Source of the DNA: a virus
Taxonomy: Duplodnaviria; Heunggongvirae; Uroviricota; Caudoviricetes
IMG/VR virus record: IMGVR_UViG_2681813421_000009
Length of the DNA: 13,965 nucleotides
Strand: one strand, 5' to 3'
Translations under genes and position numbers: made by a program
The notes under the pieces: generated by a model
Told to the model about the DNA's origin: nothing
What the model saw: the letters and a program-made list of their open reading frames with translations, nothing else
The model's database searches: none
Shown: positions 1 through 13,965 of the stretch, one piece after another
How the letters are laid out: every line of letters begins with the position of its first letter
Position numbering within the stretch: position 1 is the first letter of the stretch

Positions 1-1269
1 ATGCCAAAACTCACAGATATGCAGATCCGCGCATGGATAAAGGCGGGAGACAGATTTGATGGCAAGGCAGACGGCAACGGCCTTTATATTTGCTACCCCA
101 AAAACTACACAGTCCCGTTCTGGCGATTCCGATATAAGCTCGCAGGAAAACAGCGGGCTATGGTTATCGGCTCTTACTCCGAACTGTCACTATCAAAAGC
201 CAGAGAAACAGCAAAAGAGCTGTCAGCCAGAGTTGCTCTTGGCTATGACGTAGCAGCAGAAAAACAGGAACGAAAAGCTGAAGCACTGGCAAAAATGGAG
301 GCTGAGAAAAACGCCATGCGCGTTTCAGATCTGGCCGCCGAATACTTCGAGCGACAGATACTTCCGAGATGGAAACATCCCGATATCCTTCGCCGGAGAA
401 TTGATAAGGATATTAACCCCTGCATTGGGCATATGAAGGTAGAGGACGTTAAGCCACGTCACATTGACGACATGTTAAAAGGTATCGTTGACCGAGGAGC
501 ACCAACGATAGCAACAGATGTATTACGCTGGACACGCCGTATCTTTGACTATGGGATAAAACGCCACGCTCTGGAGATAAACCCTTGTTCAGCGTTTGAA
601 GTATCTGATGCTGGTGGTAAAGAGGTTTCCCGCGACCGTTGGCTAACTCGCGATGAGCTTATCAGGCTATTCGAGGCTATGCGCACCGCAAAAGGATTCA
701 GCCGCCAGAACGAACTGACATTTAAGCTATTGCTGGCACTATGCGTTCGTAAGATGGAGTTATGCGCCGCACGATGGGAAGAGTTTGATTTAGATGGTGC
801 GGTATGGCATTTGCCGGAAGAACGCAGCAAAAACGGAGACCCTATTGATATACCTCTACCTTCCCCAGCCGTTGAATGGTTGAGAGAGCTACACACCTTT
901 TCATGTAATAGCGCATGGGTGCTTCCGGCCAGGAAGATGCAAAACAGAATGATCCCACATATTCAGGAAAGCACTTTACCCGTAGCACTGGCTAAGGTTC
1001 GCGCCGAAATGCCGGATGTGCCTAATTTCACGATTCACGACTTCCGACGCACCGCACGTACTCATTTAGCAGCATTGGGTGTTGATCCTGTCGTGGCGGA
1101 ACGATGCCTCAATCATCGCATTAAGGGCGTAGAGGGGATTTATAACCGTCATCAGTATTTTGATGAGCGTAAAGCAGCACTGGCACAGTGGGCAGATCTG
1201 CTGGTGGCACTGGAAAGCGGGAAAGACTACAACGTAACGCCATTCGATAAAGCCCGGAGGCAAATGTGA
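1..1269 (+). CDS. int: P4-family tyrosine integrase (site-specific recombinase)
   Basis: 422-aa ORF. C-terminal catalytic region carries the tyrosine-recombinase H-x-x-R box (HDFRRTARTHL) and a downstream Tyr-containing segment (GIYNRHQY); overall size and layout match P4/CP4-57-type integrases. The ORF begins at window position 1, so upstream att/tRNA context is not visible. Confidence 0.9.
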   Translation: MPKLTDMQIRAWIKAGDRFDGKADGNGLYICYPKNYTVPFWRFRYKLAGKQRAMVIGSYSELSLSKARETAKELSARVALGYDVAAEKQERKAEALAKMEAEKNAMRVSDLAAEYFERQILPRWKHPDILRRRIDKDINPCIGHMKVEDVKPRHIDDMLKGIVDRGAPTIATDVLRWTRRIFDYGIKRHALEINPCSAFEVSDAGGKEVSRDRWLTRDELIRLFEAMRTAKGFSRQNELTFKLLLALCVRKMELCAARWEEFDLDGAVWHLPEERSKNGDPIDIPLPSPAVEWLRELHTFSCNSAWVLPARKMQNRMIPHIQESTLPVALAKVRAEMPDVPNFTIHDFRRTARTHLAALGVDPVVAERCLNHRIKGVEGIYNRHQYFDERKAALAQWADLLVALESGKDYNVTPFDKARRQM

Positions 1270-1916
1270 ACAACATCTTGAGAAAATCGCCAATCGAACG
1301 GCTTTGTTCATCTGTATCGATTACCCCTCATGAAATGGCTGTGGCCTTGGCTGGCCTAAACCCATCTATGCGCATTAGCGATGTGCCTGAGGAAAATTTC
1401 GAATATGTCGATTTTGTCAGAACTCATCTTGCCAGAGCTATCAAGGTGTACAGAGGTGAAAAAACTAGTAAAGATGAGCCTTGCCATGCCCTTGATATTT
1501 TCTTAGCTTCTTACCCATTTATTGACACAAATACACCAGAAATAATTGTTCAGAAAATATCAGAAGCGATTGATGATTTGCGTGGCACCAAGGGCTGGGA
1601 AGAAAAAGCCCGAAACCTTGGAGGACTCCAGTTAGTAAACTACATCAAAGAAACCAACCGCAGCGGACGTGGGCAGCATAGAAAGCAGGATGAGGAAAAC
1701 GGGACAATGAAAATGATGGGGTTGATAGTACATCTGCTGATAAAAAAATCAGGCTCATCTTCCTACATCCAAAATGGGAAACCTAATCGCACAGCTATAT
1801 ACCGTGACATAGAAACCTTAATCAAGGATGAAGGGATATCCCATAAAGGAATAGCAAAAGCCACATTCCTAGAAAAAATCTCACGGGCTTTATTAGCTGT
1901 CCACGATCTCGACTAA
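1266..1916 (+). CDS. hypothetical protein (integrase-adjacent orphan gene, AT-rich)
   Basis: 216-aa ORF with GTG start overlapping the integrase stop (TGA 1267-1269); an in-frame ATG at 1335 is an alternative start. Visibly lower GC than the integrase. No motif I recognise. Confidence 0.5.
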   Translation: MNNILRKSPIERLCSSVSITPHEMAVALAGLNPSMRISDVPEENFEYVDFVRTHLARAIKVYRGEKTSKDEPCHALDIFLASYPFIDTNTPEIIVQKISEAIDDLRGTKGWEEKARNLGGLQLVNYIKETNRSGRGQHRKQDEENGTMKMMGLIVHLLIKKSGSSSYIQNGKPNRTAIYRDIETLIKDEGISHKGIAKATFLEKISRALLAVHDLD

Positions 1917-2274
1917 TCACTTTTCACGCCCCTCCAAAGCAATGGCGGGGCATTACCTGTTTACCCATCTCCACCAGCATAGATAATTCTATGCCTAGCC
2001 ATTGCTATATCTGTTCGGCTTAGTTCATCTGTAATCACCCCATCTCTAAAAGATACGCCAGCTATCATTAGCCATTTTAAGCCATCATGAGCCATTATAA
2101 ACCGACTCAACCAATTGAATAATAAAAGATAAAAAGAAATGTAAAAACATGATGAATGACGATGAAAGATATAACTCTTTGATAAAACAATGATTTTTTA
2201 AACTGGTAACTAATTGAAAATAAAGAAAATAATTATCCCACCTGCATTTGCAATCTTTCAGTGGATCGGTATTT

Positions 2275-2307
2275 TTTCAATAGATTTATAATTTCTTTCA
2301 ATAGATT
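2275..2307. promoter_or_regulatory. Direct repeat TTTCAATAGATT x2 flanking a perfect TATAAT hexamer upstream of alpA
   Basis: TTTCAATAGATT at 2275-2286 and 2296-2307 (21 bp apart, two helical turns) with TATAAT at 2287-2292, inside the very AT-rich 1917-2387 intergenic region. No convincing -35 found. Confidence 0.25.
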
Positions 2308-2387
2308 CTAGTCTTAATAGAAATACTGTATGGGCAACCACTAAACTTTAAGTAACTTCATGAGCTATCAGAGAGGTTACTAGAGAC

Positions 2388-2606
2388 ATGACAGTACACA
2401 AGCCAGCATCATCAGCTATCCCAACAACTGGATACATCCGTCGCTTTCGCATGCCGGAATTGCTAGGTGTTTCACTGCCTACTATTGATAGATGGGTTAA
2501 AAATGGCACTCTTCCACGCCCAGTGAAGCTAACAGATAACGTGACTGCGTTTGATGCGGTGGAAATTAATAACTGGCTGGCAGAACGCCGCGGGAAGGTG
2601 GCCTGA
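2388..2606 (+). CDS. alpA: AlpA-family (phage/prophage) transcriptional regulator, helix-turn-helix
   Basis: 72-aa ORF; the segment RFRMPELLGVSLPTIDRWVKNGTLPRPVKL is the characteristic AlpA HTH pattern. Purine-rich stretch (GAGAGG) upstream of the ATG; position after the integrase as in CP4-57/P4-like islands. Confidence 0.85.
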   Translation: MTVHKPASSAIPTTGYIRRFRMPELLGVSLPTIDRWVKNGTLPRPVKLTDNVTAFDAVEINNWLAERRGKVA

Positions 2607-3037
2607 TGGAAAAGAAAAACCGCCCATTACAGGCGGCTAATTCAGATATTCGCGTATCTGATATTACGCCCCTTACAAAATCCCTTCAAGCACCAAAGCG
2701 CACACCGAAAAAGCATCGTGCCCGAGTCTATATGCTGCGTACTGGTATAGAGGGATGGACAGAAAATGACATTCTTCGCTACTGCCGTCTGTCTTCTGGT
2801 CGTAACTATGCAACAGAGTTAGAACGCCAGCTTGGAATCACTCTGGAGCGTATCGACGAAAAGAATCCTGATGGTATCGGAACACACCTTCGCTACCGTT
2901 TCTCCTGCCGTGGTGATGTTCTGAAAGTGATCACTCATGTTAACCATCTTGCGAACATAAATGATCACAACGGACTTTCTCAGCAGGAAATTGCCGACAT
3001 TCTGAAACTCTACCCGGACGCGTTTAACGCCGCCTAA
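2606..3037 (+). CDS. hypothetical protein
   Basis: 143-aa ORF; ATG overlaps the alpA stop (TGATG), good RBS GGGAAGGTGG at 2592-2600. Basic N-terminus (KRTPKKHRAR). No recognisable family. Confidence 0.6.
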   Translation: MEKKNRPLQAANSDIRVSDITPLTKSLQAPKRTPKKHRARVYMLRTGIEGWTENDILRYCRLSSGRNYATELERQLGITLERIDEKNPDGIGTHLRYRFSCRGDVLKVITHVNHLANINDHNGLSQQEIADILKLYPDAFNAA

Positions 3038-3049
3038 CGGAGACTAAAA

Positions 3050-3883
3050 ATGAACATCGAAAAAAGCAGATTAATTTCTGAGGCCGCCCCTCATCTGAAC
3101 GCCTCTCTGGGCACAATTAACGGTAATGAATTTGCCGCAATTGTCCCGGTTATTTCTGGTCATATAGGCGGGCGTGAAACCAATATTGTTAGCGCAAAAG
3201 CGTTACACAAAGCGTTGGGCGTGGGAAAAGACTTCTCTACATGGATCACTGATCGCATCTCTGAATATGACTTCACCATTGGGCACGATTACTCAGTCCA
3301 TAAAACAATTTCCCCAAATTTGGGGAAAAGCCCGAATGACGCGGCTTACAGCAAGATTAAGCAGTCTGGCAGACCCGGCAAAGACTATCTGTTAAGTGTC
3401 GGAATGGCGAAAGAACTGGCAATGATCGAACGCAATGATCAGGGTCGCGCTATCCGCCGTTATTTCATCCAGTGCGAGAAAGAATTACAGCGTAGCGTGC
3501 CTGAAATCGCCGCCCGCTATCGTCGCCAGCTAAAAGCCCGTATCAGTGCCGCAAACAACTTCAAGCCAATGTGCGATGCGCTGAATATGGCCCGTGCCGA
3601 GATGGGGAAAACGACGCAGCAACACCACTACACAAACGAGAGCAATATGATTTCTCGTATCGTTCTTGGTGGGCTAACTGCTAAGCAGTGGGCGCGGATA
3701 AATGGCTATTCTGGCGAACCTCGCGACCATATGAACGCAGAACAGCTTGAGCACCTCTCATATCTCGAAAGCACCAATATCACGTTAATTGATATGGGCA
3801 TGGAATATGAGCAGCGCAAAGGAGAACTCACCCGCCTGTCGCAACGCTGGCTCGCCAAGCGTCTGGAGGCGGTCCATGTTTAA
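3050..3883 (+). CDS. phage antirepressor (AntA-like N-terminal domain plus KilAC domain)
   Basis: 277-aa ORF. SAKALHKALGVGKDFSTWITDRISEYDFTIGHDYSV resembles the AntA/Bro-N pattern and DYLLSVGMAKELAMIERNDQGRAIRRYFIQCEK resembles the KilAC (ANT) domain. RBS ACGGAG 8 nt upstream. Confidence 0.8.
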   Translation: MNIEKSRLISEAAPHLNASLGTINGNEFAAIVPVISGHIGGRETNIVSAKALHKALGVGKDFSTWITDRISEYDFTIGHDYSVHKTISPNLGKSPNDAAYSKIKQSGRPGKDYLLSVGMAKELAMIERNDQGRAIRRYFIQCEKELQRSVPEIAARYRRQLKARISAANNFKPMCDALNMARAEMGKTTQQHHYTNESNMISRIVLGGLTAKQWARINGYSGEPRDHMNAEQLEHLSYLESTNITLIDMGMEYEQRKGELTRLSQRWLAKRLEAVHV

Positions 3884-4058
3884 GCCGACAGGAACACCAC
3901 AACCTCAAAAACGCTACAAAGATGCCCACGGAGCACTCGTTACTGTCGAAAGCGTGTCTCACAACCGAGTGACGTTTTATCGCGACGGGTATCAATCGCC
4001 ATGCGTACAACCGCTGGCACGTTTCATGAAGGAGTTCGCGGAGGTTAACAAATGCTAA
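3876..4058 (+). CDS. small hypothetical protein (60 aa)
   Basis: ATG at 3876 overlaps the upstream stop (ATGTTTAA), indicating translational coupling. The six-frame ORF from 3789 is probably an N-terminal over-extension. Confidence 0.5.
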   Translation: MFKPTGTPQPQKRYKDAHGALVTVESVSHNRVTFYRDGYQSPCVQPLARFMKEFAEVNKC

Positions 4059-4713
4059 CCGCCCAGAAGAAGATATTTTCACTGGCTGGTATGTCGCCAA
4101 AATCCAGCAATATGACAGCAAAGTCAGACATTAATACAGCAGATACAAGCAAAGTTTATCATTTGCTGGTGGTAGGAGCGGATGCCTTAACTATGTCAGA
4201 AATTACGGTCGATGGTGTTAGCGTTGAGAAGGTCAGCGGCTATGCCAGAGAATTTCTGGTCGTAGATGGCTTTCTCTGCTCGTGTAGTGACTCCACAAAA
4301 ACCTTCGTCCACGCGCGTGACGTTAACGAAATGAGCGCGATGTACTGTGCTTCTGGTTCTTCCAATAGTGAGTTTTCGGAGTCCATAAAAAAGAGCTTGC
4401 CGTTATGCGGCAACACGGTTTATGGTTATAAGGCACCTCATAAAACGGGTGCCGGGATTGGCGTCCTAAAAATTCTGAAGGCGACATATGACGCGCCAAG
4501 CGTCTTTTTTTATGTCGTAGGTCTGACTCACCCATTTTTTGGGCGTTGGTGTATAATCCAGCGCCTTTGTCAATCAATGGTGGCTCAGGCGGGGGCTTCT
4601 TCGGAAGCGCCGGTATCCTTCAGAGCCGGTTACGCCAACCCTGTCTGGGCTACCACCAGCGAAATTGGCGTTTCCGGTGGTAGCGTAACCTGCTATCTGA
4701 AGGAGGCTGCCAC
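4052..4713 (+). CDS. hypothetical protein, 3' boundary unresolved (six-frame ORF runs without a stop to 5119)
   Basis: ATG at 4052 overlaps the upstream stop (ATGCTAA). The N-terminal ~150 codons look protein-like, but the 3' part crosses a strongly structured region and the RBS-supported Icd-like gene in another frame. End coordinate is a placeholder, not an observed stop. Confidence 0.3.
4595..4690 (+). ncRNA. candidate structured regulatory RNA upstream of icd (possibly C4/CI-type antisense RNA)
   Basis: Hairpin GCTTC-TTCG-GAAGC (4595-4608) with a UUCG tetraloop. Nested stem GGTTAC (4628-4633) / GTAACC (4685-4690) enclosing a perfect 9-bp stem GCTACCACC (4649-4657) / GGTGGTAGC (4676-4684). 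Located immediately 5' of the Icd-like gene. Confidence 0.3.
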
Positions 4714-4908
4714 ATGCTGGCTACTACCCCTACCCAAAAAACGCAATTTATCTGGATTATCGCCGCAGTTCGCCGCGATTGCCCGACAATTACCGCCAAA
4801 ATTCATCATATTGCTGCCGAGTCTGAACGCGATGCTCGCCGTTCTCTGGTGCGCGATCACGTCTGCTTTTTTGCTGGTCGTATCCGCATGGAGGTGGCAC
4901 ATGATTAA
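4714..4908 (+). CDS. Icd-like protein (host cell division inhibitor Icd family)
   Basis: 64-aa ORF with strong RBS AGGAGG at 4701-4706, 7 nt before the ATG. Sequence pattern FIWIIAAVRRD...ERDARRSLVRDHV.FFAGRI matches my recollection of Icd-like proteins of P1/P4-type elements. Confidence 0.7.
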   Translation: MLATTPTQKTQFIWIIAAVRRDCPTITAKIHHIAAESERDARRSLVRDHVCFFAGRIRMEVAHD

Positions 4909-5119
4909 AACCTACGATGTGCATATGGATCCCCTCGAACGCACAAGCCAGATCATCACACTGACAGAAGTGATTAACGACATTCTGGTGAGCAACTCTC
5001 CCTCACGAGACGAAAGACTGAAGGCGTTACTCGCGATATTGGATCTCGCCGTTCGTGACGTTCATTTCCTGCTGGAAGGTGGCGAAATGCCAGTAAAAAC
5101 GGGGGCAACCAATGAATAA
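4901..5119 (+). CDS. small hypothetical protein (72 aa)
   Basis: ATG at 4901 preceded by GGAGGTG (4890-4896) and overlapping the Icd-like stop (ATGATTAA). Same frame as the long 4052 ORF, but this internal start has its own RBS. Confidence 0.5.
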   Translation: MIKTYDVHMDPLERTSQIITLTEVINDILVSNSPSRDERLKALLAILDLAVRDVHFLLEGGEMPVKTGATNE

Positions 5120-5306
5120 CTCAATTAATACCCCTCGCCTTACGTCCGCACTTCAATTAATCGAGCAAGCAGCGGCTGTCCTGGTTGCTGTCAGTCTTTC
5201 GGCTGAAGAAATGGACGCTGCTGATGTCGTGGATGCGATTAAAGCGTGCTCATCTTTGGTTAACGATGCCCGTGCAGAGCTGGTAATTCTTGGTGGTGAA
5301 AAATGA
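5112..5306 (+). CDS. small hypothetical protein (64 aa)
   Basis: ATG overlaps the upstream stop (ATGAATAA); part of the coupled operon. Confidence 0.5.
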   Translation: MNNSINTPRLTSALQLIEQAAAVLVAVSLSAEEMDAADVVDAIKACSSLVNDARAELVILGGEK

Positions 5307-5566
5307 ATATCAACTTAATTTATCGTCATCCGTGTGAGCTGGAAATTGAATCATTGCTGGGGCGCGAAGAGCCATATCCAGACACATTCACTCCCGCAGA
5401 TTGCGCGACTGAACGGCTTACCAGAGCGCGCACAGGTCTGGTTCATGTGATGAATGAGATTATTCCCTCGGTGGGAGGGGAACAGGCGACAGTAATCAAT
5501 AGCTGGCTACAAAAAGTTACCTCCCTGATAGATATCAGTTTAATCGATGTGGAGAGTGCGAAATGA
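5303..5566 (+). CDS. small hypothetical protein (87 aa)
   Basis: ATG overlaps upstream stop (ATGA); RBS GGTGGTGA upstream. Confidence 0.55.
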   Translation: MNINLIYRHPCELEIESLLGREEPYPDTFTPADCATERLTRARTGLVHVMNEIIPSVGGEQATVINSWLQKVTSLIDISLIDVESAK

Positions 5567-5784
5567 CCAACATCCAGCTCATTGAAGCGCAATGTCGCAT
5601 CGAACAGGTTCAGACTGTTTTAGGGTTCTGGCTTGAAGGGGCCAGCCCAAGCAACAGAGACAAGTTAATGATTGGCGCGGTTATGTCACTGCTCAATGGC
5701 GTACCAGAAGCTATTCAGGAAGCGGACGAATTGTTGGGCAAATATGAGTTACAGAATCATTCAGGCGAGGCGAAACATGAATAA
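5563..5784 (+). CDS. small hypothetical protein (73 aa)
   Basis: ATG overlaps upstream stop (ATGA); RBS GGAGAG upstream. Confidence 0.55.
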   Translation: MTNIQLIEAQCRIEQVQTVLGFWLEGASPSNRDKLMIGAVMSLLNGVPEAIQEADELLGKYELQNHSGEAKHE

Positions 5785-6379
5785 TTTCTTAACTTTCCAT
5801 GCAGAAGCAACGCCTGGCGGCGTAAACATCATGTACCGCAGCAACGATGGCATGACAGAACGCGTTGAGGCCGTCTCATATATTGATGCCGTAAATCGTC
5901 TGGATGCCGGGGATTATGACGATAAACCAGATGAAGGTATGTCAATACATCTCGCTATTGCCGATGGCGGCAACCAGGGATATTTCGATTACACATCACA
6001 GCATAACGTCATTATGTGGAGATGGCTGATCGCAACAGTATTCATGCTGGAAATGAGAGAGGAAAACGGCACCGTCAGCATTATTGATGACAGTGGCAAT
6101 CATTCCGTGGTTTCTGTTTATTCCAATGGCATCGTCGCCATGCCGCTGTATCCAGTAGCAGAGCGCCTCGCTATGGCAAACAACATTGAGGGCGCAATGA
6201 TCGAGAAATATGGTGTTGATGTCGGAACAAAGAATGCCATCATTTTTTACAGCAACATGTTCGATGTCGAACAGGGAACACTCACTTCGTTTGGGCGAGA
6301 AGTGCTTGCCGATCTTCACAACAGCTTTATTGCCGAACTAAACGAAAACGGCATCCCAGAAGCACCAGTGACGCACTAA
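5777..6379 (+). CDS. hypothetical acidic protein (200 aa)
   Basis: Internal ATG at 5777 (MNNFLTF...) overlaps the upstream stop (ATGAATAA) and has RBS AGGCGAGG. The six-frame ORF from 5672 is probably an over-extension into the preceding gene. Confidence 0.55.
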   Translation: MNNFLTFHAEATPGGVNIMYRSNDGMTERVEAVSYIDAVNRLDAGDYDDKPDEGMSIHLAIADGGNQGYFDYTSQHNVIMWRWLIATVFMLEMREENGTVSIIDDSGNHSVVSVYSNGIVAMPLYPVAERLAMANNIEGAMIEKYGVDVGTKNAIIFYSNMFDVEQGTLTSFGREVLADLHNSFIAELNENGIPEAPVTH

Positions 6380-6391
6380 ACGGGGGCCAGA

Positions 6392-8743
6392 ATGCGAAAC
6401 ATTGATCTTATCCGTCAGGTTATCAGTGCGTCTGAAAACAACTGGCCTCATGTGCTGGACTGCCTGAACATAAATGTCCCTGACTCTCCGCGCCGTCATG
6501 CTCCCTGCCCTGCATGTGGGGGCAAAGATCGATTCCGGTTCGATGACAACGGGCGCGGTAGCTTCATCTGTAATCAGTGCGGCGCTGGTGATGGGCTGGA
6601 TTTAATTAAACGCGTAAATAACTGCGACACAACAGAGGCGGCGCTTCTTGCCGCTGATGTTCTGGGTATTGATTACCGGACAACGGAAACACCAGAAGCC
6701 ACCAGCCAGAAACGGGAACAACTGGAAACCGAGCGCCAGCGACGCGAACAGGAGCGCCTGAAAAGGGCAGAGAAGGACGAACAACAAAGACGGGATACGT
6801 TTTCCCGTCAGTTTGATGACATGCGCAGAAAGGCTGTAAACGGCAAATCTGATTATCTGGTTGCGAAAGGGGTAGGTGATTTTACATTCCCTGTGTTGCC
6901 CGATGGATCTCTGTTGCTGGCGCTGGTGGATAAATCCGGCGCAGTCACAGCAGCACAGACTATTACCTCACATGGTGAAAAAAGACTCCTGACAGGTTCA
7001 GCAAAGCGAGGGGCATATCACGCCATAAACGCACAGAAACGACCTCACAGCATCATAATTGCTGAGGGGGTGGCTACCGCCCTGTCGTGCCATTTAATTC
7101 GCCCTGACGCAATGACAGTGGCAGCAATCGACGCTGGCAACCTGTTGCCAGTAGCGGAAGTCATGCGCAGAACATATCCACAGGCACAAATCATCATTGC
7201 CGCAGATAACGATCACCAGCAAGGAAACTCCGAAAGTGGAGGGATCAACACGGGGAAAGATGCCGCAGAGAGGGCCGCTATTTCCGTAGCTGGCTGGGTG
7301 TCTCTGCCACCGACTGACTATAAAGCCGACTGGAACGACTATCACCAACAACACGGGCTGGCGGCAGCCACAGCAGCATTTAAAGATTCGATGTACCAGC
7401 CACGGGGGAAAGGGGCGCAGGTGAAAAATCACAAACAGTCAGTCGGGGCGCTGAATGAGATCAGTTCTGGCGAGGTGTTAAGCGATGATGAAATTGCTGT
7501 CCTCGAAGAAATCAACCGGACGTTTACGCATGTCACCATCGGCGGGAAACACAAGGTGGTGTCGCTAAAGCCTTCTCAAACCGGCGGTGTATCGCACGTT
7601 TTCGAGGATTTATCACAATTTCAGCATTATTTTCATCATAAACCGAGAGTCGCCAGAAAGCTGGCGGGATCGGCGTGGCTGTCATGGAGTGGGAAGAACT
7701 ACAAGCCAGGAGGCGTAGGATTTTATCCAGTACCAGACAAATGCCCTGACGATGTTTTTAATCTGTATGAGGGGCTGGCACTGGAACCAATTGAAGGAGA
7801 TTGCACGGTATACCTTAATCACCTGTTGCAGGTTGTCTGTGCCGGTAATGAAGAGGCATACCAATATCTTATCCAGTGGATGGCGCACATTATCCAAAAG
7901 CCTGATGAAAAACCGTCCGTGGCAATCGTGATGAAATCTGTCCCGGGCACAGGGAAAGGCACAACGGTTAAACCGCTGCTGCAAATACTGGGGCAGTACG
8001 CCGCCCACATTAACGGGGCGGGACATATTTCAGGGCGCTTCAATTCAATACTTGCTAACAAGCTACTGGTATTTGCTGACGAAGTGACGATCCACAAGCC
8101 GTCTGAAGCTGACAGACTTAAAGCGATTATTAGCGAACCGACGTTTAACCTTGAGCGCAAGGGAATTGATGCTGAACCAATGCCGAATTTTGCCCGGTTG
8201 ATATTTGCCAGTAACAGCACACAGGTATTACAGGCAGGGATAAGAGAGCGCCGCTATCTCGTGCTTGAGCCATCTCCTGAAAAAGCACAGAGCCGGGAGT
8301 ATTTTGATCGGCTGTACAGTTGGCTTAATGATGGCGGTGCCGCAAAGTTGCTTTGGCATCTTAAAGGGGTGGATCTCTCAGGTTTTGACCCTCAACGAGC
8401 GCCACAGACCGATGCCTTACGTGAAGAAATCTTGCTGGGGCTGTCTGGCGTTGAATTGTTTCTTTATGGCGAGCTAATCAATGAACCTCCGTTTAATGGC
8501 GAAGTCCGTTTGTTTGCAAAGGATATGGTTAGTCGATTTGTAGCGTGGTCGCTTGAGCGTGGGGAAAAGCTTAAAGAACCAGCTGCCAGATCACTACTGG
8601 GTAAATCACTTGCACAAATGGGGCTGGTGAAGCATGGAAGACCAGACCGAGGGAATGGCGTGTTCTACGAACTACCAGAGGTCGGAGTTCTACAGGCTGC
8701 GTTTGCCCGTCTGATCGGTATGGGGGGTTATGATGTTTTTTAA
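6392..8743 (+). CDS. P4-alpha-type primase/helicase (Zn-ribbon, Toprim primase, D5-like helicase)
   Basis: 783-aa ORF. N-terminal zinc ribbon (CPACGGKDRFRF...FICNQCG), Toprim motifs (IIIAEGVATALS and IIIAADNDHQ), C-terminal Walker A (VPGTGKGTT, about 7945-7970) and Walker B (LLVFADEV). RBS GGGGG upstream of the ATG. Confidence 0.9.
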   Translation: MRNIDLIRQVISASENNWPHVLDCLNINVPDSPRRHAPCPACGGKDRFRFDDNGRGSFICNQCGAGDGLDLIKRVNNCDTTEAALLAADVLGIDYRTTETPEATSQKREQLETERQRREQERLKRAEKDEQQRRDTFSRQFDDMRRKAVNGKSDYLVAKGVGDFTFPVLPDGSLLLALVDKSGAVTAAQTITSHGEKRLLTGSAKRGAYHAINAQKRPHSIIIAEGVATALSCHLIRPDAMTVAAIDAGNLLPVAEVMRRTYPQAQIIIAADNDHQQGNSESGGINTGKDAAERAAISVAGWVSLPPTDYKADWNDYHQQHGLAAATAAFKDSMYQPRGKGAQVKNHKQSVGALNEISSGEVLSDDEIAVLEEINRTFTHVTIGGKHKVVSLKPSQTGGVSHVFEDLSQFQHYFHHKPRVARKLAGSAWLSWSGKNYKPGGVGFYPVPDKCPDDVFNLYEGLALEPIEGDCTVYLNHLLQVVCAGNEEAYQYLIQWMAHIIQKPDEKPSVAIVMKSVPGTGKGTTVKPLLQILGQYAAHINGAGHISGRFNSILANKLLVFADEVTIHKPSEADRLKAIISEPTFNLERKGIDAEPMPNFARLIFASNSTQVLQAGIRERRYLVLEPSPEKAQSREYFDRLYSWLNDGGAAKLLWHLKGVDLSGFDPQRAPQTDALREEILLGLSGVELFLYGELINEPPFNGEVRLFAKDMVSRFVAWSLERGEKLKEPAARSLLGKSLAQMGLVKHGRPDRGNGVFYELPEVGVLQAAFARLIGMGGYDVF

Positions 8744-8772
8744 TATAGTCTTTTTACAAGAAGATCGTTTTT

Positions 8773-8876
8773 ACCTGTACCACCTATACCACTTTGCTAA
8801 TTCAGCATTAAAAACAATGCGTTATAGTGGTACAGGTCAATATCTTACCTATACCAGACCTGTACCACCTATACCA
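8773..8876. repeat. Iteron-like repeat cluster downstream of the primase
   Basis: Perfect 19-bp direct repeat ACCTGTACCACCTATACCA at 8773-8791 and 8858-8876; inverted copy GTGGTACAGGTC at 8827-8838 facing GACCTGTACCAC at 8857-8868; CCTATACCA occurs three times. Confidence 0.6.
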
Positions 8877-8919
8877 TTAACAAACGCATTTCTTCTGGCT
8901 GGCTGAGAGGGAACAACCA

Positions 8920-9150
8920 ATGATGAGCACACCATTTTACAAAGTGCGCCAGTTAGCTTCTTCCTCTGGCTGGCAGCTACGGTTTGAGGGGCGTTCAGAC
9001 TGGCTACCCATTGCGGCATGGGCGAATGTTGAAATGTGTATTGACGGCGATACCGTTGAAATCATTATTCCCTGCGTGGCAAGTCGGGACGGCTGTATAG
9101 AGCCAACAGATATGGCAGCAGAAATCAGAGAGGTAAAACATGAACAATAA
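8920..9150 (+). CDS. small hypothetical protein (76 aa)
   Basis: ORF with RBS GAGAGGGAA upstream of ATG 8920; sits between the two repeat clusters. Confidence 0.5.
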   Translation: MMSTPFYKVRQLASSSGWQLRFEGRSDWLPIAAWANVEMCIDGDTVEIIIPCVASRDGCIEPTDMAAEIREVKHEQ

Positions 9151-9877
9151 CTATTGCATACTGCAGGGAATGACCAGAACGGAGCGCGAAGAATTAAAAA
9201 GTTTCGCTACACAGTGCGGGAATGCTGGCGACATCCAAAGTCTGGAACGCACTTTAATTATGATTGCGCACTGGATGCGCCAGGGGCAAAGAGTTTCATT
9301 TACTGAATATGCCAGCCAGTGGACAGAGGCACAGCGCGAACGGAGCGACGGTAATCACTCAACACCCGAAATGGCGAAGCAATGGCCTTTCAGTGGTAAA
9401 CGCTGTATCAGTCCCGGTGGTTCAGATTATTACCCTGCTGGTGTGGGAGATGAGCCATGTTGTGACGAGACTGAAATCCGCCACGCAGTGACAGTAATTA
9501 CCGCTGAATACCCACAATTTAACCTTGACGGACTGGCGCTCCACAACCGGAATGCGGACTGGGAAAACCCGCTTGATAACCCGTCATTTATCGTATCGGC
9601 GAAAAGCTGCCTGAGATGGATCAGAGACAACGGGATGAGTAATGCCCAGATTGAGAGCTTCCCGCAGGATAACCCCACATCTGACACGTTGAAGCATGAA
9701 GTGGAGCGATATAACCAGATAAACCACCAGCACAGTGATCACCCGCACTATATCCCCAACGGAGCATTTATTGCGGCGATGGTGGCAAGCGGCTACAAGG
9801 TTAAGCCAGCGGGAAGAATGAACGCATTTTTCAATATTTCAAAAAAGGGATTATGTGCTGCTATGGGTAAAAATTAA
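9140..9877 (+). CDS. hypothetical protein (245 aa)
   Basis: ORF overlapping the upstream gene by 11 nt; RBS GAGAGG upstream. No family recognised. Confidence 0.55.
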   Translation: MNNNYCILQGMTRTEREELKSFATQCGNAGDIQSLERTLIMIAHWMRQGQRVSFTEYASQWTEAQRERSDGNHSTPEMAKQWPFSGKRCISPGGSDYYPAGVGDEPCCDETEIRHAVTVITAEYPQFNLDGLALHNRNADWENPLDNPSFIVSAKSCLRWIRDNGMSNAQIESFPQDNPTSDTLKHEVERYNQINHQHSDHPHYIPNGAFIAAMVASGYKVKPAGRMNAFFNISKKGLCAAMGKN

Positions 9878-9882
9878 ATAAA

Positions 9883-9986
9883 TGGTACAGGTCTGTACAG
9901 GTGGGGAGAGGTCATTTTTACCCACCTGTACCACCTGCAGGCCGCGCCACACAAGGGTTTGTGACATGGTGGTACAGGTGGTACAG
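9883..9986. repeat. Second iteron-like cluster including an 11-bp perfect inverted repeat
   Basis: Same core motif (GGTACAGG / CCTGTACC) in at least five copies: TGGTACAGGTC 9883-9893, GTACAGGTGGG 9895-9905, CCCACCTGTACCACCTG 9921-9937, GGTGGTACAGGTGGTACAG 9968-9986. GTACAGGTGGG (9895-9905) and CCCACCTGTAC (9921-9931) form a perfect inverted repeat with a 15-nt spacer. Confidence 0.6.
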
Positions 9987-10139
9987 CAAAAACAGCGATT
10001 TTCTTTATAAGGTATGTTTTGCTCATCTGGCAGACGGAGGTATTCGCTGCGGTTTGGCACATAGCCCAGAACAGCAAAGAGTTTTACGAGACTTTTGTAA
10101 AATCCAGTGTACAAGGGCGTGACGTTTTTGAAGGTGAGC

Positions 10140-10158
10140 ACTACGAAATTTTCGTAGT
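10140..10158. promoter_or_regulatory. 19-bp perfect palindrome (candidate operator)
   Basis: ACTACGAAA-T-TTTCGTAGT centred at 10149 in the non-coding stretch between the repeat cluster and the cargo operon. No flanking T-run on either strand, so not a terminator. Confidence 0.3.
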
Positions 10159-10351
10159 TCAAAAAATAGCCTCTGAGATGTTGTTATGCCTGTTCAGCAA
10201 ACCATCCGCATAGCTGATCGCGAATCAAATTACCAATGGAGCCAGAAGCAAGGGCAGAACTGGAAAGCGCCTGCCGTGAAGAGTAATGCGACTCCATAAA
10301 TATAGTTTTTAGAGTCCATAAAAAAACTGTCAAAACCTGACATACAGAACG

Positions 10352-10384
10352 ATGCCACCAGCTACTGAACGGTGGCATTTTTTT
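10352..10384 (+). terminator. Rho-independent terminator
   Basis: Stem ATGCCACC (10352-10359) / GGTGGCAT (10371-10378) with an 11-nt loop, followed by a run of seven T. The opposite strand lacks a 3' T-run. Confidence 0.5.
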
Positions 10385-10480
10385 GTGCTATTTGTTTCAT
10401 ATTTTGCAATCACAATGATGAATGTTGCGTTTTATGAAACTATAATGACTGTTGTTTTATACAGTTCTAAGGGGGGCGTT

Positions 10481-10654
10481 ATGGCTATTTCAGTAAAGCC
10501 AGTATTGATAAGTGAGAAGCAAATGGAAGCGATAAAGAAAATTCAGGAGGAGCAGCGTAAAAAATCAGAGGTAGGAGTTGCGCCAACGATCCACGAAATT
10601 GCTCGGGGATTAATGGATAAGGCGCTGGCTTACACTTTAACTGGACGTGGGTAA
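10481..10654 (+). CDS. small DNA-binding-like protein (57 aa, possible ribbon-helix-helix fold)
   Basis: ATG at 10481 with RBS AAGGGGGG 5 nt upstream. The six-frame ORF from 10352 would overlap the terminator hairpin and has no RBS. The RHH call is a guess from size and charge pattern only. Confidence 0.5.
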   Translation: MAISVKPVLISEKQMEAIKKIQEEQRKKSEVGVAPTIHEIARGLMDKALAYTLTGRG

Positions 10655-10658
10655 ATTT

Positions 10659-12002
10659 ATGGCTACGTGGCAACAGGGTATTAATTCTGGTGGTTTTCTG
10701 GCTGGCATCGGTGCGCAAAATGAGAATGCGCCAAAGGCAAGCGACATTAACGCAACGCTTGGTCTGATCCGCGAAAACAATGAACTGGCTCGCTCAGGTG
10801 CAAATAACGTTGCTCTGACAGGTCTTCGTGGTCTGGCTGGAGTTGCTGACATTTATAAGCAGCAGCAACAGCAGGAACGTAAAGCGGCATTCCAGAAAGG
10901 TTATGCAGATGCTTATGCGTCCGGTGACAGGGAGCAGATGCGTAATCTTATTACAGCATTCCCAGAAGAGTTTGAGGAAGTCCGTAAAGGGATGAGTTAT
11001 GTCGATGATGCTCAAAGGGATGATTATGGCAATCTGGCGCTCAAAGCACAGGTAGCCTCATCGCTTGGTCAGGGCGCATTTGGCAGGTTCATGATGGATA
11101 ATGAGCAGGAGATGCGTCGTTTAGGTATCCCTCCAGAAACTATTGCTGAAATGCAGGTTAATGACCCGCAGGGCTTCCAGCATTTCGCAGGTAATCTGGC
11201 GCTGTTTTCTCTCGGTCATGAGAAGTATTTCGATATCAAAGATCAAATGGAAGGTCGTCGACTTGAGCAAGGGCGACTGGATGAAAGTATGCGTCAGGCT
11301 GACATGGAGAACGCGAGAGGATGGGCAAATATCCAGAACGCTCAACTAGACAGGGCTCAGCGAGCACAAATTCACTCAGATGAGATGGGATTGAAGCTAA
11401 TGGAGCTGGGGCAAAAAGGTAAGCCGTCAGCAGACTTAATTAAGGGATTAAATTCTGACATTACCAATTTTGGCAAAAATTATAACTCTGTCAGAGCGGC
11501 GGCAAACTCTCTGCAAGCCCTTAGCAAGGTAAATACTGGCGCTGCCCAACTTGGGATTATCTTCAACTACATGAAATCTCTTGACCCGCAGTCAGTCGTT
11601 CGTGAAGGCGAACAGGTTCAGGTAATGCGGTCTGATGGCATATGGGGACAAATCAAAGGATACATAGACCAGCTTAATGCTGGAAACGGCCTGTCGCAGG
11701 AGGCAAAGGATAACATTGTTAACGCCGCAAAAATCAACGCCAATGCTATGGGGCAGCAGTTTAACCAGCAGGTTGACGAGTATCTCGATACATATGGAGA
11801 AACTATTCCTCAGGGGCTAAGAAAAAGCCTTGAAAGAAGGAAAGCGAAGCTATTTGACGATGTTTCCGGGCAGCCTACATCACAGGCTGGCACTGGACAG
11901 GCAAAAGCGGCAACCGGAGGAATATCAGAAGGCGCAACGGCAACCAACCCTAAAACTGGTCAGAAAATCATTTACAGGAACGGAAAATGGCAGCAAATGT
12001 AA
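10659..12002 (+). CDS. hypothetical Gln-rich, coiled-coil-like protein (about 447 aa)
   Basis: ATG at 10659, 4 nt after the upstream stop; a GTG at 10647 is the alternative start. Contains a QQQQQ run and many Q/E/R-rich predicted helical segments. No catalytic motif recognised. Confidence 0.6.
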   Translation: MATWQQGINSGGFLAGIGAQNENAPKASDINATLGLIRENNELARSGANNVALTGLRGLAGVADIYKQQQQQERKAAFQKGYADAYASGDREQMRNLITAFPEEFEEVRKGMSYVDDAQRDDYGNLALKAQVASSLGQGAFGRFMMDNEQEMRRLGIPPETIAEMQVNDPQGFQHFAGNLALFSLGHEKYFDIKDQMEGRRLEQGRLDESMRQADMENARGWANIQNAQLDRAQRAQIHSDEMGLKLMELGQKGKPSADLIKGLNSDITNFGKNYNSVRAAANSLQALSKVNTGAAQLGIIFNYMKSLDPQSVVREGEQVQVMRSDGIWGQIKGYIDQLNAGNGLSQEAKDNIVNAAKINANAMGQQFNQQVDEYLDTYGETIPQGLRKSLERRKAKLFDDVSGQPTSQAGTGQAKAATGGISEGATATNPKTGQKIIYRNGKWQQM

Positions 12003-13792
12003 TCTTACCGGAAGGTTTTGTGCTCGATGAACAACCTGATAACTCACAGTTTCCTGATAGTTCACAGCTTCCTGATGGTTTTGTGCTTGATGCCCAACCA
12101 GAACAGCAGCAATCACCTTTGGTTTCACCAGAGGAAAATTCCAGACAGGAAAATGTTGTTAATAATGCTAACGGTTTCGACCGTTTTATGTATGGCGTTC
12201 TCAGTGGATTGATGGATGTTGGTAAAGGTGTTGGCCTGTTTCAGGATATGACACCAGAAGAGCAAGCCGCAATTCAGTCTCTACAGCAGAAGTTAGCGGC
12301 AAAACCATCAACCGCACAAGATGTTGGTGAGTTCGTTGGACAAGCAGCGCCATTTGTTAGTGGTGGTGGGATTATTTCTCAGGTTCCCAAAGGGGCGGCA
12401 AGACTGGCTGCCGCCGCAGGGCTTGGTGCTGGAGAAGGGGCTATTGTAGCCAATGGAACAAATAGCGATGTTGCTTCCGGCGCTGCTATTGGCGCTGTGG
12501 CTGGCCCTGTAGCCGAACTTGCTGGCCCTGCAATTAATAAAATAGCTGGGAAATTAACCAAGAAGAATGTTTCTTCGATTCCAGATATTGAGGGGATTAC
12601 TCCTGCCGAAGAGAAAATTCGTAAGTTATCTGCACAAGGCAACCCAAATCTTGCCTCTTCGCTTGAAGGGCTAGATCTAAAACCTCAGAAAGAAATTGTT
12701 GAGGCTGCAAATAGGCTTCATGTTGATTCAGTTCTTCCTTCTCATTTATCAGGAAATGAGCAATACCAAGCTGTAGAGCAAGCCCTAAAGTCACGGACAG
12801 GATCAGCGTTAAAAGCTCAAGAAGATAAAGCAATAAGCGAATTAGCCTCTAGTGCTGGCAAGATAATCGATGATGTTGCTGGTGCGCCAGATGCGTTAGC
12901 TATGAGCGAAAAATATATTTATCAGATAAATAGTAGAATGGAAGCACTAAAAAACCGTAGTGATCAGTTATATAAACGTGTTGATTCCGCTCTATCACCA
13001 AGAACAAAAGTCGAAGCAAATAACACAAGCACTATGCTGGAAAAAATCGCTGATGATTTAGGAGGGTGGGATAATCTTGACCCAATAGAAAAGCGAGTTT
13101 TTACAGCAATAAACCCCGGCCCAGATAGCATCCTAACGTATGCAAATTTAAACAGGCAAAGGCGTTTAGTTGGTGATGCCCTAAATAAAAAGCAGGGGCC
13201 ATACAAAGATGCTGATAAAGAAGCGCTATCAAGACTATATGGAGCTTTAGCTGAAGACCAAAAATCTGTCTTATCCAATACTGGATACTTGCGAGATTTC
13301 GAAGTCGCACAACGCCTTGTAGCTATGAGAAAAAACTTAGAAAGGCAAATGGTAAATCTTCGCGGGAAAACACTTAATGGGGATATAGCGTATAAAGTAA
13401 CGAATTCTCTTCAATCTATGGCAAAAGGTGATGCGAGAGGGTTTCGTGAGATTATGCAAAATACTCCATCAAGAACATTGCGAAGGGAGCTAGTAGGAAC
13501 AGCATTAAGAGATATGCTTTCCTCTGGGAAGCGTGGGGCCGACTTTAATCCATCTGGCTTCGCAGATTGGTGGCAAAACTTGCAACACAGTGGACAGCTA
13601 AAGACTTTGGCTGAACATTTGCCAAAAGAAACAATGAGCGGACTATATGATGTATACAAAGTTGCCAGAGCAATAAAAAATGCTAAAGCGCATGAAATAT
13701 CTACTGGTAAGCTGAATGAGTTTGTAAACAGATTTAATCGGGTAACAGCTCCATACGAACTAGCAGCAAAGGTAGTGACTCCAACTTACTGA
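11987..13792 (+). CDS. hypothetical large protein, 3' end truncated by IS1 insertion
   Basis: ATG at 11987 with RBS AGGAA, overlapping the upstream gene by 16 nt. N-terminal tandem motif [10 protein letters not shown] / [10 protein letters not shown], then a Gly/Ala-rich segment, then an AT-rich-encoded K/E/N-rich C-terminal region. Native sequence ends at 13770; the last seven codons (VVTPTY-stop) are read from the IS1 inverted repeat. Confidence 0.6.
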
Positions 13793-13965
13793 TAGTGTTT
13801 TATGTTCAGATAATGCCCGATGACCTTGTCATGCAGCTCCACCGATTTTGAGAACGACAGTGACTTCCGTCCCAGCCTTGCCAGATGTTGTCTCAGATTC
13901 AGATTATGTCGCTCAATGCGCTGAGTGTAACGCTTGCTGATAACGTGCAGCTTTCCCTTCAGGCG
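13771..13965 (-). mobile_element. IS1-family insertion sequence, partial (continues beyond window end)
   Basis: Terminal inverted repeat GGTAGTGACTCCAACTTACTGAT at 13771-13793 matches the IS1 right-end IR at 21 of 23 positions; the adjoining sequence matches IS1 with scattered substitutions. Confidence 0.9.
13786..13965 (-). CDS. insB: IS1 transposase InsB, C-terminal fragment (partial at window edge)
   Basis: Minus-strand translation of 13786-13965 gives [59 protein letters not shown]-stop, the InsB C-terminus as I recall it. Confidence 0.85.

Follow-up and report, generated by a model that had tools for sequence, protein, structure and literature searches.

The window (the whole stretch of viral DNA that was analysed, 13,965 nucleotides) carries the immunity and early region of a PICI-type, P4-like satellite of E. 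coli, inserted adjoining yicC. It contains a long open reading frame (ORF) of 355 codons (4052..5119, + strand) that is the counterpart of the P4 gene eta. The arrangement is a variant of the known P4 eta arrangement, and is neither a sequencing error nor a random artefact. We consider it probable that the long ORF is an eta-like frame, in a frame-shifted variant, which is translated from upstream transcripts and in this way overrides C4 immunity and termination. The frame is probably kept open across two RNAs and an out-of-frame icd gene since ribosomes must traverse them, and selection appears to act on the open frame rather than on the protein sequence, at least over codons 124–283.

A first-pass annotation of this DNA had taken the ORF for a probable chimera of a protein gene, a structured RNA region and a downstream small gene. 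Its composite nature is borne out: the frame overlies structured RNAs, an out-of-frame Icd-like gene and a small gene with its own ribosome-binding site (RBS). The further implication, that the ORF is a meaningless product of six-frame translation, fails, as the frame is open from end to end in homologues of 313–355 amino acids (aa) from E. coli, Klebsiella and Pluralibacter, the outcome that the first pass had itself named as a refutation.

The long frame and its nested genes

The long ORF begins with an ATG at 4052 and, as had been noted, stays open for 1068 nt. A Shine–Dalgarno (SD) sequence (GGAGG, 4040..4044, + strand) lies 7 nt ahead of this ATG, which overlaps the stop codon of the preceding gene (ATGCTAA, 4052–4058). 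That gene matches DUF4222 in Pfam, with CDS boundaries from PGAP, and the overlap suggests translational coupling of the two. Start/stop overlaps occur at both sides of the long ORF, and an AntA-family gene (Pfam) is located upstream of it, at 3050–3883. The 3′ end had been thought impossible to fix; by homology to P4 eta, the frame ends at the stop codon of a nested gene (5117–5119).

Residues 124–232 match the Pfam family Phage_ASH (PF10554) with 117.2 bits (gathering score, 26), and no domain besides Phage_ASH was detected in Pfam, NCBIfam or PHROG. In PGAP, the identical 355-aa product carries the accession WP_001419054.1 and the name ‘ash family protein’; for identical DNA, PGAP gives either this 355-aa CDS or icd together with a truncated pseudogene. 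At least 11 independent complete genomes of E. coli contain identical DNA (100% over 1401 nt), and the sequence of the window, including its T-run, is therefore not a read error. Related DNA is present in 1168 of the 5426 complete E. coli genomes, with 1357 matching places in 1173 matching records. The frame is annotated inconsistently, and annotation is missing for the nested 72-aa gene and for the RNAs, which are what actually determines immunity.

The Icd/Kil-like gene (4714..4908, + strand, 64 aa) is crossed by the long ORF in the +1 frame. It lies, as the first-pass annotation had it, in another frame (offset 2 from the long ORF) behind the RBS AAGGAGG (4700–4706). Alignment shows the encoded protein to be homologous to P4 Kil, and the NCBIfam model phage_ICD_like (NF033153) matches both 4714–4905 (71.6 bits; cut-off, 25) and the C terminus of P4 Eta, which is Kil (73.3 bits); PGAP annotates icd in FORC_031. 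The last 72 codons of the long ORF are supplied by the nested small gene (4901..5119, + strand), which is in frame with it. The internal ATG at 4901 and its own RBS (GGAGG, 4890–4894) are where the earlier reading had placed them, with the start overlapping the icd stop codon as ATGATTAA (4901–4908). This start (M284) is invariant in 46 homologues, and the dN/dS of the nested gene is about 0.1–0.15, from few substitutions. The 72-aa product has no family match in Pfam, NCBIfam or PHROG; the gene holds the position of kil within P4 eta, yet is unrelated to kil.

Promoter and RNAs inside the frame

A putative constitutive promoter (4397..4426, + strand) equivalent to PLE of P4 consists of a −35 hexamer TTGCCG (4397–4402), an 18-nt spacer and a −10 hexamer TATGGT (4421–4426), with a predicted transcription start at around 4433. 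A strict sigma-70 promoter scan did not report it (8/12 matches). An alignment with the P4, Klebsiella, Pluralibacter and Leclercia loci shows little variation in the hexamers, and their position agrees with the ‘−10 consensus’ marked in P4 record X02534, which is consistent with a promoter at 4397–4426.

The structured RNA region postulated in the first pass is real and comprises two Rfam families above their gathering scores, isrK and C4, in the order and at the spacing that Rfam finds in P4. The isrK / P4 seqA-type RNA (4433..4510, + strand; RF01394) scores 60.5 bits against a gathering score of 50, and the same model scores 60.8 bits at the equivalent (seqA) place in P4. Within this RNA are copies of the C4 targets a1 (ATTGGCGT, 4457–4464) and b1 (TCTGAAGG, 4474–4481). 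It ends in an intrinsic terminator (4490..4511, + strand), which the terminator scan and the Rfam alignment resolve into a hairpin (4490–4504) followed by seven T (4505–4511).

This T-run had been proposed as a plausible frameshift site, biological or from sequencing; the run is present as described, and a seven-T homopolymer is a classic slippery or error-prone sequence. A programmed shift or a sequencing error that joined two formerly separate frames is nevertheless extremely improbable. The run follows a GC-rich hairpin and fits the terminator of the isrK model, of which it is the U-tail; four other aligned loci retain it, Leclercia with six T and P4, Klebsiella and Pluralibacter with seven, and each of them is open in the same frame before and after it; and the Phage_ASH match crosses it uninterrupted in a single frame. 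With the DNA identical in the independent complete genomes as well, we rejected this candidate.

The C4 / P4 CI-type antisense (immunity) RNA (4573..4660, + strand; RF01695) matches the full model (1–87) with 79.9 bits, against a gathering score of 45. Its predicted fold has a minimum free energy of −46.4 kcal/mol (z = −4.8) and the architecture of the class, a long closing stem with two hairpins. Across 69 unique homologous 88-mers, 98.5% of the cells in the stems are paired, and compensatory double-sided changes occur in 14 of the 27 pairs. In the C4 class, RNase P processes a longer transcript to give a stable, trans-repressing RNA of about 77 nt.

The b′ loop (CCTTCAGA, 4617–4624) and the a′ stretch (ACGCCAA, 4632–4638) of the C4 RNA are exactly complementary, over 7–9 nt, to four segments: 4457–4464 and 4474–4481 in the isrK-type RNA, and a2 (4664–4671, again ATTGGCGT) and b2 (TCTGAAGGA, 4696–4704) in the downstream target region (4664..4706, + strand). 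The b2 segment overlaps the SD sequence of icd (AAGGAGG, 4700–4706). Three immunity types were found, among which b′, b1 and b2 covary three ways, as do a′, a1 and a2; the matched variation of loops and targets defines immunity types that could be read straight from genomes. The Rfam model c4-a1b1 (RF03163) has no match at its gathering threshold in the window, although the a1 and b1 sequences are there; elsewhere it scores 44.1 bits in P4, against a gathering score of 46.7, and 49.3 bits in another surveyed locus (L009).

A TATAAT hexamer (4552..4557, + strand) 15 nt upstream of the C4 match is conserved among E. coli variants and, in the alignment, is not kept in P4 or Klebsiella. It may, with low confidence, be a second promoter like P51b of P1.

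An open frame and its protein

Loci of this kind were surveyed in viral contigs in two ways. Among 81 unique loci found by the DNA pattern of C4, the frame is open across C4 in all 81 and reaches the end of kil/icd in 80. Among 71 loci found through the Icd alignment alone, with no selection for a long ORF, a single frame is open from upstream of isrK through icd in 70; it is in frame with icd in 24 (P4 type) and in the +1 frame in 46 (window type). Because the surveyed loci are related to each other, these counts are not counts of independent events. Clustering by the N-terminal part to obtain independent versions was left unused, as single linkage through the conserved promoter-encoding stretch merged nearly all of the sequences. 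A profile search of genome contigs with the Ash alignment returned just 5 loci, and the searches of viral contigs were far more productive.

The openness of the long frame is maintained. The +1 frame of icd is free of stops in 37/37 window-type genes, in which the long ORF continues through it, versus 8/25 P4-type genes (Fisher’s exact test, p = 1.5e-9), and the latter have +1-frame stops at 10 or more positions; synonymous resampling gives an expectation of around 0.10 for an open +1 frame of icd. The frame is also open across three strongly diverged immunity cassettes that are all of the same length. The RNAs alone do not force an open frame, because one stand-alone isrK–C4 cassette (L061) has stops in all three frames. 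A census of stop triplets inside C4 gave 1, 7 and 6 columns for frames 0, 1 and 2, a weakly significant difference, and the sole frame-0 column came from that same cassette. The two frame types constitute a natural experiment, the outcome of which indicates selection for an open frame as such; it therefore supports the view that anti-termination through translation is a feature that P4-like satellites and PICIs have in general.

The conservation of the encoded amino acids has a different source. Over the RNA region, dN/dS is about 0.82–0.87 between immunity types, versus 0.1–0.35 in neighbouring genes, and variable sites over C4 show no codon-position bias (13/10/14). Invariant protein columns fall on the −35 and −10 hexamers, the RNA stems, the T-run, the icd SD and icd codons, and the Phage_ASH stretch as a whole coincides with the promoter, isrK, C4 and the icd SD. 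An AF2 model of the 355-aa protein has a pLDDT of 33.6 and a pTM of 0.20; pLDDT is below 50 for residues 1–299, including the entire Phage_ASH stretch, and only the region of the nested gene reaches 56–69. As the underlying alignment has just 46 sequences, low pLDDT is weak evidence. Taken with dN/dS and the codon positions, the model gives no sign that a folded domain causes the conservation of Phage_ASH. The amino-acid conservation of the ‘Ash’ domain tracks the promoter, RNA stems, terminator and icd codons, so the suspicion voiced in the first pass was right about the protein: conservation through 4421–4900 reflects constraints of RNA, promoter and icd.

The ‘Ash’ name in Pfam and the ‘transcriptional repressor’ labels in PHROG stem from a reading, in the 1980s, of P4 cI/ash as a protein. 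Since what lies under the domain here is a promoter, two RNAs and an RBS, it is unsafe to infer function from these names.

Ahead of the internal promoter, the N-terminal part of the long ORF (4052..4420, + strand) behaves like coding sequence under weak constraint. Variable sites are fewest at codon position 2 (18/8/23), dN/dS is 0.2–0.6, and the part has no match in Pfam, NCBIfam or PHROG. A motif, MIxxAQxKSLSLAGL, is conserved, and the remainder is poorly alignable between genera. Because of this degree of purifying selection, the N-terminal 123 codons may form a functional protein part.

Such observations bear on the reading of Ash/Eta as a functional protein, for example a regulator of the Bro/antirepressor network, in which the RNAs are merely embedded. 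The N-terminal dN/dS below 1, the conserved motif, the fusion of some homologues (P0006 and P0010) to an AntA domain and the assignment of eta to the Bro network in PMC10111431 all speak for it. We nonetheless regard it as unlikely: Phage_ASH is the only domain detected and its stretch evolves neutrally as protein between immunity types, pLDDT stays below 50 over residues 1–299, the N-terminal region aligns poorly between genera, and the C-terminal 140 residues are wholly different between the frame types (Kil in one, icd read in +1 plus another gene in the other).

The opposite reading is that the frame is an annotation artefact, never translated as a unit and open only through a chance lack of stops in the conserved RNA, icd and small-gene sequences. 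What really exists would then be a short gene upstream, plus two RNAs, icd and the 72-aa gene, as in the chimera of the first pass. This would account for conserved residues that coincide with nucleic-acid elements, for a dN/dS of around 0.85 over the RNA region, for the failure of AF2 to produce a fold and for the two treatments of identical DNA by PGAP itself. However, there is no in-frame stop anywhere to close a short upstream gene, and the ORF is preceded by an SD of its own and carries a conserved motif at its N terminus. Chance also sits badly with a +1 frame of icd that is open in 37/37 genes where the ORF continues and in 8/25 where it does not, with three diverged, equal-length cassettes that all keep the frame open, and with the cassette in which stops occupy every frame; in P4, moreover, translation of eta was shown genetically, according to PMC10111431. 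We judge an artefact to be very unlikely.

Proposed mechanism and known systems

Our preferred reading, that of a translated eta-like frame, would work as follows, with promoter use, RNA processing, Rho-dependent termination, translation of the frame and anti-termination by translation presumed by analogy with P4, P1 and Gifsy-1. In the immune or resting state, transcription would begin at the internal promoter (at around 4433); some of it would end at the T-run terminator and the remainder would yield C4 RNA. The a′ and b′ segments of C4 would pair with a2 and b2, masking the icd SD, and also with a1 and b1. Left untranslated, icd RNA would therefore be terminated and the replication genes would stay off. 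These steps are modelled on the logic of P1 c4–icd–ant and of P4 CI/seqA/seqC.

On induction, transcription would come from further upstream, and ribosomes would enter by way of AntA, DUF4222 and Ash, genes that overlap in a chain. By translating the long frame over the RNA cassette and icd, they would keep the transcript covered, which would prevent C4 pairing and Rho-dependent termination, as was shown for P4 eta; expression would therefore carry on into the small genes and the primase. Translation of the long ORF would thus block Rho-dependent termination of transcripts from upstream promoters, and the selection for openness agrees with this.

A stronger form of the proposal, to which we assign somewhat less than even odds, is that the frame is selected only for being translated: ribosomes arriving from upstream genes would strip or outrun the C4/seqA immunity RNAs and Rho, and the polypeptide from codon 124 onwards would be functionless. 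There would then be two interchangeable solutions one nucleotide apart, one in frame with kil/icd, the other reading icd in +1 and fusing to the gene that follows. If this is true, the +1 solution adds a selected same-strand, out-of-frame overlap that spans a whole toxin-like gene, and Phage_ASH, together with several PHROG ‘transcriptional repressor/regulator’ families, would be the shadow in protein space of a promoter and two RNAs.

The closest known system is P4, in which eta and kil are reportedly nested genes, with cI (CI RNA), seqA and seqC. As in P4, the long ORF of the window starts upstream of an internal constitutive promoter, overlapping the end of the upstream gene, crosses the seqA/isrK RNA, the CI/C4 RNA and the downstream target site, and terminates in a nested gene with its own RBS, with a primase gene downstream. 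Both ORFs match Phage_ASH, and Kil and the Icd-like protein of the window are homologous. P4 Eta (199 aa) consists of Phage_ASH (aa 22–146) and an Icd-like part (aa 146–193), and the old P4 ‘ash/cI 137 aa’ ORF represents the C-terminal portion of the eta frame. Translation of P4 eta prevents CI pairing and Rho-dependent termination, as reported in PMC10111431, which also summarises the P4 mechanism (citing Forti 1999) and the C4 and isrK matches inside eta-like genes of PICIs.

The differences from P4 concern both ends of the ORF. In P4, kil is the in-frame end of the 199-aa eta, whereas icd/kil of the window is out of frame, an arrangement common to 46 of the 70 surveyed loci. The spacing between SD and ATG differs by 1 nt, a single T (GCCA-CATG, GCCACATG, in the window; GCCATCATG in the P4 type), and the long frame therefore reads icd in +1 and is fused to the unrelated 72-aa gene, which gives 355 aa. 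The results of P4 genetics are not literally transferable, because the in-frame end of the ORF is here a gene other than the kil/icd homologue. No account of the two frame types or of tests of selected openness was found in the portions of PMC10111431 and PMC11773190 that were consulted. The window ORF also has a longer N-terminal part, which extends over 123 codons ahead of the promoter region and does not align with P4.

The immI operon of P1/P7 is said to run a1b1–c4–a2b2–icd–ant. Judged against P1 as it is generally known, the window has the same element order, C4 a′/b′ loops that are complementary to two target pairs, and a b2 that overlaps the icd SD; icd is translated first and the next gene is coupled to its stop, and immunity specificity varies through covarying loops and targets. 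No Ant/AntA was found downstream of icd in the window with Pfam or PHROG, the AntA-family gene at 3050–3883 being upstream, and the cassette lies inside a long ORF of a satellite rather than in a P1-type plasmid prophage.

The isrK–orf45–anrP locus of Gifsy-1 in Salmonella shares the Rfam family isrK and read-through of a terminator (PMC4825925). There, a conserved RNA further downstream, processed to around 80 nt, base-pairs with the central part of IsrK, and orf45 is translated across that RNA, with conserved nucleotides but not amino acids, and is coupled to the next gene (PMC4825925). Unlike the window ORF, which starts upstream of the promoter, orf45 is short and starts after isrK; the downstream gene encodes an antirepressor, and IsrK is an activator in trans (PMC4825925).

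PICIs of Gram-negative bacteria are a further close system. EcCIMP1-like elements carry a conserved ‘Ash family protein’, and EcCIMP1 integrates at tRNA-Thr (PMC11773190), whereas the window element adjoins yicC. PMC10111431 places C4 and isrK matches inside eta-like genes among the immunity RNAs of the ‘Bro zone’, and the two papers (PMC10111431 and PMC11773190) give the gene order that is also seen here: integrase, AlpA/HTH regulator, antirepressor, Ash and primase.

Parts of the long frame and the accuracy of its sequence

The 355-aa ORF at 4052–5119 (plus strand) is a stop-free frame with its own Shine–Dalgarno sequence (GGAGG, 4040–4044). Within it lie the elements listed in the first-pass annotation: an Icd-like ORF in a different frame (icd, 4714–4908, with AAGGAGG at 4700–4706 before its start), an ATG at 4901 in the long frame that is preceded by GGAGG (4890–4894) and overlaps the icd stop (ATGATTAA), and seven consecutive T (4505–4511). 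The structured RNA region suspected there comprises two plus-strand RNAs, both matched by Rfam at the gathering threshold: isrK (RF01394; 4433–4510, 60.5 bits) and the C4 antisense RNA (RF01695; 4573–4660, 79.9 bits). The C4 fold has an energy of −46.4 kcal/mol (z = −4.8), and across 69 unique homologues standard pairs fill 98.5% of base-pair cells, with compensatory changes in 14 of 27 pairs. Two related satellites have a match to the Rfam int-alpA RNA upstream (L005, 196–263; L009, 387–454); the window has none at the Rfam gathering threshold.

The T-run had been proposed as a frameshift site, either biological or from sequencing. It is instead the U-tail of the isrK 3′ hairpin (4490–4504), with which a terminator scan agrees. 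Sequencing error is excluded because 1401 nt of the window are 100% identical in at least 11 complete Escherichia coli genomes and similar DNA is present in 1168 of 5426 genomes. PGAP gives two annotations for identical DNA (window 4052–5119; loci L001, 6153–7009, and L002, 1653–2720). In LR883050 and the majority of genomes it calls an ‘ash family protein’ of 355 aa (WP_001419054.1), and in FORC_031 an ‘ash family protein’ pseudogene (4052–4687, ‘missing C-terminus’) plus an Icd-like CDS. Neither version annotates the isrK and C4 RNAs, and the 72-aa gene at 4901–5119 has no annotation in FORC_031.

Stop/start overlaps are chained from AntA to the gene before primase, at 3876 (ATGTTTAA), 4052 (ATGCTAA), 4901 (ATGATTAA), 5112 (ATGAATAA), 5303 and 5563 (both ATGA) and 5777 (ATGAATAA). 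The near-unbroken chain (3050–6379) runs through AntA, DUF4222, Ash (the long ORF), icd, the nested gene and four small genes to primase, and continuous ribosome coverage of the operon would be consistent with it. The AntA, DUF4222 and Ash frames, separate in the window, are fused in some homologues; these (P0006 and P0010) are single ORFs of 461–538 aa that join an AntA domain to Phage_ASH. A tyrosine integrase adjoining yicC bounds the element, and genes 3′ of primase are named ‘phage DNA ejection protein’ by PGAP (window 1–1269 and 10352–13792), a picture similar to the packaging-less class of PICIs that PMC11773190 discusses in the case of EcCIMP1.

The C4 cassette and its targets

The C4 loop CCTTCAGA (4617–4624) and the stretch ACGCCAA (4632–4638) are complementary to two target pairs, repeats of each other. 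One copy, a1/b1 (ATTGGCGT and TCTGAAGG; 4457–4464 and 4474–4481), lies within isrK; the second copies of these sequences, a2/b2, are at 4664–4671 and 4696–4703, where b2 overlaps the icd Shine–Dalgarno sequence. The resulting a1b1–c4–a2b2–icd layout, that of the P1/P7 immI operon, is common to the window and the seqA–cI–seqC region of P4.

Eleven ORFs of the same length, taken from other genomes, represent three immunity types, in which the loop and both target copies covary (for example, UCCUUCAGA/UCUGAAGG/UCUGAAGGA versus UCCAUUCGA/UCGAAUGG/UCGAAUGGA versus UCCUUGUAC/GUACGAGG/GUACAAGGA). The 291-nt cassette that spans the −10 of a putative internal promoter, isrK, C4 and the icd ribosome-binding site (4421–4711) is only 68% identical between types, versus 93–100% in the flanks, and its length is exactly constant. 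It forms a mosaic block with three covarying specificity types (the window compared with loci L005, L114 and L118 and with L113, L116 and L119), in what looks like cassette exchange among otherwise near-identical satellites. An inverted repeat on the minus strand, TTGCCGTTATGCGGCAA (4397–4413), overlaps the −35 of the putative promoter and has a terminator-like score on that strand; it is not conserved in alignments with P4 or Klebsiella, and may represent either an operator or a coincidence.

Openness of the frame and constraint on its product

The loci used to assess openness were gathered independently of the long ORF. Searching IMG/VR with a DNA pattern based on the 5′ stem of C4 recovered 81 unique loci. 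In every one the corresponding frame crosses C4 without a stop, and in 80 it extends to the end of kil/icd; both other frames are closed within C4. L053, a P4-like IMG/VR contig, is the sole P4-type locus of this set with kil out of frame; its eta frame meets a stop at position +168 relative to the start of C4, through either a damaged eta or a misassembly. An alignment of Icd/Kil proteins yielded 71 unique loci. In 70 of these a frame lacks stops over an interval that begins 250 nt or more before the icd ATG and ends with the icd stop: 24 in frame with icd (P4 type), 46 in +1 (window type) and none in +2. In most +1 loci the frame extends 172–211 nt into the next gene. Both types occur among Klebsiella, Pluralibacter and Leclercia loci, in which the ORFs are 181–322 aa long and every start lies upstream of isrK.

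The +1 frame of icd is stop-free in 37 of 37 unique window-type genes but in just 8 of 25 P4-type genes of the same subfamily, where stops fall at no fewer than 10 distinct positions (Fisher p = 1.5e-9). The loci in all these surveys are related, and their counts are not independent events; despite this kinship, stops clearly accumulate in the +1 frame wherever it lies outside the long ORF. Synonymous resampling left the +1 frame open in about 10% of trials. Nor do the RNA sequences alone impose an open frame, as all three frames are closed in L061 (minus strand of IMGVR_UViG_3300031418_000615, near position 805). There an isrK–C4 cassette stands alone in AT-rich DNA between genes; no ORF spans it, and the gene downstream (MTKNAQSILDP...) is not icd. 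In L061 the same RNA module is thus deployed in another way. The ORF had been considered a chimera of a protein gene, an RNA region and a small gene; it is indeed composite but, as the 70 of 71 open loci and the 37/37 versus 8/25 comparison show, not an accidental one. We show here, alongside the RNAs, their targets and the homology to Eta, that the openness of the long frame is under selection.

Conservation of the product, as had been suspected, is not a protein signal. Between immunity types the cassette has a dN/dS of 0.82–0.87 in the long frame, with no codon position favoured among its variable sites. In an alignment of 46 sequences, the invariant columns fall on nucleic-acid elements and icd codons: L116 (−35), Y124 (−10; adjacent G125 nearly invariant), columns from A128 to G133 (isrK 5′ hairpin), F152 (T-run; adjacent F153 nearly invariant), M176 to S203 (C4), E218 and A220 (icd Shine–Dalgarno region; A219 between them nearly invariant), W223 to T270 (conserved icd codons) and M284 (nested ATG). 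AlphaFold2 on this alignment gave a mean pLDDT of 33.6 and a pTM of 0.20, with residues 1–299 all below 50 and the nested-gene part alone at 56–69; the alignment is shallow, so this evidence is weak. The N-terminal 123 codons (variable sites 18/8/23 by codon position; dN/dS 0.2–0.6) behave like weakly constrained coding sequence, in which an N-terminal motif is conserved and the remainder is poorly alignable between genera.

Relationship to P4 eta

Pfam Phage_ASH matches aa 124–232 of the long ORF (4421–4747), coinciding exactly with the promoter, isrK, C4 and the ribosome-binding site. P4 has isrK and C4 matches at equivalent positions, inside a stop-free 214-codon frame whose MMM start codons give 197–199 aa, the published size of eta. 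The last 137 codons of that frame are labelled ‘put. ash gene’ or ‘cI gene product’ in P4 records, and from this label the family takes its name, ‘ash’. Several PHROG families named ‘transcriptional repressor’ or ‘transcriptional regulator’ (phrog_6928, 3960, 821 and 995) match aa 106–232 (4367–4747), and only where the ORF overlies the promoter and RNAs; this naming seems to go back to the outdated idea of P4 cI as a protein. P4 Eta matches Phage_ASH over aa 22–146 and NCBIfam phage_ICD_like over aa 146–193, and is thus Ash joined to Kil, a homologue of the Icd-like protein of the window. The long ORF is the homologue of P4 eta, and its 3′ end, earlier held to be unfixable, is defined by this homology.

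According to PMC10111431 (citing Forti et al. 1999), the CI RNA and seqA of P4 lie within eta, transcripts from a constitutive internal promoter are terminated via RNA interactions, eta translation prevents this termination, and Kil is a truncated in-frame product. The same paper notes that Rfam C4 and isrK models match eta-like genes of Gram-negative PICIs, so the architecture as such was already known. In isrK–orf45–anrP of Gifsy-1, an ORF is translated across the equivalent processed RNA, with nucleotides conserved and amino acids not (PMC4825925). By analogy with P4, P1 and Gifsy-1, the internal promoter of the window would be used and its RNA processed, Rho-dependent termination would occur within untranslated icd, and translation of the long frame would be anti-terminating.

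The difference from P4 lies in the interval between the icd Shine–Dalgarno sequence and ATG, aligned as GCCA-CATG in the window versus GCCATCATG in P4, so that the long frame is one base out of register on entering icd. It reads all 65 icd codons in +1 and is in register with the following gene, to which it becomes fused and whose ATG overlaps the stop of icd. Unlike in P4 eta, the gene nested at the end is thus not kil but an unrelated 72-aa gene with no family match in Pfam, NCBIfam or PHROG. In P4 (L003, 1687–2259) the +1 reading of kil likewise lacks stops and continues into epsilon in the frame of that gene, as a 190-codon GTG ORF; P4 is thus one nucleotide from the window-type arrangement.

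These results correct the annotation and provide comparative evidence of selection for translation of the frame as such. Within the known eta/kil/cI arrangement of P4, common among Enterobacterales, the element represents a new frame variant.

Follow-up and report, generated by a model that had tools for sequence, protein, structure and literature searches.

An RNA-based immunity module of the C4/CI type upstream of an Icd-like gene in a probable P4-like satellite prophage of Escherichia coli

A strongly structured element situated just upstream of an Icd-like gene in the Caudoviricetes record IMGVR_UViG_2681813421_000009 raises the question whether an antisense RNA of the C4/CI type is encoded there and, if so, which genes it would control. 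The entire stretch of 13,965 nucleotides analysed in this study (hereafter the window) was found to be 100% identical to a segment of an E. coli chromosome, and the island in which the element lies carries integrase, AlpA and primase genes. From the identities and folds of the RNAs, four target sites, covariation, gene context and homology to P4, all observed directly in this study, we consider it very probable that this region serves a P4-like satellite prophage, integrated next to yicC of E. coli, as its RNA-based immunity module.

A preliminary description of the locus had proposed a possible C4/CI-type antisense RNA at 4595-4690, and the covariance-model search bears out the RNA family: Rfam RF01695 (C4 antisense RNA) matches 4573-4660 on the plus strand with 79.9 bits against a gathering threshold of 45 (E = 1e-14), over the whole model (positions 1-87 of 87). 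The parts of this RNA are as follows.

4573..4660, plus strand: C4/CI-type antisense RNA (Rfam RF01695, minimum-free-energy fold, covariation)
4578-4594 with 4639-4655, plus strand: C4 basal stem, 17 bp (Rfam model fold)
4595-4608, plus strand: C4 hairpin 1 with UUCG loop, GCUUC-UUCG-GAAGC (sequence and Rfam C4 model)
4609-4630, plus strand: C4 hairpin 2 (Rfam C4 model)

The UUCG-tetraloop hairpin noticed earlier is hairpin 1 of the Rfam model. The folding energy of 4573-4660 is -46.4 kcal/mol (z = -4.8; 0 of 200 shuffles equally good), and its minimum-free-energy fold is identical with the fold of the model. A permissive Rfam scan of 4300-5000 gave no families besides C4 and isrK, the RNAs referred to as CI and seqA, respectively, in P4-like prophages (PMC3632133, PMC4825925). 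C4 is a substrate of RNase P (PMC3378863), and in P1/P7 its stable form, about 77-80 nt long, arises by processing of a longer transcript.

For the analysis of conservation, the DNA skeleton of C4 with fixed spacing was employed as a probe, because an alignment of four Icd proteins held no conserved stretch usable as a seed for genome scans. The probe fixed only the invariant ATGGT, GGG and the stem of hairpin 2, leaving the loops, most stem positions and all targets free. After removal of L028 and L115 as chance hits from a total of 120 matches, the relatives from other species comprised 111-114 loci, with target counts on 114 loci and covariation statistics on an alignment of 111 sequences. 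The basal stem is 99.0% paired in the 111 loci and shows two-sided changes at 8 of its 17 pairs, and hairpin 1 is 99.8% paired, with two-sided changes at all 5 pairs; the stem of hairpin 2 is invariant, which is uninformative because the search pattern had fixed it. When the C4 fold is taken together with the loop-target pairings described below (a'/a2 and b'/b2), the alignment is 97.8% paired, compared with 77.2% in shuffles and 34-46% in slid controls, and the covariation score is 0.569 versus 0.187. Compensatory changes, whose absence from homologous elements would have spoken against the proposal according to the preliminary description, occur in large numbers, in the stems as well as in the pairings of loops with targets.

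Two segments of C4 were identified as recognition elements, and each of them finds a perfect complement of 7-9 nt twice on the same strand, one pair upstream (a1/b1) and one pair downstream (a2/b2). Targets had been anticipated near the icd ribosome-binding site (RBS) and further upstream, and they were detected at both places.

4616..4624, plus strand: b' recognition loop in hairpin 2, UCCUUCAGA (complementarity and covariation)
4632..4638, plus strand: a' recognition segment, ACGCCAA, unpaired between hairpin 2 and the basal stem (complementarity and covariation)
4458..4464, plus strand: a1 target, TTGGCGT, in the loop of isrK hairpin 2, complement of a'
4474..4481, plus strand: b1 target, TCTGAAGG, single-stranded, directly 5' of the isrK terminator, complement of b'
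4665..4671, plus strand: a2 target, TTGGCGT, complement of a', part of the equivalent of P4 seqC
4696..4706, plus strand: b2 target, TCTGAAGGA, at 4696-4704, complement of b', overlapping the icd/kil Shine-Dalgarno sequence (4700-4706)

The predicted duplexes have energies of -15.5 kcal/mol (a1 with a') and -18.8 kcal/mol (b2 with b'). Among the 114 loci, a complement of at least 7 nt to the locus's own a' is present upstream, as a1, in 92% (7% with mismatched partners) and, as a2, in 95% (3% in the control), while complements to the own b' are present as b1 in 63% and as b2 in 87% (6% in each control). In the 111-sequence alignment 98.7% pairing was found for a'/a2, where two-sided changes affect 6 of 7 pairs, and 95.2% for the variable part of b'/b2, where they affect 6 of 6. 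Loops and targets differ in sequence among the window, P4, N15, SfV and the P1-like RCS47 but are matched within each element, and as many as 84 a'/b' combinations occur among the 114 loci. This diversity implies that the loop sequence could mark the immunity type of satellites and prophages.

Both a1 and b1 lie within a second RNA, ahead of its terminator. Rfam RF01394 (isrK) matches 4433-4510 over the full model with 60.5 bits against a gathering threshold of 50.

4433..4510, plus strand: isrK/seqA-type leader RNA with a1 and b1 and, at its 3' end, an intrinsic terminator (Rfam RF01394)
4490..4510 (hairpin 4490-4504), plus strand: intrinsic terminator of the isrK-like RNA, equivalent of P4 t1, GACGC-GCCAA-GCGTC plus a U run (terminator scan, Rfam isrK structure, fold)
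4397..4426, plus strand: putative constitutive promoter, equivalent of P4 PLE, TTGCCG-18 nt-TATGGT, predicted start about 4433 (read from the sequence)
4541..4566, plus strand: subfamily-specific hairpin with a TGTATAAT loop, containing a perfect -10 hexamer at 4552-4557 (7 of 114 loci, same distance, covarying arms)

The system has three parts on one strand, i.e., the isrK leader with a1/b1, the C4 RNA, and a2/b2 with b2 over the RBS of icd. The promoter is designated putative since it was not called by a simple promoter scan, its match of 8/12 to the consensus being below the threshold; its geometry, with the end of the -10 hexamer 7 nt ahead of the first base of isrK, is common to P4, N15, SfV and RCS47. 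Folding of the nascent leader gave a weak alternative pairing of 4-5 bp, on which we do not base a claim that C4 binding disrupts an antiterminator. The hairpin in the gap between the two RNAs ends 11 nt, and its -10 hexamer 19 nt, ahead of the ATGGT at the start of the C4 stem; this TATAAT at 4552-4557 was rejected as a general second promoter, being present in only 7 of 114 loci, within a covarying hairpin loop and without a good -35.

What follows b2 is an Icd-like gene and, behind it, a set of closely spaced genes.

4714..4908, plus strand: Icd-like/P4 Kil-like gene, 64 aa (NCBIfam NF033153)
4901..8743, plus strand: tightly packed operon of five small ORFs and then a primase-helicase (ORF list, RefSeq annotation)
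6392-8743, plus strand: primase-helicase, 783 aa (Pfam Zn_Ribbon_Prim, Toprim_3 and DUF5906; phrog_2249 DNA primase, 1e-92)
4052..4711, plus strand: Eta/Ash-like reading frame over both RNA genes (ORF list, tblastn)

The assignment of an RBS-supported icd-like gene holds: the Shine-Dalgarno sequence AAGGAGG (4700-4706), overlapped by b2 (4696-4704), precedes the ATG at 4714, and the protein scores 71.6 bits with NF033153 (cutoff 25), being 40% identical to the 65-aa ORF of P4 and 26% identical to P1 Icd. The first 50 nt of the gene are rich in C (0.30) and poor in G (0.14), as are the first 45 nt of the ORF start after b2 in 91 loci (C 0.36, G 0.13), and this C-rich, G-poor 5' end is a candidate Rho-loading site. 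The small ORFs ahead of the primase-helicase overlap one another. Downstream of icd there is no antirepressor, the small hypothetical genes and the primase being found instead, and the only AntA-type gene in the window (AntA family, 3050-3883) lies upstream of the RNA module. The P1-like layout proposed earlier is correct as to c4 preceding icd, but what the switch gates is not an antirepressor: it is a replication operon of the P4 type, with the primase-helicase as its last gene.

Is the switch still of use to its element? The island shows signs of decay: its right end is cut short by an IS3 fragment, PGAP marks two of the genes as pseudogenes, the Eta-like frame is out of register with icd when compared with P4, and no Pfam or PHROG match to sid, delta, psu or epsilon was found among the window ORFs, genes similar to those for the P22 ejection proteins gp20 and gp16 being carried by the island. 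With the island apparently in partial decay, the switch may now gate a defective element, and the module could be an intact-looking relic whose RNAs are made but control nothing useful. We regard such a relic as unlikely, because each of the four target sites has kept its perfect complementarity to the loops, because the Icd-like ORF and the 783-aa primase gene, with the five small ORFs between them, form an intact and closely packed array, and because window positions 4300-5200 are matched in 1138 of 5426 complete E. coli genomes, with at least 80% of the 901 bases covered in 416 of them.

A second possibility concerns the fold. The preliminary description had drawn the element as 4595-4690, combining the UUCG hairpin with a nested long-range stem of a perfect 9 bp (4649-4657 with 4676-4684) and an outer 6 bp (4628-4633 with 4685-4690), and one might take this as the functional structure. 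Its 9-bp part stands up well.

4676..4684, plus strand: segment X, GGTGGTAGC, complement of the 3' strand of the C4 basal stem (complementarity, conservation)

Thus GCTACCACC at 4649-4657 and GGTGGTAGC at 4676-4684 are perfectly complementary, the helix is 93.3% paired across the 111 loci and shows two-sided changes at 7 of its 9 pairs, and a complement of at least 7 nt is found at the fixed distance downstream in 61% of loci versus 14% in the control. The outer stem, GGTTAC with GTAACC, is present here but only 54% paired in the 111 relatives, and it was excluded as a conserved structure; with such a low level it is probably due to chance. As a whole, the fold spanning 4595-4690 is very unlikely to be the functional one: it begins downstream of 4578-4594, the 5' side of a 17-bp basal stem that is 99% paired with 8 covarying pairs and belongs to the full-length 79.9-bit Rfam match, and it mispairs the 3' strand (4639-4655) with sequences downstream. 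Folding of 4560-4720, covering the 4560-4713 for which a folding analysis had been proposed, gave a minimum-free-energy structure in which the basal stem wins and the 9-bp helix is absent; the span 4595-4690 has a folding z of -3.0. The 9-bp helix, which competes with the basal stem for its 3' strand, is at most an alternative or transient state.

The Eta/Ash-like frame stays open as far as 5119 (355 codons), out of frame with icd, and no Pfam family was found for its residues 1-149 (window 4052-4500); PGAP annotates 4052-4687 as an 'ash family' pseudogene, tblastn with residues 32-151 of P4 Eta gives 39% identity in this frame, and a frame open through both RNA genes is found in 56% of loci versus 2-4% for other frames. 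A purely coding explanation, in which an Ash/Eta-family gene or pseudogene has RNA-like structure only incidentally, has for all these points hardly any probability and was rejected on the covariation, since it accounts neither for two-sided compensatory changes in three helices nor for the three-way match of the loops with two separate target sets, since P1-like and N15 loci keep the RNAs without an overlapping open frame, since the frame lacks a Pfam family over residues 1-149, and since RNA and coding functions coexist in P4 (PMC10111431). The translated eta ORF of P4 contains the gene for CI RNA, and kil is nested in eta (PMC10111431), and therefore translation of the region as part of an upstream protein, which had been put forward as evidence against an antisense RNA, is no valid argument for RNAs of the C4/CI family. 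In the window the RNA genes are likewise embedded in the Eta-like frame, but icd/kil is not its in-frame C-terminal part, because a 1-nt difference just before the ATG places it in another frame.

The C4/CI immunity RNA switch thus identified is of an ordinary, already known kind, and it can be compared with several known systems. The immunity region of P4 has the order PLE - seqA - t1 - cI/CI RNA - seqC - kil/eta - ... - alpha primase, so that the isrK/seqA-type RNA, the C4/CI RNA and the downstream targets follow in the same order and on the same strand; the P4 cI region aligns with about 4479-4735 of the window (75.6% identity over about 250 nt), the first gene is Kil/Icd-like (40% identity), an Eta-like frame runs over the RNA genes, and the downstream operon ends in a primase-helicase of about 780 aa. 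The recognition sequences differ (ACGCCAA and CCUUCAGA in the window; UUCUCAC and CCUGUGAA in P4), and for this reason the immunity specificity of the window should differ from that of P4. Unlike in P4, the gap between isrK and C4 is 62 nt with a TATAAT-loop hairpin (107 nt in P4), icd/kil is out of frame with the Eta-like frame, three further genes, among them that of the AntA family and one for a DUF4222 protein, separate AlpA from the RNA module, and P22-like ejection-protein genes take the place of sid, psu and delta.

The immI operon of P1/P7 (a1 b1 - c4 - a2 b2 - icd - ant1/2) shares with the window the RNA family, two a/b target sets, b2 over the icd RBS and an Icd-like first gene, but its cargo is the antirepressor ant instead of a replication operon, its Icd is only 26% identical, and the P1-like loci are without an overlapping Eta-like frame. 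The order of isrK followed by C4 on the same strand is common to P4, N15, SfV and RCS47. N15, in which CA RNA confers secondary immunity and controls antC, and the SfV 'immunity region' also carry matching targets, and a' of SfV is the same ACGCCAA as in the window; these are lambdoid or linear-plasmid prophages and not satellites, N15 gates an antirepressor, and the first downstream ORF of SfV is not Icd-like. In Gifsy-1 of Salmonella (IsrK - STnc1160/orf45 - anrP), IsrK, of the same family as the upstream RNA of the window, has an intrinsic terminator and is followed by a complementary processed RNA, and short IsrK acts in trans on the read-through transcript; its output is the antirepressor AnrP and then the toxic antiterminator AntQ, whereas that of the window is icd and the replication genes, and the region equivalent to C4 was treated by its authors as a 45-codon ORF.

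As to how the module may work, we rely for processing, the translational block, Rho polarity and autoregulation on the work with P1, P4 and Gifsy-1. The leader would be transcribed from the constitutive promoter just 5' of 4433, and transcripts reading through the isrK terminator would be processed to a stable C4 RNA of about 80 nt, the 5' end of P1 C4 being made by RNase P (cited in PMC3378863). Through b' and a', C4 would then bind b2 and a2 of subsequent transcripts by base pairing and obstruct the RBS of icd; in P1, c4 controls icd and ant by a translational block of icd with polarity on the downstream genes (PMC8198154), and the same is expected for the window. The untranslated C-rich, G-poor start of icd would lead to premature termination, probably Rho-dependent; since the terminator scan detected no intrinsic terminator downstream of C4, this step rests on Rho by analogy. 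With the replication operon, as far as the primase-helicase (6392-8743), kept off, the element would stay lysogenic and immune. Autoregulation of CI in P4 takes place through termination at t1, and here C4, when paired with a1/b1 of the leader, probably exerts feedback on termination at the isrK terminator; conversely, the short isrK-like RNA may titrate C4, an effect shown for IsrK in Gifsy-1. Transcripts started at upstream promoters would overcome this block if ribosomes read them through the region in the Eta-like frame.

Previous work on P1, P7, P4, N15 and Gifsy-1 has dealt with immunity RNAs of the C4/CI type and with their isrK/seqA partners; Rfam models exist for these RNAs, and they were reported earlier in P4-like prophages and Gram-negative PICIs. 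At this RNA module RefSeq shows only an 'ash family protein' pseudogene, so that anyone relying on the annotation would see neither of the two regulatory RNAs. The sole feature left unexplained is the conserved alternative 9-bp helix, of which we found no description. Target a2 sits in the loop of this helix, and together with the a'/a2 pairing the helix may give an H-type pseudoknot in the unprocessed transcript. Between a2 and b2 a further hairpin (4679-4685 with 4691-4697) is 63% paired in the MAFFT alignment and, given this level, is left tentative. We propose with much reserve, and hold to be unlikely, that the 9-bp helix is a functional alternative state, possibly as part of a switch of the 1:2/2:3/3:4 kind in which X pairs with 4691-4697 near the RBS. 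If so, the alternative helix might decide the fate of each transcript, that is, maturation into the C4 repressor versus being repressed; alternatively, mature C4 might lock onto the mRNA by strand exchange after loop-loop contacts. The conserved alternative helix thus provides a lead on how processing of the precursor is coordinated with repression of the target.

A scan of the whole window against Rfam gave two matches over the curated thresholds, the C4 antisense RNA (RF01695), in full length at 4573-4660 (79.9 bits against a gathering score of 45), and isrK (RF01394) at 4433-4510 (60.5 bits against a gathering score of 50), and a permissive Rfam scan of 4300-5000 detected no RNA family besides these two. 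The C4-type RNA proposed in the preliminary description is thus recovered by covariance-model search. The minimum-free-energy structure of 4573-4660 is the C4 fold (-46.4 kcal/mol, z = -4.8; 0 of 200 shuffles as stable), in which a 17-bp basal stem (4578-4594/4639-4655) surrounds a UUCG hairpin and a second hairpin (4609-4630), and this fold is retained on folding the longer segment 4560-4720. The earlier observation was real, since the UUCG hairpin (GCUUC-UUCG-GAAGC at 4595-4608) and a perfect 9-nt complementarity are both present in the sequence. The span 4595-4690 assigned to this structured RNA, however, starts within it and leaves out the 5′ strand of the basal stem, and the 3′ strand was therefore paired with downstream sequence. 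All defining features of the C4 family that can be tested in sequence are present in the element. The features surrounding it are as follows.

1-1269, integrase
2388-2606, AlpA-type regulator
3050-3883, AntA-family gene
between the AlpA-type regulator and the RNA module, DUF4222 gene
4490-4504 plus U run, isrK intrinsic terminator (terminator scan)
4714-4908, Icd-like gene (NCBIfam NF033153, 71.6 bits against a cutoff of 25)
between the Icd-like gene and the primase-helicase, five small overlapping ORFs
6392-8743, primase-helicase (783 aa)

The recognition segment a′ (ACGCCAA, 4632-4638) has perfect complements on the same strand at a1 (4458-4464) and a2 (4665-4671), and b′ (UCCUUCAGA, 4616-4624) at b1 (4474-4481) and b2 (4696-4704), likewise on the same strand. 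Both a1 and b1 lie within the isrK match, immediately 5′ of its intrinsic terminator, which stands between these upstream targets and C4, while b2 overlaps the Shine-Dalgarno sequence AAGGAGG (4700-4706) of the ORF starting with ATG at 4714. Complementary targets near the icd ribosome-binding site and further upstream, as predicted, are therefore both present, and the icd-like gene was rightly described as RBS-supported. The window thus carries two structured RNAs and four matched targets, of which b2 lies over the ribosome-binding site of icd, followed by a tightly packed operon; its layout exactly matches a1 b1 / c4 / a2 b2 of P1 and seqA / seqB / seqC of P4.

The order isrK then C4 on one strand is common to P4, N15, SfV and the P1-like phage RCS47. 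The loops of these phages are unlike those of the window, yet they fit both target sets inside each element: in P4, UUCUCAC pairs with two copies of GTGAGAA and CCUGUGAA with two copies of TTCACAGG, and in RCS47, GUCUCAA pairs with two copies of TTGAGAC and CCUUUGAC with two copies of GTCAAAGG. One genome per species was then searched with a C4 skeleton of fixed spacing (ATGGT-N10-GGG-N14-GCCGGT-NN-C-N8-CCGGT), which imposes no constraint on the loops, on any target or on most stem positions. At least 120 loci were obtained, of which 2 were removed as chance matches; C4-type RNAs (skeleton loci L006-L125) reach past Enterobacterales to Pseudomonas, Aeromonas and Halomonadaceae (Vreelandella). 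For the 114 loci with full flanks among the matches listed, perfect complementarity of 7 nt or more to the locus's own loop, as compared with the loop of a mismatched partner, was found in 92% vs 7% for a1, 95% vs 3% for a2, 63% vs 6% for b1 and 87% vs 6% for b2. In an alignment of 111 sequences among the matches listed, the canonical fold together with a′/a2 and b′/b2 is 97.8% paired (shuffles 77.2%, slid controls 34-46%), with a covariation score of 0.569 vs 0.187. Two-sided changes were identified in 8 of 17 pairs of the basal stem, 5 of 5 of hairpin 1, 6 of 7 of a′/a2 and all 6 variable pairs of b′/b2, so that compensatory changes in homologous elements are fully documented for stems and loop-target pairings alike.

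The preliminary description also included a nested long-range stem, of which only the inner part stands. Its 9-bp helix pairs 4649-4657 (GCTACCACC) with 4676-4684 (GGTGGTAGC; segment X), bordered by GGTTAC (4628-4633) and GTAACC (4685-4690). Among the matches listed, 61% of loci have a complement of the C4 3′ strand at a constant downstream spacing (control 14%), and in their alignment pairing in the helix reaches 93.3% (slid controls 29-69%), with two-sided changes at 7 of the 9 positions. Segment X is not a mere copy of the 5′ strand, because at one position the 5′ strand makes G-U in 50 sequences and X makes A-U in 51 (matches listed). As judged from the alignment, the helix is no artefact. 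The outer 6-bp stem, in contrast, is 54% paired in the relatives among the matches listed and is ruled out as a conserved structure. The 9-bp helix and the far longer basal stem are mutually exclusive, and the helix is not in the minimum-free-energy fold; in cis, its combination with a′/a2 would give a pseudoknot of the H type.

The E. coli FORC_031 chromosome contains the window at 100% identity, and the RNA module sits in an island inserted adjoining yicC; of 5426 complete E. coli genomes, 1138 have a match to 4300-5200, and in 416 of these the match covers at least 80% of those 901 bases. An operon like immI of P1 was dismissed because no ant gene lies downstream: in P1 and N15 the antirepressor follows c4, whereas the only AntA/AntB-family gene of the window is upstream. 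This gene (Bro network) belongs to an AlpA-led, tightly overlapping gene string at 2388-4058. Since the P4 cI region aligns with window ~4479-4735 (75.6% identity), the Icd-like protein is 40% identical to the 65-aa ORF following P4 cI, and a primase-helicase follows, the switch gates a P4-like replication operon and not, as in P1, an antirepressor. Most features of a P4-type immunity region are present. The element is nevertheless not P4 itself, because sid, psu and delta, present in P4, are all absent from the island and kil is in another frame than eta instead of being nested in it. At 10647-13792 the island carries genes for an ejection protein resembling P22 gp20 (246.8 bits to Pfam Inj_translocase) and for a DNA-transfer protein resembling gp16 (phrog_6704, phrog_770), unusual cargo for a satellite of the P4-like or PICI-like kind. 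A truncated IS3-family transposase fragment (~13800-13965, minus strand) adjoins the last island gene, flagged by PGAP as lacking its C-terminus, and the right end thus appears to be cut by IS insertion.

In RefSeq (PGAP), 4052-4687 is a partial pseudogene labelled 'ash family protein', and neither RNA is annotated. A 355-codon open frame (4052 to 5119), homologous to Eta residues 32-151 (39% identity), crosses isrK and C4; it also spans the whole icd gene out of frame and enters the next gene (ATG 4901). Translation through the region had been named as evidence against an RNA, but the P4 CI RNA is likewise encoded within eta, a truncated form of which is Kil, and eta translation from the upstream late promoter prevents termination (PMC10111431). 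In the P4 sequence (L002), eta (ATG at 2858, 199 codons) is a single frame through isrK, C4 and kil, whereas in the window this nesting is broken by a difference of 1 nt immediately 5′ of the icd ATG, which puts icd out of frame. Among 111 loci of the matches listed, no stop codon interrupts the eta-like frame across the two RNAs in 56% (other frames 2-4%), the P1-like and N15 loci being without it.

It has already been published that in P4-like prophages isrK corresponds to seqA and C4 to CI, and that Rfam detects both RNAs in Gram-negative satellites (PMC4825925, PMC3632133, PMC10111431), and our result is therefore a correct identification of a known system. The alternative 9-bp helix, of which no description was found in the accessible part of the literature, is the sole part with any novelty potential. 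The Gifsy-1 IsrK study treats the C4-equivalent region as a 45-codon ORF with helix d-II (PMC4825925); as read from that paper's nucleotide numbering, the AUG of 'orf45' appears to correspond to the ATG that is invariant in the C4 5′ strand (ATGGT), so that this ORF and helix d-II may represent the basal stem of C4.

By analogy to P1, P4 and Gifsy-1, C4 would be excised from read-through transcripts and base-pair with a2 and b2, blocking icd translation; the untranslated RNA would then end early, probably via Rho, leaving the replication genes silent. C4 on a1 and b1 may tune the isrK terminator and hence its own synthesis, and the short isrK-type RNA could titrate C4. Behind this scheme stand, reportedly, Citron and Schuster 1990 and Biere et al. 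1992 for P1, and Sabbattini 1995 and Briani 2000 for P4. The accounts drawn upon were those of P1 (PMC8198154), P4 (PMC4825925, PMC3632133, PMC10111431) and Gifsy-1 (PMC4825925); the 5′ end of P1 C4 is, according to a further account, produced by RNase P (PMC3378863). The start of the first ORF is C-rich and G-poor (C 0.36, G 0.13 over 45 nt; 91 loci among the matches listed). A plausible promoter at 4397-4426 (TTGCCG, 18 nt, TATGGT) is weak by consensus and has the geometry found in all four reference phages. A hairpin at 4541-4566 (arms GGGCGTTGG / CCAGCGCCT) carries in its 8-nt loop (TGTATAAT) a perfect -10 hexamer (4552-4557) ending 19 nt 5′ of the ATGGT that opens the C4 stem; it recurs with its loop in only 7 of 114 C4 loci among the matches listed, its arms covarying and its distance unchanged, and could be a second C4 promoter or a leader hairpin influencing processing.

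Among the matches listed, a′ of the window is common to 16 loci and b′ to 3, both together only with a Raoultella locus (L053), and the two segments appear to reassort independently across loci. The 114 loci among the matches listed hold at least 34 a′ variants, at least 65 b′ variants and at least 84 a′/b′ combinations, a diversity consistent with many immunity specificities.

Follow-up and report, generated by a model that had tools for sequence, protein, structure and literature searches.

The window (i.e., the whole stretch of 13,965 nt that was analyzed) is an E. coli chromosomal island, the features of which are listed in Table 1. Its segment from 8600 to 9150 is 100% identical to ETEC H10407 and was found in 130 of 5,426 complete genomes. 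An integrase gene, a gene for an AlpA-type regulator, a primase-helicase gene (pri-rep), and a candidate origin (ori) lie in a single orientation with no full set of structural or lysis genes, and AntA and Ash genes are also among the island genes. This layout (i.e., integrase, AlpA-type regulator, and primase-helicase) is that of PICIs and of phage satellites like P4. Genes of a structural type are limited to those for two P22-like ejection proteins. They form part of the cargo of the island (P22-type DNA ejection, 10647 to 13792; Inj_translocase and a gp16-like "DNA transfer protein"), which is unusual for a PICI-like island and sets the cargo apart from the capsid-remodelling genes of Gram-negative PICIs. 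The first ejection gene contains an internal stop in the H10407 copy (i.e., it is a pseudogene there), and on this ground the island may be decaying.

Table 1. Positions of the genes, predicted domains, and candidate origin elements in the window, with strand or orientation and the basis of each assignment
Feature	Position	Strand or orientation	Basis
P4-type integrase	1-1269
AlpA-family regulator	2388-2606		PF05930, 26.4 bits
Primase-helicase (Pri-Rep/P4 alpha-like initiator), 783 aa	6392..8743	+	Pfam Zn_Ribbon_Prim, Toprim_3, DUF5906
Exchangeable replicon module (primase C-half [aa 341-783], cluster 1, orf76, orf245, cluster 2)	7414..10077	+	blastn versus L086/L087
Coding region of the predicted winged-helix domain, primase C terminus (aa 706-760)	8507..8671	+
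Candidate origin half 1 (2 direct units, AT-rich spacer, 1 inverted unit, 3 direct units)	8773..8877	+	unit mapping
Iterons 1-2, CTGTACCAC and CTATACCAC, tandem, 9-bp period	8775..8792	+	columns invariant in alignment A3
AT-rich spacer of 34 nt (26.5% GC), candidate site of melting	8793..8826	.	composition
Iteron 3, inverted, + strand reads GTGGTACAG	8827..8835	-	invariant in alignment A3
Iterons 4-6, CTATACCAG, CTGTACCAC, and CTATACCAT	8849..8877	+	unit mapping
orf76, small conserved gene between the origin halves	8920..9150	+	CDS annotated in H10407
orf245, second gene between the halves, possible winged-helix-like C-terminal domain	9140..9877	+
Candidate origin half 2, P4 crr-like	9882..9986	.	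unit mapping, offsets, alignment with relatives
Half 2, inverted units	9882-9890, 9892-9900 (degenerate)	inverted	unit mapping
Half 2, direct unit	9926-9934	direct	unit mapping
GC box GCCGCGCC in the half 2 spacer	9941..9948	.	kept in other origins
Half 2, terminal inverted pair	9969-9977, 9978-9986	inverted	unit mapping
A-tract/T-tract tail CAAAAACAGCGATTTTCTTT closing half 2	9987..10006	.	equivalents in relatives and P4 crr

The primase-helicase open reading frame is full length, and every invariant motif is present. Residues 1 to 337 are 33% identical to the primase domain of P4 alpha (E = 9e-41), and this N-terminal domain is the only part that aligns with P4 alpha in BLASTP, the C-terminal half (C-half) showing no similarity. 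Residues 475 to 654 match the NrS-1 SF3 helicase (6k9c/6k9e); a sequence search of the whole protein against the PDB returned this helicase only, and the P4 origin-binding domain was not matched. The C terminus is modelled as a winged helix, like the origin-binding domains of SaPI Rep and P4 alpha. A Foldseek search of this C-terminal model against the PDB gave nothing significant, while the top matches were all winged helices. The initiator is thus predicted to combine an SF3 helicase with a C-terminal winged helix. The Pri-Rep allele of the window differs from those of the four islands compared (EcCICFT073, EcCI042, EcCIRM13514, and EcCIATCC25922). Downstream of the primase gene, orf76 has no match in Pfam or PHROG, but homologs of it (41 to 74% amino acid identity) occupy the corresponding place in Buttiauxella, Pantoea, and Xenorhabdus. 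The product of orf245 shows a weak winged-helix-like signal.

The first-pass annotation had described a 19-bp perfect direct repeat with inverted copies of its core, starting about 30 bp after the primase stop. The distance is 30 nt when measured from the stop codon (TAA, 8741 to 8743), which places the repeats (referred to here as cluster 1) in the 176-bp intergenic region between the primase gene and orf76, and the repeat (ACCTGTACCACCTATACCA) is exact at 8773 to 8791 and 8858 to 8876. One inverted copy of the core, rather than several, is found in this stretch (8827 to 8835), and the proposed core TGTACCACC has to be replaced by CTRTACC(A), which is the conserved form and recurs with a period of 9 bp. 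Cluster 1 resolves into 9-bp units of the form CTRTACCAN, five of which are direct (8775 to 8783, 8784 to 8792, 8849 to 8857, 8860 to 8868, and 8869 to 8877) and one of which is inverted. The order after the stop codon is CTGTACCAC CTATACCAC, 34 nt, GTGGTACAG, 13 nt, and CTATACCAG ac CTGTACCAC CTATACCAT, corresponding to unit offsets of 0>, 9>, 54<, 74>, 85>, and 94> (> and < denote direct and inverted units). Iteron sets of opposite orientation therefore surround an AT-rich region, as in an origin. The motif ACCTRTACC (with at most one mismatch) occurs 13 times in the window versus 2.85 times expected, a count that 0 of 200 shuffles reached, and six exact copies of it lie within 104 bp.

Folded as RNA, the 176-nt intergenic region reaches -41.5 kcal/mol (z = -3.5), and it is conceivable that the transcript running from the primase gene into orf76 forms a hairpin that serves in termination, attenuation, or processing. 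However, a stem-forming hairpin follows automatically from inverted iterons. A promoter and terminator scan from 8500 to 9200 found no sigma-70-like promoter, no U-tract, and no terminator-like site in the repeat region, and Rfam at a permissive threshold gave no family for it (two sub-threshold matches to eukaryotic miRNAs, with E values of about 0.3, are spurious). An RNA element would also leave the tandem direct units with their 9-bp period, and the second cluster described below, unexplained. We consider a role in RNA extremely improbable and treat the repeats as DNA sites.

A second motif, TCTGGCTGGC (with at most one mismatch), occurs nine times in the window versus 1.05 times expected, with 0 of 200 shuffles reaching nine (8894 to 8903, 8965 to 8974, 10697 to 10706, 2572 to 2581, 9311 to 9320 on the minus strand, and others). 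One copy falls in the gap that separates origin half 1 from orf76, 25 nt 5' of the start of the gene. The motif is also found after an unrelated DUF927-type ori in two other E. coli islands (L086 and L087) and, in inverted form, after half 1 in Xenorhabdus.

We collected primase homologs and 80 genomic loci (L numbers) and compared the iterons of 25 loci in which the C-half is 42 to 80% identical to that of the window. Within 400 bp 3' of the stop codon of the primase homolog, CTGTACC or CTATACC occurs 3 to 12 times in both orientations. The genera concerned are Buttiauxella, Xenorhabdus, Pantoea, Rahnella, Hafnia, Erwinia, Moellerella, Providencia, and Proteus, joined by Methylobacter, Methylomonas, Colwellia, Glaciecola, and members of the Oceanospirillaceae. 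In the 25 loci, the density of CTRTACC is 17.6 per kb in these 400 bp versus 0.245 per kb elsewhere (i.e., a 72-fold difference). About 25 loci, ranging from Enterobacterales to Methylococcaceae, have the iteron, its spacing, and the AT-rich spacer 3' of the homologous gene. Conservation in related elements, which had been proposed as a check on the repeats, is thus borne out in both position and sequence in distant genera.

Alignment A3, which spans 12 genera (E. coli through Methylobacter and Oceanospirillaceae), shows little or no variation in the iteron columns, whereas the sequence of the spacer varies. Among 16 loci, the spacer is mostly 32 to 35 nt long (43 to 44 nt in L092 and L021), and its mean G+C content is 33.6%, versus 51% for the 3 kb that precede the stop codon (mostly primase gene). 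The first unit begins 11 to 41 nt after the stop codon in most of the approximately 25 loci and about 170 to 195 nt after it in L009 and L010. Most relatives carry the array as one uninterrupted block.

Two loci deserve separate mention. In Xenorhabdus ehlersii (L003), a second complete cluster like half 1 precedes the primase gene (-4603 to -4508 relative to the stop codon), and the copy just 3' of the stop codon is degenerate; tandem elements or the relocation of a half may account for this arrangement. In Sansalvadorimonas (L026, 4880 to 5075), seven copies of a variant iteron, CTGTTCC, follow a helicase that is 34 to 43% identical. The predicted recognition helix and wing of this protein depart from the family consensus (PAA-R to TRA-G, with a shortened GRxxRG wing). 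This single case of covariation between protein and iteron is suggestive at best.

To identify the protein that accompanies the iterons, we compared all window proteins with the 25 iteron-bearing loci by tblastn. The C-half of the primase (aa 341 to 783) was the only one present in every locus, and AlpA, the integrase, orf76, orf245, and the N-terminal Toprim domain were each missing from some of them. AlpA, the integrase, and orf245 were rejected as candidate readers of the iterons, since they are missing in most iteron-bearing loci. These results also bear on the possibility that the repeats are binding sites for AlpA or orf245 that control an orf76-orf245 operon rather than replication sites. 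The location of the repeats in the intergenic region upstream of orf76, the winged-helix-like signal in orf245, and the enrichment of TCTGGCTGGC nearby are all compatible with such an operator. Nevertheless, at least 17 loci have the iterons but no homologs of AlpA, orf76, or orf245 within the fetched flanks, a sigma-70-like promoter is lacking from the repeat region, and the design equals that of mapped origins (see below). A purely regulatory function is accordingly quite improbable, while a site serving as both an origin and an autoregulation site is conceivable.

Natural exchanges of the helicase module point the same way as the tblastn result. The syntenic E. coli islands L086 and L087 are 93 to 95% identical to the window by blastn over 3392 to 7413 and 98% identical over 10078 to 11257 (L087; from 10230 in L086). 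The intervening 7414 to 10077 is replaced in them by a DUF927-type C-half and another origin, consisting of three copies of GTTGGTTCA, an AT-rich region, and three copies of TGAACCAAC. The first-pass annotation would have counted the absence of the repeats from syntenic elements against them; the islands that lack the repeats have also swapped the helicase half, and they carry other iterons in the same place. In L084, an N-terminal domain 79% identical to that of the window is joined to a D5_N/Pox_D5 C-half, the iterons are TATCCCTAC, and the ten-unit layout is kept. Of 32 more distant DUF5906 helicases (28 to 38% identical), about 20 are followed, 3' of the stop codon, by iterons of their own that are spaced at a 9-bp period, and close relatives among them have iterons in common (e.g., CTTGGACC in the Paracoccus type and CCTTGGAC in Bradyrhizobium). 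The iteron sequence is thus inherited together with the C-half of the initiator, as seen in the swaps (L084, L086, and L087), in EcCIRM13514 (see below), and in the distant helicases. Since the C-half is common to all of the iteron loci and is exchanged together with the iterons in the module swaps, the iterons travel with the helicase/C-terminal half of the protein.

The N-terminal Zn-ribbon/Toprim domain of the window (6392 to 7413) is 75 to 86% identical at the amino acid level to those of P0044, P0052, and P0066 (L084, L086, and L087). One type of N-terminal domain is thereby found joined to three helicase modules (i.e., DUF5906, DUF927, and D5_N/Pox_D5), and the recombination joint of the swap lies near codon 341.

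On the basis of these observations, we propose, with a probability of about 80%, that the repeats serve as iterons in a replication origin belonging to the island itself, that this origin is of the P4/PICI type, and that it is read by the C-half of the primase-helicase.

The first-pass annotation had ended the feature at 8876. A second cluster of CTRTACC-type units (cluster 2) lies at 9882 to 9986, directly 3' of the stop codon of the open reading frame at 9140 to 9877 and within the swapped module (7414 to 10077). Its unit offsets on the scale of cluster 1 are 1109<, 1119<, 1151>, 1196<, and 1205<. After subtraction of 991 bp, they become 118, 128, 160, 205, and 214 and equal those of the contiguous origins in L018 and L019; the complete array of Rahnella L019 reads 0>, 9>, 55<, 75>, 86>, 95>, 128<, 160>, 205<, and 214<. 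The array of the window is thus the array of its contiguous relatives with about 991 bp inserted after unit 6, and half 2 matches the second half of contiguous origins at the sequence level, unit for unit. Tails like CAAAAACAGCGATTTTCTTT also follow the final inverted pair in Methylobacter L013, L028, and L017 and in both P4 crr repeats. Cluster 1 is most likely the first, P4 ori-like half of the origin, with the crr-like half at 9882 to 10006.

The spacer of half 2 contains a GC box, (A)GCCGCGCC(A), that is also found in L018, L021, L091, EcCICFT073 (L082, at about 9186 to 9194), and L084 (at about 5671 to 5679). It therefore spans three iteron families (i.e., CTRTACC, CTGTCTACC, and TATCCCTAC), and it was not found in P4 crr or in EcCIRM13514. 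The box could be where a shared host factor acts or where priming takes place.

The distance between the two halves varies. Most relatives, like canonical PICIs, have about 15 bp between the halves. The gap is about 290 bp in Xenorhabdus, where it holds orf76 and half 2 precedes the orf245 homolog, and about 1 kb in E. coli, Salmonella, and Buttiauxella, where it holds both orf76 and orf245. In P4, ori and crr are about 4.7 kb apart. Split origins with intact iterons in both halves were found in E. coli L091 (88% primase identity), Salmonella L092 (69%), Buttiauxella L002 (64%), and Xenorhabdus L004 to L008 (50%), and three loci (L034, L093, and L007) retain half 1 alone.

Such a split origin might be a relic, that is, a site that descends from a P4/PICI-type origin but was silenced in this copy by the insertion of orf76 and orf245 or by decay of the island, its repeats being kept by recent common descent. 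The separation of about 1 kb where most relatives have about 15 bp, the loss of half 2 in the three loci just named, and the internal stop in the H10407 cargo gene would fit this scenario, and the interruption of about 990 bp might indeed impair the function of the window origin. The iterons of both halves have nevertheless stayed intact in the split origins of E. coli, Salmonella, Buttiauxella, and Xenorhabdus amid about 33% nucleotide divergence of the surrounding sequence, the primase open reading frame is full length with all of its invariant motifs, and P4 functions with its ori and crr several kilobases apart. We therefore regard a silent relic as unlikely and continue to favor an origin that the island itself uses.

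The variable distance suggests that the halves cooperate at a distance. We put forward tentatively, and with some doubt, the idea that origins of this family are intrinsically two-part, that the parts tolerate separation, and that P4 crr, long a puzzle, is the second half of a PICI-type origin that was moved away and duplicated. If this is true, the initiator would bridge the origin halves by looping, and the genes nested in the origin, including orf245, could be coupled to replication or modulate copy number.

The alpha protein of satellite P4 binds type-1 iterons (CTGTTCACC), which are annotated in GenBank record NC_001609; the binding work is reportedly that of Ziegelin and Lanka, to whom PMC6092414 refers. 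We used this record as the P4 reference and read the annotated type-1 repeats of ori in the orientation of alpha. P4 ori consists of CTGTTCACC t CTGTTCACC, 35 nt of AT-rich sequence, GGTGAACAA, 12 nt, and three copies of CTGTTCACC (offsets 0>, 10>, 53<, 75>, 86>, and 96>). The offsets of cluster 1 are nearly superimposable on these. The period (9 to 10 bp) and the shape of the core (CTGT..ACC) are similar, and the two proteins both begin with a Zn-ribbon and Toprim primase domain, in which they are homologous, and continue with an SF3 helicase and a C-terminal winged helix, the last of which is predicted in the window. The two systems differ in the iteron, which is CTRTACCAC in the window, and in the helicase half, which is DUF5906 in the window and D5_N/Pox_D5 in P4; the combination of the P4 iteron TGTTCACC with an alpha-type (D5_N/Pox_D5) helicase was not found in the window. 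Furthermore, P4 ori lies upstream of the alpha operon, whereas the window site lies directly 3' of the gene and lacks type-2 repeats.

The resemblance to P4 crr is of another kind. P4 crr immediately follows the primase gene and presents the iterons of ori in a second cluster, and its unit ends in two inverted units with a 9-bp period and an A/T tract, as does cluster 2 of the window. Cluster 1, in contrast, has the design of ori, and half 2 is present in a single copy about 1 kb away, whereas crr is duplicated (2 x 120 bp) and its distance from ori is several times greater. The comparison of the primase-associated iterons with P4 ori and crr made in the first-pass annotation is therefore supported by the unit layout, by conservation, and by covariation with the helicase half. 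Its designation of the site as crr/ori-type stands for the ori design of 8773 to 8877, while the crr-like part is located elsewhere (9882 to 10006). A literature search for the motif as an iteron and for the biology of P4 crr returned nothing relevant within a limited paper collection.

The closest functional precedent for the window site is the ori of Gram-negative PICIs (PMC6092414). A pri-rep-ori segment of EcCICFT073 maintained a plasmid; a rep mutant gave no colonies, and deletion of ori gave significantly fewer (PMC6092414). Fillol-Salom et al. (2018) described E. coli PICI origins as organized like SaPI origins (PMC6092414). The EcCICFT073 ori (L082) lies immediately 3' of pri-rep and has two iteron sets around an AT-rich region; its iteron is CTGTCTACC, with offsets of 0>, 9>, 58<, 77>, 88>, 97>, 142<, 210<, and 219<. 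It resembles the window site in these respects, in the ten-unit layout and the GCCGCGCC box of the second half, and in the island order (int, alpA, pri-rep, and ori). It differs from it in iteron sequence, in being contiguous where the window origin is split by two genes, and in its initiator, a 584-aa P4-type helicase protein without Toprim, with which the window primase shows no similarity in BLASTP. Since the C-half of the window has no BLAST similarity to P4 alpha or to the EcCICFT073 protein, the likeness among the origins could be partly convergent.

In the published PICI EcCIRM13514 (L089, 7611 to 7845), the exact P4 iteron CTGTTCACC occurs in a contiguous ori-plus-crr-like array, and the Pri-Rep is 49% identical to the helicase/origin-binding half of P4 alpha. 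The overlap between the replicons of P4 and of PICIs is therefore greater than Fillol-Salom et al. (2018; PMC6092414) suggest.

In SaPIs, the origin lies immediately 3' of rep and consists of 6 to 12 iterons with an AT-rich center and at least two iterons per side in opposed orientation (PMC9371898). Rep, a self-loading SF3 helicase, recognizes these iterons through its C-terminal winged-helix domain (PMC9371898). The window site shares with SaPIs the position of the iterons just 3' of the initiator gene, the AT-rich center, and the opposed orientation, but SaPI iterons are 5 to 6 nt long and differ in number and layout, and the host is Gram-positive. Outside the satellites, the window site can also be set beside plasmid origins. 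Iteron plasmids (e.g., those with RepA, pi, or TrfA) have tandem iterons of about 17 to 22 bp beside an AT-rich region, and their WH1-WH2 Rep initiators recruit the host DnaB, often with DnaA boxes. The window site resembles them in having repeated candidate initiator-binding sites beside an AT-rich region; in contrast, its units are 9 bp long and occur in both orientations, and its initiator is itself a helicase-primase.

The anatomy of the site, its conservation, its linkage to the helicase half, and the equivalence of its design to those of two experimentally supported origins are thus established from comparisons of sequence. Iteron binding and a requirement in cis have been demonstrated for the analogues P4, SaPI, and EcCICFT073 (PMC6092414 and PMC9371898). 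By analogy with them, we envisage that the SF3 helicase and the predicted winged helix at the C terminus of the 783-aa primase-helicase would recognize CTRTACCAN, the C-terminal domain providing the binding. The duplex would then open at the 34-nt AT-rich spacer between the opposed units, where the hexameric helicase would load itself, and the Toprim domain of the same protein would subsequently prime synthesis. The two halves would cooperate in this process, and the copy in the window would presumably be active.

Sites of this kind are already known from P4 ori and crr, SaPI ori, and PICI ori, and the basic picture of satellite replication is unchanged; the importance of the finding is moderate. 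Three aspects appear to be new: a broadly distributed family of CTRTACCAN iterons paired, as judged from genomic context, with a Toprim-DUF5906 initiator; the correspondence of P4 ori and crr to the two halves of a contiguous PICI-type origin; and an origin whose split contains genes. A concrete replicon (i.e., an initiator half and its cognate 9-bp iterons) can be assigned to an island found in about 130 complete E. coli genomes, and this assignment extends to relatives across the Gammaproteobacteria. P4, the Gram-negative PICIs, and the DUF5906-type family have one origin blueprint in common despite the exchange of their helicase modules, which partly contradicts the published view that the organization of PICI origins is unique among replicons. 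The natural module swaps provide specificity pairs for how SF3 helicase initiators read DNA, and the variable distance between the origin halves offers an evolutionary explanation of P4 crr.

Follow-up and report, generated by a model that had tools for sequence, protein, structure and literature searches.

Phage satellites spread virulence and defence genes, and replication decides how competitive they are against their helper phage. The origins of SaPIs and other Gram-positive phage-inducible chromosomal islands (PICIs) reportedly lie 3' of rep, carry sets of iterons that flank an AT-rich region, and have a specificity matched to the Rep allele. They go with another initiator family than the one described here, and we know of no SaPI-type origin for which a distant second array with a GC-rich spacer has been described. 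In P4, the alpha protein is said to bridge two sites, ori and crr, by DNA looping. Plasmids P1 and F have second arrays of initiator sites (incA and incC) that lie outside the meltable core and can be lost; these arrays bracket the rep gene and act negatively. For Gram-negative PICIs, the published origin design is a set of iterons around an AT-rich region, 3' of the initiator gene, and plasmid replication driven by the pri-rep/ori region has been demonstrated for EcCICFT073 (Fillol-Salom et al. 2018, PMC6092414). EcCIMP1 of E. coli MP1 is a PICI that has been mobilised experimentally by phage Kapi1 (PMC11773190).

We analysed one stretch of DNA of 13,965 bp, which we call the window. It is 100% identical to the chromosomal island of ETEC H10407 at thrW. 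The genes come in the order tyrosine integrase, small AlpA-like HTH protein, AntA, Ash, a 783-aa primase-helicase (Pri-Rep), two small ORFs (orf76 and orf245) and P22-type ejection-protein-like genes, and a PerC gene follows in the H10407 island beyond the end of the window. With int, alpA and pri-rep in one transcription direction, a small size and an accessory perC, this is the gene layout described for Gram-negative PICIs (PMC6092414). The island shares its family and its thrW site with EcCIMP1: AlpA is identical, the integrase, AntA, Ash and ejection-like genes are near-identical, EcCIMP1 and the H10407 island have identical PerC proteins, and outside a central cassette the two islands are collinear with DNA that is 93–95% identical. 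The difference lies in the cassette, where EcCIMP1 has a DUF927 allele of the initiator and a single array, and is without orf76, orf245 and the second array. The window is an EcCIMP1-like PICI of E. coli. The island is present in 130–140 of 5,426 complete E. coli genomes (130 with at least 80% coverage in one place), and the stretch at 8700-10100 was found in 140 of the 5,426, chromosomal in every case.

Two clusters of one octamer, C1 and C2, lie downstream of the Pri-Rep gene (Table 1). We believe that C2 is probably the distal one of two iteron arrays that together make up the replication origin of this island, judging from its design, its relatives and the company it keeps. It is a known kind of origin in an unusual new layout and not a new system.

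Table 1. Coordinates of the features discussed in the text, numbered from the first base of the window.
Feature	Position	Strand	Description
Pri-Rep initiator	6392..8743	+	783 aa; Zn-ribbon/Toprim primase, SF3 helicase (DUF5906) and predicted C-terminal winged helix
Swappable replicon cassette	7414..10077	+	Helicase/winged-helix part of Pri-Rep, C1, orf76, orf245 and C2
Iteron array C1, putative proximal origin half	8774..8875		Octamers at 8774+, 8783+, 8829-, 8848+, 8859+, 8868+
C1 AT-rich spacer	8792..8826		71% AT; candidate DNA-unwinding element
CTGGCTGGC landmark	8895..8903	+	Follows the origin arrays in all related replicons
orf76	8920..9150	+	Small conserved gene linked to this Pri-Rep clade
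orf245	9140..9877	+	Portable accessory gene; weakly winged-helix-like C-terminus
Iteron array C2, probable distal origin half	9884..9987		Octamers at 9884-, 9894-, 9925+, 9971-, 9980-
Perfect 11-bp inverted repeat	9895-9905 / 9921-9931		GTACAGGTGGG / CCCACCTGTAC; 15-nt spacer; from opposed iterons
Perfect 14-bp inverted repeat	9922-9935 / 9968-9981		CCACCTGTACCACC / GGTGGTACAGGTGG; flanks the C2 GC-rich spacer
C2 GC-rich spacer	9933..9968		39% AT; conserved core CCGCGCCA at 9942-9949
C2 right flank	9988..10035		A-tract, then GCGATTTTC; conserved in close relatives, TTTTC core invariant in 8/8 aligned loci; cassette end
Terminator-like hairpin with T-run	10361..10385	+	Closes the early operon; in sequence common to sibling islands

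The octamer, present in the window as CCTGTACC / CCTATACC, has six exact copies of CCTGTACC in the 13,965 bp where 0.15 are expected, and none of 200 shuffles reached six. All of them are confined to the two clusters, at 8774(+), 8829(-) and 8859(+) in C1 and at 9884(-), 9925(+) and 9971(-) in C2. A looser scan, with R permitted at position 4 and at most one mismatch, added the C2 octamers 9894(-) (CCTGTACA) and 9980(-) (GCTGTACC). C2, whose sequence at 9883-9987 is aaTGGTACAGGtcTGTACAGGtggggagaggtcatttttacccaCCTGTACCacctgcaggCCGCGCCAcacaagggtttgtgacatggtGGTACAGGtGGTACAGC, holds five octamers in total, three exact and two with one mismatch, in both orientations. This confirms the five copies in both orientations that the preliminary description had reported for 9883-9987, as well as its statement that two clusters bracket genes: C1 (8774-8875) and C2 (9884-9987) flank the ORFs at 8920-9150 and 9140-9877. 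It had also called for a scan of the element for further copies. We found no occurrence of the 7-mer CTGTACC in the window outside C1 and C2, and 29.4 kb of ETEC H10407, comprising the island in full plus its flanks, hold seven copies of the 8-mer, six in the clusters and one as an isolated stray outside the island.

The inverted repeat that had been noted in C2, with perfect 11-bp arms around a 15-nt spacer, is real, and there is a second perfect one, of 14 bp, that was absent from that account. In addition, a 24-nt inverted repeat (88%) links the outer end of C1 with that of C2. These repeats might be read as an RNA hairpin where the early operon ends, serving as a terminator or stabiliser, or as the borders of an invertible DNA segment, and we give almost no credence to either. 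The RNA of 9878-9995 does fold better than shuffles (z = -3.4), and the 24-nt repeat of the outer ends also speaks for readings of this kind. However, no U-run follows the stems, and the octamer is also found in tandem and in C1. RNAalifold gave no covariation support on C2, where the pairs are the invariant iterons, and a search of Rfam gave no family match for the C2 RNA. Against inversion, there is no recombinase gene in or beside the segment, and the listed E. coli matches (20, and 14 full-length ones of a spread sample), taken out of the 130 genomes whose coverage in one place is 80% or more, are all single collinear pieces.

C1 begins 31 bp past the Pri-Rep stop codon and C2 begins 1,141 bp past the same stop. 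The arrays are 1,008 bp apart because two genes lie in the gap between them, and these fill it exactly: 44 nt separate C1 from the start codon of orf76, and 6 nt separate the stop codon of orf245 from C2. C1 is made of two tandem octamers with a 9-bp step, a 35-nt spacer, one inverted octamer and three more octamers. C2 is made of two octamers, one inverted octamer, a 36-nt spacer and two tandem octamers, again with a 9-bp step. The distances in C2, read in reverse, nearly match those in C1 (46/46, 31/30 and 41/39). C1 and C2 are related by a dyad, with C2 being the iteron geometry of C1 turned 180 degrees. Their spacers are of different kinds: C1 fits the published PICI origin design with 71% AT, whereas the C2 spacer has 39% AT. 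For 40-mers that start at 8720-8860, across C1, duplex stability is -44 to -51 kcal/mol, and the least stable one (8727-8766) has -42.0. The mean of the window is -54, and the C2 core has -56 to -62 kcal/mol for the same length of 40 bp. Because its spacer is GC-rich and very stable, C2 would not be a classic origin on its own.

The origin of EcCICFT073 also pairs an array that has a GC-rich spacer with an AT-rich one. In EcCICFT073 (L060, 6261-6490), C1 has two copies of CTGTCTACC, an AT-rich spacer, one inverted copy and three further copies. Its C2 follows 24 nt after C1 and has two copies and an inverted one, then 37 nt of GC-rich spacer that contains CCGCGCCA, then two copies again. The topology, the orientation, the 46-bp step and the CCGCGCCA core are the same as in the window, and the spacings within C2 are 11, 22, 46 and 9 there and 10, 31, 46 and 9 here. 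Both islands have int, alpA and pri-rep in one direction and a PerC gene, and both have the origin 3' of pri-rep, although of the arrays in the window C1 alone lies immediately behind the gene. They differ in three ways. The EcCICFT073 arrays are 24 nt apart while the window has 1,008 bp with two genes between them, the iteron is CTGTCTACC there and CTGTACC here, and the initiator is a 584-aa primase family protein rather than the 783-aa DUF5906 type of the window. From the match in topology, orientation, spacing and core, C2 appears to be the second array of a canonical composite PICI origin.

We compared the arrays with P4 in the same way. In the P4 record (NC_001609), the type-1 repeats of ori are at 9310-, 9320-, 9331-, 9353+, 9396- and 9406-, and crr consists of two 120-bp arrays directly 3' of alpha. 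In the P4 ori, three copies and an inverted one are followed by some 35 nt of AT-rich spacer and then by two more copies, which is the geometry of C1 reversed; its spacings are 10, 11, 22, 43 and 10, and those of C1 read in reverse are 9, 11, 19, 46 and 9. Each array of the window shares this ori geometry of tandem copies, an inverted copy, a 43–46 bp step and a tandem pair. Both systems have two separated octamer arrays of about 100 bp, with one of them directly 3' of the primase-helicase gene, and in both the initiator has the domain order Toprim primase, SF3 helicase, winged helix. The differences are that the P4 arrays are separated by about 4.7 kb against about 1.1 kb in the window, that the arrays of the window are mutually inverted, that the array next to the gene is AT-rich in the window while crr has that position in P4, and that the iteron is TGTTCACC in P4 and CCTGTACC / CCTATACC in the window. 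Pri-Rep has detectable homology with P4 alpha in the primase domain alone (33% identity over aa 7-337), and we found no match of Pri-Rep to the P4 origin-binding domain by sequence or among the top-60 structural matches. Because the homology is confined to the primase domain, we regard the window's system as P4-like in working and design and not as a strict member of the P4 alpha/ori/crr family. The comparison with P4 ori/crr in the preliminary description therefore holds for replication and for the geometry of the arrays, but the closest system is the composite PICI origin of EcCICFT073, and the initiator has only its primase domain in common with alpha. As to kind, the description was right: the octamers appear to behave as the initiator-binding iterons of a primase-helicase replicon.

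The part of the island that carries these arrays looks like a swappable unit. When we aligned the window with its sibling islands L002 and EcCIMP1 (L058) by blastn, similarity ended at 7413 and resumed at 10078. Between these points the siblings have a DUF927-type helicase and then a single 130-bp array (TGGTTCA three times, an AT-rich spacer and GAACCA three times), and nothing more. In E. coli X14-3 (L003) the cassette of the window sits in a different island at another attachment site, and the shared block there is 6392-10035. Given the breakpoints at 7413/10078 and at 10035, C2 travels with the specificity part of the initiator and forms the right edge of the cassette.

The Pri-Rep gene is itself a mosaic. 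Its primase domain (aa 1-340) is 86–87% identical to that of DUF927-type initiators, while the helicase and winged-helix part (7414-8743) has been exchanged along with the origin, which places a recombination breakpoint within the gene (6392-7413 / 7414-8743).

We looked at which iterons go with which initiators. DUF5906 initiators go with CTGTACC in the clade of the window and in L053 and L054, with CTAACCC in L055 and with CACTACC in L056. Variants of the DUF927 initiator go with GAACCA, AGACAAC, CGGGTTA or GGTCAC, and a shorter primase-helicase of 819 aa (L018) goes with GTAGGGA. The 11 loci whose two-array origin is intact cover five iteron types, and in every one of them the two arrays share one iteron. 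Where DUF927 initiators are 90–99% identical elsewhere, a short stretch at their very C-terminus goes with the iteron type: ...YQRKSPRIxGRQxNVY... pairs with GAACCA and ...YQGRVREDGRQIRVY... pairs with AGACAAC. About 12 residues in the last 25 or so amino acids co-vary with the iteron (L012, L015, L016, L019, L011 and L026), which makes them a compact candidate for the specificity determinant. In L022 (6856+150..+300) the first array has GAACCA iterons, and the second array is decayed with AGACAAC-like remnants. This points to a recombination event between the arrays, after which the mismatched half decayed, as would be expected if a mismatched array is no longer bound.

The preliminary description had also offered another reading, in which a regulator encoded between the clusters uses them as operators. 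We consider this reading, with orf76 or orf245 as the regulator, highly improbable, and likewise one in which the clusters otherwise control transcription of the flanking genes. Both arrays occur without orf76 and orf245 in EcCICFT073, in DUF927 loci, and in L053 and L054. Homologues of orf245 with a near-invariant C-terminal region adjoin iterons as different as AAGTGGGGA, GTGAGG and TCCCTAC, and the iterons co-vary instead with the C-terminus of the initiator. A scan for promoters and terminators found none at C1 or C2. The operator reading is disfavoured, with arrays that exist without the two genes and an orf245 C-terminus that stays the same beside different iterons. With the co-variation between iteron and initiator allele, the conservation of the iterons and the position at the edge of the cassette, C2 is most likely an initiator-binding array that acts at a distance, as in P4 ori/crr.

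Homologues of the primase that are 72, 69, 64 and 54% identical occur in Raoultella, Salmonella, Buttiauxella and Xenorhabdus, and all of them keep the primase together with two genes, one of about 75 aa and one of about 250 aa. C2 comes directly after the larger gene in the first three, and in Xenorhabdus the array lies between the two genes. In total we found arrays homologous to C2 in L003, L049, L050, L006, L053, L054 and EcCICFT073. The loci L053 and L054 belong to P4-like satellites with homologues of epsilon and delta; their primase is 49% identical to that of the window, their iteron is CTGTACC, and their C1 and C2 are adjacent. Scans of metagenomes and viruses with the helicase half returned near-identical copies alone, and a search of the protein collection with the Pri-Rep C-terminal domain returned fragments alone.

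Some relatives have lost the second array. In L051 (Enterobacter) C2 is gone save for a remnant, despite an intact primase, C1 and orf245, and this argues against a strict cis requirement for both sites. C2 is also absent from L007 (Pantoea), where the primase is truncated, so this case is uninformative. Some DUF927 elements, EcCIMP1 among them, lack the second array, and EcCIMP1 and L002 carry C1 only. Since it is absent from L051 and from these DUF927 elements, C2 is not essential in every lineage.

These losses bear on a reading of C2 as a non-functional relic, a half-origin severed by the insertion of orf76 and orf245. The loss or decay of C2 in L051 and L007 and the decayed second array with mismatched iterons in L022 are in line with it, although the primase of L007 is itself truncated. 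To look at selection, we compared the window with L049, L050 and L006 (the Raoultella, Salmonella and Buttiauxella loci). Identity at the iteron positions of C2 is 0.82–0.93, whereas it is 0.50–0.66 in the C2 spacers and 0.44–0.48, near saturation, at four-fold degenerate sites of the adjacent orf245. Across eight loci, column conservation in C2 is 0.82 for iterons and 0.67 between them (p = 5e-5), and across nine loci it is 0.91 for the iterons of C1 and 0.69 for its spacers (p = 8e-8). At the level of these alignments, this shows purifying selection on the C2 iterons after the 1-kb split. C2 has also been retained inside the cassette at two independent recombination boundaries. The selection data contradict the relic reading, which we judge to be very unlikely.

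Another reading accepts that C2 binds the initiator and makes it a negative copy-control array, which titrates Pri-Rep or handcuffs C1 as P1 incA and F incC do. We regard this as doubtful, though worth keeping in mind. C2 has no meltable spacer and sits outside the AT-rich core, and it is dispensable in some relatives (L051, and EcCIMP1 and L002 with C1 only); such natural loss variants resemble the dispensability of the plasmid arrays. On the other hand, in most relatives the second array abuts C1 with dyad symmetry, which resembles one assembly site more than a separate control locus, and the arrays do not bracket the initiator gene in the way those of P1 and F do.

Returning to the two-part origin, we picture it as follows. 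Pri-Rep would read the octamer CTGTACC through its C-terminal domain, for which a winged-helix fold is predicted, and would assemble on both C1 and C2. C1, just 3' of pri-rep and with an AT-rich spacer, would be the likely melting site. C2 is unlikely to melt because its spacer is GC-rich and stable. In related replicons the adjacent arrays would form a single dyad-symmetric origin, and here orf76 and orf245 sit in the gap, so the two halves would have to communicate over about 1 kb. A protein-mediated DNA loop would be the simplest way to do this; we infer both the binding of Pri-Rep to the arrays and the looping from the features above. C2 could then act as an enhancer or a second helicase loading site, or it could control copy number by handcuffing.

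As to how the split arose, we considered whether C2 is a local inverted copy of C1 and rejected this, because the same pair in the same orientation exists in EcCICFT073, in DUF927 loci and in P4-like satellites. For the same reason, the split is best explained by an insertion between arrays that were already there. The comparison suggests that the Gram-negative PICI origin may consist of two dyad-related iteron arrays, which goes beyond iterons around an AT-rich region. This would offer a natural setting in which to study how primase-helicase initiators act at a distance, which was left open for P4 ori/crr, and would have some value for how these initiators use two arrays and how P4 ori/crr may have arisen. 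There is also a rule for annotation, which is to seek a second array with the same iteron; it defines replicon cassettes and recombination boundaries in satellites. The practical gain is modest, namely better origin annotation for a widespread E. coli island.

We can extend this to a more speculative proposal, which we think is rather unlikely to be correct as a whole: origins of the PICI/P4 type would be two-part by nature, with a meltable array and a dyad-related array that has a GC-rich spacer with CCGCGCCA, the halves would be workable apart, and the clade of the window would be an intermediate toward P4 ori/crr. If this is true, P4 ori/crr arose when genes inserted at the centre of the dyad. 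With orf76 and orf245 inside it, the Pri-Rep loop could couple their expression, or protection from read-through, to initiation, and a further factor common to initiators of unrelated specificity would have its site in the CCGCGCCA core.

The spacer core (c)ag(G/A)CCGCGCCA is common to origins with unrelated initiators and iterons, including the tested origin of EcCICFT073. Its sites are at 9942-9949 in the window, 6442-6449 in L060 and 6167 in L053, where the C2 spacer core is cagGCCGCGCCAtt as in the window. The CCGCGCCA core is found in C2 of L003, L006, L053 and EcCICFT073 and, inverted, in the DUF927 loci L012, L014, L015, L016 and L019. The second arrays of L011, L021, L025, L026 and L052 have an AT-rich spacer instead of a GC-rich one. 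The conserved core might point to another factor.

Of the two genes in the gap, orf76 is found after C1 in L003, L006, L007 and L049-L052. It has no match in Pfam or PHROG, and neither orf76 nor orf245 matched a family. The predicted fold of orf245 has a pLDDT of 88, with a conserved C-terminal region that weakly resembles a winged helix. At least three unrelated types of replicon have this gene directly behind their origin (window 9140-9877; L004 5019-5792; L036 3501-4235).

The 9-mer CTGGCTGGC has five exact copies in the window (2573, 8895, 8966, 9311(-) and 10698), often after a T-rich run. With up to one mismatch there are 19 copies where 3.6 are expected, 16 of them on the + strand. Most related satellite loci (L003, L006, L012, L015, L049-L054 and L056 among them) have between three and eight exact copies; P4 and 49 kb of unrelated CFT073 DNA have no such copy. 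The 9-mer could serve as a signal for priming or regulation.

Downstream of the cassette, 10078-10400 is a non-coding stretch of about 320 bp that is 95–98% conserved in more than 400 E. coli genomes whatever their replicon allele. There is possibly a small ORF inside, a strong terminator-like hairpin stands at its end, and the stretch has no match in Rfam. The region at 10647-13792 has homologues of P22-type DNA-ejection/transfer proteins (PHROGs 917, 6704 and 770), as was noted for EcCIMP1, and the first ejection-type gene is a RefSeq pseudogene with an internal stop in H10407. Finally, the segment at 2000-2400, between the integrase region and the alpA-like gene, is very AT-rich (GC 0.25–0.31) and has the least stable DNA of the window; it is probably the regulatory region of the island.

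Follow-up and report, generated by a model that had tools for sequence, protein, structure and literature searches.

The three-gene operon downstream of the primase gene in the stretch of viral DNA analysed here (IMG/VR record IMGVR_UViG_2681813421_000009, 13,965 nt; hereafter the window) is very probably the ejection-protein module of an EcCIMP1-like PICI, a satellite of P22-like podoviruses (Lederbergvirus). The element type is already known, and the ejection module is its neglected, testable feature; this family of islands almost always carries ejection genes, in several matched allele pairs. The original prediction, made from the DNA letters, had instead proposed an undescribed system of unknown function without any recognisable protein family, a description that no longer holds for either large gene: ORF2 matches the Inj_translocase family and ORF3 matches "DNA transfer protein" families whose phage members stand in the gene-16 position. 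Its accompanying impression that the large proteins resemble phage ejection proteins was right, since both have full-length homology to proteins of Kapi1 and E212.

Results and discussion

Identity of the operon genes

The operon is as tightly linked as had been described, with the start of ORF3 overlapping the end of ORF2 by 16 nt (Table 1), and both this overlap and the gene order gp20-gp16 are identical in Kapi1 and E212. ORF2 matches the Pfam model PF16928 (Inj_translocase, P22 gp20) over residues 12-219 with 246.8 bits (E = 2.5e-73; cut-off 29.7 bits) and phrog_917 with an E value of 4e-132. In tblastn comparisons, it is 74.7% identical to Kapi1 gp20 over its full length and 57% identical to its E212 counterpart, and the NCBI annotation pipeline labels it "phage DNA ejection protein". 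The homology to phages begins exactly at the gp20 ATG, and window positions 11241-12507 are 89% identical to Kapi1 DNA. By the family model, the full-length phage similarity and the position directly before the gp16 gene, ORF2 is identified as a homologue of gp20. Sequence searches of the PDB yielded no relatives of either large protein.

Table 1. Features of the window, with positions counted from its first nucleotide
Feature	Position	Strand	Description
Tyrosine integrase (yicC-side end)	1-1269	+	Pfam Arm-DNA-bind_3, Phage_int_M, Phage_integrase
AlpA-family regulator (PICI master-regulator position)	2388-2606	+	PF05930 Phage_AlpA, 26.4 bits (cut-off 21)
AntA/AntB-type antirepressor	3050-3883	+	PF08346, E = 1.2e-21
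isrK and C4 antisense RNA region (P1/P4-type RNA immunity)	4433-4660	+	Within "ash family" ORF
Primase/replication protein	6392-8743	+	Pfam Zn-ribbon, Toprim, DUF5906
Control region	10250-10480	+	Nearly invariant across all eight islands aligned
Intrinsic-terminator-like hairpin and seven-T run	10343-10387	+	Folding energy -20 kcal/mol, z = -4.7
ORF1	10481-10654	+	57 aa, island-specific small protein, operon leader
ORF2	10659-12002	+	447 aa, P22 gp20-type ejection protein (periplasm-spanning tube)
ORF3	11987-13770	+	5' 594 codons of a 705-aa gp16-position ejection protein, IS1-truncated
IS1 end inserted in ORF3	13771-13965	-	Inverted repeat 13771-13793; PGAP annotation of identical record

ORF3 matches phrog_6704 (E = 7e-175) and phrog_770 (E = 9e-51) over its full length, both of which are "DNA transfer protein" families, and the other two gp16 types found in islands match phrog_770 as well. 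Full-length homologues occur in Kapi1 (41% identity by tblastn), E212 (44%) and Sf101, of which Kapi1_058 and E212 QVW53994 occupy the gene-16 position immediately after gp20. The NCBIfam and Pfam models of P22 gp16 gave no match at E <= 0.1, and an hhalign comparison of window-type with P22-type gp16, based on thin three-sequence profiles, returned a non-significant probability of 3.6%; the assignment therefore rests on the PHROG families and on the position of the homologues in real phages. The gp16 types are mutually only 22-26% identical (PMC10883804).

The window copy of this gene is interrupted. IS1 had been taken for a flank of the operon and ORF3 for a protein of more than 600 aa, but the element sits inside the gene (junction 13770/13771) and is accompanied by an 8-bp target duplication, GCAGCAAA, at 13763-13770. 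The native sequence stops at the junction, and the last seven codons and the stop (13790-13792) of the apparent 601-aa frame are supplied by the IS1 inverted repeat, while the gene is intact in other strains (island L001). The insertion deprives gp16 of its C-terminal 111 residues and has probably inactivated the module in the window. Disrupted gp16 genes occur in three of ten sampled islands, and the module is therefore dispensable for carriage.

An EcCIMP1-like island

With an integrase at one end, an AlpA regulator and a primase/replication module, all in the same orientation, the element has the layout of a PICI. The integrase adjoins yicC in the annotation of two related islands (L001 and L002), and in L001 the 12-bp repeat GGTGTACATAAT, present at both island ends (chance expectation ~0.08), is a candidate attachment-site repeat. 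The RNA region is matched by the Rfam models RF01394 (60.5 bits) and RF01695 (79.9 bits), both above their gathering scores, and the AntA/AntB-type antirepressor is conserved across EcCIMP1-like elements. The annotation of the whole islands L001 and L002 shows no capsid, tail, terminase or lysis genes, and no virion genes other than those for the ejection proteins. Clear homology to phage ejection proteins within a prophage structural module had been named beforehand as the observation that would count against a new system; the homology is clear, but the context is a satellite-type island.

EcCIMP1 is a PICI of Escherichia coli MP1 that is mobilized by the P22-like phage Kapi1 (Pick, Stadel & Raivio 2025, PMC11773190). 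It was excised only with Kapi1 and was transduced by this phage, its alpA, which lies at the same position as that of the window, is needed for excision and transfer, and a Kapi1-like prophage was present in only 2 of 21 EcCIMP1 strains (PMC11773190). Both islands share their backbone genes (int, alpA, a 143-aa ORF, AntA, DUF4222, Ash/Icd, small ORFs and primase, with PerC at the far end), the ORF1 leader with a nearly identical control region (~93% identity in the ORF1 region) and an ejection module straight after ORF1. They differ in integration site (yicC in the window's island versus tRNA-Thr in EcCIMP1) and integrase, in the primase (DUF5906 versus DUF927) and in the module itself, which is a short gp20-gp16 in the window's island and gp14-gp7-gp20-gp16 in EcCIMP1. 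The alleles differ as well, with a Kapi1-like gp20 and a 705-aa, IS1-cut gp16 in the window's island versus a 439-aa gp20 and a 906-aa gp16 with a transglycosylase domain in EcCIMP1. The authors of EcCIMP1 went no further than labelling its ejection genes "DNA transfer" or possible packaging genes, and proposed a packaging role for an element whose transfer was low, at ~5e3 per ml (PMC11773190).

The element had been placed in the P4 family, with which it has in common an integrase, AlpA, an Ash/Icd region with C4-type RNA and a Toprim primase. However, psu, delta and sid, which are among the seven key components that define P4-like satellites (PMC8628076), were absent from the Pfam and PHROG scans of the window ORFs and from the whole-island annotation, and the element belongs to the EcCIMP1 type of PICI instead (PMC11773190). 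The ejection proteins gp7, gp20 and gp16 and the associated gp14 of the P22-like phages P22, Sf6, HK620, CUS-3 and Kapi1 belong to the same sequence families as the island proteins, and phages and islands share the gene order, the gp20/gp16 overlap, intragenic mosaicism and a convergent sie-like gene downstream. Unlike in these phages, the island genes stand outside a virion-assembly cluster, without coat, portal, terminase or tail genes, and are headed by an island-specific small ORF that replaces gp14 and gp7.

Distribution, allele pairs and selection

In approximately 9% of complete E. coli genomes (about 1 in 11), from hosts that include ETEC, ExPEC and commensal strains, ORF1 precedes gp20-gp16 or gp14-gp7-gp20-gp16. 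Among 5426 genomes, the ORF1 region was present in 522, a junction of ORF1 with gp20 in 217 and a junction with gp14 in 257, and all ten sampled E. coli islands contained the ejection module. Conservation of the gene trio, proposed as a check in the original prediction, extends to further genomes and genera: the contexts in other genera, which were located through ORF1 homologues, include islands of Serratia with the same trio. In Erwinia, islands with the same backbone have a 1049-aa tape-measure protein behind ORF1. Tape-measure proteins help to form the DNA-entry conduit of long-tailed phages. A separate pattern scan based on the gp20 alignment, with one genome per species, returned two loci only (L009 and L010).

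Three gp20/gp16 allele classes were found in islands, with each gp20 type always paired with the same gp16 type. Between island copies, dN/dS was 0.05-0.32 in those pairs divergent enough for measurement, and 0.73 in one near-identical pair with almost no substitutions. These ratios indicate that gp20 and gp16 are under purifying selection and, together with the allele co-variation, suggest that they are working pairs rather than debris. Directly after gp16, the islands have a convergent gene for a membrane or exported protein. In L005-type islands its product is a SieA homologue (29% identity, E = 3e-8, plus a match to phrog_7745); the 131-aa four-helix membrane protein downstream of window-type gp16 has no direct similarity to SieA.

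A possible role in DNA delivery

Satellites are known to alter the capsid size, the packaging specificity and, more recently, the tails of their helpers. To our knowledge, no satellite has been demonstrated to provide proteins for the passage of DNA across the envelope of the recipient cell. For the present module, we consider it most likely, with somewhat better than even confidence, that hijacked virions are fitted with a DNA-delivery conduit encoded by the satellite itself. During helper growth, the island would express the gp20/gp16 pair from its own conserved, ORF1-headed control region, and the two proteins would be built into helper procapsids; on the next infection they would be released and make up the section of the DNA conduit that runs through periplasm and inner membrane. 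The short form in the window would depend on the helper for gp7, which is conserved and interchangeable, and for the chaperone-like gp14, while the long form in related islands would bring its own gp14 and gp7.

More tentatively, particles from island-bearing cells may deliver DNA through a conduit of island alleles and thereby bypass SieA-type exclusion or inner-membrane incompatibilities directed against the gp20 and gp16 of the helper. P22 requires gp16 and gp20 to be cognate but tolerates exchange of gp7; SieA escape has been mapped to the C-terminal parts of gp16 and gp20, and a swap of ejection proteins can give partial SieA escape (PMC10883804). Since ejection proteins are loaded before DNA, particles cannot be sorted and helper and satellite genomes receive the same protein mix, which weakens any satellite-specific benefit. 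The low transfer of EcCIMP1, the scarcity of Kapi1-like prophages among its strains and the broken gp16 genes of some islands also speak against a conduit role.

The requirement for cognate pairs also bears on a different and rather unlikely explanation, in which island gp20 and gp16 co-assemble with those of an infecting or induced P22-like phage into mixed, mismatched complexes incapable of DNA delivery and lower its infectious yield. P22 virions still assemble when gp16 or gp20 is non-cognate, but they are dead (PMC10883804), the EcCIMP1 pair is only 26% and 24% identical to that of its helper, and interference with assembly by PICIs and prophages is known (Tai, PMC11364771). Yet Kapi1 titres after induction were unchanged by EcCIMP1 (PMC11773190), and one mismatched protein would be enough for such an effect, whereas in the islands the pairs are always cognate and co-vary, and gp14 and gp7 are often present as well. 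The PADLOC models had no match to support it either.

It is similarly improbable that a P22-like block was captured for its adjacent sieA-like exclusion gene, with the ejection genes as passengers without a role of their own. The gene arrangement is suggestive here, as P22 sieA is convergent and immediately follows gene 16, the islands have a convergent gene at that very place and the L005-type product is a SieA homologue; furthermore, EcCIMP1 adds superinfection immunity (PMC11773190), and gp16 is disrupted in three of the ten islands. Against this stand the purifying selection on both ejection genes, the precise fusion of the module to a leader gene and control region that are conserved and island-specific, the retention of the trio in Serratia, the presence of an analogous tape-measure protein in the Erwinia slot, and the downstream gene being the more variable part.

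EcCIMP1 contributes to the immunity of lysogens against Kapi1 (PMC11773190), and membrane association of gp16 has been observed in vitro (cited in PMC10883804). These observations, and an operon control region that is separate from the replication genes, would fit gp20 and gp16 residing at the inner membrane of the uninduced cell and blocking the conduits of incoming P22-like phages, with superinfection exclusion as the direct result. We give this little credence, as both proteins lack signal peptides, gp20 acts in the periplasm and the neighbouring gene codes for a dedicated membrane or exported protein. An undescribed three-gene anti-phage or toxin-like system in a variable P4-family cargo slot, to which the familyless ORF1 and the variable neighbours of relatives (Abi_2, RnlAB and ImmA/IrrE) would lend themselves, is highly implausible given the strong full-length homology of both large proteins to ejection proteins of isolated phages, the absence of psu, delta and sid, a slot that holds a conserved operon of the island family rather than variable defence cargo, and nothing above noise for the three proteins in the PADLOC defence-system models (E >= 0.017).

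Under the favoured reading, in which the module supplies a delivery conduit, its closest functional parallels are P4 Sid/Psu, SaPI CpmAB/Ccm and the capsid genes of cf-PICIs, the products of which are incorporated during helper assembly. These are likewise satellite-encoded homologues or modifiers of helper structural proteins, acting on capsid size, capsid identity or packaging, whereas the island module is predicted to act at DNA entry into the next cell (comparison drawn partly from PMC6893505). A literature search found no published satellite with a role at the DNA-entry step. It is conceivable, if speculative, that this PICI family of the Enterobacterales in general equips hijacked virions with its own DNA-entry machinery and combines it, as lock and key, with a Sie-like neighbour. 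For podovirus helpers, a common ORF1-led operon would provide gp20/gp16, in some cases together with gp14 and gp7; for long-tailed helpers it would provide a tape-measure protein. This machinery would often be paired with an adjoining gene for a Sie-like membrane protein; the island would shut out incoming particles that bear conduit alleles of the helper, while particles from island-bearing cells would carry alleles that pass such blocks. A new layer would thereby be added to the satellite-helper conflict, one that operates when DNA enters the cell and not when capsids are assembled or packaged. Should the proteins function in virions, they would influence the range of cells open to satellite and helper DNA, the evasion of SieA-type exclusion and the movement of ejection-gene alleles between phages and islands, of which the DNA tract 89% identical to Kapi1 may be an example, and the current guess of a packaging function would be corrected.

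The leader gene and its control region

ORF1 is presumed to be the regulator of the operon. Its homologues were found in chromosomes of Enterobacterales only, with none in a search of phages, and profile scans against Pfam and PHROG gave no family match. It had been described as RHH-like, and its structure model, with two helices and an extended N-terminus (pLDDT 74.5), has a shape compatible with that fold; however, a Foldseek search of the PDB with the model was empty and hhalign comparisons with Arc and CopG were not significant (E = 0.12-0.17), and the RHH assignment was not confirmed. An origin of ORF1 as a remnant of gp7 was rejected: its protein does not resemble the gp7 of either Kapi1 or E212, and phage DNA homology begins only at the gp20 ATG.

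Within the control region lie the terminator hairpin, a dyad (TGTCA-N5-TGACA), a TATAAT (10441-10446) whose -35 element is poor, and a Shine-Dalgarno sequence, AAGGGGGG. The terminator that had been noticed ahead of the operon is well supported, as none of 200 shuffled sequences folded as well as the hairpin. A consensus scan detected no sigma-70 site, and the TATAAT marks a putative promoter. Mimicry of a late promoter (Q antitermination) and a pac site shared with the helper were both rejected because, in a sensitive blastn comparison of the window and EcCIMP1 with the whole of Kapi1, DNA is shared only within the ejection genes. Further upstream, a 38-nt match containing a palindrome (10128-10165) was considered as an operator and rejected, since it is coding sequence in P22-like prophages; the window shows the same peptide, GEHYEIFVVQK, as the prophage gene, by which the match is recognized as a gene remnant.

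Gene content of the operon

Two of the three proteins encoded downstream of the primase belong to well-known phage families, and the island that carries them adds a new member to an island type already in the literature. A candidate undescribed defence or toxin system, as which the operon had been put forward, is therefore not supported. The window is identical in sequence to Escherichia coli L1_E925 (NZ_LR883050) and extends from the integrase gene to IS1 within an island adjoining yicC. The three-gene operon is real and its coordinates held, apart from the end of ORF3, which is cut by IS1: the last native nucleotide is 13770, and from 13771 onward the IS1 inverted repeat provides the final seven codons and the stop, which makes the 601-aa frame an artefact of the insertion. 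In the full record, the 8-bp target duplication is also present at the opposite IS1 end. Intact ORF3 has 705 aa in strain PA45B and most other carriers; among the top matches listed, IS1 lies next to this gene only in L1_E925 and TUM1857, and the insertion is absent from near-identical ETEC strains. The ejection module of the window copy is probably inactive. In keeping with the terminator proposed upstream, the ~600-bp gap 5' of ORF1 holds a hairpin followed by seven T (−20 kcal/mol, z = −4.7; 0 of 200 shuffles fold equally well).

ORF2 is a gp20-type protein that matches PF16928 (“DNA/protein translocase of phage P22 injectosome”, E = 2.5e-73) and phrog_917 (4e-132), and in tblastn shares 74.7% identity over its full length with gp20 of Escherichia phage Kapi1 and 57% with that of E212, both P22-like phages of the genus Lederbergvirus. 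The gene is mosaic: residues 1–212 are 90–95% identical to other islands of the same layout, and a tract spanning the gp20 C-terminus and the gp16 N-terminus is 89% identical to Kapi1 DNA. Far more divergent sequence borders this tract on either side, a pattern that points to island and phage having recently exchanged sequence.

ORF3, compared in its intact form, aligns over its whole length with phrog_6704 (7e-175) and also matches phrog_770 (“DNA transfer protein”, 9e-51). Full-length homologues hold the gene-16 position in Kapi1 (41%) and E212 (44%), and residues 204–701 are 62.5% identical to Sf101. ORF3 does not reach the P22-gp16 models of NCBIfam and Pfam, and a comparison of thin profiles with P22-type gp16 was not significant; both results fit the 22–26% identity among gp16 types (PMC10883804). 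The resemblance of the large proteins to ejection proteins, originally only an impression, is thus borne out by full-length homologues in Kapi1 and E212, and the statement that none of the three has a named family now applies to ORF1 alone.

ORF1 falls into no Pfam, PHROG, NCBIfam or PADLOC family and bears no resemblance to gp7. Its predicted structure (pLDDT 74.5) consists of an extended N-terminus and two helices, and its description as RHH-like found no support from Foldseek or from hhalign against Arc and CopG. Homologues occur on chromosomes of Serratia, Klebsiella, Raoultella, Erwinia and Salmonella and were not found in phage records; DNA homology between window and phages starts exactly at the gp20 start codon.

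Features of the window island and related loci
Feature	Locus	Position	Remarks
ORF1	window	10481-10654	57 aa
ORF2	window	10659-12002	447 aa
ORF3	window	start 11987	16-nt overlap with ORF2
Hairpin and seven T	window	10343-10387	
Tract shared with Kapi1	window	11241-12507	
isrK	window	4433-4510	Rfam-significant
C4 antisense RNA	window	4573-4660	Rfam-significant
Inverted repeat	window	9922-9981	CCACCTGTACCACC / GGTGGTACAGGTGG
38-nt match	window; L008	10128-10165; 8770-8807	
Simple IS1 insertion in gp16 gene	window; L002 (L1_E925)	13763-13793; 15401-16290	8-bp target duplication GCAGCAAA
gp16 disruption, IS1203	L012 (MDR_56)	11334-14752	independent of window
gp16 disruption, truncation	L014 (OkiPb01714)	9890-11705	independent of window
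Window-type downstream gene	L001 (PA45B)	17825-18220 (-)	131 aa, four hydrophobic helices; outside window, in L002
L005-type downstream gene (L005, L006)	L005	23036-23650 (-)	204-aa SieA homologue (29% identity, E 3e-8, phrog_7745)
EcCIMP1 downstream gene	L015	12632-13330 (-)	232-aa lipoprotein
Erwinia persicina ORF1-homologue islands	L021; L022	10001-13662; 9771-13435	
Direct repeat	L001	3633; 21400	GGTGTACATAAT, 12 bp
Pseudogene fragment	L012	1674-1763 (-)	90 bp

Island type and distribution

The window island has genes for a tyrosine integrase, a regulator of the AlpA family, an AntA antirepressor and a Zn-ribbon/Toprim/DUF5906 primase, together with an Ash-family region. The original prediction placed it in the P4 family; since psu, delta and sid are absent, it falls outside the P4-like satellites as defined in the literature (PMC8628076). 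Common to this island and EcCIMP1 are the backbone genes, the ORF1 gene and a 230-bp control region that hardly varies. EcCIMP1 is a 20-kb phage-inducible chromosomal island (PICI) of E. coli MP1 that has alpA as master regulator, needs the P22-like phage Kapi1 for excision and is transduced by it (PMC11773190). Clear as the ejection-protein homology is, the setting is a PICI and not a prophage structural module: genes for capsid, portal, terminase, tail and lysis proteins are absent from the whole island. The post-primase genes of EcCIMP1 were coloured “DNA transfer”, with packaging suggested as a possible role, and were neither recognised as ejection proteins nor tested (PMC11773190); the one later paper found to name EcCIMP1 does not deal with them.

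Ejection genes lie directly 3' of ORF1 in every E. coli island sampled (n = 10), either as a short layout, ORF1-gp20-gp16 (window, L001, L011, L014), or as a long one, ORF1-gp14(DUF2824)-gp7-gp20-gp16 (L005, L006, L007, L012, L013, EcCIMP1). Of 5426 complete E. coli genomes, 522 contain the ORF1 region, 217 the short and 257 the long junction, so the linkage of the trio recurs elsewhere, as it does in Serratia islands of the same backbone, where ORF1 precedes an Inj_translocase protein of 448 aa and a protein of 943 aa that has a transglycosylase domain and resembles gp16. Erwinia islands, also of this backbone, combine ORF1 with a protein of 108 aa and a full-length tape-measure protein of 1049 aa (phrog_1107, E = 0) and have no further tail genes, and Raoultella elements encode a 605-aa protein that resembles tape-measure proteins and injection transglycosylases. 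As satellites, the islands carry their helper's DNA-entry proteins, a trait that may extend to the tape-measure proteins of relatives.

Proposed role of the ejection module

In P22, gp16 and gp20 need to be cognate, one foreign protein giving dead virions and two giving functional ones, and gp7 is conserved and interchangeable (PMC10883804). The islands match these genetics in pairing, divergence from the helper, dN/dS and mosaicism. Each of three gp20 allele classes always occurs with the same gp16 class; the EcCIMP1 pair is only 26% (gp20) and 24% (gp16) identical to that of Kapi1, against 83% for gp14 and 57% for gp7; and dN/dS of island copies is 0.05–0.32 wherever divergence is measurable. 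The short layout retains exactly the pair that needs to match.

On the best-supported reading, the island produces its own ejection proteins, which would be loaded into helper procapsids and serve as DNA conduit in the next infection, the short form taking gp7 and gp14 from the helper. Behind this reading stand homology, PICI context, conservation, co-variation of the pair and purifying selection. The module would be expressed during helper growth and its products incorporated into virions, where the satellite might gain a way past SieA-type exclusion or entry into a broader range of cells. Against a satellite-specific benefit count the inefficient transfer of EcCIMP1, the broken gp16 in 3 of the 10 sampled islands (gp20 is intact in all 10) and the protein mix, which should be the same in phage and satellite particles because ejection proteins are loaded ahead of DNA.

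Alternatively, the ejection proteins could act as a cell-resident decoy. They could also be passengers of a superinfection-exclusion gene. In P22, sieA is convergent and directly 3' of gene 16, and the islands have at the same spot a convergent gene whose product, a membrane or exported protein, varies from island to island; L005-type islands mirror the P22 arrangement, and the window-type protein has no detectable SieA similarity. These proteins are candidate sources of the superinfection immunity that EcCIMP1 increases in lysogens (PMC11773190). The passenger reading is opposed by selection on the ejection genes, by the leader gene and control region dedicated to them, and by their conservation in several genera. 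Poisoning of helper virions is opposed by the retention of cognate pairs and by Kapi1 titres, which EcCIMP1 does not lower (PMC11773190).

Further sequence features

The isrK and C4 RNAs of the Ash-family region suggest that window positions 4433–4660 form a P1/P4-type RNA immunity region. Both fall within a 355-aa ORF annotated ‘ash family protein’, a call that may be partly spurious; relatives have shorter Ash and Icd-like genes annotated at this position. A related island (L012) has in its Ash region a pseudogene fragment, annotated ‘DNA-packaging protein’, that could be a piece of a captured packaging site. The direct repeat near both island ends in PA45B, between yicC and dinD, is a possible attachment core that would imply an island of ~17.8 kb, the chance expectation for such a match being ~8%. 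Directly 3' of a 245-aa ORF in the window lie a perfect 14-nt inverted repeat (spacing 32 nt) and a 15-nt one that overlaps it. Over 38 nt, the window shows 100% identity to part of a hypothetical gene beside the antirepressor of P22-like prophages; this stretch looks like a gene remnant, since a short window ORF encodes the same peptide, GEHYEIFVVQK.

Follow-up and report, generated by a model that had tools for sequence, protein, structure and literature searches.

The described genes closest to the one considered here are gene 16 of bacteriophage P22 and its homologues in the P22-like phages Kapi1, Sf101 and APC_JM3.2. In P22, the products of genes 16 and 20 (gp16 and gp20) must match as a pair, and residues of their C-terminal regions affect both DNA delivery and escape from SieA exclusion; residues 476-609 of gp16 are dispensable for membrane association in vitro (PMC10883804). 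The closest described insertion elements are the IS1A and IS1F copies of E. coli K-12, of which IS1F barely transposes; target duplications of 8 or 9 bp are the norm for IS1 (PMC12428005). Pseudogenes disrupted by IS elements are a familiar feature of IS-rich E. coli and Shigella genomes: strain-specific insertions into accessory DNA that are flagged by PGAP. The insertion described here does not differ from these in any substantive way; the gene that it hit does differ from its phage relatives in where it is found.

The DNA analysed is a stretch of 13,965 nucleotides recorded as a tailed virus (IMG/VR record IMGVR_UViG_2681813421_000009) and is called the window throughout. It is 100% identical to the chromosome of the enterotoxigenic E. 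coli (ETEC) strain L1_E925 (NZ_LR883050.1), the reference strain of ETEC lineage 1 (O6, ST2353, Guatemala 2003; PMC8085198), hereafter E925. Positions are those of the window; positions in the E925 locus (L001) were converted as window = L001 + 5986, and those beyond the end of the window are given as window-equivalents. The IS-free locus used for comparison is that of strain 2014EL-1346-6 (L002).

A P22-type ejection-protein pair on a P4-family island

The interrupted gene lies on an island of about 17.7 kb (including the IS1) that, judged against the empty site in K-12, extends from immediately behind the stop codon of yicC to about 220 bp upstream of dinD. The features that identify the island are as follows.

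1-1269: integrase (Pfam Arm-DNA-bind_3/Phage_integrase)
4433-4510, plus strand: isrK RNA (Rfam, 60.5 bits)
4573-4660, plus strand: C4 antisense RNA (Rfam RF01695, 79.9 bits), of the P4-type immunity RNA family
6392-8743: alpha-like primase (Pfam Zn_Ribbon_Prim+Toprim_3+DUF5906), followed by the gene-20/16 pair
10659-12002, plus strand: intact homologue of P22 gene 20 (ejection protein, 447 aa; Pfam Inj_translocase, E=2.5e-73; PGAP "phage DNA ejection protein")

Further island ORFs in the window encode an AlpA-like protein (Phage_AlpA), AntA, DUF4222 and "Ash" proteins. The island has the P4-type integrase, AlpA, alpha-like primase and C4-type immunity RNA of a P4-like satellite. Genes for control of capsid size or of a helper were not recognised: among the 22 island ORFs, no Pfam match to Psu or Ogr_Delta was found at E<=0.01. 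Both isrK and the C4 RNA lie within a 355-aa ORF (4052-5119) that Pfam and PGAP call an "Ash family protein", so that the ORF, if genuine over its whole length, shares its DNA with the two RNAs; otherwise part of the call is spurious.

An exact-repeat search for an att core returned only a 12-mer within a longer imperfect motif, and the borders were fixed by the empty K-12 site. A short CAGATTCAGA repeat is present at both island junctions (the ends being the yicC stop codon and L001 11543). In the yicC-dinD spacer of K-12, nothing has been replaced by the island except at the junction, and there is no tRNA gene at the site. The imperfect motif, CGTGTACATAnnGGTGTACATAAT, occurs near both island ends (L008, approximately 6360-6400, and L001, approximately 11440-11475); these repeats are possibly integrase arm or accessory sites.

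To judge from homology and position, the interrupted gene corresponds to P22 gene 16, which encodes the third ejection protein. This assignment follows from its profile matches (phrog_6704, E=1e-174; phrog_770, "DNA transfer protein", E=1e-50) and from its 16-nt overlap with the gene-20 homologue, directly 3' of which it lies; the same overlap joins Kapi1_057 and Kapi1_058. The gene-20 homologue is 75% identical to Kapi1_057, and the interrupted gene is 43% identical overall to Kapi1_058, which stands in the gene-16 position; it is also of similar length to the phage genes. Against the Sf101 protein, identity is 63% over aa 204-701. The product is a mosaic: its N-terminal 110 aa are 90-92% identical to the versions in P22-like prophages and the remainder is 24-35% identical. 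As a separate observation, some P22-like prophages encode gene-20 products with up to 94% identity to that of the island.

General searches with the 705-aa protein were uninformative. It had no match in Pfam, NCBIfam or PADLOC, giving no domain-level function for its C-terminus; a PDB sequence search returned only noise (E>0.2), and a scan of one genome per species found no relative.

What sets the island pair (10659-13770) apart from P22, Kapi1, Sf101 and APC_JM3.2 is its setting. It consists of homologues of P22 genes 20 and 16 only and lies on a P4-family island without gene 7, portal, coat or tail genes. It is therefore not part of a podovirus virion module (genes 10, 26, 7, 20 and 16). 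A gene 7 homologue was looked for on the island and not found, and gene 10 and needle homologues were likewise absent from the island loci. By comparison, gene 7 was present in 41 of 41 phage-context loci, and homologues of gene 10 and of the needle gene accompanied it wherever the available upstream sequence was long enough (two short loci lack one or both). The same two-gene module is found in H10407 (L057, 12673-16118), with another integrase and at another insertion site, and in TUM1857 (L004, 1673-5895), with a DUF927 primase. The orphan 20/16 pair is a conserved module of P4-like islands with differing integrases, primases and insertion sites. Neither of the two P4-like satellite surveys searched mentions orphan P22-type ejection-protein genes on such islands.

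Insertion of IS1 into codon 595

The original prediction, made from the letters of the window, was that a 601-aa ORF reads straight into the terminal inverted repeat of an IS1, so that its true C-terminus is missing. This was borne out, and the other end of the IS1, its target duplication and the remainder of the gene, all of which it had proposed to look for past the window, were found together with an uninterrupted allele in other genomes. The features at the junction are as follows.

11987-13770, plus strand: native part of the interrupted gene, nt 1-1784 of 2118 (codons 1-594 and two bases of codon 595), 100% identical to the start of the 705-aa allele (CP024232 and others)
11987-13792, plus strand: fusion ORF of 601 aa, comprising 595 native residues and VVTPTY from the IS1 repeat (from the ORF list and the translation against the intact allele)
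13763-13770: left copy of the target-site duplication, GCAGCAAA, 8 bp (junction comparison of the E925 locus, L001, with L002)
13771-13793: right terminal inverted repeat (IRR) of IS1, GGTAGTGACTCCAACTTACTGAT (comparison with IS1A)
13771-13965, minus strand (transposase strand): right-end 195 bp of a complete 768-bp IS1 that continues to window-equivalent 14538 (junction and K-12 IS1 comparisons, PGAP)
13786-13965, minus strand: 3' part of insB, with its stop codon TAA as the complement of 13786-13788 (PGAP CDS coordinates, codon comparison)
window-equivalent 14539-14546: right copy of the target-site duplication, 768 bp further on and outside the window (junction comparison)

Compared with the IS-free CP024232 allele, E925 is identical up to nt 1784 of the gene (window 13770), and comparison with the IS-free 2014EL-1346-6 locus gave the same 1784 nt of identity from the gene start. 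There follows an insert of 768 bp with the 8-bp direct repeat GCAGCAAA on both sides, a length usual for IS1, and then the gene resumes. The first base of IS1 in the window is 13771, from which the DNA reads GGTAGTGACTCCAACTTACTGATAGTG..., the IRR of IS1 (in a longer read of the right end, GGTAGTGACTCCAACTTACTGATAGTGTTTTATG...). The displaced 3' part of the gene, 110 codons, extends beyond the IS1 to about window-equivalent 14880. For more than 2 kb to its left and to its right, the IS1 is bordered by DNA collinear with the IS-free locus, which marks a simple insertion and not a deletion or rearrangement breakpoint.

A search of 5,426 complete E. coli genomes matched the gene, in whole or in part, in 142. 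In 84 genomes, a single place covered 80% or more of it (identity at least 99.3% where listed), and most of the alleles listed at that coverage are uninterrupted, giving IS-free alleles of the full 705 aa (WP_000729823.1) in about 80 other E. coli genomes. Among the 5,426 genomes, the junction at nt 1784 was observed in E925 only. Close O6:H16 relatives keep the intact gene with identical flanks, which makes the insertion in E925 recent.

The part of the protein that was lost is conserved. By tblastn against phage genomes and IMG/VR contigs, homologues were found in P22-like phages and prophages (Kapi1, Sf101, APC_JM3.2 and about 40 UViGs); the complete phage homologues are all 705-722 aa long and align through to residue 699-701 of the query, so that the 110 missing residues can be aligned with phage proteins. 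These residues include a Gly/Ala-rich hydrophobic stretch (aa 603-621), one of four such segments in the protein, and the conserved motifs AAD.L..SP.F and TIAR.GI..WL. The core that is most widely shared by the distant homologues, about aa 230-584, is retained in the 601-aa product; even so, that product is likely non-functional.

It had also been proposed that the insertion truncated the last cargo gene and may have inactivated the cargo operon. No gene does follow it in the rightward string or in the window, but the island continues for another four genes before dinD: one for a membrane protein of 131 aa, convergent with it, two small ORFs on the minus strand and one for a regulator of the PerC family. 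Operon inactivation did not hold up, as the upstream genes are untouched and, because the next gene is convergent, there is no polar effect downstream; a single gene was hit. No terminator was found in a search between the two convergent genes.

The gene for the 131-aa predicted membrane protein (L001 8914-9309, window-equivalent 14900-15295, minus strand) lies directly after the gene-16 homologue, and in P22 the equivalent place is occupied by sieA. We considered the protein as a SieA relative and dropped the idea: tblastn found no phage homologue, leaving position as the whole of its support, and profile scores were sub-threshold only (Bax1-I and CBO0543, Pfam/NCBIfam). Further along, E925 and 2014EL-1346-6 would differ by 9 bp in the length of the spacer 5' of the PerC-family gene (L001 10517-10780), judging by annotation offsets of 776 and 767 bp.

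Public annotation had already recorded most of this. RefSeq/PGAP splits the gene into two pseudogene fragments, the first "missing C-terminus" and the second "missing N-terminus", and places between them, on the other strand, an "IS1 family transposase, programmed frameshift". The IS1 event in E925 is therefore an ordinary one that the annotation already marks.

A mosaic IS1

In all general respects, the inserted element resembles IS1A and IS1F of K-12. It is 768 bp long and its terminal repeats are imperfect, of approximately 23 bp and starting GGT (left repeat, IRL, GGTGATGCTGCC...; IRR, GGTAGTGACTCC...). The insA frame is open, the AAAAAAC (A6C) frameshift site lies at nt 307, the insB frame is open and the target duplication is of 8 bp; Pfam finds Zn_ribbon_InsA, HTH_Tnp_IS1 and DDE_Tnp_IS1 on the element (PF03811, PF12759 and PF03400, E from 3e-21 to 1e-74). 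Chance resemblance to IS1 is excluded, because 100%-identical 768-bp copies are present in many E. coli chromosomes and plasmids.

It had been suggested that the visible IS1 end departs from the canonical copy in both the inverted repeat and the 3' region of insB and may belong to an iso-IS1. The first of these statements is correct: there are 15 differences from IS1A in the 195 bp within the window, two of them in the IRR (13775, G for A; 13789, C for T). The IRR matches the left repeat at 18 of 23 positions, equal to the count for IS1A (counted from the printed sequences). All coding differences from IS1A in the visible 195 bp are synonymous, and the encoded InsB residues are the same as those of IS1A. 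The stop codon of the fusion ORF, TGA at 13790-13792, also lies inside the IRR.

The second was correct in part, as the whole element shows when it is oriented from insA to insB and set against the two K-12 reference copies, which differ from each other at 73 positions.

Whole element, 768 bp: 43 differences from IS1A (94.4% identity), 36 from IS1F (95.3%)
5' part: 0 differences from IS1A (nt 1-261), 27 from IS1F (nt 1-265)
3' part: 43 differences from IS1A (nt 262-768), 9 from IS1F (nt 266-768)
195 bp within the window: 15 differences from IS1A (92.3% identity), 3 from IS1F

The element is diverged, but its 5' third is that of IS1A, and it fits neither K-12 type from end to end. It is thus not an iso-IS1 of the IS1F type, which differs from IS1A/IS1R by about 10% throughout. 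From these comparisons, it is a recombinant mosaic: an IS1A-type left end and insA joined to an IS1F-type insB and right end. No ISfinder name for the variant was found in plasmid annotations or in the supplements of the E925 genome paper.

Nor is the variant rare or new. Identical 768-bp copies occur not only in E. coli chromosomes and plasmids at large but also in plasmids of Shigella sonnei and in NZ_LR883052.1, a plasmid of E925 itself, and a copy at least 99% identical to the E925 element is present in 454 of the 9,598 E. coli records with IS1. On the E925 chromosome, IS1 was matched at 40 or more places. Across the whole insB frame, 30 of the 41 codons that differ from IS1A are synonymous; such mostly synonymous change points to a functional diverged lineage and not to decay. 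This type of IS1 is intact, widespread and evidently active, and in this it differs from the K-12 copy of IS1F, whose insB has an internal stop.

Other lesions in the gene and how the insertion may be read

E925 is not the only strain in which this gene is damaged. At least four further independent lesions are found in related strains, as follows.

E1648 (L009, 3593-4360): an identical copy of the 768-bp element at nt 2092, inserted in the opposite orientation and flanked by a 9-bp duplication; E1654 and E1739 have the same spans and scores and, from the matches alone, would carry the same insertion
TUM1857 (L004, 3366-4130): a different IS1 variant at nt ~365
360D-1 (L010, 3413-4275) and apparently 254D-1: nt 913-1787 replaced by an IS3-family remnant
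2011EL-1370-2, LR882973 and E272: gene match stops at nt 239; in 2011EL-1370-2 (the one inspected; L011, 4240 onward), the DNA from nt 240 almost up to dinD is deleted

The right breakpoint in 360D-1, nt 1788, is only 4 nt from the E925 IS1 site. H10407 has an intact gene-16 homologue; there it is the gene-20 homologue (L057, 12673-14016) that is annotated as a pseudogene, with a stop inside the frame.

The E925 locus is almost certainly the product of a recent simple transposition of an intact, mosaic 768-bp IS1 into codon 595 of the 705-codon gene-16 counterpart. The transposase, InsAB', would have been made by -1 frameshifting at the A6C site and would have cut and joined the element at its target, leaving the 8-bp duplication; the donor was presumably another of the identical IS1 copies, of which the cell has many. 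The outcome is a 601-aa product that lacks the last 110 residues, a conserved part of the protein, and a 3' remnant beyond the IS that has no promoter. We would regard the event as neutral decay of a dispensable island gene, the simplest reading where a genome carries at least 40 copies of IS1 and island DNA is dispensable.

An adaptive disruption is the alternative that fares best, although we consider it unlikely: an orphan ejection-protein pair may be costly, or its inactivation may alter interactions with phages, so that lesions are selected. In its favor, this gene of 2.1 kb has at least five independent lesions in the 142 genomes (three IS1 insertions, at nt 1784, 2092 and ~365, the IS3 remnant with its deletion, and the large deletion), and there is the internal stop in the neighboring gene-20 homologue of H10407. 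However, in lineages with at least 40 IS1 copies, insertions build up in dispensable island DNA without selection; by a rough estimate, any given 2-kb stretch that tolerates insertion would be occupied by an IS1 in approximately 1-2% of such genomes. Further, the gene is intact in about 80 genomes at 99.3% identity or more, and the insertion in E1648 costs only the last few codons.

The remaining alternatives fare far worse. The 40 or more IS1 places on the chromosome are repeats of the kind that can mislead assemblers, and a misjoin could in principle have put an IS1 into the E925 gene; this is very improbable, as the 768-bp element is perfect, its target duplication has the canonical length, its flanks are undisturbed, the genome is a long-read, manually curated reference (PMC8085198) and comparable independent insertions are seen in other assemblies. 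That the protein naturally ends here, with the IS1 having landed just 3' of a native stop, was the refuting condition named with the original prediction, and it is itself refuted. The widely conserved core of the distant homologues does stop near aa 584, but the stop of the 601-aa ORF sits within the IS1 repeat, the IS-free alleles continue for 110 codons, the complete phage homologues run to 705-722 aa, and no IS-free homologue ending at residue ~595 was found among about 80 alleles and 40 phage homologues. IS1 is known to cause adjacent deletions, and the gene is deleted in the related strains 360D-1 and 2011EL-1370-2, yet an IS1-mediated deletion or rearrangement, with the rest of the gene and adjacent DNA lost or moved, is refuted for E925, where the gene resumes right after the IS1 with its 8-bp duplication and more than 2 kb is collinear on each side.

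As a recent simple transposition, then, the IS1 finding itself matters little: it is one strain-specific insertion that RefSeq already annotates. Identical copies of the mosaic IS1 have made independent insertions in the lineage 1 strain E925 and in E1648/E1654/E1739, unlike the defective IS1F of K-12. What the stable orphan 20/16 module does is a separate matter. It might be a weapon or tool of the satellite against P22-like phages, a reading that we put forward as a long shot: the island ejection proteins, with N-termini about 90% identical to the phage versions, might enter the virions of a helper or an invader and could there either poison those virions or equip particles that carry the satellite. 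In P22, mismatched gp16/gp20 pairs give non-infectious particles (PMC10883804). If this reading were true, the repeated IS and deletion lesions would represent turnover of the module's function in ETEC. Beyond the insertion, the gene that was hit points to an undescribed association between P22-type ejection genes and P4-like islands, which may merit separate study.

Follow-up and report, generated by a model that had tools for sequence, protein, structure and literature searches.

A duplicated N-terminal peptide as a probable plug between gp20- and gp16-type ejection proteins of short-tailed phages

Introduction

Why should a phage DNA-ejection protein begin with the same short peptide twice? 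The question is raised by a gene in the window, by which we mean the whole stretch of 13,965 nucleotides analysed here. A preliminary description of this DNA had noticed a tandem 21-codon repeat at the N-terminus of a 'large cargo protein', and had proposed that it marks a docking or recognition module. The protein is of the P22 gp16 type, and gp16 is the component that continues the DNA-injection channel of the phage through the inner membrane. How gp16 docks onto the periplasmic tube of gp20 is the missing piece in the picture of the P22-type channel, for which genetics shows only that gp20 and gp16 must be cognate (PMC10883804). The comparative pattern described below names likely interface peptides on both proteins, and suggests that the repeat is probably a plug joining these two parts of the channel.

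Ejection genes and their genomic island

The features discussed here are, in order along the window:

10659..12002, plus strand: gp20-type ejection protein gene (P22 ejectosome periplasmic tube protein), assigned from PF16928, PHROG 917 and RefSeq
11925..11999, plus strand: C-terminal tail of the gp20-type protein, 25 residues with one copy of a hairpin-like motif; stop codon at 12000-12002
11987..12002, plus strand: gene overlap of 16 nt, in which the gp16-type ATG is made from the A-TGG of the Lys-Trp codons of the tail
11987..13771, plus strand: native part of the gp16-type ejection ('DNA transfer') gene, 595 codons, assigned from PHROG 6704/770 and RefSeq
12005..12037, plus strand: repeat copy 1, an 11-residue motif at residues 7-17 of the gp16-type reading frame
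12035..12070, plus strand: two tandem copies of an 18-nt unit, nested in the spacer, CCTGATAACTCACAGTTT / CCTGATAGTTCACAGCTT, coding for PDNSQF / PDSSQL
12068..12100, plus strand: repeat copy 2, an 11-residue motif at residues 28-38 of the gp16-type reading frame

The longest reading frame of the gp20-type gene begins with GTG at 10647, whereas the RefSeq start lies at 10659. Its product (10647-12002) matches the Pfam family PF16928 Inj_translocase (2.5e-73) and PHROG 917, 'released from the phage upon host infection' (4e-132), and RefSeq labels the gene 'phage DNA ejection protein'. The gp16-type gene follows directly downstream. Its product matches phrog_6704 over residues 1-581 (1.6e-163) and phrog_770, 'DNA transfer protein', over residues 112-599 (2.3e-46). 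Hence, 'large cargo protein' was an imprecise name for what is a P22 gp16-type DNA-ejection protein (PHROG 6704/770). No Pfam family was found on this protein or its closest relatives in the set searched, which did not include PF26808, a family among the precomputed hits. The whole protein had no match among PDB sequences, and a Foldseek search of its AF2 model against the PDB gave none at E<=1e-3.

An IS1 element replaces the last ~110 codons of the gp16-type gene in the window. The frame runs on for 6 further codons past the junction, to a stop at 13790-13792, and RefSeq records the gene as a pseudogene without its C-terminus, beside an IS1 transposase. Intact relatives have 705 aa (P0001, which is 99% identical and represents a cluster of 433 sequences; also L002 and L003). 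The gene pair is located in an E. coli integrase/primase island with an integrase, AntA, Ash, a primase and small open reading frames. The island has no capsid genes and no virion-assembly cluster (gp7, gp14, portal, coat, tail), and a search of it for a gp7 homologue found none. Because of the IS1 truncation and an island without capsid genes or gp7, it is doubtful that the window's own gp16-type copy is functional.

The repeat

The location of the repeat, its N-terminal position and the distance of 63 nt between its copies were as first described. Read from the window, GGTTTTGTGCTCGATG lies at 12014-12029 and GGTTTTGTGCTTGATG at 12077-12092. The two copies start 63 nt apart in a reading frame that begins at 11987, and a DNA repeat search gave 81% identity between 12008-12039 and 12071-12102. 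The two peptides are identical at 9 of 11 residues, with the consensus LP(E/D)GFVLD (GFVLD hereafter). In 5000 shuffles of residues 1-100, the best pair of 11-mers had at most 7 identities and none reached 9/11; the best pair in the remainder of the protein had at most 6.

The 21-codon tandem unit of the preliminary description did not hold. The structure consists of two motif copies of 8-11 residues and a spacer, rather than head-to-tail units of 21 codons, and relatives have a spacing of 15 residues. The difference is due to the 18-nt duplication in the spacer, which was detected by TRF (period 18, score 63) as well as by the DNA repeat search, and which adds 6 codons. Close relatives lack one of the two units, as is apparent from the 18-nt gap of L043, L049 and L054 in alignment with the window, and the 21-residue spacing occurs only in the window lineage. 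Strain variation in copy number is limited to this spacer unit, with two copies in the window versus one in prophage relatives.

Between the GFVLD copies themselves 7 of 12 codons differ, 4 of them synonymously. This argues for an old duplication that is maintained by selection on the peptide, and against recent slippage. In line with this, the copies spaced at 63 nt lack the near-identical DNA units and the strain-variable copy number of hypervariable slippage repeats. Structure prediction of the N-terminal region, which had been recommended as a check, was carried out with AF2 on an alignment of 28 sequences: residues 1-47 were predicted as coil with a pLDDT of ~35, that is, as unstructured on their own.

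Spread of the double motif

An exhaustive profile search with the head motif gave 252 matches at E<=1e-3, of which the best 150 cluster representatives were examined. In about 109 of these best 150, the double motif was N-terminal (residues ~7-35). The proteins that bear it fall into more than 100 otherwise unrelated clusters, with a mean column identity of 9% over their full length. Two copies were found in 95 of the 109 clusters (87%), three copies in 10 and seven in 1, at spacings of 12-23 residues. The L, P, G, (F) and D of the motif are invariant or nearly so, whereas the flanks and bodies cannot be aligned. Annotated carriers include ejection proteins, transglycosylases, hydrolases and injected effectors of the LPD/ART type. 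Giant repetitive matches such as P0121 and P0131 have a GF motif inside repeats of 100-170 residues, and were regarded as unrelated to the N-terminal module.

The gene arrangement and the spacer invite the question whether the repeat might be neutral, either as a low-complexity or slippage repeat in a disordered linker, or as a by-product of gene overlap and translational coupling. The spacer does carry a lineage-specific, slippage-type duplication of 18 nt, and the gp16 start codon does overlap the Trp codon of the tail; related loci often have overlaps of 16, 19 or 22 nt. The GFVLD motif, however, lies outside the 16-nt overlap, and the tail Trp is retained even where the overlap is only 1-4 nt. 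Together with the mostly synonymous differences between the copies, the predominance of exactly two copies and the near invariance of the motif among unalignable flanks and bodies, this makes a neutral origin hardly credible.

Judged from this distribution, we consider the GFVLD repeat to be a real, ancient and very widespread N-terminal tag of phage DNA-ejection proteins. It has several properties of a short linear docking motif: a disordered segment, conservation on unrelated bodies, and a partner with which it co-occurs and covaries. Searches of the PDB with the head profile and with the double-hairpin head of the reverse arrangement (see below) gave only chance matches (LRR, FOXM1, designed Kelch), and no solved structure with either motif. 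We found no description of either the head (GFVLD) or the tail (TATNP) motif in the searchable literature, although an earlier report may exist.

Pairing of head and tail

The predicted partner of the repeat is the tail of the upstream gp20-type protein, which has the motif (EG)xTATNPxTGxK..(F/Y)..GxW. Among 75 loci of the gp16 family, with 48 unique junctions and 8 head types, the association of head type with gp20 tail type is fully block-diagonal and has no exception. All 35 gp16-family loci of the GFVLD type have the hairpin tail at the end of the upstream gene. The same holds for distant contexts (3 of 3) and for 71 of 74 metagenome loci, with L149, L152 and L169 as exceptions. In homologues where gp20 ends in another C-terminal tail, the GFVLD repeat is swapped for other N-terminal modules. 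The repeat is kept at 14 unique junctions of the gp16 family; counted over all proteins, 81 unique tail/head pairs have it. This conservation wherever the cognate gp20 tail is present lends support to the original suggestion of a docking or recognition module.

The gp20 bodies vary within one junction class, while L026 and L027 have a common gp20 body and different junction pairs. Tail and head also covary in charge: their net charges are negatively correlated (Spearman -0.32, permutation p 0.003, phylogeny ignored), and the less basic 'DGGKTW' tails are found with heads that contain Lys or Arg in 12 of 15 cases, versus 16 of 66 for the other tails (Fisher 9e-5, phylogeny again ignored).

A second set of junctions has the reverse polarity. 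In 30 of 33 unique junctions with TATNPxTG..W at the start of the downstream protein (two copies in 28), a single PxG(F/Y)xxD closes the upstream protein; L203 and L205 are exceptions. In either polarity the tail bears a single motif copy, and the head a pair. The reverse-polarity proteins have almost no PHROG annotation, and their phage context was established via neighbouring genes. Among the proteins retrieved, none carried both motifs.

An alternative explanation might be that tail and head each bind a common third component (a YajC-like host factor, peptidoglycan, the portal or another virion protein), and travel together by adjacency. The two motifs are indeed always encoded close together, a preprint raises YajC as a possible partner of gp16, and L292 encodes a giant polyvalent protein with the head but without the canonical upstream tail. 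Yet the motif kinds swap proteins with the copy ratio of one in the tail to two in the head kept, as expected for complementary partners but not for independent ligands of a third factor. The covariation in charge and the exceptionless match of head type to tail type across 8 classes point in the same direction. Moreover, the hosts range from enterobacteria to those of marine and soil metagenomes, so that a single host factor is unlikely. We therefore regard a common third component as an unlikely explanation.

Co-inheritance of tail and head does come partly for free, because the motifs are encoded side by side, in overlapping genes in the window. This objection is weakened, though not removed, by the swap of polarity and by L290. 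In the latter locus the motifs lie 140 codons apart, the downstream protein having an SLT domain followed by GFVLE/GFVLD in two copies, and the pairing is kept.

Proposed docking of gp16 to the gp20 tube

We think it rather likely that the two GFVLD copies form a bivalent, disordered docking module, with each gp16 binding two gp20 tails. Each copy would bind the hairpin-like C-terminal tail of one gp20-type subunit, probably as an added beta-strand to the tail hairpin. Each gp16 subunit would thus bridge a pair of adjacent gp20 subunits, and a gp16 ring of lower order would thereby be fastened to the end of the 12-fold gp20 tube. The direct binding of tail and head, the strand-hairpin geometry and the 2:1 logic are all inferred. 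Two tails per head offer a simple reason for the duplication, and would match the 12:6 stoichiometry of gp20 to gp16 in the published P22 model, in which the gp16 hexamer is a modelled state, from an AlphaFold-guided fit at about 10 Å. The last ~35 residues of gp20 and the interface with gp16 are missing from the latest in situ structure of P22.

Genetic experiments are consistent with bivalent docking. P22 with only the gp16 or only the gp20 of Sf6 is dead while both together work, and removing the last 33 residues from gp20 kills the phage (PMC10883804). At the junctions, P22 combines a gp20 tail ending in IKFTVE with a gp16 head beginning MKVTANGK, and Sf6 combines LWGD with MAKAWKDV. Since these types differ, the dead single-gene hybrids have mismatched junctions.

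Alternatively, the GFVLD repeat might be a capsid-targeting signal resembling that of T4, which recruits the ejection protein to the procapsid via scaffold, portal or coat. Ejection proteins need to be incorporated into the procapsid, and an N-terminal, disordered motif that is portable onto many bodies, including effector-like proteins, would suit such a role. However, Sf6 gp16, with its other head type, is still packaged into the dead P22 hybrid with P22 gp20, scaffold and portal (PMC10883804), so that head type did not set incorporation there. Furthermore, head type was compared with gp20 tail type, and the gp20 tail was the sole correlate found. A capsid-targeting signal thus seems quite improbable.

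More tentatively, the strand (L-P-x-G-F-x-L-D) and the hairpin (T-A-T-N-P-x-T-G-x-K...G-x-W) may form a universal, polarity-reversible connector of successive ejection proteins of short-tailed phages, with plug-and-play bodies, in which the fixed 1:2 ratio of tail to head copies would encode the symmetry step from the 12-mer tube to a 6-mer membrane complex. We consider this generalisation possible. If true, phages and satellite-like islands could equip the injection channel with entirely unlike bodies, among them transglycosylases and giant polyvalent effectors.

The pattern leads directly to predictions for peptides, chimeras and multimer structure prediction. It takes in hundreds of phage proteins, from many environments, that could not otherwise be annotated, and the motif pair would offer a cheap sequence signature for genes of ejected proteins in metagenomic podophages. 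For engineering purposes, the head would be a candidate tag by which cargo could be loaded onto the ejection apparatus.

Comparison with other ejection systems

The pairs gp20/gp16 of P22, gp12/gp13 of Sf6 and gp20/gp16 of HK620 (Lederbergvirus) have the gene order and families (PF16928; PHROG 770/6704) in common with the window. Like the window's genes they are mosaic, and in each of them a short tail on gp20 goes with a short module at the N-terminus of gp16; for P22 and Sf6 the need for a cognate gp20-gp16 pair is experimental (PMC10883804). The junctions themselves differ. P22 joins ..SGIKFTVE to MKVTANGKTFNFPDGTS, and Sf6 and HK620 join ..FSSLWGD to MAKAWKDV.., whereas the window joins the hairpin tail to the duplicated LP(E/D)GFVLD head. 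The head types VTANGK and AWKDV show no obvious duplication. The label 'HK620-like' for the GFVLD-type relatives was rejected, HK620 being of the AWKDV/LWGD type. Over residues 204-594, the body of the window's gp16-type protein comes closest to the Sf101/APC_JM3.2 type (66%), while the ~200 residues at its N-terminus match proteins of the Kapi1/E212/EC.P3 type. The window's genes lie in the integrase/primase island rather than in a complete P22-like prophage.

In T7, a 'molecular tape' in the N-terminal part of gp16 (gp16-N, residues 157-228) cements the C-terminal domains of gp15 in the periplasmic tunnel (PMC8954989). As in the proposed docking of gp16 to gp20, an extended, non-globular N-terminal segment of the inner-membrane protein fastens to the C-terminal end of the tube protein. 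In contrast to the window, there is no sequence similarity, the T7 complex is 6:6 after ejection, its tape follows the transglycosylase domain, and neither a tandem short motif nor a tail hairpin has been described. Proteins of the L290 type, in which the SLT domain precedes the two GFVLD copies, do resemble the domain order of T7.

The capsid targeting sequence of T4 is a single N-terminal peptide of ~10 residues, which is cut by the prohead protease and acts at packaging. Like the GFVLD head, it is short, portable and N-terminal, and tags proteins injected along with the DNA. The GFVLD head differs in having two copies and no known cleavage, and in its correlate, the tail of a neighbouring ejection protein.

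The polyvalent proteins of phages and conjugative elements, reportedly described by Iyer and co-workers in 2017, offer a further comparison. We recognised such proteins by their LPD1/LPD3/LPD5, InPase and ART domains, and some of them, such as that of L292, carry the double GFVLD head. The gp16-type protein of the window differs from them in having no effector domains, and to our knowledge the head motif does not appear in the published catalogue of polyvalent-protein domains. Its presence on giant multi-effector proteins implies that, through the head, injected effectors can be linked to the ejection apparatus.

The tandem repeat at the gp16-type N-terminus

By sequence and synteny, the repeat-bearing protein is assigned to a known ejection family, that of P22 gp16, the inner-membrane 'DNA transfer' protein (PHROG 6704, 1.6e-163; PHROG 770 'DNA transfer protein', 2.3e-46). 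The relevant features of the window are:

10647/10659-12002, + strand, gp20-type 'Inj_translocase' gene directly upstream of the gp16-type gene (PF16928, 2.5e-73)
11987-12002, + strand, 16-nt overlap of the gp20-type and gp16-type genes (sequence)
11987-13792, + strand, gp16-type ORF, the reading frame that bears the repeat
12005-12037, + strand, repeat copy 1, 11 residues (translation)
12035-12070, + strand, nested 18-nt tandem duplication in the spacer between the copies (tandem-repeat searches)
12068-12100, + strand, repeat copy 2, 11 residues, 63 nt from copy 1 (translation)

The preliminary description had reported a tandem 21-codon repeat here, and both 16-mers that it quoted lie exactly where it placed them, with the copies 63 nt apart. 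A DNA repeat search of the window aligned 12008-12039 with 12071-12102 at 81% identity. The copies share 9 of 11 residues; shuffling the first 100 residues 5000 times never gave more than 7 identities, and the remainder of the ORF protein gave at most 6. Seven of 12 codons differ between the copies, four of them synonymously; the duplication is therefore an old one that has been upheld at the level of the peptide. A neutral slippage repeat, or a by-product of gene-overlap constraint, is contradicted by the conservation pattern of the motif, although the nested 18-nt spacer unit, and only that unit, does behave as slippage would predict. DNA alignment with prophage relatives identified this unit as an 18-nt insertion in the window, which explains the period of 21 codons here versus 15 in nearly all relatives.

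An AF2 model of an intact homologue showed residues 1-47 as coil (pLDDT about 35) and a confident, all-alpha body at residues ~230-570. A Foldseek search of this model against the PDB gave no significant match, and PDB sequence searches returned no solved structure related to the gp16-type protein or containing either the repeat motif or its partner motif described below. A Gly/Ala-rich hydrophobic stretch at 12330-12560 (ORF residues ~115-190) is kept across several module combinations, with very low AF2 confidence, and is a candidate membrane-inserting segment.

Association of N-terminal heads with upstream tails

The 120 homologues listed begin with 30-60 residues of one of several distinct types, joined to shared downstream segments: LPEGFVLD x2, MKVTANGKTFTFPDGTS..IDEYF, MAKAWKDVIASPQYQ.., MAGPWEKYQ..GPWxxYQ (x2), MDVLLPNGRTI.., NFFDQFD x2, SWEExxKQF x2, and forms with an SLT domain first. 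GFVLD x2 precedes at least two different segments, and one such segment is found behind five different modules, so that the module assorts without regard to the body.

What the head does follow is the C-terminus of the upstream protein. In 80 IMG/VR loci encoding gp16-family proteins, we read the C-terminal 10-25 residues of the upstream gp20, a homologue of the P22 periplasmic tube protein. Head type and tail type were perfectly associated across 75 loci (48 unique junction sequences, none off-diagonal).

Head types of gp16-family proteins and the gp20 tails that precede them (tails run to the stop codon)
GFVLD x2: ..EG(A/M)TA(T/K)NPKTGQK(I/L)IYRNG(Q/K)WQ(P/Q)M
AWKDV: ..SSLWG(D/E)
VTANGK: ..SGIQFTV(E/K)
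GPWExY x2: ..GGDPSxxNxW..
SLT-first, NFFDQFD x2, SWEExxKQF x2: ..YGYLP..
LPNG: ..WxS(M/L)K

The junctions of P22 (..SGIKFTVE, then MKVTANGKTFNFPDGTS) and of Sf6 and HK620 (..FSSLWGD, then MAKAWKDV) fit this pattern. Outside the gp16 family, all three distant GFVLD-headed proteins taken from the exhaustive search described below follow a gene whose product ends in the same hairpin-like tail as the GFVLD x2 class above (..REGQTATNPKTGERMIVRGGKWQKM, ..REGATATNSETGQRIVVRDGKWQPL and ..KTATNTETGTRIISNDGGKTWQPIQ). Metagenomes from soil, groundwater, marine and gut samples gave 80 loci with LPEGFVLD x2; of the 74 whose upstream ORF could be read, 71 ended in this tail too. All sets pooled, there are 81 unique tail/head pairs.

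Several observations bear on whether the association reflects mere linkage. The gp20 sequence immediately before the tail varies within one head/tail class, and loci L026 and L027 share the same pre-tail segment while carrying different tail/head pairs. At locus L290 (4001-5842, 613 aa) the downstream protein opens with a 135-residue SLT domain, followed by GFVLE/GFVLD x2 at residues 138-160; despite this internal head, the upstream protein keeps the tail ..EGKIAVNPQTGEKLVRTSGKWVPAQ. Across the 81 pairs, net charges of the tail and head motifs were negatively correlated (Spearman -0.32, permutation p 0.003, kinship ignored), and 12 of the 15 less basic 'DGGKTW' tails were paired with a head containing Lys or Arg, versus 16 of the 66 other tails (Fisher 9e-5, again ignoring kinship). 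The motifs lie outside the 16-nt gene overlap, and the tail Trp is also kept at junctions that overlap by only 1-4 nt.

Many unrelated loci (L090-L169) share an overlap of 16, 19 or 22 nt, which suggests conserved translational coupling and perhaps pairing of tail and head during translation. In the window, the Lys-Trp codons of the tail supply the gp16-type start codon (AA-ATG-GCA versus AAA-TGG-CAG), and the 16-nt overlap results from this.

Other heads are tandemly duplicated as well, namely GPWExYQ x2, NFFDQFD x2 and SWEExxKQF x2, each tied to its own gp20 tail type (homologues P0007, P0056, P0101 and P0065; loci L005, L034, L081 and L036). With three such types, the rule of two copies in the head may reach beyond GFVLD.

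Reversed polarity of the two motifs

Scanning IMG/VR for DNA encoding T-A-T-N-P-x-T-G yielded two classes. In the first, a strict pattern placed a double GF head after 27 of 44 C-terminal tails; five further tails preceded a GF-type head that was variant or single-copy, as read by eye. In the second, the hairpin motif itself stands as two tandem copies at the N-terminus of a protein of 530-2500 aa (e.g., MALQTATNPTTGERVVLVGDQWQPITQSATNKQGVKAYLVGGNW), and the upstream protein of ~420-660 aa ends in a single P-x-G-F-x-x-D (..AVLPEGFELDQ, ..PALPPGFTVDK or ..PPPPPGFELD, then stop). Among 33 unique junctions of this class, the GF-type tail lay at most 6 residues from the stop in 30, exactly two hairpin copies stood in the head in 28, and none had two GF copies in the tail. 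These loci are podophage tail/ejection cassettes with an SU10-type adaptor, a tail fibre with S74 chaperone and a pectate-lyase tailspike, and the next genes encode proteins of 235, 451 and 819 aa in the gp7/gp20/gp16 positions.

The same two kinds of peptide therefore face each other across the gp20/gp16-position junction in either orientation. The tail is single and the head double in both polarities, with few exceptions to the exact counts. An alternative explanation might be that tail and head share a third partner, but this fits poorly with the polarity swap, with the specificity of heads and tails in each class, and with the wide host range.

Spread of the GFVLD module

A 33-position profile of the module, searched exhaustively against 1.84 billion cluster representatives, gave 252 matches at E<=1e-3. 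In about 109 of the best 150 of these, the module lies at the very N-terminus, as M-A...L-P-x-G-F-V-L-D. Two copies were present in 95 of these ~109 carriers, three in 10 and seven in 1; start-to-start spacing was 12-23 residues (mode 15-16), a range that includes the 21 residues of the window. The carrier bodies are mutually unalignable (mean column identity 9%). Those that can be annotated are DNA ejection/transfer proteins, transglycosylases or endolysins, a cell-wall hydrolase, and LPD3- or ART-containing proteins, which are the kinds of protein that phages hold in the capsid and eject. A polyvalent protein of 3217 aa (locus L292, 4001-13654), which has InPase, LPD5 and LPD1 domains, bears the head as well, and the gene upstream of it is without the canonical tail.

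A possible docking mechanism

The periplasmic tube of P22 is a gp20 dodecamer, and its C-terminal 'plinth' has been proposed as the template for assembly of the inner-membrane-crossing gp16; the density is best fitted by six gp16, gp20 residues 436-471 are unresolved, and gp16 could not be separated from gp20 in proheads (preprint 10.64898/2026.09.03.749273). Removing 33 residues from the C-terminus of gp20 is lethal, and P22 with Sf6 gp16 alone or Sf6 gp20 alone is non-viable, while both together work (PMC10883804). A requirement for cognate gp20 and gp16 is already known; by our reading, the non-viable hybrids combine mismatched tail and head types. The N-terminal repeat might instead be a packaging signal, but this is disfavoured, as the foreign-headed Sf6 gp16 is packaged in the non-viable P22 hybrid (PMC10883804).

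From the cognate requirement and the comparative pattern, we propose that the N-terminal repeat serves as a bivalent docking peptide, in which every LP(E/D)GFVLD strand would engage the C-terminal hairpin of a single gp20 subunit. Two gp20 subunits would then be linked by each gp16 (12:6). Direct docking of tail and head seems to us somewhat the likelier case. The comparative evidence supports the docking or recognition module suggested in the preliminary description, and prediction names gp20 as its probable partner. The nearest structural analogy is T7, where gp16-N acts as a 'molecular tape' on gp15 (PMC8954989). In our view the tail/head pair is a connector, both specific and generalisable, in a machine that is already known. 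The searchable literature yielded no description of LPxGFxLD, TATNPxTG..W, their pairing, the reversed polarity or the 1:2 copy rule; a related remark on P22-like phages is possible in work on P22-like mosaicism (Casjens & Thuman-Commike 2011).

Genomic setting

The window is 100% identical to E. coli chromosome NZ_LR883050, where it is part of an island of ~17 kb between yicC and dinD (locus L001, 3702-20754; window 1-13965). The island begins with a P4-like tyrosine integrase, HTH, AntA, DUF4222, Ash and small ORFs, and continues with a Zn-ribbon/Toprim/DUF5906 primase, hypotheticals, the gp20-type and gp16-type genes, IS1 and then PerC. No gp7-like, capsid or tail genes were found in the island. 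From its gene content, it looks like a satellite-type element with the cognate ejection-protein pair only, of which we found no description in the literature, and it possibly rides in particles of a P22-like helper. Segment 10300-13965 is held over at least 80% of its length in 84 of 5426 complete E. coli genomes.

The gp16-type copy in the window is truncated and stands outside a complete phage. IS1 cuts the gene after residue 595 (window 13772-13965) and takes the place of its last ~110 codons from about nt 13772; the other 113 codons are found on the far side of IS1 (L001 18240-18581), and the gene is annotated as a pseudogene in NZ_LR883050. Intact copies of 705 aa are present in many other genomes.

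The 9-mer ACCT(A/G)TACC forms clusters at 8773-8875 and 9884-9979, with six copies just 3' of the primase gene and three more ~1 kb further. At most one mismatch allowed, there were 11 matches versus 1.4 expected, and none of 200 shuffles reached 11. These clusters look like iterons and could mark an origin or cis-replication region, similar to P4 ori/crr. A 20-nt tandem repeat, AGCCATCATGAGCCATTATA, at 2060-2100 (2 copies, 85% matches, 10-nt sub-period) is intergenic, between an ORF ending at 1916 and the HTH gene at 2388.

Follow-up and report, generated by a model that had tools for sequence, protein, structure and literature searches.

A gp16-type ejection protein gene of probable mosaic origin on an EcCIMP1-like island of Escherichia coli

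The window, the whole analysed stretch of 13,965 nucleotides, contains near its end a long reading frame (11987-13792) whose product changes character along its length, a Gly/Ala-rich stretch giving way to a region encoded by DNA richer in A and T. A sequence-only reading of the locus took the product for a mosaic protein in which a conserved N-terminal module is joined by a flexible linker to a compositionally foreign, swappable C-terminal module. The questions raised by this locus are whether the parts of the gene have separate histories, where they are joined, and what such a gene might do on the element that carries it.

The interrupted gene and its island

On the evidence of its sequence, the reading frame is a gene for a third ejection protein of the P22 type (gp16-type). 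The product matches phrog_6704 (1.6e-163) and, over aa 112-599, phrog_770 'DNA transfer protein' (2.3e-46); these PHROG profiles, together with the place behind gp20, therefore make it a positional and profile-level counterpart of P22 gp16. In Kapi1, E212, Sf101 and two metagenomic contigs, clusters of the form coat...gp14-gp7-gp20-X end with a close homologue, P0004 and P0009 are close homologues from clusters of the same kind, and on the A20 island DUF2824, P22_gp7 and Inj_translocase genes are followed by a 705-aa gp16-type protein. Fold matches in BFVD include proteins named 'Injection protein' as well as SLT-fused homologues. The gene has the same third place in a gp7-gp20-gp16 operon as the P22-like gp16 genes of Lederbergvirus (gp16 of Sf6, HK620 and CUS-3, gp13 of Sf101, and Kapi1_058), and it likewise overlaps the gp20 stop. 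The overlap measures 16 nt and is found identically in Kapi1, E212, the 55989 and M15 prophages and two metagenomic P22-like clusters; in Sf101 the gp20-type and gp16-type genes abut without it. The full-length protein (705 aa) is near those of HK620 (722 aa) and CUS-3 (719 aa) in size, and has in common with P22-like gp16 the match to PHROG 770, a Gly/Ala-rich region ahead of a helical body, the lack of a strong transmembrane (TM) helix and mosaicism within the gene. It differs in being encoded by a phage-inducible chromosomal island (PICI) rather than by a phage, and in being disrupted by IS1.

Pairwise similarity to the P22-type gp16 allele of ST104 is not significant by BLASTP (E=0.2; 25% identity, collinear, over the N-terminal 190 aa only), and the family assignment rests for this reason on profiles, synteny and length. 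Accepted P22-like gp16 types are mutually only 22-26% identical (PMC10883804). Pfam detected no domain in the protein, and PF26808 is precomputed on some of its homologues. The relation to T7 gp16 and to ejectosomes of the T7/SP6 type is one of functional analogy only, as the largest ejection protein, which completes the inner-membrane channel (PMC8954989). The modular N-terminus of T7 gp16-like proteins can carry a transglycosylase (PMC8954989), whereas the window protein is much smaller than T7 gp16 (1318 aa), gave no sequence or fold match to it and has no enzymatic domain in this allele.

The gene is an IS1-inactivated pseudogene, cut at 13770/13771. Native sequence stops at 13770, and from 13771 onward the DNA is that of IS1 (GGTAGTGACTCC...), inserted with an 8-bp target duplication (GCAGCAAA). 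The 601-aa gene described from the letters does exist as an open reading frame, but its length is an artefact of this insertion, which went unrecognised; the final codons VVTPTY* and the stop come from IS1. The annotation places an IS1 family transposase at window-equivalent 13786-14483, followed by the remaining 342 nt of the gp16-type gene, which is labelled a pseudogene missing its C-terminus. Intact alleles of 2118 nt (705 aa) are present in PA45B and 41EC2, and the window holds the 5' 84% of the gene. In FORC_031 the interruption lies 8 bp further downstream and is due to a different element, one of the IS3 family that harbours a group II intron. The gene being broken and the island devoid of gp14 and gp7, the window copy cannot be credited with a function.

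The window is 100% identical to E. coli L1_E925, in which the island is inserted between yicC and dinD, and on gene content and nucleotide similarity it is classed as an EcCIMP1-like PICI. Its genes include a P4-type tyrosine integrase (1-1269), an HTH regulator, an AntA antirepressor, Ash and Icd-like genes and a zinc-ribbon/Toprim/DUF5906 primase (6392-8743); no capsid, tail or lysis genes were found in the whole island by Pfam, PHROG or RefSeq annotation. The island thus has the marks of a PICI, namely an integrase, an AlpA-type regulator, a primase/replication module and a size of ~15-18 kb, with capsid, tail and lysis genes absent. EcCIMP1 is a PICI of E. coli MP1 whose mobilisation by the P22-like phage Kapi1 was shown experimentally (Pick et al., ISME J 2025, PMC11773190), and it is for EcCIMP1 with Kapi1 only that helper-induced excision, replication and transfer have been shown (PMC11773190). 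Of the 13965 window bases, 5166 align to EcCIMP1 at 93-95% identity (Table 1), and identical protein accessions occur in both islands (e.g., WP_000181940.1 and WP_000476150.1). The two share the order int, HTH regulator, AntA, Ash, primase, small ORF, 'DNA transfer' genes and PerC, and EcCIMP1 likewise carries no capsid, tail or lysis genes. They differ in integrase and attachment site (yicC-dinD in the window, thrW in EcCIMP1), in the C-terminal domain of the primase (DUF5906 versus DUF927) and in the cassette, which consists of gp20 with a 705-aa gp16-type gene in the window and of gp14-gp7-gp20 with a gene for a 906-aa SLT-type protein in EcCIMP1. The leader preceding the cassette is 93-97% identical to those of EcCIMP1 and the A20 island, was found in 455-521 of 5426 E. 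coli genomes, and includes a terminator-like hairpin at 10361-10376 (terminator scan). Neither the 57-aa ORF of the leader nor a 131-aa membrane protein matched PHROGs; a weak Pfam match to Bax1-I (E=2e-4) fell under the cut-off and was not used.

Table 1. Features of the window, with positions, strand and the evidence or remarks for each
Feature	Position	Strand	Evidence or remarks
EcCIMP1-like regulatory/replication blocks	2596-6377, 6392-7226, 10081-10629		93-95% identity, ~5.2 kb
Conserved leader with 57-aa ORF (10481-10654)	10081..10654	+	downstream of primase; precedes the ejection-protein cassette in the island family
gp20-type ejection protein gene, 447 aa	10659..12002	+	Pfam Inj_translocase 2.5e-73; phrog_917 4e-132
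gp16-type third ejection protein gene (by profile), native part: codons 1-594 and two bases of codon 595	11987..13770	+	PHROG profiles
Two LP[ED]GFVLD.QP motif copies (aa 7-21, 28-42), predicted disordered N-terminus	12005..12112	+	translation; pLDDT <50, aa 1-63
Gly/Ala-rich, mildly hydrophobic segment, aa 118-187, with GxxxG/small-xxx-small repeats	12338..12547	+	composition
Mosaic junction zone, cluster of independent recombination breakpoints	12420..12600	+	megablast ends; codon-wise identity
Conserved all-alpha-helical body, aa ~230-594 here, continuing to aa 705 past IS1	12674..13770	+	pLDDT >90
End of IS1 element truncating the gp16-type gene	13771..13965	.	junction sequences; 8-bp target duplication

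Base composition and the Gly/Ala segment

In sliding windows across the gene, GC stands at 0.55-0.59 over 12287-12510 and at 0.35-0.46 thereafter. Codons 1-187 have a GC of 0.483 as against 0.408 for codons 188-594 (p=0.003), and to this extent the DNA does become richer in A and T after about 12540, as had been read from the letters. Silent sites, however, do not change, GC3 being 0.31 on the N-terminal side of the junction and 0.29 on the C-terminal side (p=0.69). The difference resides in codon positions 1 and 2, and codons 1-117 taken alone compare with codons 188-594 at 0.442 versus 0.408 (p=0.29). Since GC3 is equal on both sides, the shift is a local bump produced by GGN and GCN codons and not a change of background; a low-GC foreign origin of the C-terminal part is rejected on the same ground, and the description of that part as compositionally foreign does not survive. 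The K/E/N/S-richness attributed to it is weak, these residues making up ~28% of the C-terminal part, ~25% of residues 1-117 and ~16% of the Gly/Ala stretch. Taken whole, the gp16-type gene has a GC3 of 0.296 versus 0.446 for the upstream gp20 (p=8e-7).

The Gly/Ala-rich stretch had been correctly located from codon 118 (12338) onward. Residues 118-187 comprise 20% Gly and 27% Ala (47% together), with 10% Val and 9% Ile, while Gly and Ala account for 17% of residues 188-595. The richest 70-aa window holds 33 of these two residues, a count equalled in none of 20000 shuffles of the protein. Glycine-zipper-like motifs occur at aa 137-180 and 601-640, and a second Gly/Ala segment lies at aa 596-645, past the IS1 site. 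A classical TM helix was considered as a reading of the first segment and rejected, the Kyte-Doolittle (KD) hydropathy maximum of 1.37 being too low (the usual threshold is 1.6), and DeepTMHMM predicted no TM helix in Kapi1_058 ('outside'). P22 gp16 is also without a strongly predicted TM helix but nevertheless binds to membranes and makes up the density that crosses the cytoplasmic membrane (PMC10883804; bioRxiv 10.64898/2026.09.03.749273).

In an AlphaFold2 model built on a 123-sequence alignment, the segment has a pLDDT of 27-41, with values below 50 for aa 120-202; because confidence is low there, a membrane role for the segment is something that we infer. Of the 123 homologues, 79% (counting at least 40% Gly plus Ala) to 93% (at least 35%) have a 50-aa stretch rich in these residues immediately before the body, as against 0.8% inside the body. 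Gly151 is 93% conserved, glycines being residues that align easily in Gly-rich regions. The term flexible linker, which the low-confidence prediction might seem to favor, remains unproven in the face of this conservation. Given this conservation across the family, the segment probably does more than link passively, and a conserved, conformationally plastic functional element is a plausible, if still tentative, reading of it.

Homologues on either side of the junction

The mosaic is confirmed because homologues break at the junction, and not because of composition. Alignment of homologues, the check proposed in the sequence-only reading, bore out a mosaic protein joined near 12540, the N- and C-terminal parts having different distributions. 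Kapi1, E212 and E. coli prophages are 96-100% identical in nucleotide sequence up to codon ~145-180 (~12420-12535), beyond which the similarity is like that of random sequences. Megablast matches to phages end at 12459 (Kapi1), 12513 (E212), 12531 (EC.P3) and 12535 (S.Kent 1-2-1). Codon-wise identity to E212 holds at 96-100% until codon ~180 and is 0.3-0.5 afterwards, and that to Kapi1 drops at codon ~145-150. The Kapi1_058 protein is ~97% identical over residues 23-145 and 13-46% identical beyond, remaining collinear to the end; its alignment shows a 6-aa FPDSSQ indel in the N-terminus. By tblastn, the N-terminal part (aa 1-188) is found in only 4 phages (86-94% identity) and the C-terminal part in 36 phages of many genera. 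Identity of the Sf101 type starts at about aa 205-210, and the body is 58-62% identical in amino acids to those of Sf101 gp13 and APC_JM3.2, whose N-termini differ from that of the window protein, and 74% identical to that of a metagenomic phage. The window allele combines a PEGFVLD-repeat N-module, as in Kapi1 and E212, with a body nearest that of Sf101 gp13, which has an SLT transglycosylase domain at its N-terminus instead. One N-module is in fact joined to at least three bodies, which are 26-28% to 74% identical. Among 5426 complete E. coli genomes searched, 142 matched the gene, 84 of them over its whole length; in the other 58 the gene is absent at a coverage of at least 80%, and most of those listed or sampled match only nt 67 to 473-545.

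The arrangement of a conserved N-terminus with a swappable C-terminus holds among close relatives only; across the family it is the body that is conserved and the N-terminus that is exchanged. The search for homologous proteins was made with the C-terminal part of the gp16-type protein as query. In a local comparison, the body was matched by 167 of 168 homologues and residues 1-110 by 8. The 1115 representative clusters in a library of 1.84e9 proteins nearly all align from query position ~100-235 to the end, and their N-terminal extensions vary in length. At least four N-terminal types occur on the same body (PEGFVLD-repeat, 'MKVTANGKTF', P22/ST104-like and SLT), to which fold matches add N-terminal fusions of LT_GEWL and M15 peptidase. 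The exchanged C-terminal parts are homologous, collinear alleles of one family and not unrelated domains. AlphaFold2, with the same alignment of 123 sequences, predicts an all-helical body at ~231-580 with pLDDT >90. A sequence search of the PDB with the gp16-type protein returned nothing below E=0.2 and Foldseek against the PDB nothing below E=0.5, weak matches to spectrin and alpha-pore-forming toxins being left uninterpreted. According to the account in PMC10883804, which cites Casjens & Thuman-Commike 2011, gp16 and gp20 are the most variable and mosaically related virion genes of P22-like phages. Ejection proteins are modular, and their peptidoglycan-hydrolase domains swap (PMC8954989).

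The 3' half of gp20 and the 5' part of the gp16-type gene form a single recombination block. Residues ~210-447 of gp20, contiguous with the gp16-type N-module, are 93-100% identical to the alleles of Kapi1 and the 55989 and M15 prophages, whereas residues ~90-210 are 13-53% identical to the same alleles. The gp20 gene is therefore also a patchwork, conserved over residues 1-75 and diverged over ~90-210. Co-inheritance of the gp20 C-half with the gp16 N-module is seen in Kapi1, 55989, M15, a metagenomic phage and the A20 island. On the Ec-050 island the N-half of gp20 is 96-100% identical, but another C-half has taken the place of the one in the window, and so has another protein downstream. 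E212 departs in part from this pattern, sharing the N-module although its gp20 C-half has diverged. For P22, AlphaFold3 suggests that gp20 residues 256-435 (the 'plinth') touch gp16 residues 1-205 (bioRxiv 10.64898/2026.09.03.749273), and the linkage observed here fits, by analogy, with such a proposed gp20-gp16 contact. Alternatively, mere physical adjacency could account for the co-inheritance of the two parts.

Accounts of the mosaic and of the island cassettes

Very probably, the gp16-type gene of this EcCIMP1-like island, now inactivated by IS1, is a recombinational mosaic joined at the Gly/Ala segment. The N-module (aa 1 to ~150-180), near-identical in DNA to Kapi1-like and E212-like phage and prophage alleles, would travel with the 3' half of gp20 and would have been joined, within or just after the Gly/Ala segment, to a helical body (aa ~205-705) that derives from another lineage within the family; the GC shift itself follows from the Gly and Ala codons. 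On the model of its homologue P22 gp16, the protein would be packaged in the capsid and then ejected. Its N-terminal module may dock onto the membrane-proximal C-terminal domain of the gp20 tube, while the helical body and the two glycine-zipper-like segments (aa 118-187 and 596-645) may bind the cytoplasmic membrane and complete the channel. Breakpoints would cluster at the Gly/Ala segment because it divides the gp20-compatible module from the body, so that hybrids stay functional.

A boundary of this kind might also appear without recombination, if the N-terminal ~180 residues were strongly constrained and the rest evolved fast. Ejection proteins do diverge fast, as the 22-26% identity among P22-like gp16 proteins attests (PMC10883804), and the alleles are collinear throughout. 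Synonymous sites, however, shift just as abruptly, third-position identity falling from 0.87-1.0 to 0.2-0.5 across the junction; the body has closer relatives (Sf101 at 58%, a metagenomic phage at 74%), some of them with unrelated N-termini; and the breakpoints vary by partner (12459, 12513 and 12535). This account is largely refuted and highly improbable. Taken literally, the sequence-only reading would make the Gly/Ala stretch a passive flexible linker to a foreign, swappable C-terminal domain of different compositional origin, for which the pLDDT below 50 at aa 120-202, the clustering of breakpoints at the stretch and the fall in all-position GC after it could be cited. It is unlikely given a GC3 that is identical on both sides (p=0.69) and a segment that is rich in Gly, Ala, Val and Ile with GxxxG repeats rather than in Ser, Pro, Thr and charged residues. 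An equivalent segment is present, moreover, in 79-93% of 123 homologues with Gly151 93% conserved, a second one lies at aa 596-645, and the exchanged C-terminal parts are homologous alleles of one family.

A third account makes the gp20/gp16-type pair of the island a decaying prophage remnant with no role, its mosaic only a record of phage history. It is a somewhat improbable account, to which the IS1 in the window copy, the independent IS3-family insertion 8 bp downstream in FORC_031, the absence of gp14 and gp7 from the window island and the pseudogene state of the gp16-type gene in ABU 83972 all lend weight. Against it, the same leader precedes the cassette in islands whose integrases, attachment sites and primases are each of two different kinds, the gp16-type diversity of the islands mirrors that of the phages, 455-521 of 5426 genomes have the leader and most of the 84 full-length copies are uninterrupted. 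In addition, a P22-like helper mobilises EcCIMP1, which gives an unexplained superinfection immunity (PMC11773190).

Mosaicism of ejection proteins is already established, and the window gene is a new and well-mapped instance of a known phenomenon. The significance of the mosaic itself is modest; it shows that a GC shift within a gene can be a pure amino-acid effect. Two details are added, namely that independent breakpoints cluster inside a conserved Gly/Ala segment and that the N-module is usually inherited with the membrane-proximal half of gp20, which provides natural chimera boundaries for probing the gp20-gp16 contact. The wider context is weightier, in that a common E. coli satellite family carries ejection-protein cassettes with a diversity mirroring that of P22-like helpers, and these cassettes suggest a testable route to superinfection immunity of the EcCIMP1 type or to transfer biology. 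The A20 island has gp14-gp7-gp20 with a 705-aa gp16-type protein as in the window, EcCIMP1 and strain 32-4 have gp14-gp7-gp20 with the 906-aa SLT-type protein, ABU 83972 has gp14-gp7-gp20 with a P22-type 'injection protein' pseudogene, and Ec-050 has gp20 with a 701-aa protein of another type. The authors of the EcCIMP1 study noted the 'DNA transfer' and DUF2824 genes and proposed a role in packaging (PMC11773190); besides that paper and its 'DNA transfer' genes, nothing explicit was found in the literature on satellites encoding ejection proteins. We infer that these genes of EcCIMP1-like islands make up a full P22-type ejectosome cassette.

EcCIMP1-like PICIs occur in ~8-10% of the complete E. 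coli genomes. That they keep an exchangeable P22-type ejectosome cassette (gp14-gp7-gp20-gp16 or gp20-gp16) for use by the satellite is rather doubtful. Were it so, the cassette may equip hijacked helper capsids with the satellite's own DNA-delivery channel, which may alter the recipients that can be entered or evade exclusion of the SieA type. It may otherwise disturb channel assembly by a superinfecting helper, which would explain the unexplained superinfection immunity that EcCIMP1 confers against Kapi1 (PMC11773190). The Gly/Ala junction would then be the edge of a gp20-compatible module that lets satellite and helper alleles mix. Among the islands examined, a small polytopic membrane protein is encoded at the place of P22 sieA in PA45B, 41EC2, A20, ABU 83972, Ec-050 and the strain of the window, but not in EcCIMP1 or strain 32-4. 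The gene next to the cassette encodes a 232-aa hypothetical protein in EcCIMP1, and in islands such as PA45B it is the convergently oriented membrane-protein gene. PADLOC matched neither the ejection proteins nor the neighboring membrane protein to a defense system, and its sole match was an ImmA/IrrE-like gene in the PA45B variant.

Ejection cassettes and their conserved leader

P22-type ejection cassettes are present in EcCIMP1-like PICIs, 3′ of one conserved leader. The number of complete E. coli genomes with this leader is 455-521 out of 5426. The islands bearing these cassettes (Table) occupy attachment sites at either yicC-dinD or thrW and encode two types of primase, and the cassettes themselves comprise gp14-gp7-gp20-gp16 or gp20-gp16 alone. 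Island gp16-type proteins include 705-aa, 701-aa, 906-aa SLT-type and P22-type variants, a diversity as wide-ranging as that of the gp16-type gene among phages. Within the window, the leader includes a terminator-like hairpin with a T-run (10361-10376), 3′ of the region of a 245-aa ORF, and a conserved 57-aa ORF (10481-10654) directly 5′ of the cassette, for which no family match was obtained. An alternative RefSeq model places a 100-aa ORF here, starting at 10352.

Cassette regions compared and membrane protein genes beside the gp16-type gene (L handles: database loci outside the window, own coordinates)
Feature	Locus	Coordinates	Strand
Cassette region	window	10081-13770	
Cassette region	L011	11408-16533	
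Cassette region	L012	11400-16620	
Cassette region	L013	9400-13610	
Cassette region	L014	9400-14746	
Cassette region	L017	12598-17944	
Polytopic membrane protein gene, 131-132 aa	L004	19124-19519	(-)
Polytopic membrane protein gene, 131-132 aa	L011	16138-16533	(-)
Polytopic membrane protein gene, 131-132 aa	L013	13212-13610	(-)

Variation within the ejection-protein genes

The gp20-type gene (10659-12002) is also mosaic. Approximately 60 P22-like phages match this region at 10649-10892 only (86-88% identity), and identity to the Kapi1 protein is 13-53% over residues ~90-210 vs. 93-100% over residues ~210-447. A compositional shift had been proposed from sequence alone to lie inside the gp16-type gene; at silent sites the boundary falls instead at its border with gp20. 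Over the full length of the gp16-type gene GC3 is 0.296, compared with 0.446 in gp20 and 0.41-0.54 in the remaining island genes. The N-terminus of the gp16-type protein, predicted to be disordered, carries the motif LP[ED]GFVLD.QP in tandem (12005-12112), as does homologue P0009. Kapi1 differs from the window here by a 6-aa indel (FPDSSQ). IS1 (13771-13965; ~18778 onward in L002, a database locus) breaks the gene and has duplicated 8 bp of target sequence, GCAGCAAA. Strain FORC_031 has an IS3-family element containing an internal group II intron just 8 bp downstream of the IS1 site; one short stretch has been hit twice, independently.

A neighboring membrane protein gene

Immediately after the gp16-type gene, and convergent with it, some islands encode a small polytopic membrane protein (Table), for which PHROG and PADLOC give no match. 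The superinfection-exclusion gene sieA occupies this place in P22. The 131-132-aa protein may underlie the as yet unexplained superinfection immunity seen with EcCIMP1-type islands, although at this position EcCIMP1 itself carries another gene, of 232 aa.

Other island features

The gene model at 4052-5119, a 355-aa "Ash family" ORF, is uncertain, since other strains are annotated here with two genes, a truncated Ash pseudogene and one for an Icd-like cell-division inhibitor (L002 9052-9908). A strongly AT-rich, apparently non-coding stretch (1950-2400; GC 0.29-0.33) separates a 216-aa ORF from the HTH regulator gene; immediately upstream of this stretch the GC skew is negative.
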